DNA of 64,000 nucleotides, taken from positions 62,001-126,000 of the forward strand of contig CDRNST010000227.1 of NCBI GenBank assembly GCA_977016875.1. The letters are read 5' to 3'. The translations under genes and the position numbers were made by a program. This DNA is from Pavona decussata (lineage: Eukaryota). Below, one piece after another: positions 1 through 64,000 of this stretch. Position 1 is the first letter of the stretch. Each line of letters begins with the position of its first letter. The notes beneath the pieces were generated by a model. It did no database searches, was not told where the DNA came from, and was given only the letters and a program-made list of their open reading frames with translations.

Positions 1-780
1 TATCGGCCGATAGTGTCGGTGATCTATCGGTAAACTATCGGTGACCTATCGGCGAGCTATTGGTCGACTATCGGTGAACTATCGGCGAGCTATCGGTCGA
101 CTATCGGTCGGCGAGCTATCTTTGAAGTAGCATTGTGGTGGTATAGTAAACTTTTGTGGTGCTACAGTAAAACAGGTAGTAGTTATTCAAAAACAAATCT
201 AAATTCCCGTCATAAAATGGCCAATAAAGTAATAACAATAATAATAATAATAAAAATAATGATAATAATCATAATAATTTGTTCTAGCAAGCCTCAAGTT
301 CCCCCGACTATAAAACTTGTTAAAACTTTTTTTAAATCGACGCTTAAAAGCAAGATATCGACACAGCATCAGTGGAATGTCGGGCAAATTTAACGACCGA
401 CATATCGACTGAGACTCGACTGCAGCTGACACTTGGTCGGCCGAGTATCGACCGAGTATCGGTAACGTATCGGCAGACTATCCGTAAAGTATCACTAAGG
501 TATCGGCCGAGTGTCAATGACACTAAAACCGTATCGACCAAGTATCGGTAAGGTATCGGCAGACTATCGGTAAAGTATCGCTAAGGTATCGGGCGAGTGT
601 CGACGACACTAAAACCGTATCGGTCGACACACATCCGTCGATATATCGGCTGATGCTCGACCGACACCCGGTCGAATCGCGGTCGATATATCGACGGAGT
701 GTTGATCGGTACTCGGTTGATATATCGGCCGAGTGTCGGTCGATATATCGACCGATAGTGTTGACCGACACTACCTACAG
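1..780. repeat. CpG-rich interspersed repeat built from degenerate ~11-nt TATCGG/TCGAC units, with an internal ~86-bp tandem duplication (455-540 / 541-~625)
   Basis: Many tatcgg/gtcgac units at 1-120 and 400-775; the duplicated block agtatcggtaa(c/g)gtatcggcagactatc...cactaaaaccgtatcg is directly visible. Lies downstream of the F-box exon's splice donor. Confidence 0.7.
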
Positions 781-958
781 ATCCATCTAGACTTTCAGAG
801 GGTTCTACTGAGCCAGAACTGTCATTAATGACCATAACCCATAACACCTGCCTTGAAAGATGTTATGGGTGACCTGGACAGTTGTATGGTCAGTAAATCA
901 TGTCGGCAAATGCTAATGACAGCCCTGTGAACTATAGCATACAAAGTTGGTCTCTTAC

Positions 959-1827
959 TTCAAATGCTGGCATTTTGCAATGAGCTTAACAGTAAAGTCT
1001 GTCATATTCTCTCCATCCAACCACAGATGCTCAAGACGACCTCTGCAGTTCTCAACTAACACTGCAATAGCATCGTGAGTAATCCATTGAACGCCATCAA
1101 AGTTTAATGAACAAAGTCGACAACATTCTGTGGAGAGGAATTGCAGTCCACTGTCTGTGAGATGTGTACAGTGAGAAGCATTGAGCTTTTGTAAAGGCAA
1201 CTTTTCTAGGCCTTCCAAACACTTATCTGTTACAGCACATCCCTCTAAATTTATGTCACGCAAATGAGGGCAAAACGTGACAAATTCATTAAGAGTCTCT
1301 TTAGTAACTTGATCACAGAAAGACAACGACAAAGACTGTAAATGAGGACACGACTGAGCTAAAATGCTGCTTCCTTGCAATGTCAGTACCGTTCTTGGCT
1401 GCAGATAAAGGTGTTTAAGAAGCGGACAATTTGATACTATGAACTCGGTGAGTTCCTCGAACGAAATTATTCGGTTGCTCTCCAACAGTGACAGTCTCTG
1501 CCACAAAAGAGGACACCTTGAATAATATAGCCACAGTTTACAAACCGGAGCAACAGTCTTGCACAATTCTCGAAGGGGCAGGAATGAAAATATTTTGAGA
1601 ATAAGTTCTTCTGGAAGAATGTCAAATGGTGCAGTCTCTTGTTCCAGATACGTTGACTGTTCAACAAGCTGTGTTTCGGAAAATTCTTCCACGACAATGG
1701 TTTCTTCTACATCATCATCATCCTCATCGTTAAATTCTTCATCACTTTTGCCTTCTTCTAGAAATGAAATGTTCACATCTTGCTCCAGCGCTTCCAAAAC
1801 TCGAGCTGCGTTAGTCTCAAAATCCAT
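959..1827 (-). CDS. F-box/leucine-rich-repeat (FBXL-family) protein, first coding exon; gene probably continues leftwards
   Basis: Acidic N-terminus, F-box motif (FDILPEELILKIFSFLPLRELCKTVAPVCKLW) and cysteine-containing LRRs (CPHLQSLSLSFCDQVT, LQKLNASHCTHLTDSGL). The ORF stop at 955 overlaps a donor AA|gtaaga at 958, so this is most likely an exon end. Confidence 0.88.
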
Positions 1828-2185
1828 CGCGACTCCATGTTTACATCAGTGGTCAACAACTTGTCAGTCACCACTGGGGTAGGGTAAGTTTGCGCAGTTA
1901 GTACTAATATTTTGTAAAAAGATCGACAAAAAATATCAAAAAATAAAGTCATGAAGAATCTATCAAAAGCTTCAAAGCTGGTGTGAATCGTGTAATGGTA
2001 TATTGTTAATTTCAATGATACTCAATCAACTTTTTTAAATTTTTTACACCCCTCACCGGTGTGTAAGACGTTTTGAGCTTCAAGTGGTTTCATATGAGGT
2101 AGTTGATTCTTTTCTTATCAACCGCTGTGCAATCACTCCACGTGAAGAATGGTTTAGTCGAGCTTGATTTGAGACTGAGTTTAGA
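1828..2185. promoter_or_regulatory. Probable bidirectional promoter shared by the FBXL gene (-) and UTP18 (+)
   Basis: Divergent ATGs at 1827 (-) and 2186 (+), only 358 bp apart. Confidence 0.6.
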
Positions 2186-5100
2186 ATGTCAAAAAGGAAG
2201 GAAAAAAGGGAAATGATACAGAAAACATGCGATGAGGCTTCCCCTAAAATAAGAAAGAAGCGAACGACTTGTGAGAACTCAGATGATGAAACAGAGAAGA
2301 CCTTAGAGAGACTGGTGTTTGGAGGTGAAAGTGATGCTATCAAGGCACTAGACAAAAACTTTGCTGTGGATGATCATGAGTTAAGTTCAAGTGATGAGGT
2401 AGGCCTTATCTTCCAAGCACAATGAATAAGGGTGATGTTTGTATTCTTAGCTTAAATAATTGGTCAAGTACTTTATAATAAACTGATTGACTCCAGAACG
2501 GCAGAACCTACTTAGTCTTACAGTAAAATCAATACAGATGTAATTACAGTACAAAGTAATTTGAGTGCTACATGTACAGTGGGGAAAATTTAATAATTCA
2601 AAACTTCTTATTATATAAGGTTGCGTTTTCATTGGCCATTTATCCAAATAGCAATAGCTACATGTAAGTGAGTGGATAACCTAAACGCAGTGGCTATTCG
2701 TACGGCACCCGTACGGCGACTTGTATTTGCTATTTGTACGGGAGTCCGAAGATTTCATAGGATTTCTCTGTAATTCCTGATTCTCGCTTATCCAAATTAT
2801 TATATTTACCTTTAGAAGGAATAAGCGAATCCAGTGAGTGCCCTTTCTTTGAGCGAGATAAGTTTGCGTACTCTCTGCTCACTAAGCGAACGAGCCACTC
2901 GCGACACTTCAAACTTTTTCCGAGCTACTAACATAGACTCGCACATGTCACGCAACCTCTTCTTCACAGATCAACTGGCTACAATTAGTACGCTGTAGCT
3001 TAAAAATGTGCGAAAAGAATTTCTTATACTTTATAAATAGTTATAATACACTGACTTGGATCGGGGTGTAAGTGACAACTTGGTAATTCAATGAATTTGA
3101 ACTCACGTTGGTAATTAATCCCGTACGAATTATTCGCATTTTTGCTATTCATACGGGAATCTCTAGTAGGCGCAGTTTCAGTCATTGCAGTGAAAATTTA
3201 TACCTGTGTCAGAAGGAGAGGTGTGTTCTGTTATCTTCAACATAATTTCTGTACGGAAATGCGAGTGTCTTCCATTAAGTGAAACTCCCATTTCGCGGCT
3301 TTCTGGCCGTACGAATAGCATCACGTAGGTTGGGAATACGGGAGTCCACGGAACTGCTTAATCAGTATACCACCGGTCAGGATCAGTTGTCTGAATTTCT
3401 CAACCAGGTTAGCGATTCTTAAATTTAATGATAATTTTTACTGATACTCATAGGAATCCCAAATGAATAGCAAATATATATACCAGTCGCTGTACGGTCT
3501 CTTCTAATCGCGTGACGTGTGCGTGAATATAGCGCAAAACAATTCCAAGTGTCGCGAGTGGCTCGTTCGCTTAGTGAGCAGAGAGTACGCAAACTTATCT
3601 CGCTCAAAGAAAGGGCACTCACTGGATTCGCTTATTCCTTCTAAAGGTAAATATAATAATTTGGATAAGCGAGAATCAGGAATTACAGAGAAATCCTATG
3701 AAATCTTCGGACTCCCGTACAAATAGCAAATACAAGTCGCCGTACGGGTGCCGTACGAATAGCCACTGCGTAACCTAAAAACAGTGCTTAGGAAAAAAAA
3801 ATGACTTTACACTGTTATTTATAATGAAGCATTTCTTCAGCTACATACATGTATACAATAATAAATTAAATATAGAGTAAAGAATATTTACAGTAGGGAC
3901 CTTAAGCAGAGATGAGGGCACCCACGAAAATTTACTATAACCTAAAATTAAATTCACACTCTCTGAACTATTAAGCAGCAATCCCGATTCATTTAATTTG
4001 CATGATGTGGTTTCCAGAAAATACTGTAAATTCTCTATTAAGAACCCCCCCCCTTTCAGAGGAAGAAAGTTATTAAGCCCCCCCCCCCCCCCCCTTTTTT
4101 TCTTTACAGCCAAATTACACACAGTACATGTACGGTATTCAGTGTTTAACACTTCGATTTAGCTTACTGTTTTGTCTAGGTTGTTGTTTTCCTATTTACA
4201 ATTTTTGTACTTCATAAATTTCAAGGTTCCCACAAGTGAATAAAAATGTTGAAAATAACTTGTACAACAAGAGTACAATAATCACTCAAATCTCCATATT
4301 ATAGACTAAATTTGATTCTGAGACAACATTACGGCTTTATAATGACCGTTAGTTGGGAGAAAATATATTCTTGGCGACTCCGCCCAATACGGAATATATT
4401 TCTCCCAACGTAATGCCGTAATGTCATCTCAAAATCAAATTTAGTTTTTTATCACGATGCAAACATTTTGTTGGAGGGAGAAAACAGATAAAGTACAAAT
4501 CATGCGCTGATTGAAAGAGAAATTCTTATTTCTGTCAAACTGTAGCCATGGTAATATCCAAACGCAAAATTTTTTCTCGGGACAGGTTATTTGAATCTTT
4601 GGCTTTAATTTTTATGTCAAAACAAAAAAAATGCAAACATTTACAGTCCATAAAGGACCTACCATTGATGAAATAGACGAGCTAGTAGGTTTAAATATTT
4701 TACCAGCAAATTTTATTGAAAATTTGTTACTGCCGCAAGATAAACAACAACATGAAAACAGTGATAAATAAACCTCACAGCCAGGAGCAAGAGTAAAAAA
4801 AGCAACCATACAAGTACCCAAAAACGACAGACAGAGCATTGTAATCCTAGCTTTAGATGCCGTGGAGAATTAAAACTTTGAAATAAACCAAGCGGCGAAG
4901 GATACTGTAAAAATTATCGAGTCTGCTGTTCTGCTCTTGGGCTAGCTATGACAAGAAGATCAAATTGACAGACCTGACCATGAAAGACAACGCAGCAGAG
5001 CTCTTGAAGCACTTTTTTCAAGAGGTCTATAAGAGACACCAGAAAAGAAACGGCAAAGAATATGAGCCAGCAACATTGACAGCCTACCGAAAAGGCTTGA

Positions 5101-8100
5101 GAAGGCATTTTCTGGAGAGGCGCAAAGGTGAAAATTTCAACATATATCGGTGATGGTACTAGTTTAAACAAAAAATTTTGAGCAAGGCAAAAGTATCTCA
5201 AAGCGTCTGAAAAGGGGAGTAGTCCAAATAAATCAGATCCTTTTGCTTTGGGAATGCTATAATTTAATAGAATTTGAGCTCATTGTTATTTACCGTGGCC
5301 ATTTTCACACTCAAGAAAAAGTCTTTTAAGTAAATATCTCTTCATCGAATTTATAATCACTCTTTTTTGCTTACCTTCAAGGAAAAAAGTTGTATCCGCT
5401 GTATATGGTACATGTTCGCCACAAAACAAATATTATTAGACGAAGTGTTCCTTGAACATTGTCAGAAGCTTTGTAAATTCGCTTGAAAAGGAATAAACAA
5501 CACCAACCAACGTTGCATTTAAGTGCCGTGCTGCCATGCTTACATGACAGTTTTTGAGCCAATCAGAAACCATCATCTTAAGATGACATTATCGCAAAAT
5601 AACATCGCCTCAGTGCAATGAGAAAATCCCCCAGGATCGCAATAATAGACAGTCATTGCCCTGGTCCAAAACAGGAAGTAGGGAAGGGTAACTCTAGTCT
5701 GTATCTTGCTTTTTTTTGCTACCGGTAATGCGTTTTGCTAATTAAAATTAAATTAAAAGTCCCCCCCCCTCTATCAAGCCCCCCCCCCCCTCAACTGTGC
5801 TTGAAATAAATAAGCCCCCCGGGGCTTAAGAGAGGATTTACCTTATCCATACCCCCCACCACAGAGGGAATAGGAAATACTAGAGGGGTGGTGGGGGGGG
5901 GGGGGGGTAAAGGCCCAGGAAATTCCAGGAGGGAGAAGGGGTGAATGGTTAGTTTGGTTTCCAAAGTGTCATCTTCACATTCATGTTGGACATACCAATA
6001 TTTTATTGCAGCTTACCAACTTTGTAGATCATTGTCCATGATATTTGTTTAAGATATAAAAATATTGTACTAGTTTCAATTGAATGCATGACTGGGTTTA
6101 ACATTGTAATCATCTTTTGGCCAACAATACTTTCTCTTCTTTTTAAATACTAAGGATGATGATGAAGAGGTTGCCAGCACTGATATCAGAAAGAGTGGTA
6201 AACAAAGCAATCAGGGTCGACAGCCTGCTTGGGTGGATGATGCTGATGAGCTGGAGAGGTCAGAATTATATGAAGTTCATTTTCCGTCATTAACTTGATA
6301 ATATTGTGTGTTAAGTGTTAGAACACTTTCTTGGTATAAAGGTTGGTTGTATTTATACCAAACTGGGTTGTTCCAGAAAAAATTGGCACCCCCATGACGG
6401 ATGGCAAGCCTAATATTCTCAATTAATCTGGGTCAAGGGCTCTGGAAAGCCAGGCAGGAGGGGGTCTTGTGCTAAAGATTCATCCTCAGTGGTAATTTTT
6501 AATCATAAACTCTATGTTTTGAAATGAATTTAAAAAACTCTTCCGGCTTAAAACATTTAGTAGTCTTTCAAACTATGCATTTTTCATTTCACATATTTTT
6601 AAGCTTAACTATGCAGGCTTTTTTTTAAATCATGGCAAACAAGCCCGCTCCAGAATGTAAATCATGAAGGGCACGATCAAGTGAACAAACAAACAACAAA
6701 CACCCTTGAACTTTTTATTGTGTCAGCCAGAACAGGCGCTCTGGCATTTTTTGTAACTGTACATGTACATCAGGCTTAGTTGACTCTCTTGGCTTATTAT
6801 TCATAGCTCCCAGGTTAACAGTAATCAATAATTTTCCGGTTTTGTTGCCCCTATCACTAGCACCAAAAGCCAGTCAACATGAAATTTTGACTGAGGAAAG
6901 AAAAAAACACGATCATTTAAAATTTGGAACTTAGTGATTTCTTCTTCAGCATTACCTCACCACTCCTTGCAATACCCACAGACAACTTCAGGTAATACAT
7001 ATCAAACACAAGGAGAAGTGTTTCAACCCATTTCCAAACACAAAGAAGTGGGTTGAAAAAAATGAGGTGCAACCGAGTGTTCAAGGTATTTGGAAATCGG
7101 GTGAAACACTCCTCCTTGTCTATTGAGGGGCAAGCTCATCATGGTCAGCAGACTATACGTGTATAACCCTTCAAAACATGAAAGAAAAGAGAAACAATAA
7201 GTGAAAACAATCAAGAGATCTCGCTGAAAGAAAGTGAAAACATTCAATTATTTGGAATGATATGTGGTATATTATTTTGCTCATAATATCTATGCAGTAA
7301 CAACAACAAATGTGCGGACTAATACAGTTCTCACATGCAGAAACATGAACGTTACTGCTGGGCTGTTAAATTAACTATTAAGACTAGCTCTTGTTCAGCA
7401 CTTTTCACGTGAGGTCAGATTCTTCATCAATTTTTTATTTACCTCAGCCAACTCCTCAAAAGGCTCATCAAGCTCCAACTTAATGTGGTTGCTGGAGTCA
7501 GCAAGTTTGCAAAGAAATTTTGGTTAAATTACTTGCATAACTTGATAAAGCAAAGTAAGAAAAGCTCCTGGGAATTTGACATACTTGTGTTATATTCTCT
7601 GTTGAGTGAGAACCTGGCTTCTTTAACAAGAAGAAAGATCCTTGCAGTAACTACACAACTTATAAAATAAGCAGTTGCAAAAAAAAAGCCTTAAAAAAAT
7701 TCAGGCTTGAACAGGATTTGAACCCATGACCTCTGTGATGCTGGTGCAGTGCTCTACCAACTGAGCCATCGAGCCAACTAGGACCTGGTCATATTGTGAG
7801 TTTGTAATATACCTGTGAAGGATGAATAAATGAATATATGAAACATATATTTAAACTGCAGATAAAGGATTAATTAGAAGAAAGATGCTCGCAGTAAGTA
7901 CACAAGTTGTTTAGCATGCTGCACACAAATATACTACAAATTCACGACATGCTGGACTTCTCTTTTTTTTTAATGTTATTGACATTACAGTCAACTGTTA
8001 ATTTAAACAGTTTAGTCTCTTAAGTTTTCTGATTTAAATGAAGAGTTTGATATTGGCTACCGCCTACCTTTGCCTTTGCAATCAACAGCAACTTCAATGC

Positions 8101-11100
8101 CAGAACGAAGAACACAAGAGCTCTGGTCAACTCACAGATATACATGTATATTTTCATCACCAAGGAAGAAAAACTTTATAAGCATAATGTTTGGAAGTAC
8201 AGGTGTACAGAGTGAACAGTGAGGTTAAACTAAGCTTCCAACAGTTGTGAGCGGTTCATTCAAGCAAATGTTTCCATGTTAAAAATGAGAATGTTGAGTT
8301 TTTAAAAGTTTCATGGCCAATTTAGTTTTCTTGAATGTTACAAACCTTACAGATGAGAATCTTCTAAAATGTGGAATTTTAGGCTTTCTATTGCAAATTA
8401 AATCAAGGGTCTCCATAGGGGATGGGGTGAGGGGGGGGGGGGGGGGTCATGAGGTCCAGGAAATCTGGGCGGAAGAGAGGGGGTAAAAACTCTTGCCATC
8501 TGTCATGGAGATGTGGATAATTTTTTCTGGAATAACACATTAAACTCTTAGTGGAAATTATCAATTCAGGTTTGTATTAAATTAACTGTGAAGTGACAAA
8601 TAATATTTTTGAATGAGCTATTGAAGGATCAGCCTGTTCTCTGTGATGGCAACTCTCTACTGTTGCATTTTCTTGTGTCTCATGATATGCAAGTTTGAAG
8701 TTTTTCTATTGCAGATCTTAAATCTTGTCATGACACACTCAAGAAAATACTCTGTACAATCATGTAACTATGCAATGAACCTTAATTTGTTGATCTGTTT
8801 TTTTTTTTTTAATTCATCTCAAACTTTTGTTGTCCATTAATTTTTTCACAGAATTGAGATCTCAGCAGAGCCCCGCTTAAAAAAGTTGAGAAGTACAGAA
8901 GATGAGATGGTTGTCACTGGAAAGACATTTTCTCAAAAACTTAAAAAACAGTTGAGTTTATATAAATGAATTTGTTTGTAGTGTAGCCTGGGGGAGGATA
9001 ACAAATTGGCACAGATAGAAATAATAATTCAAGCATTACAAGTGCATAATGTACATGTATATTATGACAGTGGCCTCACTTGTAATGATTAAGGGAAAGT
9101 TTCTGCAGTGACCCTTATATGTTCTGTTACATTGTACACTTAATGTACACTTTGGGCAGGAGAATACAGACTGGCTCCCTGTGCTGGAAAGTCTTTTTCT
9201 GAAGCTGCCAGGATGCATTCTTTAGAACTGTCTCTTACACGTCCTTTTGGTGGAACTCCATCTTTCTTTTTTCAAACTTCCCAGAGGCCTTGTTGACTCA
9301 GTTGCACCAGCTGTCACCATGCCTGCCTAAGATTGATGTTTGATGCCAGTTATGGAAAGCTGCCCACAGCTTGTTCACGTAATGCTGGTTCTTGTGATGC
9401 ATATTCATGTACATGTAATAGTGTATGTTATTGGCAGCTTTGCATATCACCAGAGTGCAATTTGTAAATTAACTTGACTCTCAAAAAAGTTTCTTCTGTT
9501 ACATAGCGTTGGCTCAAGTCTTGAGGCATGGAAATAAACCTACTGTTATATTGCAAATAAAACAATTAAACAATCCATTTGCTTTTAATTTTCAGGTTTG
9601 AAAAAATATATGGTGATGCAAGCTGGGCAGACTTGGACAAAAAGACTAAAACAGGTACATGTCATTTTTTTAATTAAAAAATTGTAAGCTGTTTGAGATG
9701 TTGCTGTAGGCACAAATTGAATTCTTTGTTAAACCCTTTTCACTAGAATGCCATTGACCTACATGTATTGCTGTAAAGTCTGGGGTGAACCAACAGTAAA
9801 CTTCAGGCCTGTAGGCTGGGGTTTTGGACCAATCACCCCCCCCCCCCCCCACCCCCCATCCCCAACCACACACACTACCTAAAAAGGTCTGGTCTATGAC
9901 TGATAACCACCAGCAAGAGGTCTTTTTATGATATTCAGGCAAAATGCAATGCAAAATTAGGGTAATAATGCAAGCCAGGCAAGAGATCTGACTAATTCCC
10001 TGAGCTTGCTTGCATTTCTTTGTAAAGAGAGGTTGGATTTTTTGTATGATGTTCAATCTTTTATAACTTGGCTGTGTGCTAAATACAGTCTGGTGAAACC
10101 CTGCTGAGAGGCTACCCAAAATGACAGGCAAAGTGTTTGTGTAGGAGAACTGACCAGTTCAAGTGGTCCCAGTAAATTTTAGTAAGTTTGACTGAAAAAT
10201 GAAACAAAACAACTTTTTGTTTCATGGCTAGAGTGTCAGGTCCTAAATGCACTCATAATTTTTTACTTCAAAGTAGAAAATGTTTGAGCTGTCATTTGTG
10301 CCTCATAATATATACACAAGTATTTCTGTGTTCAGTTAATGACCATGTAGAAAAGTGGATCGACTTACATTGTAGCAAGGGCTACTGGAATCCAAAACAA
10401 AAGTTGGGGGTAACCATGCATTTTTTAGGAGATACATGTAATCAAGTAGCAATAATTTTAGAAGTTTTAAAATACAGAACAATGTTCAGATTTTCTTTTA
10501 CCCTTATTCTTCTTTAAATGGATTCCAACAGCCCTTTCAAAGGTCAGCTTTTCCTGCATAATCGTAAACCATGCAAAAATGATAAATTCTATTGTGTAGT
10601 TCCAGAAAATATCCATACCCCCACCACGGAGGGAATTTCACATAGGACCCCCCCACCCCCCAGGATTTTCCATTTTTGAGGTATTTTTTTAACCCCCCCA
10701 CCCCTTCGGAAATTCCTCAAATACCAGGTACACCCCCACCCCCCTCTGGAAAAGTTTTATTTCAAAAGAAGGCCTCAAAAATCAGTTTAATGTAAACATT
10801 TTAGAAATATCAAGAACTGCCTACACGAGGAGAAAATATGCGTTATCGAAGAGCGCGCATGCTGTTCAATTTCACCGGTAGAGTTTGCCAAAAAGCTCTT
10901 GATACTGAAATAATTGTTGTGTTTTATATTTACCTGTGGTCATTGACATCAAACTTTACCATTAGCTTCGCTGAAGATTTTAAATCTAAATTGTTGGAAT
11001 AAGTCCGGCAATGCAAAAATGTGTTTTTATTTAATTTGCATATGTCATGTTTACGTTCCTATGCAAATTTGTAGGAGATCAAAACTGAAAAGGATTATCG

Positions 11101-14100
11101 CTTTAGTTCTGCTTAATCAATATTTCTCATGGTAATCATTCAGTCTAGTTATTTTAGTCAATAGTTTTCTTATTGAATCGGAATAGCTTGGACAAAATAA
11201 GCATTAGCAGAGCAGGGAGACAAATTGACCTTTCAGATCGTAACTTGAAACCGCAGACGATATGGAGCCTCAAAACGAAATTAGCATGTTCACGTTCTTA
11301 TGCAAATTTTGTATGAGATCAATAACGCATTAAAAGAATGTTTAATTGGGTCTATTTTGCTGAATTTTGACATAGAAATTAAGTTAATGGTTTTGGACTT
11401 TGAATTGAAATACTTTGGACAAAATAAGTTTTAACACGGGTCAGTTTTGACAAACTGATCAATTGACCCCGGGAATTGACCTCTGCCCGTAACTTTATAC
11501 AAAAATAACAAACAAATATTTCAATGTTTTATGTAAAATTGGGGCTTTCACTTTATAGCCATACAAAAGTTTCCCTTAAAAACATTGGTACAAATTCAAT
11601 TGTAGCCAGTGAACAATATTTTTCTACGCAAGAAAGTTTCACAAACAACAGTTTTATAACAACTGAGTCACGCAACGCAGACAAAGATTTCTTGTCTCAC
11701 TTGGACTACTTCGCTTACAAAGGCTTATCGGAGAAAGGAAACATGTTTTTAATGTAACAAGGGTTTCTTTGAAACTGTTAAGCAAAGTTGCGTCTTCAAG
11801 AAAGATCTACGAAGTTGCTAAGTTGGTAAGTTACAATTTTCAACAATTATGTCTGACACGAATGTGAAGTTGACCCTCTGGAAACTTATCCCACCATTCA
11901 CCCCTCCTCCCCTCTGGAATTTCCTGGGCCATTGACCCCCCCCACCCCTCTGGAATTTCCAATTCCCTCCGTGGTGGGGGTATGGATATTTTCTGGAACC
12001 ACACATTAGTAGGCACGGTAACTAGTCCTGTAAGAAATGCGAGTTTCTCAGACCATGACTTACTCAGGTAGATTTGAATGTACAATTGACTTAAGTTAAC
12101 AATTGCGATTATCACTCAGACAGCAGTAATTATTTCTTTCATGTAATTAAAATCTAGTTCAAGAAAAACTCATGCATATTTTTAAGCCAGGATATTTATT
12201 TGTACATGTTAACATACTGAATATATGAGCTGTTTTGGTTGGTACATTACTTACATAGACTCTGAAAGTGATGATGATGATGATGATGACGATGAAGGAA
12301 ACTCAGTTCTAAAGCGAGCAGGAACTCTTTTGACTGGAAAATCAGATAATCTTCCTCAAGGATTCATTGATATTACAAGAGTCAAGGATGCAAACATTGA
12401 GAAACCTTCCAATGTAAGAAAGAACCCACAATGATGATAAACCTTACTCTGACCATTTTTGTTGTATGGATGTTTATAGTGGCTTTGTACAGTCAATGTT
12501 TCTGTAGATTATAAACTGGCCTCTTTGAGAATTGAGCTGAATTTGCATTATAATACTTTTTGTAAGTTTGTATGTGATTGTGCAATAAGTACCATACAGT
12601 AAATAGACCCTATGCAAAAATGGATGACATTTTAATATTCTTTTGTCTGTATTAAAATTAGCCCCACTAACCTCGTTCTTGAGTTCAAAAATCAAAAGCT
12701 GAATATTTTACCGTGAACGAGGCTAGTGAGGCTAATTTGAATGGAGACAAAAAAATATTAAAATGTCAGCCATTTTTCCATTAGGTCTATAGTATTCAAT
12801 TTGTCAAGTGCTTGAGACTATTAAAGTAGCACGGACATGAGTTGAACAAATGACACTTCCCCACCAAAAATTTCAAGAAGTACCCCCACCACCTCCCCCA
12901 GGGTCACAACAAGGAGTAAAAAGAAGAATATGTGTACATTTAGAGTACAAACAATTGACTCCTCAGACATTTTATATCATACACAGTCTGTAGTTATTAA
13001 TTGCAAACAGTGTTTTAAGAGGCCAGTTGGAAGTGTCATTTGCCTGTTATTAAAATTCAAGGTTGTAAAGAAATGACTGCTTTCTTTTTAGGCTACTCTC
13101 CAGTGCATTGAATTCCACCCCAGTGCTAAAGTCCTGCTCACAGCTGGCTTCAATAAAACATTAGATCTTTTCCAGGTATTTAATCTCCTTATATATCAGC
13201 TTTCCTGATATAACTACCTGCAACTTTGAAAAGTTGACATGGAGTCATCAAAACATCCGTCAACATTGTTATCGCTTGTTTTTAAATTAAATTGTTTATC
13301 GAAAATCTCAGTTATTAGAATTTTATCTCCTGCTCTGTAATATTTAATATTAATAAATTACTACCAAATTAAATTCACATGCAGCTGCTGTAATATGTAA
13401 CAAATCTCAAATGTGAACTGTTCTTTATCCCTATGCTGGCCAGGCTAGCATAATAGCATCCCACTGGGTGCTAGTAATAACATTTCTAGTGACTTTGTGC
13501 TATAAGCAGTCAAATGTGTGACTAGGATTAAATGCCAAAGTTTGGTTGCACATGATTATTGTGGTTGATTATTGATACAATGTATGTTTTCATATATAAT
13601 CACTGAGTTTTTCTACATTGTAAACTGTAGCAATAACCTGTGATTGTTGGTAATCATGTATGGAAACCAACACGCAAAACTTTACTTTCCTATTGACCCT
13701 GGTTTGACTTTTTTTGACAGATTGATGGTCAGAACAATCCAAAACTCCAGAGCATCTTTCTTGAAAATTTTCCAATTCACACTGCTCACTTCAGTGCTGA
13801 TGGAGAGCAAGTAATTTTAGCCTCACAGAGAAGGTCATTTTATGTGTATGACATGATCAAAGGAGATGTTACTAAAATCCCTCGGATAAAAGGTAATTAT
13901 GAAAATTTACATTTCAATAGATGCACTTTTAGTGCTAAGAGTTGTCCATATACATGTAGTATAGAATGGTATTCTATATTGTTTAACTGACAATTCTGTA
14001 CCTATCTGGGTATTTTCATGTTTTATTGTTTTGAAGTGTTTGGAACTGCAGATTAAACATGAAGCACAAGTTGTAGATACAAAATATGACTTTTCTATCA

Positions 14101-17100
14101 TGCGTAAGAATACATTGCAATACATTATGTCATTGGCACCATTTGTCTGGGTAAAAGGCAAAAAAACTCTTTTTCGCAACTCTCTCTGCCTGCCCACATT
14201 ATGTAGAACTTGACACACAATGTGGCAGATCTCATTTACTTTGAGCCGTCATTCGAGTCACGTCAGAGAGGCTGCTGCAAACAGGTCTTCATTTTAAAAA
14301 GTGATTTCAAACGAGGAGGAAAAGCAACAAGACAATGAAAGTGCTGGTCATGAATGTTGCTTGATTTTAAGGTTGCATTCGATTGACAGTATTCTGAAAA
14401 AAGAATAAGCAGAATAGCTATTAGATTTCTCTTTTTCAGTAATTTGGGAAGCCATTTCTGCAAACTTTTCCTGACACATTATAATTAAAGAGCAGTCTCG
14501 TGCTCCAGTAACTTTTAAAACTTGTAATGTGGGATTTCTTGTCATCATTGTATGTATCCCTACTCTGGAACATTAAGGGTCAATTGAACGCACCTTAAGT
14601 CTCTAATTGACTAGTAAATTACATAGGTAGTTTCTAAAGAAAACTATAATTATTTTTGTTATTATTATTTTTTTGTTCCTCTTCAGGCCGAGAAGAACAA
14701 CATTTTGATAGGTTTCATGTTTCGCCTGATGGAAAGCATCTCATTTTTGTTGGCAGTAATGGTTATTTAATTCTTCTTTCAAACAAGGTTGGTAATGTCA
14801 CTGTGAACTTATTTCTCTTGTTCTTCAAGGCTTTGATTGACTGTTAATGCTGCTGATTTATTTTGCTTTATCTGAAGACAAAACAGTGGATTGGCAACTT
14901 GAAGATGAATGGCTCAGTGGGTTCAATAGCATTCAACGGTGATGGATCGCGCATGTACACAGCAGGAGGTATGTTAAATGTATAGTTTGATTATATTAAT
15001 TTTGATATTGCCAAGTGGCATAATTTTAAAAATTGTCATAAAATAATAATCACAAAAACAGAATTAATGCAATGTAGTTCCATTAAGAGCTCAAAGATAA
15101 TACAAATAACAAGCCTTGTCAGTGTGGGGTGGGAAGTCTCCCCCCCCCCAGGGAGGGGGTATTCAACAAAGTTTTATATGGGGAGGCTCTGTCCGAGATG
15201 CAAACCCTTACACTTTTATATGCCATTTTACCATGCTTACTAGTAGAAACACTATCTTTTTTGAATCAAAAATATTGGTTTCCTGCTCTGGAATCATGAT
15301 TTTAAAATGTAAAAAAAATTTAAAAATTCTGTACTCAGAGCGCAAGTAAAATTTTTTTAAGGTGGGATATTTCGGTCGGATCCACCGAACTTCGTCAGCC
15401 CTTCGTCAGCCACAATGCAAATTTGAATGTTAAGACCCCTTCTTAACATTCAAATTTGCATTGATTTTTATATAGATATTTTTATATTTTATAATCTATC
15501 TTTTTCGTTGAGTCTGTTGGAGATATTTTGAAAGGCCCTTTTAAATACCTAATTGACAGTTTTCCCTACCCTTTTCTATATTTTGTGTCTTGAAATCCCT
15601 ACCCTTTTATATACCTCCATCCTTTTGGGCGGAGCCTTGCCTTCTAGTCCATTATAGGGAGTACCCCACCTCTCTTTCCCGGGGGGATGGCCCATCAGAA
15701 ATTTTAAAAGGAATGGTCTTTGAAAGTTCGAGAATCTCATTTTGTGGGGGTGACTAAAAAGTCAGTTCTTCTCTTAATAGGTATCAATTTTCTCAAAGTT
15801 CTTGATAGGTTTCCTGGCCAGCATATATCCTGTAAAATACTGTGACCGTGGGCTCCTGACTATAATAATGTTTATGGTGGTTGCTTTAACCCCTACATGG
15901 CTGAAAGAGCACTATTATCACTTTCATGTGTATTCCCCCCATGGAAAAAACAGATACAACACAGGCCAATGGTTGAAACAATATCCTCTCTTGGTTAGGC
16001 ATGTTTTTTCCCAGGCAGTCGGTTTTACTAAACCTTGCATTAATTTTCAGTATTATGATATCTTGAGCTTTATTTTTTGTTGTTGTTTGTCTGCAGATGA
16101 TGGAGAAGTGTATGTGTGGGACATGAACACACGCAACTGTGTACACAAATTTAGGGACGAAGGATGTCTCAACTCAACGACACTGGCGGCATCAAGAGAT
16201 GGCCAGTATCTTGCCTGTGGGTGAGTGAGTGTGACTTTTTCTGCATTCCATAAACCATCTCTGTTTATCTCTTGACAACAGTAGCCTATAGCTGTAGCTG
16301 CCGCAACGGGTGAAACAAAAGTCGAAAAAGGTGTCTGCTCTCGCAGGTTACGCCTACGGCAATATGTAACAATGTGTTACCGGGTAGAACCCTTGTTAAA
16401 TTAGAATATCAGCCCATAGTTTATTCAGTAATTGTCAGAGGAATGTTATCAATATTAACAGTTGATTTATGTTGTACTTACCTTACAATCAGAGCGCTCA
16501 GTGTTACCAGCTCTTGCTCACAGCAAATGACGAAGGTCTCGCACACTCGAAATTGCCAGTGGCGTTACTTTGCCAATGATATAAACAACTGATAAAGGAA
16601 CGAAAACAAGCCTTACATGTATGTTGAACATTGTCAGGCTTTATTGAAAGTTACATTGATTGTGTTCATCACTGCGAGGATAACAAAATTACCAGCGAAC
16701 CGCCATGTATTGCTTACAACTTTTAACTGCCCCGTTGCAATGACCTTCCTCATTTCTATCAGTTCCTCATCTGTAGCAGAGGCTTCTTTGCTCTCATGGG
16801 TTATGAGCGTGGAAGGTGGGCGGGCTGTTGTAGAGTAGTGCTTATTATAATACTGTTAGGATCATTTATTTTGTATTGTTGCACTGATTGCAGATCTGAT
16901 AGTGGTGTAGTAAACATCTATGATGAGCAGTTTTTACATCAGACCCAACCAAAACCACTCAAGGCCATCATGAATTTGACAACAAGCGCCAGTAAAATTT
17001 TGTTTAACTCTACAAGGTATGTAACTGTCTTGTTTATTTCATATTGGGCTGGTATTCCTTTGTTCTGTTCGTCCGCGTAATCCTTTAAAAATGTCGAAAG

Positions 17101-19452
17101 CAAAGACAGTTTTATCTTTCTCAACTTATCCACAATGTTACAGGTTGAATGTAGAATCTGTTCTAATGTTGTTTATCAGGAACCTTCCCCTGTTTTCGCT
17201 CAGTTGAGCGAGTAGAGCTAGCAATCGCGCTAAAAAAAATGCAACCTTGTAGGAACGCCAAGGTCCTGCTTCGCTCTCGCTCGCTGATAATTTTTTCTTT
17301 TGGCTTTACTATCCATAAGGAAAGAGATGAGGTATTGGTCGTAGGGTAGTTTAATCTTTACTAGCCTCTAATAATGATCTGCCTTCGTCACGACAGAATA
17401 GATCATGGACTGCTCTCAAATGTTAGGATAGTTCAACTTTACCAGTCTTTATTAATCAGCTGCAAACATCAGATTTGATGGAGTACCATTCAACGATACT
17501 TAAACCGAGGATTGAAATACACCAATAACACTAACAACCACCCTGATAGTTATAATGATACACAGCCAGTCGACACCATGGCCTGATGAACACCTAACCC
17601 CTGTTGTTCAAGGAGCGGATAACTCTATCCAGTGGAAAAATCGCTATCCAGCGGATAAAATGTACTCCAAGCACAAAAAAGCACAAATAAAGATTATCAT
17701 TATTTATTATTATTACCAAGCAATACATTACGACTTATCCACTGGATAAAGTTGAACAACTGGGGCAGCAGTATAGTGGTCGAAACGTCGCAATCCACAT
17801 CAAAGTGACTCAATTGTGAGACAAACGTTTAACTTTAAGCTATCATTTCAAACCATGATGCCTATCACCGTTCATGATAATTTTGTTCGCTTCTTTTTCA
17901 GCGAAGTTTTGGCGATTTCATCAAGAGTTAAAAAAGATTGTTTTAAATTGGTAAGAAGATGAGTTTGCCAGTACTTATCCCATGAAGCCACAAGCGCCAG
18001 AATGTATTAATGTTTTTTTTTATTATTATTTATTTCCTTCCAGCTTCATTTGCCGTCACTTACTGTCTTTCCCAACTGGCCCTCTTCTCACACTCCACTC
18101 AGATACGTAAATACTTTCGACTTCTCTCCAAACAGTGGTTATCTCTCCATTGGTAACGATCGCGGGAAGGCGTTACTTTTCAGGTAAGCATTGAGCTCTG
18201 CATATGAGGCATGAGTTATAGTACATGTGAATGAAAAGTGACCTTCCCTTCGAACTATCAAGAACATCGAAAGCGAACATTTCCAGGTTTCTTCGAGGTT
18301 GGGGCTATGATCATTACAATACCAGTGAAAATGCTCAGGAAACTACTAGCTATCACGTGATACAACGAGTGCGAGGGATTGTGTCTGCGAAATCTGCGAG
18401 CCAGCGCCATGCGAGTCACGCGAGTCATGCGAGTCATGCGAGCCACAGTGCTCGCATTTTTATTTGTTTTATTTACATTCGCGTGAGAAAATTTTGGACG
18501 AATTTTTTTCTTTGTTTTTTTTTTTTTTTTCGTTTTTGTTATAATTTTGGAGAGAATTTTGAGAATTTTTCAAAATCGCCCAAGATGCACAAAAAAATAA
18601 AAACAATACGCAAAAATTTATTAACGTTCAAGACTTCAGAAAAAAAATCCGAGAAAAACATTCGGCTGCACCGCTACTCGAATAGGTATCTATTGACACA
18701 TGTCATTCATTGATATCCACGTGGAACTTCATTCAAGAAAAAAAAAGAAAAGAAGAGCACTTCGATCTCCGTGTGTTGGCGTCAAGAATGGTGAGTAAAT
18801 CGCGCCATTTTAACAGGTTTGGTCTTTAGTGAATCAGAGTTATCAGAACTCTGTCGGTTGGCTGAATGCTGCATGTGGTTGTCCTTTCCCTTAGACAAGT
18901 CTTTCTTCAAAACTCGCCACTAGAGTGGCAGAGGCTGGTTTCGAGATAGCATTCAACATTGACTTCGGTCATCTTTGAGTACTCATTTATCATACCTTAC
19001 AAGATTGGAATGACACTGACAATCAGTCCTGACGTGTCAATTAACAAAAAACTGAAATATGATGGTTTGCGTTGTCCCACTGTAATAATTAAATATTGCG
19101 ATGTTATTCATCTTGTTCCGATGCTCTTGTTCTTGTTCTTCTGTGAATGTATACACTGGTGCGCATCCCTTACAGAATGCTTAATGCCATAAATTCTTAA
19201 CATTTATACTGTGGCTCGCATAACTTGCACGGCTCGCACGGCTCGCATGGCTCACACCTTGGCTCGCATGGCTCGCTGACTCGCAGATTTTTATCACTCC
19301 AAGGGATTCATCATCCAACACCCAGCAACAGATGAAGCACAAGGGAGCAGTCTCCTACGTAGTTTGATTTCTTCCGACAATGTAGTAGTCATAAATGTTC
19401 AATACAGTTATTTTTACTTTTTCATAGATTAAATCATTACATGGACTCGTGA
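2186..19452 (+). CDS. UTP18: U3 small nucleolar RNA-associated protein 18 homolog (WD40, SSU processome), 14 exons, ~512 aa
   Basis: Exons, all GT-AG and phase-consistent (1539 nt): 2186-2398, 6155-6258, 8852-8950, 9596-9654, 12259-12413, 13092-13175, 13721-13892, 14687-14787, 14878-14968, 16097-16220, 16894-17016, 17902-17950, 18044-18183, 19428-19452. Motifs: LERLVFG, PAWVDD, RVKDAN, FHPSAKVLLTAG, IDGQNNPKLQSIFLENFPI, GSDSGVVNIYD, LHLPSLTVFPNWP, FSPNSGYLSIGNDRGKALLFRLNHY*. AATAAA at 19569. Confidence 0.95.
2686..3770. mobile_element. Non-autonomous foldback/MULE-like DNA transposon: 224-bp TIRs, 9-bp TSD TAACCTAAA
   Basis: 2686-2909 is the reverse complement of 3547-3770 (the ORF track gives the same peptide on both strands). 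taacctaaa flanks both ends (2677-2685, 3771-3779). Confidence 0.9.
4024..5843. mobile_element. Degenerate TA-flanked MITE-type element with poly-C subterminal tracts, enclosing a Crypton-like relic
   Basis: Left end ta|ctgtaaattctctattaag matches the reverse complement of right end cttaagagaggatttacct|ta; aagcccccc tracts at both ends. Confidence 0.55.
4850..5250 (+). pseudogene. Decayed Crypton-like (tyrosine-recombinase transposon; DUF3504/ZMYM-QRICH1-KCTD1 type) coding fragment
   Basis: LLKHFFQEV...KRNGKEYEPATLTAYRKGLRRHFLE followed, after a frameshift and a stop, by ARQKYLKASEKGSSPNKSDP. This matches the family pattern FFxEvRKxxGxEYEPxxL...KxLKxxGKGNxPNKA (recalled, not searched). Confidence 0.65.
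6364..8539. mobile_element. Old ~2.2-kb TIR element with nested repeats
   Basis: Left tgggttgttccagaaaaaattggcacccccatgacggatggcaag versus right cttgccatctgtcatggagatgtggataattttttctggaataacaca (imperfect ~45-bp inverted repeat). Confidence 0.65.
7636..7900 (-). mobile_element. tRNA-derived SINE-like repeat, CpG-decayed copy
   Basis: The minus strand carries A-box-like (agttggtagagc) and B-box-like (gggttcaaatcc) motifs; same family as 37772-37967. Confidence 0.7.
10594..12004. mobile_element. ~1.4-kb non-autonomous TIR element inserted into a decayed copy of the TTAA-MITE family seen at 41861
   Basis: TIR gtgtagttccagaaaatatccatacccccaccacggagggaatt / aattccctccgtggtgggggtatggatattttctggaaccacac, with an apparent 'att' duplication. 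The flanks join into ...aaaaat..tattagtaggcacggt, matching the right end of the 41861-42223 element. A solo end fragment lies at ~5846-5965. Confidence 0.8.
12603..12790. mobile_element. Short palindromic MITE; second copy at 40447-40710
   Basis: Inverted ends atagaccctatgcaaaaatgg...ccatttttccattaggtctat; internal sequence shared with 40447-40710. Confidence 0.7.
17395..17830 (+). mobile_element. Penelope-type repeat fragment with a minimal hammerhead motif interrupted by a palindromic MITE (~17597-17766)
   Basis: CTGATGA at 17583, tggtc-GAAA-CGTC at 17777-17789, MITE arms gttgttcaagg.../...ttgaacaac between them. Homologous inverted copy at ~56058-56345. Confidence 0.55.
18381..19300. mobile_element. 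TIR element with subterminal 9-bp tandem repeats (gcgagtcat / atggctcgc)
   Basis: aaatctgcgagccagcg...gcgagccacagt on the left is inverted as actgtggctcgc...cgctgactcgcagattt on the right; the flanks share agggatt (possible TSD). Confidence 0.7.
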
Positions 19453-20079
19453 CATGCTGAACGTTGCTGTTCATCTTGTGTACAACATGCAGTCAAGGAA
19501 AACGTACATGCGACTGAGTCCGTGGTGTCAGGAGTTGCTCAACAACGTGATGTCATGTCGTTAAGCTGAATAAAGGACATGTTTCCAGATTGGAGATAGC
19601 GAACCAGAGCATTTTCGGTTATTTCTACGAGGGTTACTTGCCCGTTAAAACAGACCTTCGCAATCGCGAGTAATATTTCCATTCCTCTGAGATTTCGAGA
19701 CAGGGTTGTATCAGTTGCAGGGTCGAGAAACTGATTTAATGTGTCTCACATGCGGAGACATTTACTATCATATAATACCCCTCTCGCCCCCTCCCACCCT
19801 GCATGGTTTAATTTATCCCAATATTGTTGGATTCGGAGGATGACTTTCGCTGGAGAAGTCACTCAGCGACAACAGCAACAAATTTATTATGTAAAATGAT
19901 ATTTGGAAAGTGTTTTACAATAAAATCCATCCACAGCCACTAGTATCCCAGAATACAAGACTATCTATTTTACCTGAATTCATTAATTTTTGTTCACCGC
20001 CATGGTGAATTCACCAGAAGATAAAGAATCTGAAAACCGTTTACAAATTAATTTAGTTTGATCACATCAAAGTAAACTA

Positions 20080-21580
20080 CAGTCGAACCTCCCTTTGCGA
20101 CCACCTCTCGTAAGTGACCACCTCCCATTAGCGACCACTTTTCCAAAATACCAAAAGTTTTCGAGTCAAATCACTATAGATGGAACCTCTCGTAGGCGAC
20201 CACCTCTCGTAAACGACCACTTTTAGAGATGATTGTTTATAATTTTCAATTGTTTTTAACCTCTCGTAGGCGACCACTTGACGCACAATCTGCTGTATCT
20301 CTCGTGGGCGGAAATCGTAATGTGTCGCTGTACCATAGGCTACATCATTACAGCAGACGCCGTGAATCTCACAGTCGGAGTGTTTCCCGATATAGCTTAG
20401 CATTGAAACGATTAATAAAATACACGTGCACTATACTTCACACTGAAATAAACTTTAATCAGATTAAATCTCTTGTAGGAAAAAAACTCTCTTATCTTTT
20501 TGCTTATGTTCCGTTCCCAGAAAAATTTAGACGGCGCCACCTGGAGTATTAAAAGGTATCCGGTCGTTTCGTTCCATGGTCGTTTCGTTCCAAGGCACTT
20601 CGTTCCATAAAAAAGTCGTTTCGTTCCACGGAATAATCACGTCGTTCCATAAAAAAGTCGTTTCGTTCCACGCATTAGTCAATTCGTTCCAGCAAAAATA
20701 GTCTTAAACAAATTACATACAGCTTACCTCAAGTCGCGCAACGGCAGCAGATCGAGAAATTTGTCTGAAACATATCCGTCTCCCTAATCTTCTTGCGCGC
20801 GCAATCAGTTGATAGAGAACACGTATGATAAACGCAATGGACTGAACATTACCGGCCACGCGCGCACAAAATAAAAGCATGGATCCTGGAAAAAGTTAGT
20901 TAGGTACGCAACTTGACGGTCACAAACAATCTTTAATAGACAAACGTAAGATCTTTAATACGTCTGACAAAAGAAGAAATAGAACACTCTGCTTTTATAA
21001 ACGTCGTTAAACTTTATTTCAACCACACACAATGTGTGAACTTATGTTAATTCTAGGTGACGCTTAAAACCACGCGCAATGTGTGAACTTATGTTAATTC
21101 TAGGAACGCTTAAAACCACGCGCAATGTGTGAATTTATGTTAAGTAGGAGGGACTACTCCAATTAACAAACATCCTATTTACATATCAATCAACGTTTCG
21201 ACCAATCTAATCGCGTGTTTATACTAAAGTGAAAATTTGGATCCGTGGGTTGAGTATAAAAGGAGAGTCAAGTTTCTTTCACAATAATTGTGTCAATCGC
21301 TGTATTAAGTAATTTGTGAGAAACAAACAATAATCACCATAGACCCTCAGATTTTTTGCCTAGAATAATTTTGTACCAGTCTTAAGTACTTGTAGCTAAG
21401 AAAAGTTATTACTTTGGGTCTCGATAAGCACTGGCAAAAGGCTTAGGTCTCCGCAATTACCATATGTAAATTACCCGAAATTTAGACCTCCTGTGATCCG
21501 ACCTCTGGTAAGCGACCACCTCCCATAAGCCACCACATATCCTTGACATTATGGGTGGTCGCTTACGGGAGTCTCGACCG
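20080..21580. mobile_element. Tc1/mariner-pogo-like non-autonomous element (TA-flanked) with internal tandem arrays
   Basis: ta|cagtcgaacctc...gagtctcgaccg|ta; repeated gcgaccacctc motifs near both ends; (ttcgttcca) array at 20566-20691; ~50-bp tandem repeat at 21030-21142. Confidence 0.75.
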
Positions 21581-21887
21581 TAATTTGTAGTTAGCCCCTG
21601 AGGGCTAATACACGGGAATTTTCCTCCTATACTAAATAAATCAAAGAAAATTACAGATAACGTACGGCATTATGATTAAGCCTTTTCTATTAATAAAAGA
21701 ACGATTCCGTACACTGAACTTTGAGCTACTGTATGAGCTAGAGTATAAAATACGGTATGAATTATAATGTACTGTATTCACCATAAACTGGTATGACTTC
21801 TACGATATCAAGGACGGTATTACATTTCCAATAAAGTTTATCGCTGTTGTTTTTTAAGTTGGCCTGTTCACAGGCATTTCCTTGTCC

Positions 21888-22077
21888 AATAGGCCATTTT
21901 CATGATGGTGTCATTTGACTACAACTACTAGAATTCAATTCGTTTTCCTTTTCAAATTCAAATTTTGTAATCCCAGTGGAAAGAAAAGAATAATGGCTCT
22001 AATTAGCCTGAGAAAACAAAAAACTGAAGGATTCTGGTAGTTGTAGTCAAATGACGCCATAGTGAAAATGTCCTATT
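21888..22077. mobile_element. Short palindromic MITE
   Basis: aataggccattttcatgatggtgtcatttgactacaactac / gtagttgtagtcaaatgacgccatagtgaaaatgtcctatt. Confidence 0.75.
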
Positions 22078-22260
22078 ATTATCATTTGCACATTGAACAA
22101 TTGCAGACATAAAATTCATAAAGAATAAGCCCAGCCGATTTGGAAACATGAATTTCTGTCCTATGATAAGCCCCTAAAAAAAGTCATTTAAAAGCTAAAA
22201 GCCCCGGTTTTACGGTAGCTCGGTCAGAAAAAGACCCAGTTTTTTATTCGCCGCCGGCGA

Positions 22261-22382
22261 TCCTCGGAGACCCCGGGGTAGAGAGTGAGGTCGAAAAGTA
22301 GGGACTTTACCTTTCTTGAATTTCCTCCCGCCTGTTTTGGCTTTCCCCTCGTCCCCACTATCTGCCCCTGGGTCTCCGAGGA
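22261..22382. mobile_element. Small GC-rich MITE immediately upstream of WBP4
   Basis: Inverted ends tcctcggagaccc...gggtctccgagga. Confidence 0.6.
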
Positions 22383-22526
22383 CCGCGAGAGGCACCCGCG
22401 TGGCGCGCGCGAGTCGTGTAAGAAACTGACTCATACCCAATCTTCTTCATTTGTCTCTTGTTTGTGGGAGACTGGGACCGACGGCGCCATGTTGGAGTAA
22501 ACTTCGAAGGTACAGCAACTGAGAAC

Positions 22527-25500
22527 ATGTGAGTATGCTAAATTGACATTCTCCAGTTTATACTAGTCTAACGGAAGAGGAAGGAATGCCAGTTATATAC
22601 ATTTTCCTCTTGATTTAGGGCTGAATACTGGAAGTCTCAACCGAGAAAGCTCTGCGAATTTTGCAAGTGTTGGATCACTGACAACAAACCGGTAAGTTTT
22701 TGTTCAGCCAACAGCTGCATTTTTTGTTGTTGTTGTGGTTGAGTTCAGTCATTTTCAATTATGAGCTGGACTTGGGTGGTCAGTCGATAAACCGATGTTA
22801 AATTGATATATACATAAAGTAACAATTAATGGACAGCAATCTATTGATATCCAATAACAATCAATGAAAAATATCGGTAAAGAAAAAAAGTTGTGAGTTC
22901 AATTACTATTGGTTGCCAATAGAAATCGATGGTGATTGATTCACCGATTGGTATCGGTTACTAGTGACTGTTATCATAAATTATTACACTCGTAAAATCA
23001 TTGACACAATTTGTCAAATATTATGATGAAAATAAACAACATAGTCGGTGCTTTCAAGATTTCGTTTATTTGTAAAACTGCGGCTTTCAATAACATGCAA
23101 ATTCTGAACTTCAAAACCCATCTAATGATTTACCTGGTTTACTGCCGTCAAATCATAATTATGGAGACAACTGACTGACCGCAAAAATACAGAAACCAAC
23201 AAAGTGGATCCAAATCCACCAATCATATTGTTTGAATGTGACCTTTTGAACCCACTGAGACAAACATCTTAGCTTTCTAAAGGGTGATTTACACGGTATG
23301 AATTTGTCGCATATGACTATCTTACGACAGGCCTAGGACACAAATTTTTTCGTGTAAATCAAATCTACAACTGGCTTACAATTGTCATGTACGTCACAAA
23401 AAATGTCAGGATTTTAAAATCCTACAACAATCGTAGGTAATTTTTAGGCAACGTTGAATGACAGGAGTTGTGTGTGATTTTTTGCTTGATGTGAGCAGCG
23501 CGTGCCCTGGAAATCGCATGGGGCAGTCGTAAGCAAAAAGTGTGCCATCTAAATTGGCCTTAAGAGGTCCGCTGAGCTAATTGACGGTAGTCAAAAATGC
23601 AACGGTTGATTAAGTCTTGAAGCTCAGACTACCTATGTTATTGTAAGGTGCAGTAAGAAAGAAATGTAAGAATAAATCTCAGACTAATCAAGAAAGAAAA
23701 TATAATTCAGTAGCACAGCAGTAGCAGTGCCATACAAGTAAATATCCACTATCTTCATTTCAGTTCTGTGAGTTTGATTGTATCAATAATATTGATTTCC
23801 AATTTAAGTGTCAATTGATGGACTACTCCTGGCTAAAGTTGAAAGTTGTTGTGTGAAATGGTTCATGCATAGAGTGATTTCACTTATGCTATTCAGTAAC
23901 ATCAATGAATAATCAATAGGGCTAAGGCCACAAAAATTTTGCCTTCGATTAGTCATCGATTATTGGCAGTAATCAATGACTTGTCAGCTGAATTCTCATT
24001 GATTACCCACTGATTAATACAGTTAAATGAATATTTATCTTTTAATAACCAAGTTAACAACCATGAGCTTAGCAGTCCTATTTCCTCAGTAGCCAGTGGT
24101 AGTCAGTTCATGAGTGCATGTTCAGATAGCACGTCACCAATGTGTTATAGTGTCACCGTGGTGCTTTAGTCCTCTAACATTTCTGTGTGATTTACTTGTG
24201 GTTACAAGTAGCGGTTTTCTTTAGTGTTTTGGTACCACGGCTTTTTTCCCCTTGTATCCCTTTCCCCTTTTTCTTCCTTTCACTCATCCAATCAGTGTGG
24301 TGGGTGCCTGGGATGGGGGCTCATGGCTGGGTTGTGGGTATTTGCCAGCTGCAGGGGCAGTATTCTAACTAGGGGCTGGCTGGTCACAGTGGAAGACCCT
24401 GAATGTCCCAGGCACTCACCTTCCACTTTAACAGCAAGGCAGCTGGCTAACTCATTGATGTCATTGATCATTGATTAGCTACATGTATGCCTAGTATATT
24501 ATATAGTGAAGAGATTGTTGATGTCACCTGTTGATCAATATCAATGTGCCAGCCAGATGTTCATTGGCTGTTGAACAAAGTGCTTTTTGTTCTATATTTA
24601 AATCACAAAAGGAACTTTTTGTGAACAGATATCTTCCCTTTGTAATTTTACTCAGATAATCTTGTGCTTGTATGAAAGTTTCAAATGGTATCAATTATAG
24701 AGCCAATAAATTGTATCATTAGGGACACCATGGGCCACAAAATCTGTACAGGATGACCTCAAGAACCATTTTGAAAATCATTTTGACATTAATCTTAATA
24801 AATAGGAGCACAAAAACGACTAAACCAAAAGTTATTTTAATATCTAATCATTTTAAATATATTTTAATCAAATGAGTTTTGACTAATGAGTGAGATGTTT
24901 CTGTGTAAAGCTGACTTGTGTTGTTTCCTTTAGAGCATAGAGTTTCACGAGAGAGGGAAGAAACACAAAGAAAATGTCCAGCGAAGAATTGAAGAGGTAA
25001 GAAATGGAGTGGATGTGATAGATACACCCAATTTTATTATGCATAAGTTCATCAATTAACACAAGTCAGAATTGTGGCATTTGTGCCCAGCTTGTTTACA
25101 AACTTGCTGTTAACAGATTGGGTTGCCAAGTGTAATTTCACGATAAACATGTTGAAAATAATGACCTAGTGGGTTTGAATTCCAGTTTGTTACCTGGTAT
25201 CATTTTTTGTCCTTAGTTTGTTTGGCAGCCACTTGTCCCTTGTTAAGTCCATAACAATTTCAGATTTTGTTTCTTTTCTCCTCCTCTTCCTATTTAAAGA
25301 ATAGTGGGAAATTGTATGGTGTGAGGACATAGCCGTCTGTCACTAGGATGTTACAGGCGAATGTTCCATATATAGTGGAATCTTGGATTTGCTTCAGTCA
25401 GAAATCTACCCCCGATGTTTGGAACTCCAGATTTTTCAAATCAAATTCAGTTTCCCTGGGAGGTTTGAAAAATCAGTATTCCACTGTAGTACTGAAAAAT

Positions 25501-28500
25501 AACCAACCAGACCTCCATGGAAGTCACATATTAAGTACACCACTCGGTATGGATTTCTTTTTAATTGTATTTCATTTTTTCTGTGTGTGTGTCATGCAGG
25601 TTCAGAAGAAGGGTAAAGAAGTCCAGAAAGCTCAGAAACAACTTCAGATGGATTTAGCAGCCATTGAAGAAGTATGTATTTGGTGATTTAAAGTTATTAC
25701 TGAAGTTGCAACTCCTGACGATTTTTGTCATCAAATGACTGACTCATCTTGCTTCTCTGTATTTCATGTATAAATTGTCCAATATGCAGTTCTTCTGGCT
25801 AAAGTGCAAAATGAAAATGTCAGTGTAGAGCAATTAGTCACAGACTATTTTAAATGATTATGTTTTAAGTTTTTTTCAGTTTGAACGTAAATTACATTTA
25901 AATATTGTTTAGTTTTTAAATTGTATTTTCAATTCTTTGTATTAATAAAACATGTGTCTGTTACATTTGTTCTGACAGCCTGCTTGATACAGACACACAC
26001 ACAGATAATATGGACACTTCTGCGAATTTCTTTGGTGTTTGTATTAACCAGGTCGGTGTGCGACAAATGCAGACTGCAGACTTGCAGACTTGCAGACCTG
26101 CAGACTTGCAGACTTGATGGACTCAACATCATTGGCCTTTCCCAATTCACTTTAAAAATAATATTGTGTAACCTCCGCCATTCCACATCATGCACTGTCC
26201 GCTAAGTAGGCTTTAAGGCTACTTGGCTCCTTTCACGGTTGTCGACCTGCATACTTCTGGATTTTCGCGACTTTGGAATTTAATGAGAATTATATGCTAG
26301 TGTTGTTGATTCCATGGAGTGTTGCTGATTCACTAGCTCGCGGCATTTTATAGTACGATCGAGTGATATAATCCCCTGTGGAGGCATGTGGTGTTTACGA
26401 AATTTTAAGAGCTAAAATCTCGCGCAGGAATTTTTAAATTCAAACTAACTTTGGCAGGGCGACCACTTGAGCAACACGTCTACATAATTGTTTTGCTATT
26501 CTAACTTTGAACTCGGATATCTCGATAACTAATTATTAATGTCTTTTGAATAACGCTGAGCAGCTAATTCGTTCTTGCCAGGCGTTCGATACCCGATAAA
26601 TTCAATGCAACAGGCCTCGTTCGTCGGCGAGTTTACCCGATCCTGATATTTTAGAAAATAAAAAAAAAATCACTAAAATTGTATTTTTGTCAGAACCTAG
26701 CCCTTATTATGCTGTTTGCTATACAGTTTGACAACGTTTTCTCAAAACTGGCGCACGTAAGAATTTTATTCCTGAAGGACAATCGTGAAAGTAGCCAAGT
26801 ATCAAAGCGTACCAAGCGGACAGCGCATGATATGGTATGGCGGAGGCTACACAATATTATTTTTAAATGAAGTGGGAAAGGCCAGTATGTTGAGTCTGCA
26901 AGTCTGCAGGTCTGCAAGTCTGCAAGTCTGCAGGTCTGCAAGTCTGCAGGTCTACAGGTCTGCAGGTCTGCAAGTCTGCAAGTCTGCAGTCTGCATTTGT
27001 CGCACACCGTAACCAGGTTCCCCCGTACATGCACTCATAAAGCATCCACATAATCTGTATGTCTGTCTGTACGATCAGTGATCTTAAATCTGTGGCCAAT
27101 ACTGTATTAATTAGATGATTATTTACTGCTCACTTGACACTTACAAAATAATTTATATGTAATTTCCATAGCCTGAACCACCGTCAGTAGGCAAAGGAAT
27201 CAGCTCTAACGCAGCCTATCACTCTCGTTATACTGCGTAAAGGGCTGCTTTATTCTTCCAGTCACAATAACTAAGGTTAAATTGTTGTCATTTTTAATTC
27301 CTCATATTGCTCATGTAGGCTGCACTTAAAGCTTATCAGAAAGATATGAACATTCAACCTCCTGCAGCAAAGGCTGAGACCAAATCAGAACCTACTAAAA
27401 CACAGGCAAATGAAACTTGTTCAAAAGGAGAAAGCACTGCTGGTAATATTTATAAAAATAATGATTTTGTAACCTCAAATAATTGTTTAGTTAATGTTAA
27501 CCTTTTTTCTGTTCCTGGAATGCTGAAGTGATTTGTGTGTAGAAGCAGTGCCACTGGAAAAGATGTCCTCAGTATTCTGCATTTTAATGGTCACAATATA
27601 TATTTTGATCCACATGCTAAAAATAAGTGCCTGCTTGCGTGTAGCATAATTAACAGCTCGTATTATGTTATACTGCTTAAAACATTTTATTTGAATGGGC
27701 ACATCTTAGCATTTGATACACACACCCGAAAATAGAACCACTCTGTACAAACAGCAGAAAAAAAGTACTGTATCTAAGGGCTATCTTTTGAATGGTTACA
27801 GTTTAAGGCTTCCTACACACAGAGTAGATATTACCATCCATTTGCACAAAATTTCCATTTGCAATTTTTTGTCTTCTTCCACCATCATTGCGCTGTCATG
27901 TACATTGTTTGATCTACCAATGAGACTGCAGTTTAGAATGACTGTTTTGACACAAATTTTGGTTAAATGGAAGGTGAATTGGGACTTGATTACAGTGGAT
28001 AGAATCCTGTACGGTGAAATATTGAAATGTTGAATGAAGAGGGATTATATTTCTGAGATTGATCATTCAAGGAGAAACTTGATGCTGATCATTCTCTTTA
28101 TTTCAGAATGTTTAGTTTCATATGAAGGAAGCCAAGCTGTTATGAAATGTTCTCATGGATGGAATATTGGGCAAGCCCCTGAAGGTTATTATTACTACTA
28201 CAACACAGATACACAAGGTAAGGCTGCTTTATGATAATGCTAGGCTGTACAGGAACAGGAAGAACACAGCCAGAAACTGAACAAATTAGCCATATGCACA
28301 ATAATAATAACCTTTATTTACCCTCGGCAGTGTTTATTATTATAGCACAAGTGCTAGTGGGGCCGAGCATTAAACCTCGTAAAGAAATACTATAAATTGA
28401 AAATAACGTGGTTAAAAATCCTAACTGGCAGGAGGTAGACCAGCTGGCTATTTACAAGCGCGTCCGAGGAGTTGAACTTGGAGCTACCGAGAAACAACTC

Positions 28501-30379
28501 CAGCTAGCGGTCAGAGTGGGACTTGAACCCGGGACCACCGGATTTCAAGTCCGGCGCCCTAACCACTCGACCACGCTGCCTCCAATAATATTATTGAGAG
28601 TCAGCCAGAATTCAAGTTGTTCTGTTCCTCTTGTTTAGAGTGCTGTCTGGCTCTTATTCACAATAGGATTAAATCCATTCAAAGTTTACTGATAGGAGTT
28701 TCAGTATGATAGCTCAAGTGGAGCTGGATCATCATCGTAACCCAAACGGGCTTGGTTATAACAGCCCTGGCTAGTTATTTTAACTGTCAAAATAACTAGG
28801 GTTGTTGTAACAAAGCCCATTTGAGTTACAATGTGTTCAGTTAGTTAGTCTGATATTGTGCAGCTTTTAAGCTGGGAAGCGTAAAGTTGATAAAAATCTA
28901 TATTTTTTCCTTCCTCAGTATCCCAGTGGGAATCACCAAGTTGTTTGTCATCTCCAGCGCTTCAGAGTTCAAGGTATTCATTTATTCATTGTTTCCGTGT
29001 GATGATGCTTATAATTTATGAAATGTTGTTGAATTAAATTTGCAGAAATTCCAAGGAAAATAAAACTGTGAGTGAAGAACAACAAGCTAGCACTCAGAGC
29101 GTAAGTATTTAATAATCATATTTAATTTAAGTATTTGATGATCATTACCTTCATTATGTGTTGACACGCAGCTGGATCCTCGTAAGCCACCTCCAAATTC
29201 TCGCAAAAGCAATCCGTTAGAACATGACTGTCTTACTCTAGTATTGAGACATTCAATGATTGCCAGTTATTTAGAGCGGTTTTCATTTGAGTGTTGAAAG
29301 TAATTTGCTAATTGCTGTGGTTTTGGTCTACTACACTCTGTGATTGGTTAGCAAAACTTGCACCACTTTTTCAATCAATGAGAACAGAAATCAAAACCAA
29401 TCATGACCTGATTGGTTCATTGCGCTTTTTACATCTCTCATGATTGGTCAGAGTAAGAACTTTGGTTTGGGTTGTATGACACTCAAATGAAAAACGCGCT
29501 AACTGGAGTAGTAATGTGGCATACTAACCACAGGACGCCCACACGATTGGAGCTAAACGCGGTTTCTGTAGCATGAAGTAACTAGCAGTGTTGCTACTTC
29601 TCTTCCCCCCACGCCCACCCCCTGAATGGGATGCTTGTCCATTGCATGGTTATCCCCGGCAGTATATCCCATCTTTGAATGAGGTCTCTGTGGAGCAAAG
29701 TGTCTTGTCTAGGGTTACTATCTGATGTCATATGCTAGGACTAGACTTTCTCAGGTACACCGTTCACTGAACGCTCTGGACTAGTGACCATGTTCAAAAC
29801 AAGGGATTACTCAGTGGGGTTAACTTGCCTAAATCAAAGTTGGTGTGCTTATTTTACAGGTCAGTAATGAAAGTAAAACTACGGAAACCAAGAGAGAAGA
29901 AGTAAAGAATTCTCCGTACGGACAGTGGACCACGGTTCAAACCTTCGAGCCGTTGTCTAGCTCGTAAGTCTATGTTCGTGTTAACCAAACGATACACTGA
30001 CATTATTACTGTCCTCGAGTTTAGCCACTTCTGTTTTATTTTCGTGGGTTGGTTGGTCTGTCCGATCTGTCATAGAGCTAGTACATTCATTCCAGGATAG
30101 AGGAGATGTGTGCGTGTGTCGGGGATAGTGCGGGTATATACCATGCATTGCCTTTATCTAAATGTTATATTTTGCAGTGAACCAGCCAACTCCACAAATC
30201 ATAGTGAGGCAAATCCAACAGAACCTGTTAAGACAGAAGACAAGTTCAAGGAACGATCAACTCCAAAAATTACGTTTCGTTCAGGTAACGCCGGAAACGA
30301 AGTAGCGTTCAAGAAACGAAAACTCAACCCTGATAAAAAGAGGAACATTCGACAGACAAACCCTAATAAAACAGACTAA
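22527..30379 (+). CDS. WBP4: WW domain-binding protein 4 (FBP21; matrin-type zinc finger + WW), 10 exons, ~286 aa
   Basis: Exons 22527-22528 (AT|G), 22619-22691, 24934-24996, 25600-25671, 27319-27442, 28107-28217, 28919-28973, 29046-29100, 29860-29963, 30178-30379 (861 nt). MAEYWKSQPRKLCEFCKCWITDNKPSIEFHERGKKHKENV, AALKAYQKD, WW domain GWNIGQAPEGYYYYYNTDTQVSQWESP, PYGQW, FKKRK...RNIRQ. AATAAA at 30542. Confidence 0.93.
26054..27009. mobile_element. MULE-like non-autonomous element with 9-bp TSD TAACCAGGT and subterminal (TGCAGACY)n arrays
   Basis: TIR cggtgtgcgacaaatgcagac / gtctgcatttgtcgcacaccg, imperfect inverted similarity over ~150 bp; taaccaggt at 26045-26053 and 27010-27018. Confidence 0.9.
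28307..28583 (-). mobile_element. Full-length tRNA-derived SINE
   Basis: Minus strand starts ggaggcagcgtggtcgagtgg (A box)...gggttcaagtcc (B box) and ends in a (tta)n tail; aataata flanks both ends. Confidence 0.85.
29272..29501. mobile_element. MITE family tagagcrgttttca...tgaaaa; second copy at ~62034-62310
   Basis: Inverted ends tagagcggttttcatttgagtgt / acactcaaatgaaaaacgcgcta; internal tgattgg/ccaatca motifs shared with the 62-kb copy. Confidence 0.65.
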
Positions 30380-32570
30380 TGTACATTGAATGGCTTACTA
30401 GACTGTCCGTTGGAAAATCATGCAAGTGACCAGCGATGGACTTCACTACTGTCCACTTTATGACGTTCAAGCTTTCCAAATCAAAAATAGGCTCTGGCCC
30501 GCCGAGCCACTAGGCCGCTCCAAATCGTAAATCGAGAGATCAATAAAGAAGCTGGTCACCTTTCGGGTGGTAGTATATTTTCTTTTCCGTTGTCCTTAGC
30601 ATATTAACACACATTCTCAGCTAGGGCGACTGATCAGGGTCCCTTGTGACTAATAATGATTGCTTTCGAACAAAGAAGTTTTCCCATTTTGTATGCGTAT
30701 TTTTTATTTAAAAGGTTAAAGATCATATCGTGATCCACAACTTTCCATAGACAAGAGTGACGTCAAGCTTTCATCACACGTAAACTCATTTTAACAGGTG
30801 GAAAAACACTTTTAATCTTTTGCAATGGAATTTTGTCAGTGACGTTTTAAATTGAGCAAAGTGGACCTTACCTGGATAGTCACATACAAATCAAACTGAT
30901 TGCAAGGCAATAGGTTTTTAATCGGTCCAATATCGATAATGGAAGAAGAACTTTCAATAACACAGAAGAAGTGAGGCAAATCAGTCAAACAACACATAAC
31001 TTGTAAATCCTCTTATCCTATCCGGTAAGATGATTGAATGCCCGAGATGCAAAAAGACAGTACATAACAGAACTAAACGCATGCGTCGAACACAGAGAAG
31101 CCACCAGCAACCTTTATCACTTTAATGCTAACAGTGGCTTGCGGCGAACTGTAAACTGAGGCCATTAAATTCCATTCTGTAAAACCCTTTTGTTACAAAG
31201 TTTCAAGGAGTTCATAAACCCTCACTGCATCGCAGTTTTACAGGGTTCAGTATAAACTTATTTGCTCATTTATTCTTGTTGGCTGCGAAGGTTTGTTTCC
31301 AAACTGAAATACCAGGCAATTTCATTCACAGATATATTTTTTTTTCACTTTTCATACCCAACTGCTTTCGTCGTTTGTCTTGCCGCCTATAATTTATTAC
31401 CTTTTATCAGTTTTGTCAGCCTCGTTATTTTCATCTGACAACACTTTCGCTTCATTTCAATGGTAAGTTCATCAACACAGACAATAAAAACTCGATTAAC
31501 TACGTTTGGGGAGGACAGAAATGAGATGGCAGATCCACAGATAGACTGGTCACATACTCGTCCGAGACTAGTTTGACGTGAATAAGCTTTCCTTAGAATA
31601 GATAAATAGATAAATTAACCTCCATTTTAATTGCACCGTGGGGCATTTTGCCAGTTGTATATTTTTCAAAAAATGATATTGGCCCCGGGGGGGGGGGGGG
31701 GGGGATGGGCATTGTTGGAATTAACTGATACATAACGTTTGTTTTTAGGGGTGAAAATGAATTGAGCAACGGTGACAAACGAGAGTCTGTCTTGTGCGTT
31801 TCCGAATGTTTTTCATAGATTTACGACCATCACTTTTCATTCCAGTATGTGAAAGTTGCTCTCCCCCCCTCCCCTCCCCCTCTTCTCCGTGGGCACTTAA
31901 TATAATTTTGTCGTGAATATTCGTGGTATTCAGCCGTCAATCGTCTCCTAAGTCAGTGGTGGGATTGTAGCAATCCTTGGCAATACTAACGTCCACGGAA
32001 ATTCGTCTGAAACAAACCTTGGGGAGACCGATACTGAACAGCACAACACACATCTCTCTCTCTCATCTCATATGATCTCCAATCGCATTGAAAAAAAATT
32101 AAGACAACACTTTGCCAGGTATTTCCCCGGCTATTTTCCTAGTGTGTTTTGACGAATTCCAGCTTTCATGCATTCCGACTGCTTTTATAACTGTTGGTAT
32201 TTGTTTCAAATTACACGATTTCGTCTGGCGTTTATCCGCTTGGTCGATGAAAACACTTTTATAACCTAATTTCACACCGATTTTGTTGACTCTCGACTCT
32301 CCAGCAGAACGTTCGAGTTGTGAAACCATTAGTTTTTTGATAAGATACAATTATCTTGTCATTCATTTCGCCCCAAAATACACGTAACTGAAAACTATAT
32401 TACGTGCATTTAACAGTTTACACTAAAAGTTTATTTTTTATGATGAAATCAAATGACCACTGAAACTAAATCACTGCATACCAACTCTACAGACATTGTG
32501 AGCAGTGACCCCAATATCCTGATATTTGATCTCAAAAAGAAAGAAATCCAGTGCAGAAACAGGAGAAATC

Positions 32571-33569
32571 ATGGAGGCCGAATATTGGGAAGAGGAAAGT
32601 AATGAAACACTACACGAGCAGGAAGGTTTCTCTGTACAGTTCGATGTGTTTCCAATCATTCTCGCTGTGTTGATTGTCGTCGCAAATGGCACCGCCTTAT
32701 TTCTCGTGGCACGCAGGAAGAATCTTCGATCTGCGACAAATGGTGTCTTGGCAAGCTTAGCCGTGAGTGATTTCTTGGCGGGATTCCTTGGTATTCCTTT
32801 TTACCTCGTCTGTAATGCGGCCTATGATCGTTCGTGGTGTCTGTGCAGTGTTGTCTTTTGGCGGTTCGTCTCCGTATCCACTGTCCTTCATCTCACGATT
32901 TTGACGTTGCATCTCTACGCGACCGTGGTTCATGCCGCGAGGTGTAAAGTCCTCCTGAGGCGAAATGTTTCCGCAGGTCTTGTCTGTGCCGTTTGGCTCT
33001 GTGCTGCGTTCGTTTCCCTCGTCCAGCTTTCATGGATCACCGTGGAAAACGAAGAGAGCGAAGAGGAACGACAGCGCGTTCACCTGGCTTATGCCATCAC
33101 TGTACTCGCCGTTTTTCTTGGCGTTCCTCTAGTCACAATCATCTATTGTCACGTGCGTATTTTTGCCAATATCCGGCTGAGCAAAAGGGAACAGACCGTC
33201 GGCAAATTAGAAAACCGGGTTGATTCTGTTGAAGATCAAACACTTGAAAAACACTCCGAAAATTGGAAATTAGGCCTTGTTTTGTTGGGAATGCTTGCTG
33301 CATTTCTGATTTGCTGGGTGCCATATTTCGTGTTGGAACTTGTTACAGACACTGAAGGGATGGGCGCCTTCCCAGATTGGGCAGAATACGTGTTATTTTA
33401 TTACACAAGGTTCACCGCGTCTGCCATTAACCCAGTTCTCTTTGTTATTGGAAAGCGCGATTTCAGGCGGGCGTTTTACGGATGTTTAGGCTGGAATCAA
33501 ACCCAAAGCGAAGACAATGTGGTACTTGGAACTGTGCAATTCTCTACCTTAGAGAACGAGGGAGTTTAA
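32571..33569 (+). CDS. Intronless class A (rhodopsin-like) orphan GPCR, ~332 aa; DRY replaced by HLY and NPxxY by NPVLF
   Basis: Seven hydrophobic segments; TM2 SLAVSD, TM4 W, TM6 CWVP, TM7 NP, helix 8 KRDFRRAF. First ATG at 32571. Clear paralog of 52540-53601. Confidence 0.9.
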   Translation: MEAEYWEEESNETLHEQEGFSVQFDVFPIILAVLIVVANGTALFLVARRKNLRSATNGVLASLAVSDFLAGFLGIPFYLVCNAAYDRSWCLCSVVFWRFVSVSTVLHLTILTLHLYATVVHAARCKVLLRRNVSAGLVCAVWLCAAFVSLVQLSWITVENEESEEERQRVHLAYAITVLAVFLGVPLVTIIYCHVRIFANIRLSKREQTVGKLENRVDSVEDQTLEKHSENWKLGLVLLGMLAAFLICWVPYFVLELVTDTEGMGAFPDWAEYVLFYYTRFTASAINPVLFVIGKRDFRRAFYGCLGWNQTQSEDNVVLGTVQFSTLENEGV

Positions 33570-35211
33570 AACAATCCAACAAATACTTTGAATGCACTCG
33601 GGGGTGGGGGAGGAGAAAGATTGAACAAATGGTGAGACTGATTTTACGTTTGGTAACTTTACTATATTAGTTTACAAGTGAAACCGTAACGCCGGTACCT
33701 TTGCTTTCACTCGAGGAAGATACAAGCCAGAAATGCCAATTTTCGTTCTCCTGCAATCAGGCTCTATTTTTCTTTTAGCGATTGACCACATGGAGGAAAT
33801 TTAAGCGCTTCTCAAATTGGGCCTGATCTTGGGTTACTTTTAGTAAATCATGTCAATGCAGCTGTGTACGAACAGCACTACCAATCACCAGCCTGCCTCT
33901 ATTTGCGTTGGTGGCCAAACTTTGAGAAAGCGTTTAATGGAGTACCAAATTGATACATGATGGAAACTTGGGACACCTTGGTACTCCATTATTCAAGACT
34001 CTGAGTTAACGCTCTCTCCTCTTCTTCAGGAAAAAAAGGGAGTTAATGTCGAAAACGGGAAAAAACGGAAATGGGCCCCGCTCCTCGTTATTTAACTCTC
34101 TCCAGTCCCTTTTTTTGTTCCCCACGCTTCTCATTGTTTCACTCACTCCAGTCCCTTATTTGTCTCTGTTCGAGCGCGTAAGAGGCCTCGGCGGAGGAGA
34201 GAGGAATAAACGGCAAACCTCTGCCACGTTATGTAAGCGGAGAAGGCGCGCGCGTTTAACGGAAGATAGCCGAGAACACCACGTGAATTCTAGCCTGATT
34301 TACAGTATCTTAGCAACGTTTGACAGTTTCACTGATGCCAGGAACGGAGTTTGTTACTACCGGCAGAGAGAAACGTGTTTTCACAAGATTGTTATTTTTT
34401 AATTGAATCTACATTACCTTTGTGGCAAGAAAGTGATCTATAATTAACTAATTAAGCAGTCCACATTTTTCTACACACAAAAGGGTGACCTCCAAGGGAG
34501 GACCAAGGGTTAATTTGTCAATCAACAAAACAAGAGCTTGAAATTAGCGAATAGAAAAGTTTTGAAGTTTCATTGTGTTACTGAAACGGGCGAAGGTTAA
34601 AAAAAGAAATGTTTGTCGCAAAATATTTTTTGCTTGCAAGATGTAGGAAGCAAATAAAATAGAGATTGGAACAAATTATGAAAACCTGCATCTTTAGGCT
34701 AACGCCGACAAACCAACAAACTTGAAACTAATTCGAGCTAACAGCAGGTAAATTAGTTCTTGTAATTATTATTGGAATGGTAAGAGTTTCAGTTTCAGTC
34801 TGCAGAAGGTACAGTTTATGAAGTAGTACAAACTTTTACATTAAGTGTGGAAAATAAAACGAACCGAGTCCTTTTTATAGTGCACCTATAGCACATATTA
34901 CCCACAAAATATCACCACAGCAAAGTACCGTTAGGGCAAACTTACTGCTACATCGATATAACTGAGTCAAGGTTTTGGCAGGTACCAACTTGTTATATAG
35001 CGCAAGGCTATTTCTAATTGGAACAAAGAAGGCAACTAGCATGTCGTGTACAAGATGGTTCGACTGAAAGGTGTCTGCCTTAAACTGGACTCATCATGGA
35101 AAAGGTTACGAAGTCTAATTTGTCTGCGCGTCGAGGTTTGTAATTTATTTTACTTCCCAAAGGAAGCAGATATATTAAGTGCAAAAGTCATTGTAATTCA
35201 AGACAATTTCT

Positions 35212-35514
35212 TCATTTTTTGGGAATAAAAGCATAAAGACACTGCCCACTGTATTTCATGACATCTTGGTCTGTCAATTCTACAAAGAGAAAGGAGATAA
35301 CAATCAATTATCCATGCGCAGTCTTAAAAGGTCGACCAACAGATGCTGTATCACGGGTACTTAGAAAGGTGTCACGTGGGCTAATATCTGTCGAGAAACC
35401 TGTTGCATAGCGACATCCCTAGACAAACCGCGGGCTCTGTTAATCTTAGCTTTTTAGCCTTTTTATCCCGTTTTTAATCTTATCATGCGCAGTTGAACAT
35501 ATCATGAAATTTGC

Positions 35515-35560
<46 letters not shown>

Positions 35561-35898
35561 TATTATTATGGGAATGATAACTTTATTATTTACAAGAATA
35601 AAATCTACTAGATACAGTTTGATTCTATTAAAAGCTGAGTGATTTTACAGTTTGCTGTCATAAAATTGTAAAATATCAACATCTCATATATAAAAGCTAA
35701 TTCATATGGGTTTGGTTCAGAAGAATGAAAGAACAATTTCCACTGATGTAATAAAAATATATCTACCCTCATAATAAGAATATTCTAAATAAATTCCCAG
35801 TCACAGTGTTTCCAATCATACACTAAAAATAATTCAGACTGATTATTATGATTATGATTCTGATTATGATTACGATTACGATTACGATTACGATTACG

Positions 35899-35973
<75 letters not shown>

Positions 35974-38900
35974 CTCAGCACAACCAATTAGTAGTCAGGT
36001 ACAAAAAGTCAACGACACGACCGATTTGGACCAACTTGGAATTTTCAAGAGTGGGTTTCTGTGCTACATGAAGTTCACACGACAGGGAGTTTTTACCAAG
36101 ATGAGTTTGTGATTTCCAGCAAACTTACCCGTGTCGCATTTTGGTGATGCAGACAGTGCAAGTTTTCTTCCTCTCAATCCAAAGACAGCCTTAACCTAAA
36201 ACAATAACAGCAATCCTTTCACTTCTATTGTCAAACATTGAATAGGTAGACGTGGCAACGCTTGAGTTTAAATGTGATATGATGGTCATGTGACCATAGT
36301 CCAATGAAAGCTTTTCAGCATCATTTACGATATTGCTGTTTGCTTGCCACCATTTCAACTGCTTCCGCTCATGAAAACCATAGAAGTGAATTTTTTTTTG
36401 GTGAACGGTAAATTTACACGAAACATTGGCACATTGTTGCACTTAAAAAAAACCCTTCCCTAACACCGAAAGCATTTTAACCCTGGGCTAGAATGTAAAT
36501 GAATTGTTGGTTTTATCAACTGAGATGATAAGGTAATTTAGTCGCCGTAAAGAAATTCGAGAGCTGACTTTTCAAACGTTAGCCCTACGTTTAGCTAACG
36601 CTTGAAACGTGAGCTCTCCAATCTCTTTACGGCGACCAAATTACCTTATCATCTCAGTTGATACATAAAACCAAGTATCCGTTTCCACTCCCCTACCGAC
36701 GCGGCATCATTGTTTCGTTCGATACTAACCCCCTTATACAAATGTAAATGGCTGGTTGAAAGAGACTAACCTCTTGTGTAAGCTGGTCCAAGGTAAGCAG
36801 GTACTCTCCCTGTGGGTTCTCTAACAGCACCGTCGCTTCATGTCCCTTGGTGCCTTGAGCTGGTTCAGCTCCACACAGCTTGACGTTTACAAACCGACAC
36901 ACGGGGGAGGTGGTGGGTTGTTTTTCAGCTGGGAGGGGAGACTTATCTGAAGCTTTTGTTGTTGTACTTACACCACTGATACCATTTGCCTGCCAGGAAA
37001 AAGGCTCATCAATAATATCAATTATTGAATAAATTACTTGCTATACTTTAATAAAAAGCGATTATTTTATCTGCAAATCTATATTCATTGCTATTAAAGG
37101 GACAGCTGGCGCCAAGAGGATTTACTGGGTATAGGGTTGATCAAAATCAACAGCTAATTAAAGCGGTATATTAGAGAGTTTCCGCCCAAACCATAGCTAC
37201 TGTGTATATCATAGAAACCTAACATCTATGGTTTGATTTTGTACAACAGCACTTATGACAGGAAACTCACGATTGGGGAAAATATGAAAACATAAAGTCC
37301 ACGAGGAAAATCAAGACAGAATATAAACGAACCTGATTTTCTTCCGCTGTAAAGACAGAGAATGGTTTTCCCGGAGAACAATCTTCTTGAATTCGCTTGT
37401 CTGCTTCACTGGAAGGTTTGATTTCAATGCTCACCAGCTAAAAAATTATTTTTCAAAAATACATCAAACATGGTGACCAAATTCATATCATTCCAGCCAC
37501 AACTAAAAAATACAATTACCACAAACTGGTAAACAAAATGTTTACCTCCAAGGCTTTGGAAAGGAAAGCCTTGTTTTCCTCAAACACTTGTCTTTCATCA
37601 AACGGTAGAGTAGTTTCCAGTGCTGATGGACCGTCACGCTCCACACATTCCTGTTAATAGAAACAAGTCGGCATGTAACCACAATGATAACGAAGAAGCA
37701 ATTTCTAAAAACACTTTAAATAGGCGCAGAGAGATTAAACCACCTTCAAGGCAGACAATCTATCGCGTGTATGCAACTTAAGCAGTTGCGAAAAGAAAGC
37801 CTAAAACAAAAATTCAGGCTTGAACGGAATTCGAACCCATGACCTCTACGATGCCGGTGCAGTGCTCTACCAACTGGGAGCTGGTCACAATTCACCAAAT
37901 AACAAGCTCCCAGTTGGTAGAGCACTGCACCGGTATCGCAGAGATCATGGGTTCGAATCCCGTTTAAACTGCGATGTGGTTTTCACGTTTTCATAATCTA
38001 TCACGTAGCGACATACTACTCCCCGTAACGGTAACGAAGACAAGCAAATTACAAACACAAATGCTAGAAAAACAAAACAAAACGAAAAAACAAGCAAGGC
38101 AGACAGAAACTATACTCTTTCATTATCGCTCAGGAGCAAATCGGCTCCTAAAATGGTACATTTTTTAACTTTTTGTTATTTGTTTGAACGTATCCAAATG
38201 CTCCTTAACAATTTTAATTTAATTTGCACTTATATTGCGTATGTTCCATATAAAGATGCTCACATAAGAATCGCGGATTGTGATCGATTCACTGTTTCAT
38301 TAGCCAAATTGCTGATCTCTGATCCTTCCTTCGTGACAAAGTTAGGTCCCCGATTTCAAAATATTTGTATGGTCCAATTCCTTCCAAGAACCCGGACATG
38401 TAATCCCACACCCCACCCCTGTGTACCCGGCACCCACCCCTCTGGTCCCTTATCTTACAGGAAATTTATCTATCACGTTCTCTTGATAGATATATACAAA
38501 GAACAAGCTTTAAAACTAGTTGCATTTATGCAGTTATGACAGTTGACTGTACGTTCCTATGTGCTTGGTTTGCCATCTTATTTCAATATTCACGGTGCTG
38601 CTTGAATCAAACACACAACAAGTTCGTTAAGATACCTTCACGTGCTGTACAAATGGCATAAGCTTCTTCATGGCGCTTTTGACTTCCGGTACTGTTTTCA
38701 TCCGGTTCATTATGTCTCTGTTATCGGGGAAATTTCCACCCAGTTGATTGTACATCTCCTTGAGTGTGTTTAGCGTGGCATGCTGCCATGGGGGATAACT
38801 GCTGGCCACATAGATGATTGCATGGGTTGGTTTTGCAGGGGGGCCTGCATCTTTCTGTAAGAAGAAAACAGCAGAACGTTACGTAAATAACATCGCAGCC

Positions 38901-41900
38901 TGATTATAGTTTTATGGCAACGACAGTAGTTACCTTTTTCCCCTTGGGATTCATCATTGCCTTGATTCGCACGCGGAAGTCATGCGCACGCGCTGTTAAG
39001 TAATCAGCTGACTTCAACAGCGGCTGGTCAACCGTCCCTGCTACTGGCCACGGGGCATCCATGATACTTCCACTCTACAATGAACAAGAACAATAAATCA
39101 GCACAGTAATACCAAGCTGAACGTGTTGTGAGACTCAATATGACATACCTTTCCGATCAGCTCCCATATGTGCTCAGCGAGGTGAGGGCAGATGGGGCAA
39201 AGTAACAGCGTTTGGACCTGAAAACACAGTAATATCAAACACATTTAACCGACTGCACGGCATCAGACTCCTCAGCCACTGACCAAAAACCATTGCAGTT
39301 TCGGGGCTACAAAAAAGACTACAGTTGTGTAGGAAATTGAAATGAACCTCAAATTATCATGCTCCTAGAGCCCTCACTCTTCTCTGCTGCTGCCTGATTG
39401 GTTGACCGACAACAACAGCTTGCTTCTGCCGCAAAGAAACGTTTATTCGCGTCCGACATCTGTCTTCCGTTCACAGAAATGAAAGATTAAGATGATGATG
39501 ATGATGACGATGATGATGATAAAAACTTTATTTAGGTGCAAGCCTTGTAGTCTGGGACAACACCCATACTAATTAGGGGACAGAACTTAAAACTAACTAA
39601 TAATAATGATAGCCTTAGCAATACTGTATAGGTGTGTGGAAATGTCATGCAGTTACAAAAATAAAATCTAAAATCTAAAATCAGGGCACAGTCGGTCTCC
39701 CCGGTTTTAACCAACGGCCCGTACACGTTTGTTAGGCGTCCCCAGGCTAAAACATTGTGAGGTTTATGGGGAAAGGGAATTAAGCCAGCGAATTTAACAT
39801 TTTTCTCAATGAGAATAAAAATGGTTCAAAACTTGAATGATAAAAAGTCAGGGGAGAAAAAAATTGCACCATGATGGACCCCACGGCACCTTACCTCAAT
39901 GAACCTAAACACCAGATCCTTATGCATGCCCGCCAAACAGCCCTCCCTGTATCGGTCCCTGGCCGCTTGCAGTTCGTAGAAGCCAGTCTTGAGAGCCTCT
40001 CGGTACATCATGTTCTTATAGTTGGCATCTGTCTCTTCGATGGCTTTGTTGATAGGACTGCAAAAAAAGGTTTGGTGAGTTTGGTGCGCGGATCAATTAA
40101 AACATTCGAAGTTCCGTTGAATATCCATGAAGTATTTCTTTGTATCCCTGTAGTATTATATAATAATTTCTCAGATTTGTATCCGTATCACGTCATTTGT
40201 AATTTGCTAACTATGTTTTGTCTCAAATTTGTATCTGCATCACGTTATTCACAATTAGCTATGATTTCTACAATTTATAATTAGTACTTCCTTATTATCT
40301 GCTTTATATATAGTCACAAATTTGTAAACATCCTTGAACTGAAGTACCCGAAACATGTCTTCTGAACTAAAACGTTGTGTCGTTGTTTTGAAGAAATGTT
40401 TAATATCTGTTCCACAGCGACAACAATTCTGTAAATTAAAAATGCAATAGAGCTTAGGCAAAAATGGCTGATATTTTAATATTCTTTTGTATTCTAACTG
40501 GCCCTACTAGCCACGTTCAAGTTAAAATATTCTTTTGAGTTTTGAACTCAAGAACAAGGTTAGAACAAGGTTAAATTCTATTTAGCCTCTCAAGCAGTCC
40601 TTTTTGAGGGAACTTGCATTACCCGTTTGTTGCAAAGAGGTAATCCTAAAAGCAACTGCTTGGGAGGTTGAAGAATATGGAAATGTCAACCATTTTTGCA
40701 TAGGGTCTATGGACCGTTGAAAAAATCCTCTCTTACTTGATACGCCATAGGCAGCCACCCCTACACCATTTGTTAGAACCCACTAACAAAAGTTTTGCTC
40801 GAAATGTTGAAAACAGTAATTTTATAGATTTTCAATTTAGAAAACTGTTAAAACATAATAAGGACGCCACTGTCAAAAAAACTGTTCACCTCAAGATATG
40901 TGTTCGCCTGTCCAAGTTCTTGTAAAAAGACACTTTAATGGAATAAATTGATACACAAATTGAAGAACTGAAAACATTCTTACCTTTCAAAAACACGATC
41001 ATCAAAAGAGTTTGTTGGCCCAGTGCGAAGTGAATCTTTGCAGGAAATCATTTCCTAAGGTTTAAAAGGAAGTCATGAACATCGATAATGTATTCCCTGA
41101 CTCATTGTCTCATTGGTCCATTTCATGTCACGCGAAAACAAGGTATCGAATAATTTCATTTTACTACTCCCTTTTGTTAGTACACAGTTATGCCACTGTG
41201 CGGACACATTCAACCTGCGCATCATGTTAATGTTAAAGGTTGGATTATGAATGTGCCGCAGTTCCTGTCTGGAAGCACACAATATTTGTTTCCTAAACTG
41301 TGCAACTCGAGGTATACAACGTGTCTTTTTTTTTTTTTTTTTTTTTATTCTGACCTTCGTCCATTCAAGAAACGTGAAAAGACGCAGAATTCCGGCGTCT
41401 GCCATCTTTTCAACAAAGTTCGCATCTTCCATAGTGTCACCAGCGTCAGCTAGGGCCAAGCGCATACCTGAGAACAGAGGAAAACATCATCATTGAAAGG
41501 ACAAACGAGCAAGTGACAAATATTAGTACCATCCACCCCTCGCCCCTGTGGTGTTTAAGCCACATTGCTCACCGGATGGCCTGGAGTGTTTTGATAACAC
41601 TAAATCGAAAAAAATGCATTTACTTACGCTATTGTTCATTAAGGTTACAGTTATGTTAGATATTTACCGTCTGCAGAGAATTTGTTCACAGCCTGATGCA
41701 AGGTGAGAAAGTTCCCAGTCGATTTTGACATCTAAAATAAAACAAAACCATCAAACAAATGTCGGTATAATGGTCCATTCTGAGGTAAAGCCACCACTAC
41801 AAAGAAAAACAAACTCCCATGGATTTCGCATTTCTCGTTAGCAGTGATTGACTGACTTAAGGACGGTGCCTACTTTTGTTACTGCGCATCTCGAGATAAT

Positions 41901-44900
41901 CGGGTTTCCTATGGGTGGTGCCCAATGCACGGTTTAAAACTATGCGGAGAAAGCAGAACTTAGCAAGTGCTCTTGGTATCCAATGGGAAAATTGGGGATA
42001 ACCATGCATTTTTCAGAGACAATTAATTTTCAATTTGGAAAAAAATGCCATATATTGGTTTGTATTTTAGCGCTTTTTAGAATTATTGCTGCTTGATTAT
42101 CTCCAAAAAATGCGTGGTCACCCCCAATTTTCTTTTTGGATTTCAACAGCCCTTGCTAAGATCTGCTTTTCCCGCATAGTCATAAACTGCGCAAAAATAC
42201 CTCGGTATTAGTAGGCACCGTCCTTAAGTTATCACAACGATACTCTACTTCTGCATTTGGAAAGCGAAAGAACGTTAACACCCGTGAGGGAAAAATAATA
42301 TCAAAAGATTAACATAATCATATTTATTGGAAGGAGGTATTTATCTACTTCTTATTTCATGAATCACACATTTTCTTTTGTTATTCAACATCCTTTATTT
42401 AACTTACATCCTTCATGAATATTAAACTAACTGAAACGAGGGATTTATACAGATAAATCCCTCATTTACATTAGCAGTACTGCGAGAAACGCACACATCA
42501 GGTTGCTTCTATTGTTCTCCGTTTCTCACCTAAGTGTGACGGTACCTCGGGATGTATATGGATTAATACCTCCGTTCTCGGTATTTACCTCTTACTTACA
42601 ATAGCGTGATGTAGTTACCTTTTCAGAGTTGAGTAGCAAGTGTCCGTTAGCTCTCACGCTTCGTGGCCACCTGCAGTTGAATTAAAAAGCAAATGAATAT
42701 GTTCTCCTGTCCTGGGCCCGGTTGGTTGCATAAAGCATACTTAGATAAGCGCAACCATTTTTTGCGTTCCGAAGGGTTTTCTCGAACGCCGCCATATTAA
42801 ATCACTCGGCTGGCTCACTGAGGATAGGGAACACAGAGAGAGTGCGAGAAAATCCTTTGGAAGACTGGGAAGGACTGCAGAATACAGGTCCTGAACTTAA
42901 ATTAAACTTCTTTACTCTCCTCATCCACAAATGGATATCTACCGCGCCCAGGTCTACTCCCATCTAGACTGGAGAAAGGCCCTTTGGGAAGCTACCGTGT
43001 TTCGTTGAATAAACGCCCCTTTTGACTTAACATTGGGCTTTGAACTGTAGGGGTGCCGTGCACAATATCACTCACTCGCTCACTCATTCTTATTATCGCC
43101 CCCCGGTGCAGCATAAAGCCGCAACTAGTCACAATACTCCAATAGTTATTAAGACTCACTTGTCTTTCTCTTTTGGCCACACGGCACAGTGATTGTAGAG
43201 GAAATACGTCAGGTGATTAGGCACCAGGTCCTTTCCAGATACACGGACGTCGACTGGGTACCAGTACTGGAACTCTTGACGCAGTTTGCTAACAGAAAAT
43301 AATTTGACTGAGTTAATGAGGTTCAGGACCAACGTTACTAAAAGACAACGTGAACGCGTTTCATCTACGCCTTTGCAATGCCAGGGAAAATATTAAGAGG
43401 ATTTACAACACAGATGAATGCAGTGATAGAAAATATAAATTATGTATAATGTTTTCCTCTCAGCCTTGGTAAGCAATTTGACAGGAAAACTGGTAGAGTG
43501 GATATGTGAAAACACAATTTCCCACAGCTCGGGTACATTGCCGACGTCACTGATCGCAAAGAGTTATAGATTGTGGTAAGTGAAAGCAACAGCAACAATA
43601 TTTTCAGTTTTAATGCAACAAAAGGCAATATTTTAAATTAAAAAATTAATAATCCACCCGACACCAAGTTCGTTTTGACTCAATTTGCATGTGAGCAACA
43701 ATTTTATTAAAACCGTGTGAGGTAAATAACCCACCAAGGTAGTCAGGATATCACAGCTCCGAGGCGTAAAATTACACCAAGCACATTTCAGATTAACGCA
43801 CTGCCTACTTTAAATTTGCCCTTGTGATAAAGAGACAAGCGCGCAGCAACACTTCTTATATTTTGAACGCTTATTTCCTTACAACTTGAACATTCTATGG
43901 CCGCAAGGTGTTATCATCATTTACGAAAACAAAAATGTTATTAACTTTTACTTTAGTAAGCGACTTCGTTGGCGCATCAAACGACTTCAAAGGCTGACTA
44001 TTGTCCTGATTGTTATCAGCCTCCTATGAAGTTAAATATCTCGAGTAATATGCACATGGCCGCAAAGTAACTGTTTAGATTTGAGTGCTGTTTTATTAGA
44101 ATTGAACTCTACTACTATCCATCATTCAACATCAAAATCAGACTCTCCTCAAAAGATGAAATACGTGCTGTTGCAATAACATTGCTAAAATAAACAACAG
44201 AATGAGAAAATTAAACTAATCACTGGCATGCTTTCCTTTGTTTTACGTTCATGAGTTACTCATGATAAACTCTTGTCGAATAGTTTCAACATCGCCATCT
44301 TGAACTGATGTTGAGAATGAAACTAAAAATGCTTCCGTATTTATTAGTCAGGACTTAAACTACGCATTGCTATTTATTTATTTCCACGCATCCAGAACAA
44401 ATATACAAGGTAGGAAAACAAACGCTCTTTTGGGCGTCGAGTCGACAACAATACAAATTTGAAACTAGTTACCCGTAAGAAAATGAGGGCACATTTTTAC
44501 TCGCAAAAAAATGGCAAATAAACAATATTACCTTCTCTGCCAGAGATTTGAATGTGCACGGTGATATTCATTGAATTTGTTTGAACAAGTACAACAAGGT
44601 ATCAAAAATGCAATTAGAAAACGCTTCTGTTTGTAGTTTTTGTAGTTTGTTAGAAGTTCGGTCCCATTGTAAAAAGTAAACCGATCACCAGAATAACAAA
44701 CACAGACTTGATAATGAATTTGCGCTTCCTTGGAACCAGCTGAAGTGCTTCAAAAAAGAACACTGAAAACGCGGTAAAGTGGCAGCTCGCATGCATTTCC
44801 AATGTCACTGGATCTTATACAGCAGCTGTGAAACCTTATGATAGACGCTGAGTCGCCCAAAAACCAAGGAACCTTGTTTTTTCGACACTTGGTATCTGCG

Positions 44901-47900
44901 ATTGAAGTGTGCCGCCGAAAAGAACGAGGTGTCGTTTAACAGAGATAGAATTGAATTACATAAAAATTACCTTTGCAACTGGGGTCACATAGCCTATTTT
45001 TCACTTAGGTTTTGGTTGTCAAATTTTCGGCTTCGTGTTAATTAGCAAGTACGAAAAAGAGACACAGCGTCACACGTTTGATGACCTTGACGTTAAAGAA
45101 CTGATTTCCATAAGAGTTTGAAGTTTTAAAAACATTTGAAGAACGCAAACTGTCCTGGAACTTTTTCAATACAAATCCATTTTAAACATTCAAACCGCCA
45201 TTGAAACTCAAGTGAATTTTTTTTTTTCGCAATTTGCCGTATGCTCTTGCCATCTTCAATTCCGCTTTATCACAGTTAACTGAAACGTAGTTGGCATGGT
45301 GCCCTAGCTGCAAAGGGTCACGTTTGGTCTCACGGGGACAAATTAAGAGTCGTCATACACTGAGTGACTAAGCGCTGAAACAACTGAATATTTCCTGGGA
45401 GAATTTATCGACAAACTTGTAGCTCCAATCGAACCAATTTTCTAAAAAACTACAAGCAGCTTAAGGAATAGAGGGGGGTACTTTGGAACAACTTAACCTA
45501 CTATCAAACACAAGCACAGCCACCAAATGATTTCAGTAATAAACTATTCTCTTCAAGCCAATGATTTATTGCAATGATCTACTGCAAAAAATGAAACAAG
45601 CCATTCAAGTCAAGTACGTTACTATTTTTGCGTCACATTTAATGTTAGGCAGGATTTTAAAATAGGTATCACCTTTACTGATGAAAGTATAAAATCTTCA
45701 GCAAACCTTTACGCCTAAGGTTACGGCTAAGACGCAAAGTAAGCGATTTACTGGGCTTCAGGGTGGTTTAACAGGTACACATTTCGGAACCGTATTCTCG
45801 TGGATAAAAGGGATTTAAAAAAATCCCATTCCCAGTCTGTTTTGATTAGAAATTTGCCCTCCGATGTTCAGTTTAATGGTCTTTAATGGTAGTTCTGTCG
45901 CCATGATAACTGAACTGATTTAGTCAGTCGCGAGAAGAACAATTAAAAACTCGTTTGACGAAAGGTAATGTCTTTTGCTAGCAAGAAATCGAATGGTGCG
46001 ATAAAGGTGACCCTGTTTTTAATAACCGCAGCAAGCAAATAGTATTTAAATATGCCTGGAGATTTTTAATAACTTTGCACAAGATAGCAATACACAAGTT
46101 ATGAAAAAAAAAACGTTATTAACTTTAAACGATCTCGTTGACGCATCAGTTGAGTTCAAAGGCTGATTATCATTGCCATCAGTGCAAGACAAGCATGGTT
46201 ATTTAAAATGAAAGGAAATATTCAACACATTAACAAACAATAACAATTTCCTGAAAAAAAGCACCGACTCCCTGAAGTCACGAATTTCCATAGTAATAAA
46301 TGAAAATACATCCTTAAGTAAACATAAAAAAGGTTTATATGTTTTACAAAATGAGTATTGGGCAGACTCATCTCAATTGAAAGAATTCTACTTCTTTACT
46401 ACAGTGCCGATATTTCGCCTCCCTTGTTGTCGGTGAGTATGTTAATCATCTCTCTTGTGTGACTGTGTTAGGACAAAGCAGTCTTTCGTGATAGGATATC
46501 ATATAGTTTCGCGGTTCTTTGCTTGTATTGTCTCCATGTTATTCTAATTTCTGTAAGGTGTTTTGTCGCAGCAACCATTTTCCTCTTTCGCCTTGTCGTA
46601 ACAGTGTAATTAGACATTAATGCTACCTCTAATACAAAAGAAGAGAATGATAACTAGAGGGAGACTTCCGCAAAAAACTACATCAAACTGAACCCCGTAG
46701 CTACCATAAAAGGAAAAAGGAAGCAAAAACAAAATGCTGGCCAGAACGGTTGTTCATTTCAGTTAAGCTGTTCACAGGTAAGATACCTTGTAGGAAAAAC
46801 GACAAGGCACTCAAATTTATAGGAAAACACTTCGTTTTGAATAGAGGTCTTGAGTGTAAACGTAAGTTTGGTTACTGAAAAGGTAAGTTAACAGCTGATT
46901 TATATCCCACTTTAAAAGGAATTAAATCGGAGCGCGACACTAAAGTAAAATGTACATATTGACGGCTATCAGGCAGAAGAATAAGGCAAGATTTAACAGA
47001 TGGCTAATGAACAACAAACGGTGCCTGAAAATGACAGAAAAAGTAGCAAACAGGAATAACTGTGAGAATGAAATCAAATTAATCATGCGTATAGTGAAAA
47101 TCAGAATGACTCAGTTTGATGCAGGTCTTTTCCGCTGGTGGGAAACAAGCTGAGAGGAGCGTTCTTCACACTACCAAAGGAAAGGAAAGGGCAAAAAGGA
47201 GAAAAATGTTTTAATATTCTAAACAAAATTATGCAAACGTTTTGATGTGAATGAGCAAAAATGGTAAAAAACGAACGTTTTGACGCAAAAAGGAGCGCTT
47301 TACGTATGAGACGTCTCAATGAAAGAGCTTCTAAACAAATTTTAATATTTTTCCACTTCGGCACATCTAAAACCCTTCCAGGTGAATAAAATGTTCATTT
47401 ACTGACCGACGTCAGGAACGAAAATGCTCTTGCATTGTTTTCCAGTTTATTTTTAAAAAAGAACTGAGACAGCTTTCTGTGTTTTTATAAAATTATGGAA
47501 AACGCCGGACTGAATGTTTGAATGAAATGCTGCGAGAACAAAGAAATTAAGGCTTTCACTTTTGTAAATAAAAAAAGTGCTCCAAGCAATTTCCTTTGTT
47601 TTTTCAAAGTAATAGTAAATGGCAACAACGACAAGTGAATTGTTTGGATTATTTTTATATACACTGCTGAAAGTACTGTAAAACAACCCAGCAATCTTTC
47701 TGAAACAATCATCCCTTCGCTATACGACAAACTGGAGCCGAGTGTTAATTTTTCAGGTTTATATAATGAACCCAAATACAGGTACTAAATTTCCACTGGC
47801 TCTTGTTTTTTGTCCATCTGACGCTTTAGTGGTGTATTGTTGATGTTTTAATAACGTACATGGCGCTAAATTGCTGACTGTGTTTCAAAGAAGGTACTTT

Positions 47901-50900
47901 GAAACATTTTGCGTAAGATGCTATCCCTCGATCAGAGCTGGAAGCTTTTCAAGCTATTTTAACCCATAGGATTCACTCTGACGAAGGGCTAAGGCACGAA
48001 GCGTTAGCACCCGAAACTTTGTAAGGTGGCCAAATGACCTTACCAACTGTTGATAAAACCAAACATTTATTTGAACATACACTGGAAGCTGGAGCTCTGA
48101 TCATGGTTTAACCGCAGAGAATGAAACATGGAAGGGTGGGTATCACTGTTTCGGGGTTTTGTTCCGCGGGATAAAATTTGAAACCTTTAACAACAGATTG
48201 GTTCATTAGCGCGCGCAAAGACAAATTCACTTAAATACCCCAGGCAAAAATCATTCAAAATTTTCGGTTGCGTTCCACGTTTTCCCTCATATACTCAAAT
48301 TTTATAATGAGTATACATCTGTCCCTTAGTCCTTTTGAAAAGAAATACTTTATTATGTGTTTCGACCTTTCAAACGTACTCTTAAAATTCAAAAATGTTT
48401 TCAAAACTGCATTGTGGTCAAAAAAATGAAAACAAAGACTTGTTGATATTTTACGTTGCACAACAGGTGAAACTGTGCTATAAAAACGAAATCGCAATAG
48501 TCTGGAGGAGTAAAACAGATAGAAAAGTGGACATCTGGAAGAAATATTTAGGAAAACTTCTCGCCAATGCCTTTTTAAAAACATAATAGCCAGTATGAAG
48601 CAGGTTTTACAGTCATTTTCACCATTGACTGTTTCGCAAAGGATTGCTGTCTGAAAAAATGTGTCAAGACACCCACCACACGTGCTAAGCCATTGTAATG
48701 CATCTCGCCGTTGTGGTGTGCTTAAACATCTTCAGTATTACAGTCAAATAGCGAATCATGGAATGTGCCGCACGCTTTAAAGTGTGTGGGCGACCTTTGT
48801 AGCCGTCTCAGCACCATTGACTGTCATAGGTGACAATTGCCTGTTTGCTATTTTGTCTGGATTGAGTGCGAACATTCAAGACATGTCTAAGAGTTATCAC
48901 CACTTCTTCCGTAGAAACAAAACTTTTCTGCCATACAATGTCAGTCCGACGCCTTTTTTCTTTGTGTTATTTCACTGTGTTCCTCGTTCAGTCATTCTGA
49001 TTCGGAAGTTTGTTTGCCCTTATTTTTTAGACGTAAGAATCTAACATCTCATACGCGGCGGGCATGAGAGAGCGTTGTTTTGCCTTCTCTAGCGTTTAAA
49101 TCTCTTTCTTTGATGCAAGAGGAAGCTTTAAGTTCCGCGACATCAACTTTGATTTCCAATTCTCTTGAAGAATTAAAAGAGAAGGTTTCCAGAACATTCT
49201 TTACCAATTCTTCTCCCGCAGAGTTGGTTCTTCTGTTTGTCTGTCATATTATATTTCTTCGCGAGATCATTTTTTTCTTCTTCTCCTACAAAGCCGCGGA
49301 CTCTTCGCTTAATTTTTATACATTTATTTTTTACTTGTTTGGTAATCACTTTTTCCGTTAAAAACCGTTGCTTTACTCTACCGAAAAAAGAAAAGAAAAA
49401 GGAAAAATTAAGTGTGCTCGCAAAATCTGCCGTCCACATCGAAGCGACGTACAGTGGCTGCGCAATGCGTGGAATCTCATGCCCCGCATGCCAGTTGTAT
49501 CATGAGCTTGCACCTGGCCGAAAAAAGTAGGCTCTTAACAGACTCTGTAAGAAATGGTCTGTGGTGTCACTTTAAGCCAGAGAGCGTGAGATGGCTGTTA
49601 ATGACGAGCTTCGTTGACGTCCTTTCACGAGTAAAGGTAGAGCGTCTACCACAATCACAACGAGAGAGTCCCAGTACCAAAGCCTGTAACTTGACTCTGC
49701 TCTCCAAGAGTGGGCCCGCAGAGTCCCGACGCTCTGACGAACTGATGCGCTAACGTTGGTTTTTCAAAGAAATTCGAGAGCTGACTTTTCGAGCGTTAGC
49801 CCTTCGTCTAACGGTCTCGAATCTCTTTATGGTGGCCAAATAAAACCAAACATTCGTTTTCACTCCCCCACCGACGCAGCACGCAAGTTTCTTTAGAAAG
49901 TAAACCGCTTATATAAATTAGTAACCGATTTCATCGCTTCCAAGGACCGCCGCCATTTTCAACATCAAATTTGTGATTTTCCGCAAATTTACGAACAACG
50001 CGAAGTGCGCACATGCTTTCTGAAGTTTTCCTTTCGTGGAAATGGTTTTGAAAGTTTTTTAGAAGTTCAAATGCAGTCATCAAACGGCTGTAGTGGATAA
50101 AGGCGACACGACATTATAATTACAAATATTAACCACTACTTAGCATTCATTCCAGACAACATAATATTTATCGTCCGCAAAAAGGAGAACCCTTGAAAAA
50201 TATCACGTAAATTTTCTCACTTTTTTACGCTGCAAAATGTAAAAAGAAAACTAATACGGGGAGAGGGCAACAGCGAACGATACTACAGAGAAAAAAAACC
50301 TAAGAGAAAAATAGAATCGTCCACGAACACAACAACAGCAGGGTGCGTGTGAGCACAGAGCAGGTGATGGCACTCACTGCACCTAATTGAGCTTCAATTA
50401 GCTCGTACGCATGCGTCTTACACTTTTGATACAAGCTCCGTGAAGGGAAAGCTGTTTTTAACCAAAACAGTACAATCCAAATATTAAGAAACGAAATGAA
50501 CGGCGCGTGTGTCTATGCTTACAAATAAACCCACTCACAAATGACTTTCATTAACGTTTAATATAAATGAAGTTATCTCCTTTTGATTTCAGTTGTAAAA
50601 AGGTATTCTCGTAAATAAAAACAAAACATCTCGAAAAAAGCTTTTTAAAATACATATACAAAATCGAAGAGCTCTTAAGATCCATGACATATGTATCATA
50701 CTCAAGAGTGGTATTATCAGTCATGTCATGTAGGCTTTTTTGTTGAGTCTACGGTCGACATGACCAATAAAAAGTAGCTGACGAGTGGACTCAGGTGGCA
50801 TTGATAATTACGCTTAAAAATGCAAGCTGTTTTAATTTGTGAATACCTCAGACTAAGTTCATTGAAATGTAAAAAAAGCCTTCCTTTAAGTGCCCTTTGT

Positions 50901-53900
50901 TTTTATACTTTGCAAACTAAATAGGGCGTGGAAGCGTTCTTTCTATTTTAAAAGTCATGTACAAAATCAATTTTCCGATTCAGACTTCCTTGTTACAAGC
51001 CAATGCCAGCCCTTTTATTCCTTTTGTCACTCCCACAATCCAACCTTGTCTGACAAGTACAGTTCATTTCACAGTTATTTCCGAGTCTTTTCAAGAATTG
51101 AATACAGATTCGAAGAAAATGAAAAACCCTAAATTGTTCCTTCCAGTTGTTTACGGAAGAAAACAAGATTATGGATGGTACATATCCATGAATACGCAAG
51201 CAGGTTGAGGCTGAAAGCTGTTTCCAGATGATTAATTTGAAAAACATTCGCTCATGCTTATCACAAGAGCCATTCACTGTCAGCCAGTTATTGCTAACTG
51301 ACAATGAATCACCTCACACCTAACGACAGTAAATAATTCAGTCGATAAAACTGAATTTTAATCGGAGCTAAGCGAATTTAATGACCGGTAAGTTCAATCG
51401 AATGCAGTGCTTATCAAATGGGCAAACTCTAAGTTTATCCGATAATATCAATCCTGAATTATCTGCATGAGAAAAGCGTTTTTAATAGCGTGTGCCATTT
51501 TATTTTCCACAGACCGCTTGACTTCACTTCCGTTGTTTTAGAAGAGCGACTTTTGTAGCTGCCGATTTATCGCAAACTAAGGTAGGTCCTATCGGCCGCA
51601 AAACGTTTTCGACACACTTGGGTGCTGCGATTAAGCAAGCACGGTAGGAAATGAGTGCAAGTCTGTATGCACGCAAAACAAAAGGATATTCTTCAGCCAA
51701 AGAAAATAACGCAAAAAATTAATTAAGGAACAACAACAAAAAAACCCAAGCCAACCCATACATATCTATTTTTTGTTACAAAAGCAAAAGCTGTCAGCTC
51801 GGCCGAACGCTGAAGGCAAGGGCACATTATAAAACATAGGATTTGACGCGAAGGAGGTAAAAGGAAGCTGAATTTAAAACTACAATAGATCAACTAGCGA
51901 GTGCTATATGAATCCAATTAAGAGGTTTACATGTACTGGGCTACGAGAATTGAATAAATGAAAAAGAATTTTAAGGTAACAAAAGAGATTGCCTTGCGTT
52001 TCCGATCGAGGCGAAAGCAAAACAAAAGATGGCAAATAAATGTGTGGAAGTTTATGTTTAAAAGCACATTACCGCTTTCACTAACCGTGACGATAGGAAA
52101 TTTATCACAATTAACTGACCTGTCAAGCTGAAAATAGCCACAGGGTGTTTATAAGAAAATGACAAGTGTTTCTCTTCGACTGCATATCAGTTACGTCCAC
52201 AGACTGAGAGATAGCCATTCGACCTTTTTGGGGTAAAATAATTAAGCTTGTGCTGACGCACACGTAAATGAGCGTTGAAGAAATACATAAATAGCGTGTT
52301 AGAGTTCTAACTGCACATTCAGTCAGAGAGGTAGGCGGCTCAAAAACAGCGTTACCATTTTGGAATTGTTTGAGCTCTGTTAACACTTTTTTTACCTTTT
52401 TCATAGCGGACGCCACTTGACGCTTATTCAGTTAGGGGAAAACACTGGGAGAACTAACAAAAGAAACATTGGGGCAACAACAAGCTAAAGGAGACTGGAC
52501 CTAGGGCTTTGCTGCATTTTCACTCGAGAAGAAATAATCATGGATAATACAACACAAGTAGCCGGAGAAAATGAGTATGACAACAACGACACGGAGATTG
52601 AGGGCTCGGCTTCAGGGAGTTGGGAACATTCGGGAGAAGAGATGACGGAGTTTAGCGCGGAATTCGACACATTTCCAATCGTGCTGGCTTGTTGCATCAT
52701 CGCCATTAACCTGACCGTTATAATCCTGTTTATTCGAAACCGCTCTCTTAAAAGTGTCACCAACTCGTTTCTCGTAAGTCTGGCGGCTAGTGACCTGCTG
52801 GCCGGCCTGCTCGGTATTCCACTGTCTATCAGCTGCTCCGTGTTTGGAGACAACAACTTTTGCCCGCCCGCGCAGTTGATATGGCGATTTATATCTGTGT
52901 CCACGGTACTACACATCCTACTTGTCTCTGTGGACCGCTATATAGCGATAAAATACGCTATGCGATACTACAACATCGTCACGCAGACAGTGTTCTTTGT
53001 ACTCACGACCCTCGCGTGGACCACAGCTGCATTTGTGTCCCTTATTCAATTGTCCTGGCGCGCAAACGCCAGCATAGACGAAGAAGAAGAGACGAATACA
53101 GCTCAGGTCATATACGATCTGACTATTTTCGCTCTGTTTTTCGCCTTGCCACTTTGCGTAATGGCTTTCACGTATGGTCGCATTTTTATCACGGTACGAT
53201 ACCACGAGCGGCAGATTTGGCGATATCACAGCCCCTCGGACCCTGAACATGCATGCGCGGAGCACAACAGAGCTCAGCGCAAGACAGCCATCATCTTCCT
53301 AGTCATGTTGATCGTGTTCATAGTTTGCTGGCTTCCGTACTTTATCTTGAGCTTTCAAGAGGAGTTCGGTCACGGTGACGCCCTTCCAGTCTGGGTTCTG
53401 TATGTCTTCTACTACTACACGCGCTTTTTTACTTCGCTATCCAACCCTTTGCTATACGTTCTTGGGAAGAGAGATTTTAGAGAGGCGCTGATTCAAGCAA
53501 TATGCAAGAAAAACAAAGCCAGAAGTGAGAGCCGAGGGAGTACGACATTGACGGCTTTGTATGGAATGGAGCAAAGTAATAGCGCGGTAACAAGCACTTA
53601 AAGGAGCTATGTCGTGGGCCGGGCATTTTTAGTCTTCGAGTCAAAACTATGATGAAATTAAAAAATGCTCGTTAAACCAAAGAAGAAGATATCAATTGCT
53701 TTCTCTAAAAGAAGAACAGACCATTAACAGTTCTTAGCGATGTTTAGAAGAAAAGGGGAAGAGCTGGAAAAATATTGGCCAAATTTTTCAAGCTGCAATA
53801 CATTTCCATCCTGGCCATTGGCAGCCAAAGACACTTTTAAATAATTGCAGTACCCAAGTATGATAAAATGCGACAAGACTGCAGTATAATTTTTAAGTTT

Positions 53901-56900
53901 CCAATGGTCAAGGTTTAACTTCCGGCTTTTCAAAGTGTTACTAAAAATAGACTGTGCCATCTTCTTGTGTTGTTTAACTGGCGCCTTTATGTAAGTGAAA
54001 AAATATGTACAATAGCACTGGTAAGCAGACAGTATAAACTTCGCCTTTGTATATTGAAAGTAAGTTTGGAAATTGTTTTGAACAAGCTTTGAATAGCTAC
54101 TCTATTTTAGTGTCCCCAATTAGTTGTAGTAGCTTAATCAACAGTGCTTCTGACACTAATATTAAATCATCTATCCTCTCATTCTTGATCGGGTGATTCG
54201 TTCATCAGCGTTTGGGGCAGATGTCATTACTGCCTCGTAATTCCGGTCCTTATGGCAGTGGCAAGGGGCTCTATTTTTCCTTCCTATACTTGTGTGCCGT
54301 TAGCGCATCTCTTGATTCTTACTTGCTGTGCACTGCTAGAGGCGTGTCAATCTCATGTCCCTTGGCCGAACGCATAAAGAAAGCTCGCCACCACTCAAGG
54401 TAACTGACAAACCGGAAGCTTTAAAACGACATGTTCTGTACTTTTGTCCAAGTAAGTTTTTGGCCGCAGAATATTGTACAAGAACTAAAGAGTTCGCCGG
54501 TCGACTTCTACGAAGAACTTTACATTTGTCAAGACCATCATTTTCCTTTGAAGTTGTAAATTAGCACGTTGATTAGAGGGAAATGTGCAAAATTGAATCC
54601 TAAATTGTCACAAACGCCTCAACGTCTGGACAAAGCGAATTCCGGATGTTAGCATAACAAATACTGACGGGCATTTTTAATCATAACTAAGATTCGGTGA
54701 AAGAATAGATGGCTCTAGAATATCGCCCCACGATAGTGTTCAAGTGATTTGTAATTATCAACACGGAACGTAACAAACGCGAATGCGATGAGCACGTGTC
54801 AAGTGAGTAAAGCCGAAACACACTCTCACATCACAAAAAGTTGCCATTGCGTGTCAAAGAACTATTACTTAAACAACAGGCGGTAAAAGCATTGCGACCA
54901 ATTTCCAGATAAAATAAGTAATTACACTTATCAAGGCCTATTTGATTACGAGAAATCTCTCACTATCTATAAATGCGTGTCATTCTCAGAGCCGGAATGT
55001 AAGACCCCCATAGAGGCCAGCCTTCATTTTAGTTTAACGCTTGACTTTTTCCCTACGGCGATTTTTAAGTGTGAAAACATACAAGATTAAAATCAGCCAT
55101 AATACGATAAAATGGACAATGCTTTCAGCGTATTCTCTCGCTTTTGTCTAGTTGGATTAAGGAGTCCTTGTCTTTATAGGTGTAAGAAAGAAAAAGTTGT
55201 TTTAATAATATACATGAATAAAAGCGAGGCTTCAAAATTTAGCGGTACTTCTCGAGACCTTTTAGGGGTAAAAACAGCAAAAATAAATCCTTGAGACATT
55301 ACAGGGATAAAAAGAGCGAGCATGCCGTTCCCTTTGAACGCAAGGCAGGTTACCGATCTTTCAGGCTAAGAAATCTTTTCCCTTCCCAGCCTATCTCGCA
55401 AGCGTTCCCCTGGAGTTTTTGGTGATTTTTTTCTTTTGATCGCGCGAAAACTTTTTCCTCCTGATTCAACTTTTCCGCATCGAAACCTGGAAATTGCTTG
55501 TTACGCACACTTAAACGAGACTAAATAAGTGATGTGGTAAAAACCACTCGAAGGAGAGGATGTATTTACATCACTTACTTGAGTTTATCTGAAGGTATAT
55601 CTGTTTCTGGGAAAGGAGCATCTTTAAAGAATACATAATCCCACACTTGCCGAGTCATTTGTTCAGCTCTGAAAAACAAAATAAAACACAATTCAGCAGG
55701 CAAAAACGCATTTCAATATGTTTTATATGGCTAGGAGACCTTGAAGATACAAGCAGCAGTTTAGGAAAAAAATCAAAACCTTTCGTAATTTGTTTCAAGA
55801 AATGCGACTTCGCTTACTGCTGCTGTACACGTTCCCGTTGGCTTTTAGATTGGTTTTCTTAATTTAATTTTATTTAATTTATTTCATGTCTTTTTGTCAT
55901 TTTGTCCTACTTTATTGAACTCTTTTTTCACTCCAAAGAACATAAATTTTAAGGTATATGCTTCTTGCATGCGACGACTTGACGCTAGGATTTCGGGACT
56001 GAAAAGGAACACCTTCATTATCTCGTTTATCTCAAGATTGTGTAGCATGGGTGTGTTGCTATACAGCTGGCCCCGGTTGCTCAAGGAGCGGATAACTCCA
56101 TCCAGCAGATAAATCGCTATCCAGCAGTGATGCTAAACACCCAGACACCTAAATAAAGTATTCATTGATTCATTCAAAATGTATTCCAACCAATAGATTT
56201 TATCCGCTGGATAGCGACTTATCCGCTCTTTGACTTGACAACTCGGGTCTGGTCTTCATCACGTGATGGTGTCGACTGGCTCTGTATCACCGTGGTTGAT
56301 GGTGATTGGTGCATTTTGATCCACGCTTTGGTTGTTCGATCCTCGTTTTTTAATACCCTCGTTTTGATGGATCTACGCGAATACCACAAACAGACCACAT
56401 GCGCGAGTACAGATGTCTTTTTTAAATTTCTTCCCCTTGGGAAGAAGACAGACAAGTAGATAAGGAGCATTTTAATCAGATATTTTAAGAATTCAGTAAT
56501 GGTCAGTAATATATTTTCTTTTTTTTTTTTTTTAAGTAATATATTTTCTACCAGCGGCGACTTGCAGGCGACTTCATCAAAACGAAACTACCACAAAAAA
56601 TAAACCTACAAAGTAGTCCTTCAAACGTCATCATTCTAGAAACCAGTAACGATGATGTTCATGTATGCGATCCTGCTGAAGACACTTTATTTGAGAGCAA
56701 AGGCAATCGTCTAGAACTGTGTGATAACTCGCGGCGCAAGGAACGTTGACGATCCAAGTCGGGGAGGGTCAAGGAAAAATCTCAAATTCATTAATAATTC
56801 AAAAGCCAAAGACAAAGGACATCATGGACCGTGACGTGTCTGGATATCTGATGAAAAACTCCTTGTTTTGCATCCTTAATTTCCCCTTCAAAATCAGTCT

Positions 56901-59900
56901 GTTTGAGAAGTTATATCAAACACTCGTCACAGTGTTTCACCACATTATCAAAAACTTCGAAGTTCGTCAAAAATACTCCGCTAGGTCGTATTTTCGACTC
57001 TCTTCCCCGTGATTGATATGTGATGAAACACTGTGTCTCGTGTTTGATATATTACTTGAAAACTCCAATGCCAGAACGAAGGGGGAGTTACATAATGATT
57101 CGTTTGTGTACGAAATAATGAACATTTTCTTCACGTCTGAAAAGGGTGAAATGTTTCATTGACAGAACGAAACAACCTCACCCAAAACGAAAATTCATGA
57201 AATAAACCGCTTTAGACGCTTTAGTTTGACGAGTGTAACGCTTTCAAAAGTTCTTGCCCCTTGAATCCTTGATAAAAATGGACTTAACAAATATTAATTT
57301 TTGGAGGAAGGAAACTTGAAAATGTGCTGTAACGGTCAAGAGGACAACAAATAAGACACTCGACCACATGCGTCACTCACAAGTGCTATATAACATTTAA
57401 ATGGGTGGAGGTCAAGGCAATTTTTCAGTACCTTCTGTAATTACAACATGAAAATAGACTATTCCGTCAGTGGTTAAATCTGAGATGATCCATAAGTTTT
57501 GTATTTTTTTAAGAAAGTTTTACTTTTGAATTTGGAGTAGTTGGCTTTTAAAGACGAAAAAGAAAAAGAAGAAAGAAAAAAAAAGCTACGATTTTAACGG
57601 TCAAATTACTTCGGATCGCCAAAACAGATTACGCGAATGAGCAGGGAACACCGTCAGATGTTTCCCCATTGTATTTTCTGCTTCCATTTTGCGCGAAATC
57701 CCTGTTGACTTGGACGACAATCTCGGCCTTGAGCGGCTTTCAACGTGGCGCTTTCAGACATCATAATAAAAACTTGCCCCTAAGGCCTGAGGCAAACGTC
57801 GAATCTTTGTCGAACTTAATTCGTCGAACCTATTAATTTTGAAATAGGCGCATAAATGGTGCGACGTTTGCCGCAATTAAGTTCGATTCAAATTAATTGG
57901 TTCGACTCTGCGACTTCAGAATAAGCTTGACTTGCCAAGTCGGATAATGCGACAGTGGTTCGGCGTTTCAGCAAACGCCGTTCTAAACACGCGCTGAACT
58001 CAATTCATAAATCATGCAAATTACAAAATAATTGATTCAAATGTGATGGACTGCGCAAACGTCACAAAAATACCGACTCCCCCACCTGCCAAATGCTATT
58101 TCTCCCCCTGAAGAGCATACGCTGTACAAAGACAATTTCGCGACCGGAAATGGCGAGCTATCGAAAGTCATTGCTGACATCGCACAGCGTGATGGAAATG
58201 TGTTTTTTGTGTTTCATGAACACTAAATATAAATGTTTGTAATGCGAATTGCCTATTTGCAATAAATGCTCAGTGTTTGAGTCTTCTCTTTCTATTTTTC
58301 GCAATTAATTGCCAAAGAAAGGCCCGACAAGCACTGTATTTCGGCATTTCGCTTGCAAGTCCTAGCAGTAACCAGCCGCGCATCGAGTGAATAACACGGG
58401 GACACGTGCTTATTCCCGTCTTTTAATGAAGTGCAATGTGTCAATAAATTAGGATCGACGCGCGCAGGTTCGACGTTTGCTACCACGCTGGAATTAAGTC
58501 GAGCCTATTTTTAATAAATTCGACGCGACTTAGATTCGACGTTTGCCCCAGGCCTTAGTTTCGGTAAATGGAAGGAGTTAGCAGACAACACACCTACTAG
58601 CTGTTTCCTTTTAACAATAAGTTATTCGTCGAGTTGATTTTACGTCCTATACGTAGACTCATGAATAATTTATGATATTGATTAAATTCCAATTAAATTA
58701 ATATAAAGTTTATGACAGATCGAGTGACCGAGCAAGTGATAATTTTCCGACATCAGATAACCCGTTCATTGCGCATAACAGAAAGCAATCACCTGTCGAT
58801 CGGCATAAACCAATGTCCATTTTGTTGTTGTTGTTGTTGTTGTTGTTATTTTGTTGTTTTTTTTTTTTTTTTGGGGGGGGGGGGCGTAACTTTATCATCC
58901 AAGATCTTTATACACGGGTAGAAGGTTCAGCAAATAAAATTTTCCCGCCGTTACTTTTCACCCCAGTGCGGCAGGGGACATTGTAATCCAGGTCTTGTTC
59001 AGTTGTCCCAATGGCTTGTCGTCTTATGTTGTTTTATCTTTTTTGGCCGATGTTAATGTCATTTTCTCTGAAGTTTACAGGATACGTGAACAGCTTGGAA
59101 ATTAACTTTCGTACAGCTGTTTACGCTTAGAATGATATAGGCATTATTTTTCCATTCTTCATTGCCACAGCTCGATCAAGAAAAGGACATTTAGCGAGGC
59201 ATACAAACTACCTATATGGTGTCCAAGGCGAGCCAGATGCTTTATGACAAGATAACATACATTGGGCGGGTTACTTCTTGTCACTCAACACGTTCTACCC
59301 TGCTTGTTGTTTGCTCACATTAAAGAAGGTGGAGGAGCACCTTTTGGCTAAACTGTCGCGTCACCTTCAAACCCTCGATCCCAGGCCTTTCTCGGTTTAC
59401 AAGGGAAAGTCCTGGGAACGAGGTTGTTGACTCAGTTCAAGAATTTTCTAAGCCCCTCGCTTCTGATCTTTAAGTCCGATAGTCTGTAGATGAAACTCTA
59501 AAATGTGATTTGGATAACACTGTCCCCTGATACCGTATAAACTTTCAAATTAAAGACCATTTAATGGCAGTTTTTTAAACGACCTTATCACGATATAAAG
59601 GAATCATGGGTAATGGGACAACATGGTGGAAAAAACTGAAGTTTTTATGAGACTTAAAAGCCAAATGATCTTATTTCTGACGCTTATTTTTGAATTTTTC
59701 TTCATTAAAGCCTAACATATGGGTCCAAAGAAAAAAAAGAATAAATTTTGGAACCGAAACCGTTCACTTGAACGCGCTTTTTACCTACGTATCGTTACAG
59801 GAAATATATGAGAAAAACATGTTTGGAAATTAAAAAATAAAAACAGAGTAACTTAATTCTGTTATTTCTTTGAATTTGTACGTTAGGTTTGGAACGAAAA

Positions 59901-62900
59901 AACTCATAGAAGCCTATACATTTTTCATCCTGTTGACCCGAGTACCAATAATGCTTTTAGTACCGTGATAAGGCTTATGGATGCTGTACCTTATTCCCAG
60001 GGGCCCGCCGGCGGATCCATCAAAGGACCCTTCCTGCAGTAAGTGTGCGACTGTGTAGTAGGCATTGTAGATTGTTGAATCTGAGAGAGACTCAATCAGA
60101 TATTGTTCATCCCAAGGAAGACGAGTCCCTGTTGAGAAACATACAGCAAAATAACTCCAAGATTCCACCGTGTATTGTTTTCCTAACTTGTGCTTTAACC
60201 GTTATAGAATCTCGCATGTGCAGTTTTCTTGTTTGTCACTTTCATCAACATAACTTCCCGTGGCGCCATACTCTATGTATTGTTCCAATTTTTGCTCCCT
60301 AACCTCTTGAAAGAAAAAGGCGCACAAATATCTCTGGTGATAAGTAATGATAATTGGACCGAGTGGAGTACCATTCAGAGTAGTCGGGAAAACCCCTGAA
60401 TTGTACGACACGAGGTCCGATATTTAAAAGTCGAGGTTAGGAAGTCTGAGAAAACTCTTTTTAGTGAAAATGTCAGCAATTTATTCAATCAGTTTTACAA
60501 AACGGTACGGAGACAGCAAGAAAGAACAATTAAATGCACGTTATTGACGCGTGAATGACTAAGTGTCCTATTATAAGTATCCAATAAGTTCAAATTAGAT
60601 AACCGTGATGGCGGGGAATAAGCGCGCGGGGAACCAGTCCAATTGTTATTGGTACGATTACGCATAGTAATAGGGTCGAATGGCAAGAGTCGTAAACGAA
60701 TAACCAACAATACAAACTACTCGTGGTATATTCACGGCCTTTGCGTCGGACGAACAGGTCGTAATCTTCCTTAACTCCATCTTTATTTAGCAGTAAACGG
60801 TGTAAGCACGAGCTGAACGCGAGTGTTACTAAAACTTTTCACTGCAGTTCCAAGCAACACGGCGGTTTATACAGGCATCTATCATGCGATTATAGAAGCA
60901 ACTTTTTTGGGCAACCATTTCCAACCACCTGTGTACACTCCCAACGATTTGCGCTGCAAGTTTCAGGGATTTTAAGGTTTAAAATTGCACATAAAACATA
61001 TCAAAGACAGCTTTTATACTGACACTGTATCCAGTTGCTCCCGTCGCATAAAAATCACAATCAAGCCAGATTACCGTTTACACATGGAACAAAAACCACA
61101 TGTGTAAAAGCCCGTTATGATAACTCAATGGAAGAATGAAAAGTTATCAATTCAAGTTCCTTGGATGAAAGAATACTACCTGTTTTTCAACCAATCAAAG
61201 CGCAAGTACTGATTATCTCTGACTATTCACGATCATAAAAATGCTGTTTAACGGCCTGTGAATTGATGCCAGTTTTTCGTGCCAACAAAGCACAAATCAG
61301 CTCAGAAGGATCCATTGGTGACAACTTTCAAAAGACAGTCAAGTCTTCATAAACAACATATATCTTCATCACAGCTGATATAAATTCCAATCAATCACGC
61401 CAAAATATGGTTGCTAACTGTGCTTGTATTAGGACGCCAGTCCCTCCGCACAAAGTGACCTGTTTGTTTGAGGCCAATCTGAATACCGATCGTGTATTTA
61501 CTAATCAGACATAGTAAATGGTTTGTCCATCGGACCCAACAAATGCATAAATATTTATCAACTCACCGAGACCATACGACCTTGAACACGCATGCTCGTG
61601 AATCCAATCCAGTGTAGCTTCAAAGTTTCGTCTGGTTTCCTCCGCGTATCTTTGAAGAAAAATCACGCGGTGGTCAAGTAAGGGGTCAAGCTTTGCATGA
61701 AGTGGGAACTGCTGTATTCCCCACCCACCCACCCCCGCTCCCGCTCCCGCCCCCGCCCCCTGAGTGCGATGCTAGTTCGTCGCGATGCAAACCCCAGCTG
61801 GTCACCATCGTTTTCACCCACGTGACCAGAAAAAAAGCAGCATAGCGCGAGGGATGCCAAGGAATTTCTCTACCACTAATGGCACGCAAATTTCTTAATT
61901 TGCATCTGCAAGCTCTGAAAGCAAACGGTAGGTGAGCGAACAAAGCCTGAAGGAGCATAGCTCAGTTTGTCCCAGGCTACAGTACCAAGCCAAACAAAAT
62001 TTCTGTCATTAAAGTAGCCTGTGGGGTCATGGCATAGAGCAGTTTTCAATTCAATGTTGCAAGTAATTTGCGTTTGCTTTTGTTTTCTTTACTTCTTTCT
62101 GTGATTGGCTAACAAAACTCCCGCCACTTTTTCCACCAATGAGAACCAATCATAGCAAGCTTCCTTGCACACGTTTGCCCGCGCTTGGTGCAGGTTAAAT
62201 GTATTTACTTTGAATTCTAGTTGGTTCGTTGCGCTGTTTACGCTTTTTGCGATTGACCAGAATAATTACTTTGATTTTGGTTTTACGACACTCAATTGAA
62301 CACCGCTGTATCTGATTCAGTTTAACGGATGTTTGGTTTTGCATTATTGCCATAATATGTACCTTAAGCCACGCGATTAAAACTATCACCAAAACTATTT
62401 CTCGTGAAGTTAAGTGACGATGCTTTCACAGCTCAGAAGGATCCATTGGTTAAACGTCTCACGAGACCACTTGAGTCCTCAGTTCAAATTAAAGCTTCAT
62501 CATCGCCGTGAATGGTGTACAGTCATTGCTTTTCAGCCCGCCCTCTTTGTTTCAAACCGTTCAACCAGCCGAAGAGCAATACTACTACAAATTTCACTGC
62601 ACTCTTACCTTCGCGCAAGCACAGCTCCTCCCCCCACCCCACCCCCTCGGAGCAATATACATCAGTTACTACACAAACAGCAAATAATTTACGAAGTTTA
62701 GTGGTCAACCGATTGGACTTTATCCAAAGTTACCAGCATTGAGTATTACGCAGAGAGTTACGTATCAGCTTGGTGTGACGCAGAAGTAAGATGTAAACGA
62801 ATGGTTATTAAACACATGGACAAAGAAACAAGCTATTGACACAAAGAAACAAGCTATTGACACAAAGAAATGCTATCACTTACGTATTTAAATCTTTCAA

Positions 62901-64000
62901 AGCTTGTCGCGCCTGGTTTTTCCAAGGCTCATCACCGTAATCCAAAAACCTACAGGAAAATAAGATGAGTTGACCCTTCTTTCCAATCCTCTCAGACCAA
63001 TGCAAGTTTGCAACAAATATTAAATAAATGGGAAGGTAACATTATGTTCAACTTAGAAAAAGAAATGAAGAAGGTGAGTCGAACAAAACTTTTCCTGTAA
63101 CTTTCGTCAACAATGATCTGCCCGTTGAAAGGAAGCTGGCAATACAAATGATTTTACAACTGAATATCTTTCTTGCGCGTTCCTTTGTTTTCAAATTCTT
63201 ACACAGGTGGTATAAAGACTCTCGTACAAAGGTAGCCCCTATGTATTTTCCGTTGTTACGGTACTTATGTGGGAATAACAGAAATAAAGAAGTTCAACTG
63301 TGCATGGAGACGGAGAATTTTAATTCTTACCACAGTAGACCTTCACCTTTTAAAACCTCTATTTTCACTGGACCCTTATAACCTGCAGCTGCATTGTTTT
63401 TTAGGGTTGGGATCATTGTTCTGTTGTTCGTTGAAAACGGTGCAAGTGCCCCCCCCCCCCCCCCCCACCTTAATCAGCCTCATTCAGTTTCTGTTTAACT
63501 ACAGCTTTATCTTACCACTGGTCACATAGAGCAACAACGCACTCATCCGCTGAACGAGAAATCACTTTTCTTTCTGGCTCCATGTAAATTCGTCCCTCGC
63601 CCTGCAAATCATGAGAAGGGGGTCGTAGTTAGATTTCAGCGCAAAGCACCACTGGGGGAATGGAGGGAGTCCCGCCTCTCCATTTTCTAGAAATAAATGT
63701 TTGCAAGAGAAACAACCAACATAAAAACAAATCCTTTGTAAAACAAAAGATGAAGCAATCTGTGCAAACTTACGCTTTCTATCATTTTCTTCTGCACAAG
63801 TTTTTTCACTTCTTGGACTTTCTGCCCCGCAAATTCCCCGACGATAATGGTTCCCTCGTAGAATCCTTTTTTATAGGTGAGCTCCTTTGCCTCCACCAGA
63901 AGATCCTTGTCGTTTTGGCTTTTTATCTTGAGGTCATCGCACGCCTTTACCGCACATAGGTCCCCATAACCAGGAATCCGGATAATAGGAATAGGTTCAT
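35212..64000 (-). CDS. LARS1: Leucine--tRNA ligase, cytoplasmic (3' 20 exons; 5' part beyond the window)
   Basis: Exons 63774->64000, 63516-63601, 62884-62949, 61567-61649, 59990-60128, 55579-55668, 43160-43288, 42619-42670, 41668-41731, 41355-41467, 40984-41054, 39895-40057, 39149-39217, 38934-39074, 38636-38854, 37546-37650, 37333-37437, 36771-36989, 36129-36195, 35212-35279; all GT-AG and in phase. Motifs [65 protein letters not shown]|[11 protein letters not shown] (KMSKS), [16 protein letters not shown] (-) at 35144-35149. Confidence 0.95.
35516..35972. repeat. (TAT)n microsatellites and a compound (GATTAT)n-(GATTAC)n-(TAT)n array in the last LARS intron
   Basis: (tat)n at ~35517-35568; compound array at ~35841-35972. 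Confidence 0.9.
36507..36738. repeat. Palindromic repeat made of two inverted, truncated hammerhead-type (Penelope-derived) units; relatives at ~47975-48063 and ~49735-49910
   Basis: Arms ttggttttatcaactgagatgataaggtaattt...aaattaccttatcatctcagttgata..aaaaccaa; core gctaacgcttgaaacgt; aaagaaattcgagagctgacttttc shared with 49767. Confidence 0.65.
37772..37967. mobile_element. Two tRNA-derived SINE heads in inverted (hairpin) arrangement
   Basis: 37820-37882 and 37905-37967 are near-perfect reverse complements; the + arm has A box agttggtagagc and B box gggttcgaatcc. Confidence 0.8.
41861..42223. mobile_element. TTAA-flanked MITE (Kolobok-like termini)
   Basis: ttaa|ggacggtgcctact...agtaggcaccgtcc|ttaa: 14-bp perfect TIR and TTAA TSD; purine-purine termini fit Kolobok better than piggyBac. 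Confidence 0.85.
52540..53601 (+). CDS. Intronless class A (rhodopsin-like) orphan GPCR, 353 aa, nested antisense within LARS intron 43289-55578
   Basis: 7 TM; [27 protein letters not shown]; N-glycosylation sequon NTT near the N-terminus. Confidence 0.93.
   Translation: MDNTTQVAGENEYDNNDTEIEGSASGSWEHSGEEMTEFSAEFDTFPIVLACCIIAINLTVIILFIRNRSLKSVTNSFLVSLAASDLLAGLLGIPLSISCSVFGDNNFCPPAQLIWRFISVSTVLHILLVSVDRYIAIKYAMRYYNIVTQTVFFVLTTLAWTTAAFVSLIQLSWRANASIDEEEETNTAQVIYDLTIFALFFALPLCVMAFTYGRIFITVRYHERQIWRYHSPSDPEHACAEHNRAQRKTAIIFLVMLIVFIVCWLPYFILSFQEEFGHGDALPVWVLYVFYYYTRFFTSLSNPLLYVLGKRDFREALIQAICKKNKARSESRGSTTLTALYGMEQSNSAVTST
57783..58555. mobile_element. Non-autonomous TIR element (TA/TWA-flanked, possibly PIF/Harbinger-like)
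   Basis: ta|aggcctgaggcaaacgtcgaatct...agattcgacgtttgccccaggcct|ta; repeated ttcgac/gtcgaa subterminal motifs. Confidence 0.8.
61296..61379 (-). ncRNA. Intronic C/D box snoRNA, copy A; predicted guide for 2'-O-methylation of the 18S rRNA A equivalent to human Am590 (SNORD62/snR41-type)
   Basis: Minus strand: atcagct-GTGATGA-...-ATGA(D')-...-accaatggatcctt-CTGA-gctgat; 6-bp terminal stem atcagc/gctgat; guide complementary to conserved 18S GAGGAUCCAUUGG; same strand as the host gene. Confidence 0.85.
62425..62512 (-). ncRNA. Intronic C/D box snoRNA, copy B (same 18S guide)
   Basis: Minus strand: ttcacggcg-ATGATGA-...-CTGA(D')-...-GTGAGA(C')-...-accaatggatcctt-CTGA-gctgtgaa; 8-bp terminal stem with one G:U; 22 nt identical to copy A around the guide and D box. 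Confidence 0.87.
62820..62870. repeat. 21-bp tandem repeat (~2.4 copies) next to a LARS splice donor
   Basis: acaaagaaacaagctattgac x2 + acaaagaaa. Confidence 0.85.

Follow-up and report, generated by a model that had tools for sequence, protein, structure and literature searches.

The gene whose coding sequence ends at position 35212 of the window (the whole 64,000-nucleotide stretch of DNA that was analysed) is the cytoplasmic leucyl-tRNA synthetase (LeuRS) gene, LARS1, of the stony coral Pavona decussata. Its product ends in a flexible linker followed by one ubiquitin/UBX-like beta-grasp domain of the PF23567 family (Ubiquitin_IARS1, the UNE-I repeat), a type of tail that is not special to this coral but is common to stony corals and sea anemones. 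Our best overall explanation is that LARS1 carries an IARS1-type tail, that this tail originated as a copy of exons of the isoleucyl-tRNA synthetase (IleRS) gene, IARS1, and that it functions in docking. We give this explanation as a whole a probability of roughly 75%.

UNE-L and UNE-I are the handles by which LeuRS and IleRS enter the animal multi-synthetase complex, and release of human LARS1 from this complex also signals leucine to mTORC1. Our analysis shows that LeuRS gained its handle on at least two occasions and from separate sources, as ULD_3 in bilaterians and, in corals and anemones, as a copy of the IleRS handle. It also provides a clear case, marked by introns, of exons transferred between housekeeping enzymes that are paralogues. 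LeuRS proteins with a PF23567 tail are already present in the automatic Pfam annotations of public proteins. Full-text literature searches, including the terms PF23567, PF22947 and Ubiquitin_IARS1, found no paper describing a cnidarian LeuRS with an IARS1-type tail.

An IARS1-type domain at the end of LeuRS

A first-pass annotation of this DNA described three in-phase tail exons and likened their product to the C-terminal repeats of IARS1. The minus-strand sequence and its translations reproduce the exons and peptides exactly, and both profile and structure searches confirm the likeness. Tail exon a alone matched PF23567 in Pfam with an E value of 5.8e-14 (52.4 bits against a curated cut-off of 22 bits; profile positions 2-46 of 92), and the LeuRS tail scored 53.5 bits when the genome was searched with the PF23567 profile. 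A PDB search with the same exon returned IARS1 only (7wrs_B and 9w01_B) and aligned it to both repeats, with E values of 1.5e-9 and 1.2e-6. Whole-domain analyses were run on database orthologues (P0291, P0106-P0108 and others), the three exons of the window being analysed singly; the whole tails of Exaiptasia, Actinia and one coral transcript matched PF23567 with 72-84 bits over profile positions 1-87 of 92. For the Oculina tail, whose exon a is 77% identical to that of the window, the AF2 model (pLDDT 90.5) had chicken UNE-I (7wrs_B) as its top Foldseek match, with a TM of 0.85, an rmsd of 1.9 A and 34% identity; the runners-up had TM values of at most 0.62. In an alignment of 6 LeuRS tails and 12 IARS1 domains (A1), a C, an N, LLENP and an F are invariant and a G and a Y nearly so. 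The C, N, LLENP loop, FG and Y of the family are all found in the window exons. Pfam and genome profile searches detected one copy of the domain at the LeuRS tail and no second UBX-like copy.

The closest known system is UNE-I of IARS1 (PF23567; chicken 7WRS, human 9W01 chain B), which has the same family, predicted fold and C/N/LLENP/FG/Y residues. UNE-I likewise follows a flexible linker at the C-terminus of a class Ia synthetase, and its intron positions and phases are the same as those of the LeuRS tail in this genome. In contrast, the host of the coral tail is LeuRS and not IleRS, and the coral tail is a single copy, whereas vertebrate UNE-I consists of a KH-like domain and tandem UBX1-UBX2. 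The coral's own IARS1 also has one UBX-like copy only, not a tandem. IARS1 has been called the first case of UBX domains fused to a synthetase (PMC9643514). The principle of one non-catalytic module reused on several synthetases is the same in WHEP repeats, GST-like domains and the EMAPII/p43-like domain (C. elegans MetRS), and shared appended modules serve complex assembly during animal evolution (PMC4394549). However, those modules have long been recognised as shared, whereas the names UNE-I and UNE-L were given to domains regarded as unique to IleRS and LeuRS.

In precomputed Pfam annotations, PF24810 (the RagD-binding region in LARS orthologues) and PF23567 occur together on LeuRS of Exaiptasia, Actinia, Nematostella, Oculina, Montipora and Pocillopora. 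LeuRS of Hydra and 12 related sequences is without a tail domain. PF22947 (ULD_3, which is UNE-L) is found on LeuRS of hemichordates, Priapulus, molluscs, insects, nematodes and vertebrates, and no bilaterian LeuRS with PF23567 was among the ~240 matches listed. A tree of the LeuRS core contains three clean clades, each with one tail state. Among the taxa sampled, which identifiably included no octocorals, non-hydrozoan medusozoans, sponges, placozoans or ctenophores, stony corals and sea anemones have the IARS1-type tail, the Hydra type has none and bilaterians have ULD_3. The presence of ULD_3 in protostome LeuRS conflicts with the statement that invertebrate LARS1 proteins lack UNE-L (PMC13439101). 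Hydra-type cnidarians manage without any LeuRS handle, and the three states (IARS1-type tail, no tail, ULD_3) form a natural comparison within and next to one phylum. A LeuRS fragment on a metagenome contig (P0228), taken for human, and the listed human LARS1 entries were excluded from alignments, trees and folds. P0282, in which LeuRS is fused to a UBL3-like CAAX protein, was also omitted, as two gene models had probably been merged in it. A protein atlas search with the Oculina tail gave no usable match.

Possible roles of the tail

We suggest, tentatively and at slightly less than even odds, that the tail docks LeuRS to other proteins of the multi-synthetase complex, and that it does so through an IARS1-type surface and not through the human type of contact, between UNE-L and the IARS1 catalytic core. 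The complex may be differently wired in this lineage. Human UNE-L binds the catalytic/CP3 part of IARS1 (PMC13439101), and nothing suggests that the coral tail does likewise. The partner of vertebrate UNE-I, an EARS1 hairpin bound in the UBX1-UBX2 groove, is described as vertebrate-specific (PMC9643514).

It is rather doubtful, although less so than the other alternatives below, that the tail has no docking role and is a generic ubiquitin-like module that, for example, shields LeuRS or its partners from ubiquitylation, or is nearly neutral. The UBX domains of vertebrate IARS1 have been proposed to protect from ubiquitylation, and IARS1 UBX domains are reported to stabilise partner proteins (BRCA1) outside translation (PMC9643514); in addition, Hydra-type LeuRS works without any tail. 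However, in every animal studied, LeuRS and IleRS use their C-terminal appendices for complex assembly (PMC4394549, PMC7229842). The tail is also conserved from corals to anemones with the invariant residues of the family intact, which argues against neutrality. Comparison of the three tail states, in and beside a phylum with the laboratory models Nematostella, Exaiptasia and Hydra, makes both the function of the tails and the evolution of complex wiring testable.

A particular form of docking, which we regard as quite improbable, is a split tandem in which anthozoan IleRS carries one UBX domain and LeuRS the other, the two pairing in trans. In vertebrates, the two UBX domains of a single IleRS chain are packed against each other, and the partner binds in the groove that they form. 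By this scheme, the same groove would arise between two enzymes, and would both recruit a partner and hold LeuRS to IleRS. If true, such pairing would build the LeuRS-IleRS-GluProRS part of the complex in anthozoans and would have evolved independently to do what the UNE-L contact does in bilaterians. In-silico pairing of the Orbicella IARS1 UBX domain (A3) with the Oculina LeuRS tail (A1) gave a score of 0.00, which counts neither for nor against binding.

Origin of the tail

The IARS1 gene of the same genome, its identity confirmed, lies on a different contig from LARS1 and encodes one PF23567 domain at its C-terminus. One intron (phase 0) interrupts this domain behind ...DQLKRQ and a second (phase 1) follows a 67-nt exon, which is precisely the arrangement found in the LeuRS tail. 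Tail exon a is 55% identical to its IARS1 counterpart over 42 aa, and tail exon c is 56% identical to the last IARS1 exon (L003:9139-9198) over 18 aa. Tail exon b and the IARS1 exon at L002:418-484 are of equal length (67 nt) and phase; BLASTP of these 22-residue middle exons gave no alignment, and they have in common length, phase and a few residues only. The position of the phase-0 intron between exons a and b is widespread in exon-level ORFs of IARS1. In a tree of the domain, with moderate support from 89 columns, the LeuRS tails fall into a single group (82/75), which nests with IARS1 of Orbicella (89/85). The Orbicella IARS1 UBX domain is 45-55% identical to the LeuRS tails and 24-45% identical to the IARS1 domains of other phyla.

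Because intron positions and phases are identical in the coral's own IARS1, and because of the domain tree, transfer between IleRS and LeuRS at the level of exons, as proposed in the first-pass annotation, is supported. The tail probably arose by an intron-preserving genomic duplication: the three terminal exons of IARS1 would have been duplicated at the DNA level, with their introns, and the copy would have joined LARS1 at its 3' end in a common ancestor of the hexacorals or of a wider group. The phase-0 entry junction, to which the same annotation drew attention, is real in this genome. However, it is no fixed mark of the transfer event, because the entry intron is absent from the related metagenomic LeuRS-plus-tail loci P0009 and P0013.

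An older origin, in which LeuRS of the cnidarian-bilaterian ancestor had an IARS1-type domain that ULD_3 replaced in bilaterians and that the Hydra lineage lost, is unlikely. IARS1-type domains are indeed old, being found in cnidarians, chelicerates, molluscs and vertebrates. The LeuRS copy retains the common FGLxGRK motif, and in PDB searches it scores better against vertebrate IARS1 than does the exon of the coral's own IARS1 (E 1.5e-9 vs 7e-4), so the tail is no recent copy. Nevertheless, an ancestral tail costs one gain, one loss and one replacement, vs two independent gains, and among the matches listed there was no bilaterian LeuRS with PF23567. The grouping of LeuRS tails with cnidarian IARS1 domains in the tree also argues against it, as does a stretch, ...S.S..CD[ST], that LeuRS tails share with coral IARS1 only. 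Co-evolution or gene conversion between LARS1 and IARS1 inside cnidarians could imitate an origin within cnidarians.

Far less probable, and largely refuted, is the view that the tail is a strongly diverged UNE-L/ULD_3 orthologue whose likeness to IARS1 reflects the common ubiquitin-like ancestry of all three. UNE-L of LARS1 (PF22947; human residues ~1062-1176; 9W01 chain A) is on the same enzyme, directly after an ...EDC.PGKP..F motif, and the coral tail occupies this site, a positional equivalence only. Both are of the same general beta-grasp class in predicted models, anchoring of LeuRS to partners is presumably their common purpose, and the sole stretch aligned by hhalign (13 columns) pairs their first hairpins at equal profile positions. 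However, sequences and profiles have no detectable similarity, and ULD_3 has ~115 residues with extra strands, as compared with ~90 in the coral tail. The full-length human LARS1 chain 9w01_A did not match tail exon a at E<=10 in the PDB search, nor did PF22947 match the tail exons or orthologous tails at E<=10. These results bear out the earlier remark that the tail is unlike that of human LARS1. Across the whole genome, the best PF22947 hit reached only 17 bits (E 1.8), with an internal stop and on a different contig. Profile-profile comparison of PF23567 with PF22947 (hhalign) gave a probability of 1.7%, and the two models had no cross-matches at E<=10. The coral tail finds 7wrs_B first, but this chain is missing from the 50 best Foldseek matches of ULD_3, for which a predicted model and not the solved 9W01 was used (9W01 is in neither list; fold library to April 2026). 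Lastly, both intron positions and phases of the tail are common to IARS1.

Gene model and transcripts

Features of the 3' part of the gene are listed below. Tail exon a encodes a linker of ~29 residues rich in Ser, Thr, Pro and Lys, followed by the first half of the ubiquitin/UBX-like domain (PVCRFVNV...LLENP...LDQLTQE). The C-terminus encoded by exon c is the same as in Oculina and Montipora LARS.

Features of the Pavona decussata LARS1 gene, in window positions
Feature	Positions	Strand	Description
3' UTR	34800..35211	-	minimum extent; transcript contigs (records 1, 7, 9) continue past 34800
Tail exon c, coding part	35212..35279	-	completes the Glu codon, then [21 protein letters not shown]; TGA stop 35212-35214
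Last intron	35280..36128	-	849 nt, phase 1
Tail exon b	36129..36195	-	67 nt, 22 codons + 1 base; [22 protein letters not shown]; phase-1 donor
Intron between exons a and b	36196..36770	-	575 nt, phase 0
Tail exon a	36771..36989	-	219 nt, phase 0 at either end
Entry intron, LeuRS core/tail	36990..37332	-	343 nt, phase 0, GT..AG
Last LeuRS core exon	37333..37437	-	105 nt, 35 codons; ends in [18 protein letters not shown]; phase-0 donor
Preceding LeuRS exon	37546-37650	-	transcript joints and collinearity with coral LARS
Preceding LeuRS exon	38636-38854	-	as above; human LARS1 residues 926-997, E 1.5e-17
Preceding LeuRS exon	38934-39074	-	transcript joints and collinearity with coral LARS
Preceding LeuRS exon	39149-39219	-	transcript joints and collinearity with coral LARS

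From these exons the LeuRS gene extends up to the window end at 64000. The last core exon aligns with human LARS1 residues 1035-1064, immediately before UNE-L. The window exons are collinear and gap-free with annotated full-length coral LeuRS (for example, residues 866-1172 of Oculina P0291), and they are also collinear with Montipora and Pocillopora LARS.

All tail introns have GT..AG borders. Transcript contigs from 4 public runs (4 studies) contain the joints 35279/36129, 36195/36771, 36989/37333, 37437/37546 and 37650/38636, each with CT..AC ends on the plus strand. The first three of these are the junctions that the first-pass annotation had named for verification, and the joints on both sides of the last core exon are present in 4 runs. 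A single 5506-nt contig (run X4, record 7) crosses all five joints and reaches the 3' UTR. The library type of the runs was assumed to be RNA; spliced transcripts of the LARS tail are supported whatever that type, because the contigs themselves are intron-less. Mis-assembly, or a chimeric gene model with three exons from another gene, is a general possibility to which the assumed run type adds, but it is refuted by the contigs that link the tail to LeuRS exons in all 4 runs, by the same architecture in at least 7 other species with independent assemblies and transcriptomes, and by the placement of the genuine IARS1 on another contig.

Two of the tail introns have repeats of their own. The 575-nt intron contains a 70-nt inverted repeat (36514-36583 / 36594-36663), and the last intron is rich in (TAA)n and hexamer microsatellites.

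Tail exons and junctions of the LeuRS gene

The minus-strand cytoplasmic LeuRS gene (LARS1) of Pavona decussata ends in three tail exons (table), and there is no stretch of N across the tail region of the window. The tail introns have GT..AG at every border, with phases 0, 0 and 1 in order. Precisely these introns are missing from transcript contigs in four public runs, each from a different study (CT..AC ends on the plus strand), and one contig of 5506 nt extends from the exon at 39149-39219 through all junctions into the 3' UTR. The lack of introns indicates that the contigs are spliced transcripts, although the run type is RNA by guess only. The first-pass annotation had assigned the tail exons to the LARS transcript, and junctions to the LeuRS core in contigs of the four runs bear this out.

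The exon at 38636-38854 matches human LARS1 (E 1.5e-17), the last core exon aligns with human LARS1 residues 1035-1064, just upstream of UNE-L, and by sequence the exons upstream of the tail are LeuRS. The window exons are collinear and gap-free on the annotated full-length LeuRS of Oculina, Montipora and Pocillopora and on two coral transcript proteins, which end, as in the window, in ...LYAFIPKK or ...LYAFIAKN.

Exons of the LeuRS tail and of the coral IARS1 terminal domain (C218 is another contig of the same genome)
Feature	Sequence	Positions	Strand	Description
Last LeuRS core exon	window	37333-37437	minus	ends ...[18 protein letters not shown]
Tail exon a	window	36771-36989	minus	219 nt; Ser/Thr/Pro/Lys-rich linker, then PVCRFVNV...LLENP...LDQLTQE
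Tail exon b	window	36129-36195	minus	67 nt
Tail exon c	window	35212-35279	minus	finishes split Glu codon, 21 more residues, TGA
IARS1 domain exon 1	C218			ends ...TLDQLKRQ, phase 0
IARS1 domain exon 2	C218			exactly 67 nt, phase-1 end
IARS1 domain last exon	C218			20 residues past codon split by phase-1 intron; end ...HLYAFVKS

The intron between exons a and b contains a 70-nt inverted repeat (36514-36663; 91% complementary, 10-nt loop). One low-depth contig of run X1 has seven clustered A>G differences at 36621-36648, which could reflect editing of a hairpin or another copy of a repeat family. In the last LeuRS intron there are long (TAA)n/(ATT)n microsatellites as well as a short hexamer array of ATTACG type (35510-35580, 35830-35990), and reads are seemingly cut in these stretches.

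Family membership of the tail

Tail exons were searched singly, and whole-domain analyses were done on database orthologues. Exon a alone matches Pfam PF23567 (Ubiquitin_IARS1, the UBX-like UNE-I repeat) with E 5.8e-14 over profile positions 2-46 of 92. Against all PDB sequences it matches IARS1 only (chicken UNE-I 7wrs_B, E 1.5e-9; human 9w01_B, E 1.2e-6), aligning both IARS1 repeats, and full-length human LARS1 from the same entry as 9w01_B (9w01_A) is not matched at E<=10. Thus the earlier proposal, that the tail is of the IARS1 C-terminal repeat type and unlike the human LARS1 tail, holds on both points. Whole tails of Exaiptasia and Actinia proteins and of the coral transcript protein P0108 match PF23567 (72-84 bits) and no other family. 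An AF2 model of the Oculina tail is a beta-grasp (pLDDT 90.5) whose top structural match is 7wrs_B (TM 0.85, rmsd 1.9 A, 34% identity), the remaining matches being generic ubiquitin-like folds with TM <=0.62. An alignment of 12 IARS1 domains with 6 LeuRS tails shows C, N, LLENP and F as invariant and G and Y as near-invariant, and the window exons hold every one of these residues.

Bilaterian LeuRS tails match PF22947 (ULD_3, 'Leucine--tRNA ligase, ubiquitin-like domain', that is, UNE-L) at 92-139 bits and do not match PF23567; coral and anemone tails do not match PF22947. Profile-profile comparison of the two tail alignments gave 1.7% probability, with just 13 first-hairpin columns aligned. 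A hemichordate ULD_3 model is a longer beta-grasp with additional strands, and 7wrs_B is not in its best 50 structural matches. A profile search of the whole coral genome found no ULD_3 above cut-off. UNE-L identity for the coral tail is very unlikely, given the missing PF22947 match, the low profile-profile probability and the missing 9w01_A match.

Distribution and origin of the tail

Tail states were read from precomputed Pfam annotations and from the sequences themselves, in a survey without identifiable octocorals, other medusozoans, sponges, placozoans or ctenophores. P0228, a LeuRS fragment on a metagenome contig judged human, was excluded from all analyses once recognised, and listed human LARS1 entries were unused. 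PF24810 (the RagD-binding region of LARS1) and PF23567 occur together in LeuRS of Exaiptasia, Actinia, Nematostella, Oculina, Montipora, Pocillopora and two coral transcriptome proteins; PF22947 occurs in LeuRS of hemichordates, Priapulus, molluscs, insects, nematodes and vertebrates. The Hydra vulgaris LeuRS, like 12 sequences related to it, ends 1-4 residues past ...PGKP..F, and outgroup LeuRS (plant, ichthyosporean, others) have no tail. A tree of the LeuRS core, tails removed, has three well-supported clades with one tail state apiece. According to PMC13439101, invertebrate LARS1 lacks UNE-L and the LARS1:IARS1 contact dates from the origin of vertebrates. The presence of ULD_3 in LeuRS of protostomes (molluscs, insects, nematodes, a priapulid) and hemichordates (P0119-P0121, P0125, P0129, P0152, P0173, P0296, P0309, P0387) contradicts this account. 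P0282, a EukProt relative of Hydra-type LeuRS, has an annotated C-terminal Rad60-SLD_2/UBL3-like ubiquitin-fold domain and a CAAX-like end, CCCTIL; it is probably two adjacent genes fused by the gene model, and if real it would add a third type to the ubiquitin-like tails of LeuRS.

Automatic Pfam annotation of public proteins already shows the PF24810 and PF23567 architecture, and the literature searched contains no description of an IARS1-type tail on LeuRS. IARS1 has been called the first case of UBX domains fused to a synthetase (PMC9643514). Appended modules shared among synthetases are a known theme, with WHEP, GST-like and EMAPII-like domains as examples (PMC4394549).

The sole other PF23567 match in the coral genome is on C218 (loci L002 418-1710 and L003 9136-9200), and since the adjoining exon matches IARS1 in the PDB (E 1e-10), this locus is the end of IARS1. 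Coral IARS1 has one terminal UBX-like domain in three exons, and both intron positions, both phases and the middle-exon length are identical to those of the LeuRS tail. Identity is 55% over 42 residues in exon a and 56% over 18 in exon c, with only scattered shared residues in exon b; the IARS1 copy has 6 fewer residues in the loop joining the first two strands. The phase-0 intron occurs widely: some 40 exon-level ORFs, drawn from many genomes, break directly past ...Q/E-V, and at least 20 of these have IleRS-type sequence upstream. In metagenomic loci encoding P0009 and P0013 (L005 1130-1534, L006 485-862), the last LeuRS core exon and exon a form one open frame, so the coral 'entry' intron is missing there. 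A single UBX-like domain is present in IARS1 of this coral, Orbicella, Limulus and a pseudoscorpion, and two in molluscs and vertebrates.

A tree built on 28 complete domains groups the 4 LeuRS tails together (82/75) and places them with IARS1 of Orbicella and one more IARS1 (89/85). The Orbicella domain is 45-55% identical to LeuRS tails, versus 24-45% to IARS1 domains of other phyla. The LeuRS tail keeps the common FGLxGRK motif, lost from coral IARS1, and outscores the coral's own IARS1 exon against vertebrate IARS1; the copy is therefore not recent. The origin is best read as a genomic duplication of the terminal IARS1 exons with their introns kept, and LARS1 would have captured the copy at its 3' end before the split between stony corals and anemones.

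Predicted function and neighbouring genes

In vertebrates, complex assembly uses the tails of LeuRS and IleRS as handles. The binding site of UNE-L is the catalytic/CP3 part of IARS1 (PMC7229842, PMC13439101), and the two UBX domains that IARS1 carries in tandem grip an EARS1 hairpin, partly via the strand 2-helix 1 loop (PMC9643514). From its place in the Oculina model (strand 26-30, helix 42-52), the invariant LLENP should lie in this loop. Its retention in the coral tail suggests that the tail still binds something as the IARS1 domains do. From this we infer that anthozoan LeuRS may dock through an IARS1-type surface rather than a UNE-L contact. One pairing prediction run with the LeuRS tail and the IARS1 UBX domain returned no verdict.

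Two intronless ORFs for rhodopsin-family GPCRs lie on the plus strand. The one at 52540-53601 (353 aa, 7tm_1 E 2.4e-40), within the LeuRS gene span, is probably in a LeuRS intron on the opposite strand and looks like a nested gene. The other, at 32526-33569 (347 aa, 7tm_1 E 1.9e-27), lies roughly 1.6 kb past the stop codon of LeuRS, and LeuRS transcript contigs extend past 34800 towards it.
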